From Escherichia coli (GTDB taxonomy: Bacteria > Pseudomonadota > Gammaproteobacteria > Enterobacterales > Enterobacteriaceae), in NCBI RefSeq assembly GCF_003334315.1, contig NZ_QOWR01000106.1: a DNA stretch of 3,030 bases; one strand, written 5' to 3'. Both the position numbers and the translations under genes were made by a program. How positions within the stretch are numbered: the first letter of the stretch is position 1; the number at the start of each line of letters is the position of its first letter. Below, in pieces: positions 1-3,030 of this stretch. Below the pieces are notes generated by a model that saw only the letters and a program-made list of their open reading frames with translations, searched no databases and had not been told where the DNA came from.

Positions 1-11
1 GCCGCCAGGCA
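1..11 (-). rRNA. rrf: 5S ribosomal RNA, 5'-terminal 11 nt only; the gene continues beyond the window start
   Basis: Reverse complement of 1..11 is TGCCTGGCGGC, the canonical 5' end of enterobacterial 5S rRNA. It sits about 93 nt downstream of the 23S 3' end in the transcription direction, the usual rrn operon spacing. Only 11 nt are visible, so the call rests on context. Confidence 0.7.
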
Positions 12-104
12 AATTCTGTTTTATCAGACCGCTTCTGCGTTCTGATTTAATCTGTATCAGGCTGAAAATCTTCTCTCAATCCGCCAAAACACCTTCGGCG
101 TTGT
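12..104 (-). other. 23S-5S internal transcribed spacer (93 nt)
   Basis: Lies between the 23S 3' terminus (..CUUAACCUU, complement of position 105) and the 5S 5' terminus (complement of position 11). No tRNA-like structure is apparent in it. Confidence 0.8.
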
Positions 105-113
105 AAGGTTAAG
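93..113 (-). promoter_or_regulatory. 3' half of the 23S terminal/processing stem (last 9 nt of 23S plus 12 nt of trailer)
   Basis: Plus-strand 93..113 (cttcggcgttgtaaggttaag) is a near-perfect reverse complement of 3004..3023 (cttaacctcacaacccgaag). In the transcript the two 23S ends and their flanks pair into a long duplex, the known RNase III processing substrate for pre-23S. Confidence 0.8.
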
Positions 114-340
114 CCTCACGGTTCATTAGTACCGGTTAGCTCAACGCATCGCTGCGCTTACACACCCGGCCTATCAACGTCGTCGTCTTCAACGTTCCTT
201 CAGGACCCTTAAAGGGTCAGGGAGAACTCATCTCGGGGCAAGTTTCGTGCTTAGATGCTTTCAGCACTTATCTCTTCCGCATTTAGCTACCGGGCAGTGC
301 CATTGGCATGACAACCCGAACACCAGTGATGCGTCCACTC

Positions 341-355
341 CGGTCCTCTCGTACT
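341..355 (-). other. Sarcin-ricin loop (helix 95), elongation-factor binding site
   Basis: Reverse complement of 341..355 is AGTACGAGAGGACCG, the universally conserved SRL motif. Counting from the 3' end places A2660 at window position 349 and G2655 at 354. Confidence 0.9.
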
Positions 356-441
356 AGGAGCAGCCCCCCTCAGTTCTCCAGCGCCCACGGCAGATAGGGA
401 CCGAACTGTCTCACGACGTTCTAAACCCAGCTCGCGTACCA

Positions 442-475
<34 letters not shown>

Positions 476-476
476 A

Positions 477-604
<128 letters not shown>

Positions 605-944
605 AGAACCACCGGATCACTATGACCTGCTTTCGCACCTGCTCGCGCCGTCACGCTCGCAGTCAAGCTGGCTTATGCCATTGCACTAACCTCCTGATGT
701 CCGACCAGGATTAGCCAACCTTCGTGCTCCTCCGTTACTCTTTAGGAGGAGACCGCCCCAGTCAAACTACCCACCAGACACTGTCCGCAACCCGGATCAC
801 GGGTCAACGTTAGAACATCAAACATTAAAGGGTGGTATTTCAAGGTCGGCTCCATGCAGACTGGCGTCCACACTTCAAAGCCTCCCACCTATCCTACACA
901 TCAAGGCTCAATGTTCAGTGTCAAGCTATAGTAAAGGTTCACGG

Positions 945-956
945 GGTCTTTCCGTC
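945..956 (-). other. Macrolide/lincosamide/streptogramin-B binding site (A2058/A2059 region)
   Basis: Reverse complement of 945..956 is GACGGAAAGACC. The A2058 and A2059 equivalents are at 951 and 950 (t on the plus strand, A in the rRNA), i.e. wild-type. Confidence 0.9.
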
Positions 957-1026
957 TTGCCGCGGGTACACTGCATCTTCACAGCGAGTTCAATTTCACT
1001 GAGTCTCGGGTGGAGACAGCCTGGCC

Positions 1027-1124
<98 letters not shown>

Positions 1125-1745
1125 CAAGAGCTTCGCGTTACCGCTAACCCCATCAATTAACCTTCCGGCACCGGGCAGGCGTCACACCGTATACGTCCAC
1201 TTTCGTGTTTGCACAGTGCTGTGTTTTTAATAAACAGTTGCAGCCAGCTGGTATCTTCGACTGATTTCAGCTCCATCCGCAAGGGACTTCACCTACATAT
1301 CAGCGTGCCTTCTCCCGAAGTTACGGCACCATTTTGCCTAGTTCCTTCACCCGAGTTCTCTCAAGCGCCTTGGTATTCTCTACCTGACCACCTGTGTCGG
1401 TTTGGGGTACGATTTGATGTTACCTGATGCTTAGAGGCTTTTCCTGGAAGCAGGGCATTTGTTGCTTCAGCACCGTAGTGCCTCGTCATCACGCCTCAGC
1501 CTTGATTTTCCGGATTTGCCTGGAAAACCAGCCTACACGCTTAAACCGGGACAACCGTCGCCCGGCCAACATAGCCTTCTCCGTCCCCCCTTCGCAGTAA
1601 CACCAAGTACAGGAATATTAACCTGTTTCCCATCGACTACGCCTTTCGGCCTCGCCTTAGGGGTCGACTCACCCTGCCCCGATTAACGTTGGACAGGAAC
1701 CCTTGGTCTTCCGGCGAGCGGGCTTTTCACCCGCTTTATCGTTAC

Positions 1746-1763
1746 TTATGTCAGCATTCGCAC
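1746..1763 (-). other. Cryptic pentapeptide mini-ORF inside 23S rRNA (E-peptide, GTG-CGA-ATG-CTG-ACA-TAA = fMet-Arg-Met-Leu-Thr); not a conventional gene
   Basis: Minus-strand reading of 1763..1746 is GTGCGAATGCTGACATAA, preceded by GGAGG (complement of 1772..1776) 8 nt upstream. It corresponds to canonical 23S positions about 1235-1268. It is silent in intact ribosomes and reported to be translatable only from rRNA fragments. Confidence 0.6.
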
Positions 1764-1920
1764 TTCTGATACCTCCAGCATGCCTCACAGCACACCTTCA
1801 CAGGCTTACAGAACGCTCCCCTACCCAACAACGCATAAGCGTCGCTGCCGCAGCTTCGGTGCATGGTTTAGCCCCGTTACATCTTCCGCGCAGGCCGACT
1901 CGACCAGTGAGCTATTACGC

Positions 1921-1960
<40 letters not shown>

Positions 1961-2003
1961 TGTCTGGGCCTTCCCACATCGTTTCCCACTTAACCATGAC
2001 TTT

Positions 2004-2036
<33 letters not shown>

Positions 2037-3003
2037 CTTCACGACGGACGTTAGCACCCGCCGTGTGTCTCCCGTGATAACATTCTCCGGTATTCGCAGT
2101 TTGCATCGGGTTGGTAAGTCGGGATGACCCCCTTGCCGAAACAGTGCTCTACCCCCGGAGATGAATTCACGAGGCGCTACCTAAATAGCTTTCGGGGAGA
2201 ACCAGCTATCTCCCGGTTTGATTGGCCTTTCACCCCCAGCCACAAGTCATCCGCTAATTTTTCAACATTAGTCGGTTCGGTCCTCCAGTTAGTGTTACCC
2301 AACCTTCAACCTGCCCATGGCTAGATCACCGGGTTTCGGGTCTATACCCTGCAACTTAACGCCCAGTTAAGACTCGGTTTCCCTTCGGCTCCCCTATTCG
2401 GTTAACCTTGCTACAGAATATAAGTCGCTGACCCATTATACAAAAGGTACGCAGTCACACGCCTAAGCGTGCTCCCACTGCTTGTACGTACACGGTTTCA
2501 GGTTCTTTTTCACTCCCCTCGCCGGGGTTCTTTTCGCCTTTCCCTCACGGTACTGGTTCACTATCGGTCAGTCAGGAGTATTTAGCCTTGGAGGATGGTC
2601 CCCCCATATTCAGACAGGATACCACGTGTCCCGCCCTACTCATCGAGCTCACAGCATGTGCATTTTTGTGTACGGGGCTGTCACCCTGTATCGCGCGCCT
2701 TTCCAGACGCTTCCACTAACACACACACTGATTCAGGCTCTGGGCTGCTCCCCGTTCGCTCGCCGCTACTGGGGGAATCTCGGTTGATTTCTTTTCCTCG
2801 GGGTACTTAGATGTTTCAGTTCCCCCGGTTCGCCTCATTAACCTATGGATTCAGTTAATGATAGTGTGTCGAAACACACTGGGTTTCCCCATTCGGAAAT
2901 CGCCGGTTATAACGGTTCATATCACCTTACCGACGCTTATCGCAGATTAGCACGTCCTTCATCGCCTCTGACTGCCAGGGCATCCACCGTGTACGCTTAG
3001 TCG

Positions 3004-3023
3004 CTTAACCTCACAACCCGAAG
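3004..3023 (-). promoter_or_regulatory. 5' half of the 23S terminal/processing stem (first 7 nt of 23S plus 13 nt of leader)
   Basis: Reverse-complementary to 93..113 as described there. Pairing brings the mature 5' and 3' ends of 23S together. Confidence 0.8.
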
Positions 3024-3030
3024 ATGTTTC
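3011..3030 (-). other. Last 20 nt of the spacer upstream of 23S (precursor leader, 16S/tRNA-23S ITS)
   Basis: Sequence immediately 5' of the mature 23S end in the transcript (GAAACAUCUUCGGGUUGUGA). It is complementary to the 3' trailer at 93..104. Confidence 0.75.

Follow-up and report, generated by a model that had tools for sequence, protein, structure and literature searches.

The window carries a complete 23S rRNA gene

The window, meaning the whole 3,030-nt stretch of Escherichia coli DNA that was analysed, contains a 23S rRNA gene on the minus strand at 105..3010. The gene was assigned by a match to the bacterial LSU rRNA model Rfam RF02541, which was complete and ran from window 3010 to 105 (2874 bits, model positions 1-2925), and by chromosome identity. 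The whole window was 100% identical to several E. coli chromosomes in which the matching region is annotated as 23S rRNA, and it was found at 38,112 places in complete E. coli genomes. In the best-matching genome this 23S copy lies between purH and yjaA, with a 16S gene, a tRNA-Glu gene and a 5S gene around it, and occupies the rrnE position. The annotation of the matching genome assigns window 1-9/11 to the start of a minus-strand 5S rRNA gene, and window 3011-3030 is spacer upstream of the 23S gene. Judged by eye, the flanks of the 23S gene at 3011-3030 and about 85-104 are complementary to each other, as they should be if they form the stem at which RNase III processes precursor 23S rRNA.

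When the rRNA strand was aligned globally to K-12 rrlB (b3970), six substitutions and one 2-nt insertion after position 1869 were seen. The gene measures 2906 nt as compared to 2904 nt because a small hairpin at window 1135-1145 (23S about 1866-1876) has two nucleotides more than its counterpart in each of the seven K-12 rrl copies, reading GCGGUAACGC in the window and GCGCAAGC in the K-12 copies. From its letters the longer hairpin resembles a GNRA-type loop that has an additional closing pair. Five terminator-like hairpins were counted over the whole window as compared to 2.3 expected. All five lie within the rRNA and they are probably rRNA helices followed by U-rich runs.

A pentapeptide mini-gene lies in domain II of the 23S rRNA

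The minus strand of window 1743..1776 reads GGAGGTATCAGAAGTGCGAATGCTGACATAAGTA, a 34-nt segment that corresponds to domain II positions 1235-1268 of the 23S rRNA. Direct reading of this segment gave a Shine-Dalgarno (SD)-like GGAGG at 1772..1776 (23S 1235-1239), followed by an 8-nt spacer, UAUCAGAA, at 1764..1771 (23S 1240-1247), which the Rfam consensus structure shows as the 3' side of the stem at the base of helix 46. The spacer places the canonical GGAGG at a suitable distance from the mini-ORF GUG CGA AUG CUG ACA UAA at 1746..1763 (23S 1248-1265), in which the GTG start occupies window 1763..1761 and the TAA stop 1748..1746, with GUA after the stop. The mini-ORF translates as VRMLT*, and with fMet at the GUG start the five sense codons give MRMLT (fMet-Arg-Met-Leu-Thr). 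The preliminary description had read the same GGAGG, 8 nt and GTG CGA ATG CTG ACA TAA on the rRNA strand, and both direct reading and translation confirmed it.

The same description had proposed an alignment of the segment to rrlB 1235-1268. As there is no indel before position 1869 in the global alignment, window 1776..1743 matches rrlB 1235..1268 exactly (34/34), and this placement was upheld. The segment aligned nowhere else in the 23S rRNA and no substitution was seen in the GGAGG, the GUG or the UAA. The 34-mer is identical in all seven K-12 rrl copies, and a search of 5,426 complete E. coli genomes found it at 100% identity in every one, with 37,866 places in total. The reading that the match is a coincidence, with the segment coming from another 23S region or another organism, carries next to no weight, as it is refuted by the exact identity with rrlB 1235-1268 and by the 100% identity of the window to E. 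coli chromosomes.

The mini-gene is the published E-peptide mini-gene, which Tenson et al. 1996 reportedly placed at 23S 1235-1268, with MRMLT as the peptide. In the PNAS work of Tenson, DeBlasio and Mankin from 1996, mutations of the start codon, mutations of the stop codon and nonsense mutations are said to have abolished resistance and a suppressor tRNA to have restored it. The E-peptide was reportedly found in that work to act in cis, on the ribosome making it, and random-library pentapeptides unrelated to rRNA are said to confer resistance likewise. We know of no natural expression of the E-peptide. The preliminary description had also linked the segment to a reported 23S pentapeptide ORF associated with erythromycin resistance, and published accounts of the over-expressed fragment agree, with statements in three of them that over-expression of this SD-adjacent pentapeptide ORF of E. 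coli 23S rRNA results in erythromycin resistance (PMC5179076; PMC3203614; PMC11841355). In the relevant passages of the same sources, expression of the E-peptide is seen only under fused strong (forced) promoters and its physiological role is called unclear.

Set against the E-peptide reference (Tenson, DeBlasio and Mankin, PNAS 1996; Dam et al., J Mol Biol 1996), the window holds the same organism, the same gene, the same positions and 34 of 34 identical nucleotides. The mini-gene itself is unchanged, and the window copy differs in having U1211 and the hairpin near 1870 that is 2 nt longer. We are highly confident in identifying window 1743-1776 (minus strand) as the known E-peptide mini-gene, and in regarding its capacity to code as a by-product of the rRNA sequence. 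The feature was described in 1996 and there is nothing new in the identity of the segment. The mini-gene is part of all E. coli 23S genes, and meeting it in one more rrl copy of this species therefore brings no new knowledge.

The mini-gene is folded into helix 46 and a long-range helix

Base-pairing was read from the Rfam consensus structure. The upstream part of the mini-gene belongs to the helix 46 hairpin, 23S 1196-1250, which lies on the minus strand at window 1761..1815. Of the SD bases, G1235-A1237 occupy an internal loop of this hairpin. The next three bases, G1238, G1239 and U1240, are paired to C1208, C1207 and G1206, and 1241-1247 form the basal stem with 1198-1204. At the start codon G1248 and U1249 form a bulge, and G1250 has C1196 as its partner, a pair that covariation supports. 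Further into the ORF, 1256-1261 (GCUGAC, from the third base of codon 3 to the second base of codon 5) are in a long-range helix with GUCAGC at 23S 579-584 (window 2427..2432, minus strand), a pairing that covariation also supports. This helix closes domain II, and its brackets open at model positions 619-624 and close at E. coli 1256-1261. The first base of the stop codon, U1263, is also marked as paired.

Folding predictions pointed the same way. The predicted MFE of helix 46 was -18.0 kcal/mol with the U1211 of the window and -19.0 kcal/mol with the C1211 of rrlB, and the predicted P(unpaired) of A1237-G1239 within helix 46 was at most 0.01. The Rfam structure, covariation and folding thus each place the SD in 23S secondary structure (helix 1198-1247), where it is sequestered in the intact rRNA. 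A published account likewise puts the pentapeptide SD inside 23S secondary structure and reports that domain II mutations make the peptide easier to translate (PMC5239772, with Tenson and Mankin 2001 and Dam et al. 1996 as its sources).

Folding of the isolated 34-mer gave a weak predicted hairpin of -4.6 kcal/mol, as compared to -18 to -19 kcal/mol for helix 46. In this hairpin G1238 and G1239 were predicted to pair weakly with AUGCU of the ORF, and a fully open SD in the isolated 34-mer was rejected because folding keeps these two bases paired. Modelled deletion of 1219-1230 opened the SD only partly. Since the SD of the folded 34-mer is not fully open, the difference between the sequestered and the exposed state is one of degree, and the predictions support the contrast 'cryptic in rRNA, usable in fragment' in degree and not as all-or-nothing.

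Alignment to rrlB also identified a natural polymorphism, C1211U, at window 1800..1800 on the minus strand, in the internal loop of helix 46 opposite the SD base G1235. Position 1211 is U in the window copy and in K-12 rrlA and rrlH, and C in rrlB, rrlC, rrlD, rrlE and rrlG. With U1211 as compared to C1211, the predicted P(unpaired) of G1235 went from 0.15 to 0.58 and the predicted stability of helix 46 fell by 1 kcal/mol. An apparent G at 1211 in K-12 rrlA was rejected as a numbering artefact of an extra upstream base, there being no mismatch over 1177-1724 in the alignment.

Conservation of the mini-gene across bacteria follows the rRNA structure

Conservation was surveyed with one scan of a species-representative genome collection using the anchor AGTANCGANAANNNNNGTGANAANC at 23S 1265-1289, directly downstream of the ORF. 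This anchor is neutral to the SD, the start codon and the first two bases of the stop codon and fixes A1265. The scan returned 120 loci from many phyla, of which 115 were extracted and aligned to give 100 distinct rows, a biased sample in which no Actinobacteria were recovered. GUG was present at 1248-1250 in 71 of the 100 rows, and in 67 it opened an ORF of exactly five codons closed by a stop. The full form, GGAGG with GUG and five codons, was seen in 28 rows, nearly all from alpha-, beta- or gamma-Proteobacteria. All but one of these encode MRMLT, the exception being a deltaproteobacterial-type row with MLMLT, and the stop is UGA or UAA. Peptides were typical of lineages, with MRMLT in Proteobacteria, MRMPV in Firmicutes and MRMSA in Cyanobacteria. 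Firmicutes mostly had GGAGC together with MRMPV, Cyanobacteria were without the SD, and Bacteroidota had AAG at the GUG position and a UAG that comes earlier in the frame. The stop position was conserved in the sample (U1263 97%, R1264 99% and A1265 100%, the last fixed by the anchor). A non-conserved stop, taken from the 'cgA' at 1263-1265 in the Rfam consensus line, was rejected on the finding of U-R-A at this position in 97 of 101 sampled rows.

Some 23S fragments from MAGs had a sequence type at odds with their label. A 555-nt contig in a Marinamargulisbacteria MAG (L059) had a gammaproteobacterial-type segment, and loci labelled 'Gammaproteobacteria' (L121) and 'Eudoraea' (L009) carried a myxobacterial-type segment. 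The sequence types suggest that these three are mis-binned rRNA contigs.

The same rows were informative on the pairing of the segment. The pair 1208:1238 was C-G in 71 rows and G-C in 17, and the pair 1207:1239 was G-C in 37 rows and C-G in 30, both demonstrating covariation. Pairs between 1198-1202 and 1243-1247 were 99-100% canonical with compensatory changes present. For 1256-1261 against 579-584 there were 16 distinct combinations in 84 loci, and 95 of 96 pairs were canonical. Changes at residue 4 of the peptide (L to P, S or Q) and at residue 5 (T to V, A or E) tracked compensatory changes in the helix. No indels occurred between start and stop in the survey rows. Start and stop were unassociated, with the stop missing in 4 of the 71 rows with GUG and in 0 of the 29 rows without it. 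On these alignments the segment appears to evolve as rRNA and not as a gene.

A different explanation is that the mini-gene is a selected gene. Wild-type cells would translate it from unassembled rRNA precursors or from fragments left by rRNA decay, for example at times when macrolides disturb ribosome assembly, and would so gain built-in inducible low-level macrolide tolerance. We consider this improbable. In its favour, the complete SD-GUG-five-codon arrangement is kept in 28 of 29 GGAGG-bearing sequences from alpha-, beta- and gamma-Proteobacteria, with the stop varying only between UAA and UGA, and the 67 of 100 rows with GUG and a five-codon ORF come from diverse sequences. Mutations in domain II of the full-length rRNA are also reported, in a secondary account, to permit translation (Dam et al. 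1996), which would mean that rRNA-derived templates reach ribosomes. Against it, every element of the ORF falls on bases under rRNA pairing or near-universal conservation, start and stop show no association, and Bacteroidota lose the start and keep the rRNA structure. Passages in reviews report expression only under forced promoters (PMC5179076; PMC3203614), and the residue at position 3 is Met and not the Leu or Ile described for optimal resistance peptides (PMC10314930).

Wide conservation of the ORF cannot be used as evidence for a gene, because the SD, the frame and the stop are explained by rRNA pairing together with conserved bases. The retention of the full arrangement in Proteobacteria would also be expected under coding selection, so a selected function keeps a small share of the probability. 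In 100 anchor-biased sequences we found no conservation beyond rRNA structure that would mark a selected coding gene, and we likewise found no promoter-like site for the mini-gene. It is most likely that the coding capacity is a by-product of rRNA sequence constraints and that the mini-gene is not a selected gene.

SD-led ORFs are expected by chance in the rRNA strand

Chance expectation was assessed with 1000 dinucleotide shuffles of the rRNA strand, scored for GGAGG with a start codon 5-10 nt downstream. The shuffles averaged 2.2 GGAGG-led ORFs per sequence, and 37% of them held one or more with a length of 3-7 codons. In the rRNA strand itself there are five GGAGG-led ORFs at four GGAGG sites, the mini-ORF included. 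The others are on the minus strand at window 885 (43 and 17 codons), 733 (10 codons) and 694 (2 codons), which correspond to 23S about 2124, 2276 and 2315, with the start codon 7-10 nt after the GGAGG. To our knowledge there is no experimental precedent for any of these, and they show how readily SD-led ORFs arise in G-rich rRNA. Statistical enrichment of the SD and ORF pattern was rejected, the shuffle average of 2.2 placing it not beyond chance, and the mini-ORF owes its significance to the published experiments and to nothing else.

The pattern being within chance also bears on a further explanation, that resistance comes from the RNA fragment itself, which would titrate the drug, ribosomal proteins or assembly factors and leave the ORF irrelevant. 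The chance result favours this reading, as does the origin of the fragment in a part of domain II that contacts protein and RNA. It is opposed by the genetics reported in 1996, comprising the start, stop and nonsense mutations, the suppressor tRNA and the unrelated library pentapeptides. Passages in secondary sources also credit the expressed peptide, with length and termination requirements (PMC5179076; PMC2928234; PMC3203614; PMC11841355). An effect of the RNA without the peptide is therefore very improbable in our judgement.

The automated ORF track overlooks the mini-ORF, as had been pointed out in the preliminary description, the minimum of the tool being 20 aa. The further remark there, that no other ORF of the window has experimental precedent, is plausible. 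Mechanical ORFs of 26-76 aa overlap window 1459-1933 on both strands inside the rRNA gene, examples being a 76-aa ORF at 1703-1933 (plus strand) and a 39-aa ORF at 1669-1788 (minus strand). ORFs inside rRNA genes are described as often mis-annotated as hypothetical proteins (PMC3203614).

A search for sigma-70-type promoter-like sites over the whole window found 0 on either strand as compared to 1.7 expected from shuffles. No dedicated internal promoter was evident from this result, which also counts against the mini-gene as a selected gene.

Proposed explanation and comparison with known systems

In the explanation that we propose the segment is primarily structural rRNA. It contributes the 3' strands of helix 46 and of the helix closing domain II, with a short junction between them, and only incidentally can the same letters be taken as GGAGG, 8 nt and a GUG-started ORF of five codons with UAA as its stop. 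Base-pairing occupies the SD and much of the ORF within the assembled 50S subunit, where the mini-gene would accordingly be expected to stay silent. If a short fragment without its 5' pairing partners were over-produced, or if helix 46 were destabilised by mutation, initiation at the GUG would, following the literature, yield fMet-Arg-Met-Leu-Thr. The nascent pentapeptide would then act on its own ribosome and, as in the 'bottle-brush' model of the literature, drive erythromycin out of the exit tunnel when translation terminates, resulting in resistance. We infer that only rRNA precursors or fragments from rRNA decay could serve as a natural template.

The closest relatives of the E-peptide in action are the library pentapeptides (Tenson et al. 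1997; Tripathi et al. 1998; Vimberg et al. 2004; mechanism in Lovmar et al. 2006), with which it shares a length of 4-6 residues, a mini-gene and drug ejection at termination. A requirement for 4-6 residues, the 'bottle brush' action and ejection of the drug at termination are described for resistance peptides in the relevant part of PMC2928234 (citing Lovmar et al. 2006), and Leu or Ile at position 3 is described as important in passages of two further sources (PMC10314930; PMC5239772). The library pentapeptides are made from designed mRNA, whereas MRMLT lies inside rRNA, and they favour Leu or Ile at position 3 together with hydrophobic residues. MRMLT is within the library-consensus length of 4-6 aa with its five residues, but it has Met at position 3, Leu at position 4 and a C-terminal Thr, and so has neither Leu/Ile at position 3 nor the hydrophobic C-terminal part. 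This mismatch with the consensus fits only low-level activity.

The erm and msr leader peptides ErmCL, ErmBL and MsrDL share with the E-peptide that they are short nascent peptides contacting a drug-occupied exit tunnel. They stall the ribosome and regulate a downstream gene, whereas the E-peptide terminates, is proposed to dislodge the drug and has no regulated downstream gene. Resistance peptides and leader peptides have been proposed, in passages of two papers, to be mechanistically related, with the location of the stop codon setting the outcome (PMC2928234; PMC10314930). Short bioactive ORFs in rRNA genes are also described for mitochondria, with humanin and the SHLPs in 16S rRNA and MOTS-c in 12S rRNA (PMC11841355). 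These mitochondrial peptides are 16-24 aa long and unrelated in sequence, organism and function, and unlike the E-peptide they have reportedly been detected as endogenous peptides.

The E-peptide is the classic bacterial translatable ORF within rRNA and it founded the study of peptide-mediated macrolide resistance. One further idea, which we rate as quite a long shot, is that macrolides or stress produce unassembled or fragmented 23S rRNA from which the mini-gene would be translated, giving a self-induced low-level ejection of the drug, with C1211U-type polymorphisms tuning the opening of the SD. If natural expression were true, rRNA would be a dual-function molecule in bacteria.

Follow-up and report, generated by a model that had tools for sequence, protein, structure and literature searches.

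The stretch of DNA analyzed here, a window of 3030 nt, contains a complete 23S rRNA gene of 2906 nt on the minus strand, at positions 105..3010 (read 3010..105). The gene was recognized by its match to the Rfam bacterial LSU model RF02541, which scores 2874 bits over window 3010..105 against a gathering score of 50 and extends over model positions 1-2925 without truncation. Two E. coli chromosomes, those of strains PSS-13 and PEC414, match all 3030 nt of the window at 100% identity. In the E. coli complete-genome collection, 4,317 records have a best match of 99% identity or more, so that the window, flanks included, is nearly identical to annotated E. coli 23S genes. The PSS-13 copy belongs to rrnE, with the order purH, 16S, tRNA-Glu, 23S, 5S, and yjaA, and its PGAP annotation also gives a 23S gene of 2906 nt. 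The strand and length that had been proposed for this gene from the sequence alone are therefore confirmed by both the full-length Rfam match and an independent annotation.

The gene is preceded in the window by 20 nt of upstream spacer. Downstream, also on the minus strand, lie a 23S-5S spacer (12..104), whose sequence type, on comparison with the MG1655 operons, is that of K-12 rrnA/rrnE, and the initial 11 nt of a 5S rRNA gene (TGCCTGGCGGC, 1..11), which correspond to the rrfB start annotated in MG1655 (locus L001, 3638). These 104 nt of spacer and 5S start are identical in MG1655 rrnA and rrnE and differ from those of rrnB, rrnG, rrnD, rrnC, and rrnH. The annotated rrf start in PSS-13 lies a few nucleotides further in than the MG1655 rrfB start.

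A two-nucleotide indel relative to most K-12 rrl genes

We aligned the window 23S gene with all seven MG1655 rrl genes (8-way alignment, MAFFT), and the existence of the indel was judged from this alignment, chance statistics not being the relevant test. The rrlB, rrlH, rrlG, rrlD, rrlC, and rrlE genes are each 2904 nt long and rrlA is 2905 nt long; the original prediction had taken 2904 nt as the reference length, which is right for six of the seven K-12 copies but not for rrlA. The window gene and rrlB are separated by a single indel, of 2 nt, at rrlB 1869/1870; in the 8-way alignment, these two genes otherwise differ by substitutions only. The eight differing columns consist of the 2-nt indel, two substituted columns at the same tip, and four positions elsewhere (1211, 1723, 1730, and 2211).

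This position agrees with what had been deduced from landmark numbering, namely that the extra 2 nt must fall between canonical positions 1067 and 1906 and that an alignment to the seven MG1655 copies should place them at about 1868-1874. The landmarks themselves also bear out the numbering from both ends, as the 11-nt contexts of A1067, A2058, A2451, and A2660 are those of MG1655 rrlB, with an offset of +2 past 1869, and the context of 1915 is likewise identical to rrlB with the +2 offset after the indel. The reference string GGGGTTAGCGCAAGCGAAGC, as given in the original prediction, is exact at rrlB 1860-1879. The variant 11-mer, GCGGTAACGCG, occurs once in the gene, at 23S 1867-1877, which corresponds to window 1144..1134 on the minus strand. 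Its coordinates had been given correctly, but its trailing G (window 1134) lies outside the stem, and the tip proper reads GCG[GUAA]CGC in the window (1144..1135) compared with GC[GCAA]GC in rrlB.

Whether other operons share the indel had been left as a question, and the answer is divided. K-12 rrlA is also long at this site (+2 at helix 68, H68), but with an allele of its own, GCC[GCAA]GGC. This gene has a 1-nt deletion at 1173, with substitutions on either side at 1171 and 1178, and it is because of this one missing base that rrlA is only 2905 nt long despite its +2 tip.

Structure of the helix 68 tip

Both RNAfold and the Rfam alignment resolve the window tip as the apical hairpin of helix 68, GCG[GUAA]CGC, at 1135..1144 on the minus strand, with the 5' stem at 1144-1142, the GUAA loop at 1141-1138, and the 3' stem at 1137-1135. 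The loop is closed by the extra pair G1142-C1137 (1137..1142, minus strand; 23S 1869-1874 in this gene's own numbering), and these two bases account for the gene's length of 2906 nt, as opposed to 2904 nt. Tip aside, the distal part of helix 68 (GGGGUUAGCGGUAACGCGAAGC, 1130..1151, minus strand) is identical to that of K-12 rrlB.

The evidence for an added pair comes from the Rfam LSU covariance alignment of window 1040-1260. The consensus there is gc[gcaA]gc, and the additional g and c of the window are aligned as insert states, one before and one after the loop (AGC-g-GUAA-c-GCG); since the two bases are inserted symmetrically around the tetraloop, they amount to one added G-C pair. The gap that MAFFT places at window 1141-1140 is an arbitrary placement equivalent to that of Rfam, and the 8-way alignment and the Rfam structural alignment both put the indel at the apex of H68, at rrlB 1869/1870. 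In RNAfold, the 17-nt window tip forms a 3-bp stem (G-C, C-G, G-C) with a GUAA loop at -4.1 kcal/mol, and the 15-nt K-12 short tip forms a 2-bp stem (G-C, C-G) with a GCAA loop at -1.5 kcal/mol, while the rest of the H68 pairing is the same in the models of both forms. Both tips are thus GNRA hairpins differing by one base pair in stem length, as had been proposed. On prediction and comparison, rather than a solved structure, the extra bases are expected to form a Watson-Crick pair stacked on the stem with the tetraloop kept, and the window hairpin is predicted to be somewhat more stable than the K-12 short form.

A second polymorphism lies just below the tip. The window has U at 23S U1865 (window 1146), and MG1655 rrlC (locus L005) carries T1865C, which in the RNAfold model turns the U1865-A1877 pair beneath the tip into a C-A mismatch.

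Frequency of the tip alleles in E. coli

Allele counts were obtained with 32-nt queries centered on the tip, searched by megablast against 5,426 complete E. coli genomes. The 28-nt exact megablast seed spans the whole hairpin, and each search therefore counts a single allele; the counts are lower bounds, as copies with a nearby SNP are missed. The window allele occupies 12,720 places, distributed over 2,069 of the 5,426 genomes (median, 7 copies per carrier). The K-12 short tip was detected at 8,346 places, in 2,041 genomes, the rrlA long tip GCC[GCAA]GGC at 2,858 places in 796 genomes, and the rrlC form (short tip with T1865C), the commonest single form in E. coli, at 13,155 places in 2,733 genomes. 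Together, the four tip alleles account for 37,079 of 38,112 rrl places (~97%), the total being that of a whole-window search. Plasmid-typed records make up 45 of these 38,112 places and 7 of the places with the window allele.

With ~33% of rrl copies, the window allele ranks among the two commonest in E. coli, and it usually occupies all seven operons of a carrier genome rather than one odd operon. BL21(DE3) carries it at 6 places, and E. coli B is also a carrier. The suggestion that the variant was typical of heterogeneity among rrn operons or strains therefore needs some adjustment: the variant does segregate, but it is not rare, and it is not usually confined to some of a genome's operons.

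These counts also bear on the quality of the sequence. An error of sequencing or assembly could in principle have produced the 2 extra nt, and the small size of the change is the one thing that speaks for it, but the exact 32-nt context recurs at those 12,720 places in 2,069 independent complete genomes, which refutes the idea, and random errors would not give extra bases that are complementary and symmetric about the loop. We give an artifact practically no credence. A degenerate copy or pseudogene was also rejected, given the full-length Rfam match, the identical functional sites, and the presence of the allele in all seven operons of most carriers.

A mosaic of operon-specific polymorphisms

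Outside helix 68, the window gene combines polymorphisms that are distributed among different K-12 operons. The G at rrlB 2211 (23S 2213, window 798) is shared with rrlC, and the T at 23S 1211 (window 1800) is shared with rrlH and rrlA. In the H98 region (window 207-215), the gene follows the rrlB/G/D type, whereas the 23S-5S spacer is of the rrnA/E type. As the substitutions, H98, and the spacer match different operons, the gene is a mosaic of operon-specific K-12 polymorphisms.

A small hairpin at window 1276-1288 (23S 1723-1735), probably the tip of helix 63, has an rrlB-type stem (UCC/GGA) together with the A1723 and U1730 of the rrlH/D/C/A type, a combination that is absent from all seven K-12 copies in the 8-way alignment. 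A search with its exact 32-nt context gave 2,470 places, spread over 628 E. coli genomes (median, 3 per carrier). This allele is therefore less frequent and less homogenized than the H68 tip, a pattern consistent with patchy gene conversion between operons.

H98 also distinguishes rrlE from rrlB, at four positions (2794, 2796, 2799, and 2802) in our alignment, in agreement with the Results of the catalogue of polymorphisms among the seven K-12 operons by Kofman et al. 2024 (PMC11046459). The Methods and Results of that study show a minor inconsistency over rrlE, with no bearing on the H68 tip.

Variation of the tip in relatives

To look beyond E. coli, we used a gapped pattern with conserved H68 flanks on one genome per species, which returned at least 120 loci, mostly from non-enteric Gammaproteobacteria; the sample is one without Shigella, E. 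albertii, E. fergusonii, Salmonella, Citrobacter, and Klebsiella. Among the matches listed (at least 120), the tip is highly variable, with inserts of either 7 nt, giving a 2-bp stem, or 9 nt, giving a 3-bp stem, and with GCAA, GUAA, GAAA, UUCG, UAAC, UUAU, UUAG, CUUG, and other loops. In all 10 distinct long forms among these listed matches, the third pair is Watson-Crick (C-G in 7 and G-C in 3), with both sides changing, and the pair beneath it covaries too (CG, AU, and UA). None of 500 shuffles reached the covariation score observed for the tip in the listed matches, and slid registers all scored far lower; the flanks are uninformative on covariation because the search pattern fixed them.

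Two of these tips come close to that of the window. The 9-mer of Photobacterium lucens (L104), a distant relative among the vibrios, is CGGTAACGC, identical to that of the window, and the tip of Enterobacter cloacae (L020-L022), CGGCAACGC, is one base away from the window allele. The nearness of the Enterobacter cloacae form GCG[GCAA]CGC, together with the mosaic of polymorphisms from different K-12 operons in the window gene, might suggest that the allele did not originate within the species but was acquired by recombination with the 23S DNA of another enterobacterium. On the relatives sampled, we regard such an import as quite improbable. On both sides of the tip the sequence is that of K-12, so that no imported tract is visible, and the identity of the 9-mer in so distant an organism as Photobacterium lucens argues that such tips recur independently.

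Discussion

The tip found in the window is very probably a common, natural, and structure-preserving allele of the helix 68 hairpin in domain IV of 23S rRNA. Under this explanation, one G-C pair would have been added directly under the loop of the short form GC[GCAA]GC, and the second base of the loop would have changed from C to U. The GNRA-capped stem would be kept by these changes, and the rest of helix 68 and all functional landmarks are unaltered. Gene conversion would then have carried the allele to all seven rrn operons of a genome, and the allele now segregates among E. coli lineages. Gene conversion among operons is proposed as the reason that carriers usually have the allele in all seven copies, and this filling of the operons makes it the most likely route of spread. 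Judged by the frequency and structure of the allele, this change at a phylogenetically variable tip is most probably neutral, or close to it.

The length of the tip may nevertheless have a small effect, given that H68 is a dynamic helix linked to movement of the L1 stalk (PMC9040758). In a stronger form of this idea, a longer and stiffer tip would produce a specialized ribosome with altered H68/L1-stalk dynamics or translation yield, and it would have been selected in some lineages. Cimicata et al. 2022 (PMC9040758) describe movement of H68 towards the L1 stalk, and the role of the helix in elongation, where it moves and coordinates the stalk, is in line with this, although the high sequence conservation reported in the same study is near the base of H68. 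In cell-free assays, the ribosome pool made from K-12 operon A alone, with its one-pair-longer tip, was the most productive one (PMC11046459), and the production strain BL21(DE3) has the long GUAA allele at 6 places. The effect in the cell-free assays is one of the whole operon, however, with the H68 change not isolated from other differences, and our alignment shows operons A and B to differ at many further positions. Tip length and loop type also vary freely in the sampled, mostly gammaproteobacterial loci (at least 120), and an allele that usually occupies all seven operons creates no subpopulation of ribosomes within the cell. For these reasons, we consider a selected, specialized ribosome unlikely.

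The more general proposal, that H68 tip length (2-bp or 3-bp) is not neutral and tunes H68/L1-stalk dynamics or ribosome productivity, seems to us very unlikely as well. If it were true, it would explain why lineages are fixed for one form across all seven operons, and it would also explain the good protein production by ribosomes with long tips, as in K-12 operon A and the B strains.

On the preferred reading of a common allele, the variant carries little biological weight: it is frequent, preserves the structure, and affects a helix tip that is variable. A variant of this kind is ordinary and has been described before, and thousands of public genomes, those of laboratory B strains among them, carry exactly this allele. 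Its practical consequences concern numbering, as E. coli 23S positions are shifted by +2 after 1869 in about one third of gene copies, BL21 and the B strains included. This shift matters when resistance or modification sites are mapped and when probes or primers are designed for the H68 tip. The four tip alleles could additionally serve as markers of rrn type and of concerted evolution among operons.

Helix-tip length variation with an intact functional core is also seen in the intervening sequences and expansion segments of 23S rRNA, for example, in helix 25 and helix 45. These elements are tens to hundreds of nucleotides long, and the intervening sequences are excised by RNase III. An element of either kind was ruled out here by size, as the insertion is just 2 nt and makes up a single base pair. 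Diversity of 23S genes in E. coli was reportedly surveyed by Anton et al. 1999, and H68 is not specifically treated by Pei et al. 2009 (PMC2672173).

Several known tips can be compared directly with that of the window. The tip of K-12 rrlB, rrlG, rrlH, rrlD, and rrlE, GC[GCAA]GC, is the usual numbering reference and also the Rfam bacterial LSU consensus hairpin. It shares its helix, flanks, and GNRA loop with the window, but its stem is one pair shorter, its second loop base is C and not U, and the gene is 2904 nt long. The tip of Enterobacter cloacae DSM 26481, GCG[GCAA]CGC, has the same 3-bp stem as the window and differs in having C rather than U as the second loop base, so that it stands, formally, midway from the K-12 short form to the window allele. 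The tip of K-12 MG1655 rrlA resembles that of the window in its site (rrlB 1869/1870), its net gain of 2 nt, and its 3-bp stem under a GNRA loop, and this one-base-pair extension of H68 in rrnA is already in the literature (Kofman et al. 2024, PMC11046459). Three positions separate the two long alleles; two of them are a compensatory flip of the added pair, C-G in rrlA and G-C in the window, with the third in the loop, GCAA in rrlA and GUAA in the window. Within E. coli, the rrlA form is the rarer of the two, at 2,858 places compared with 12,720 for the window allele.
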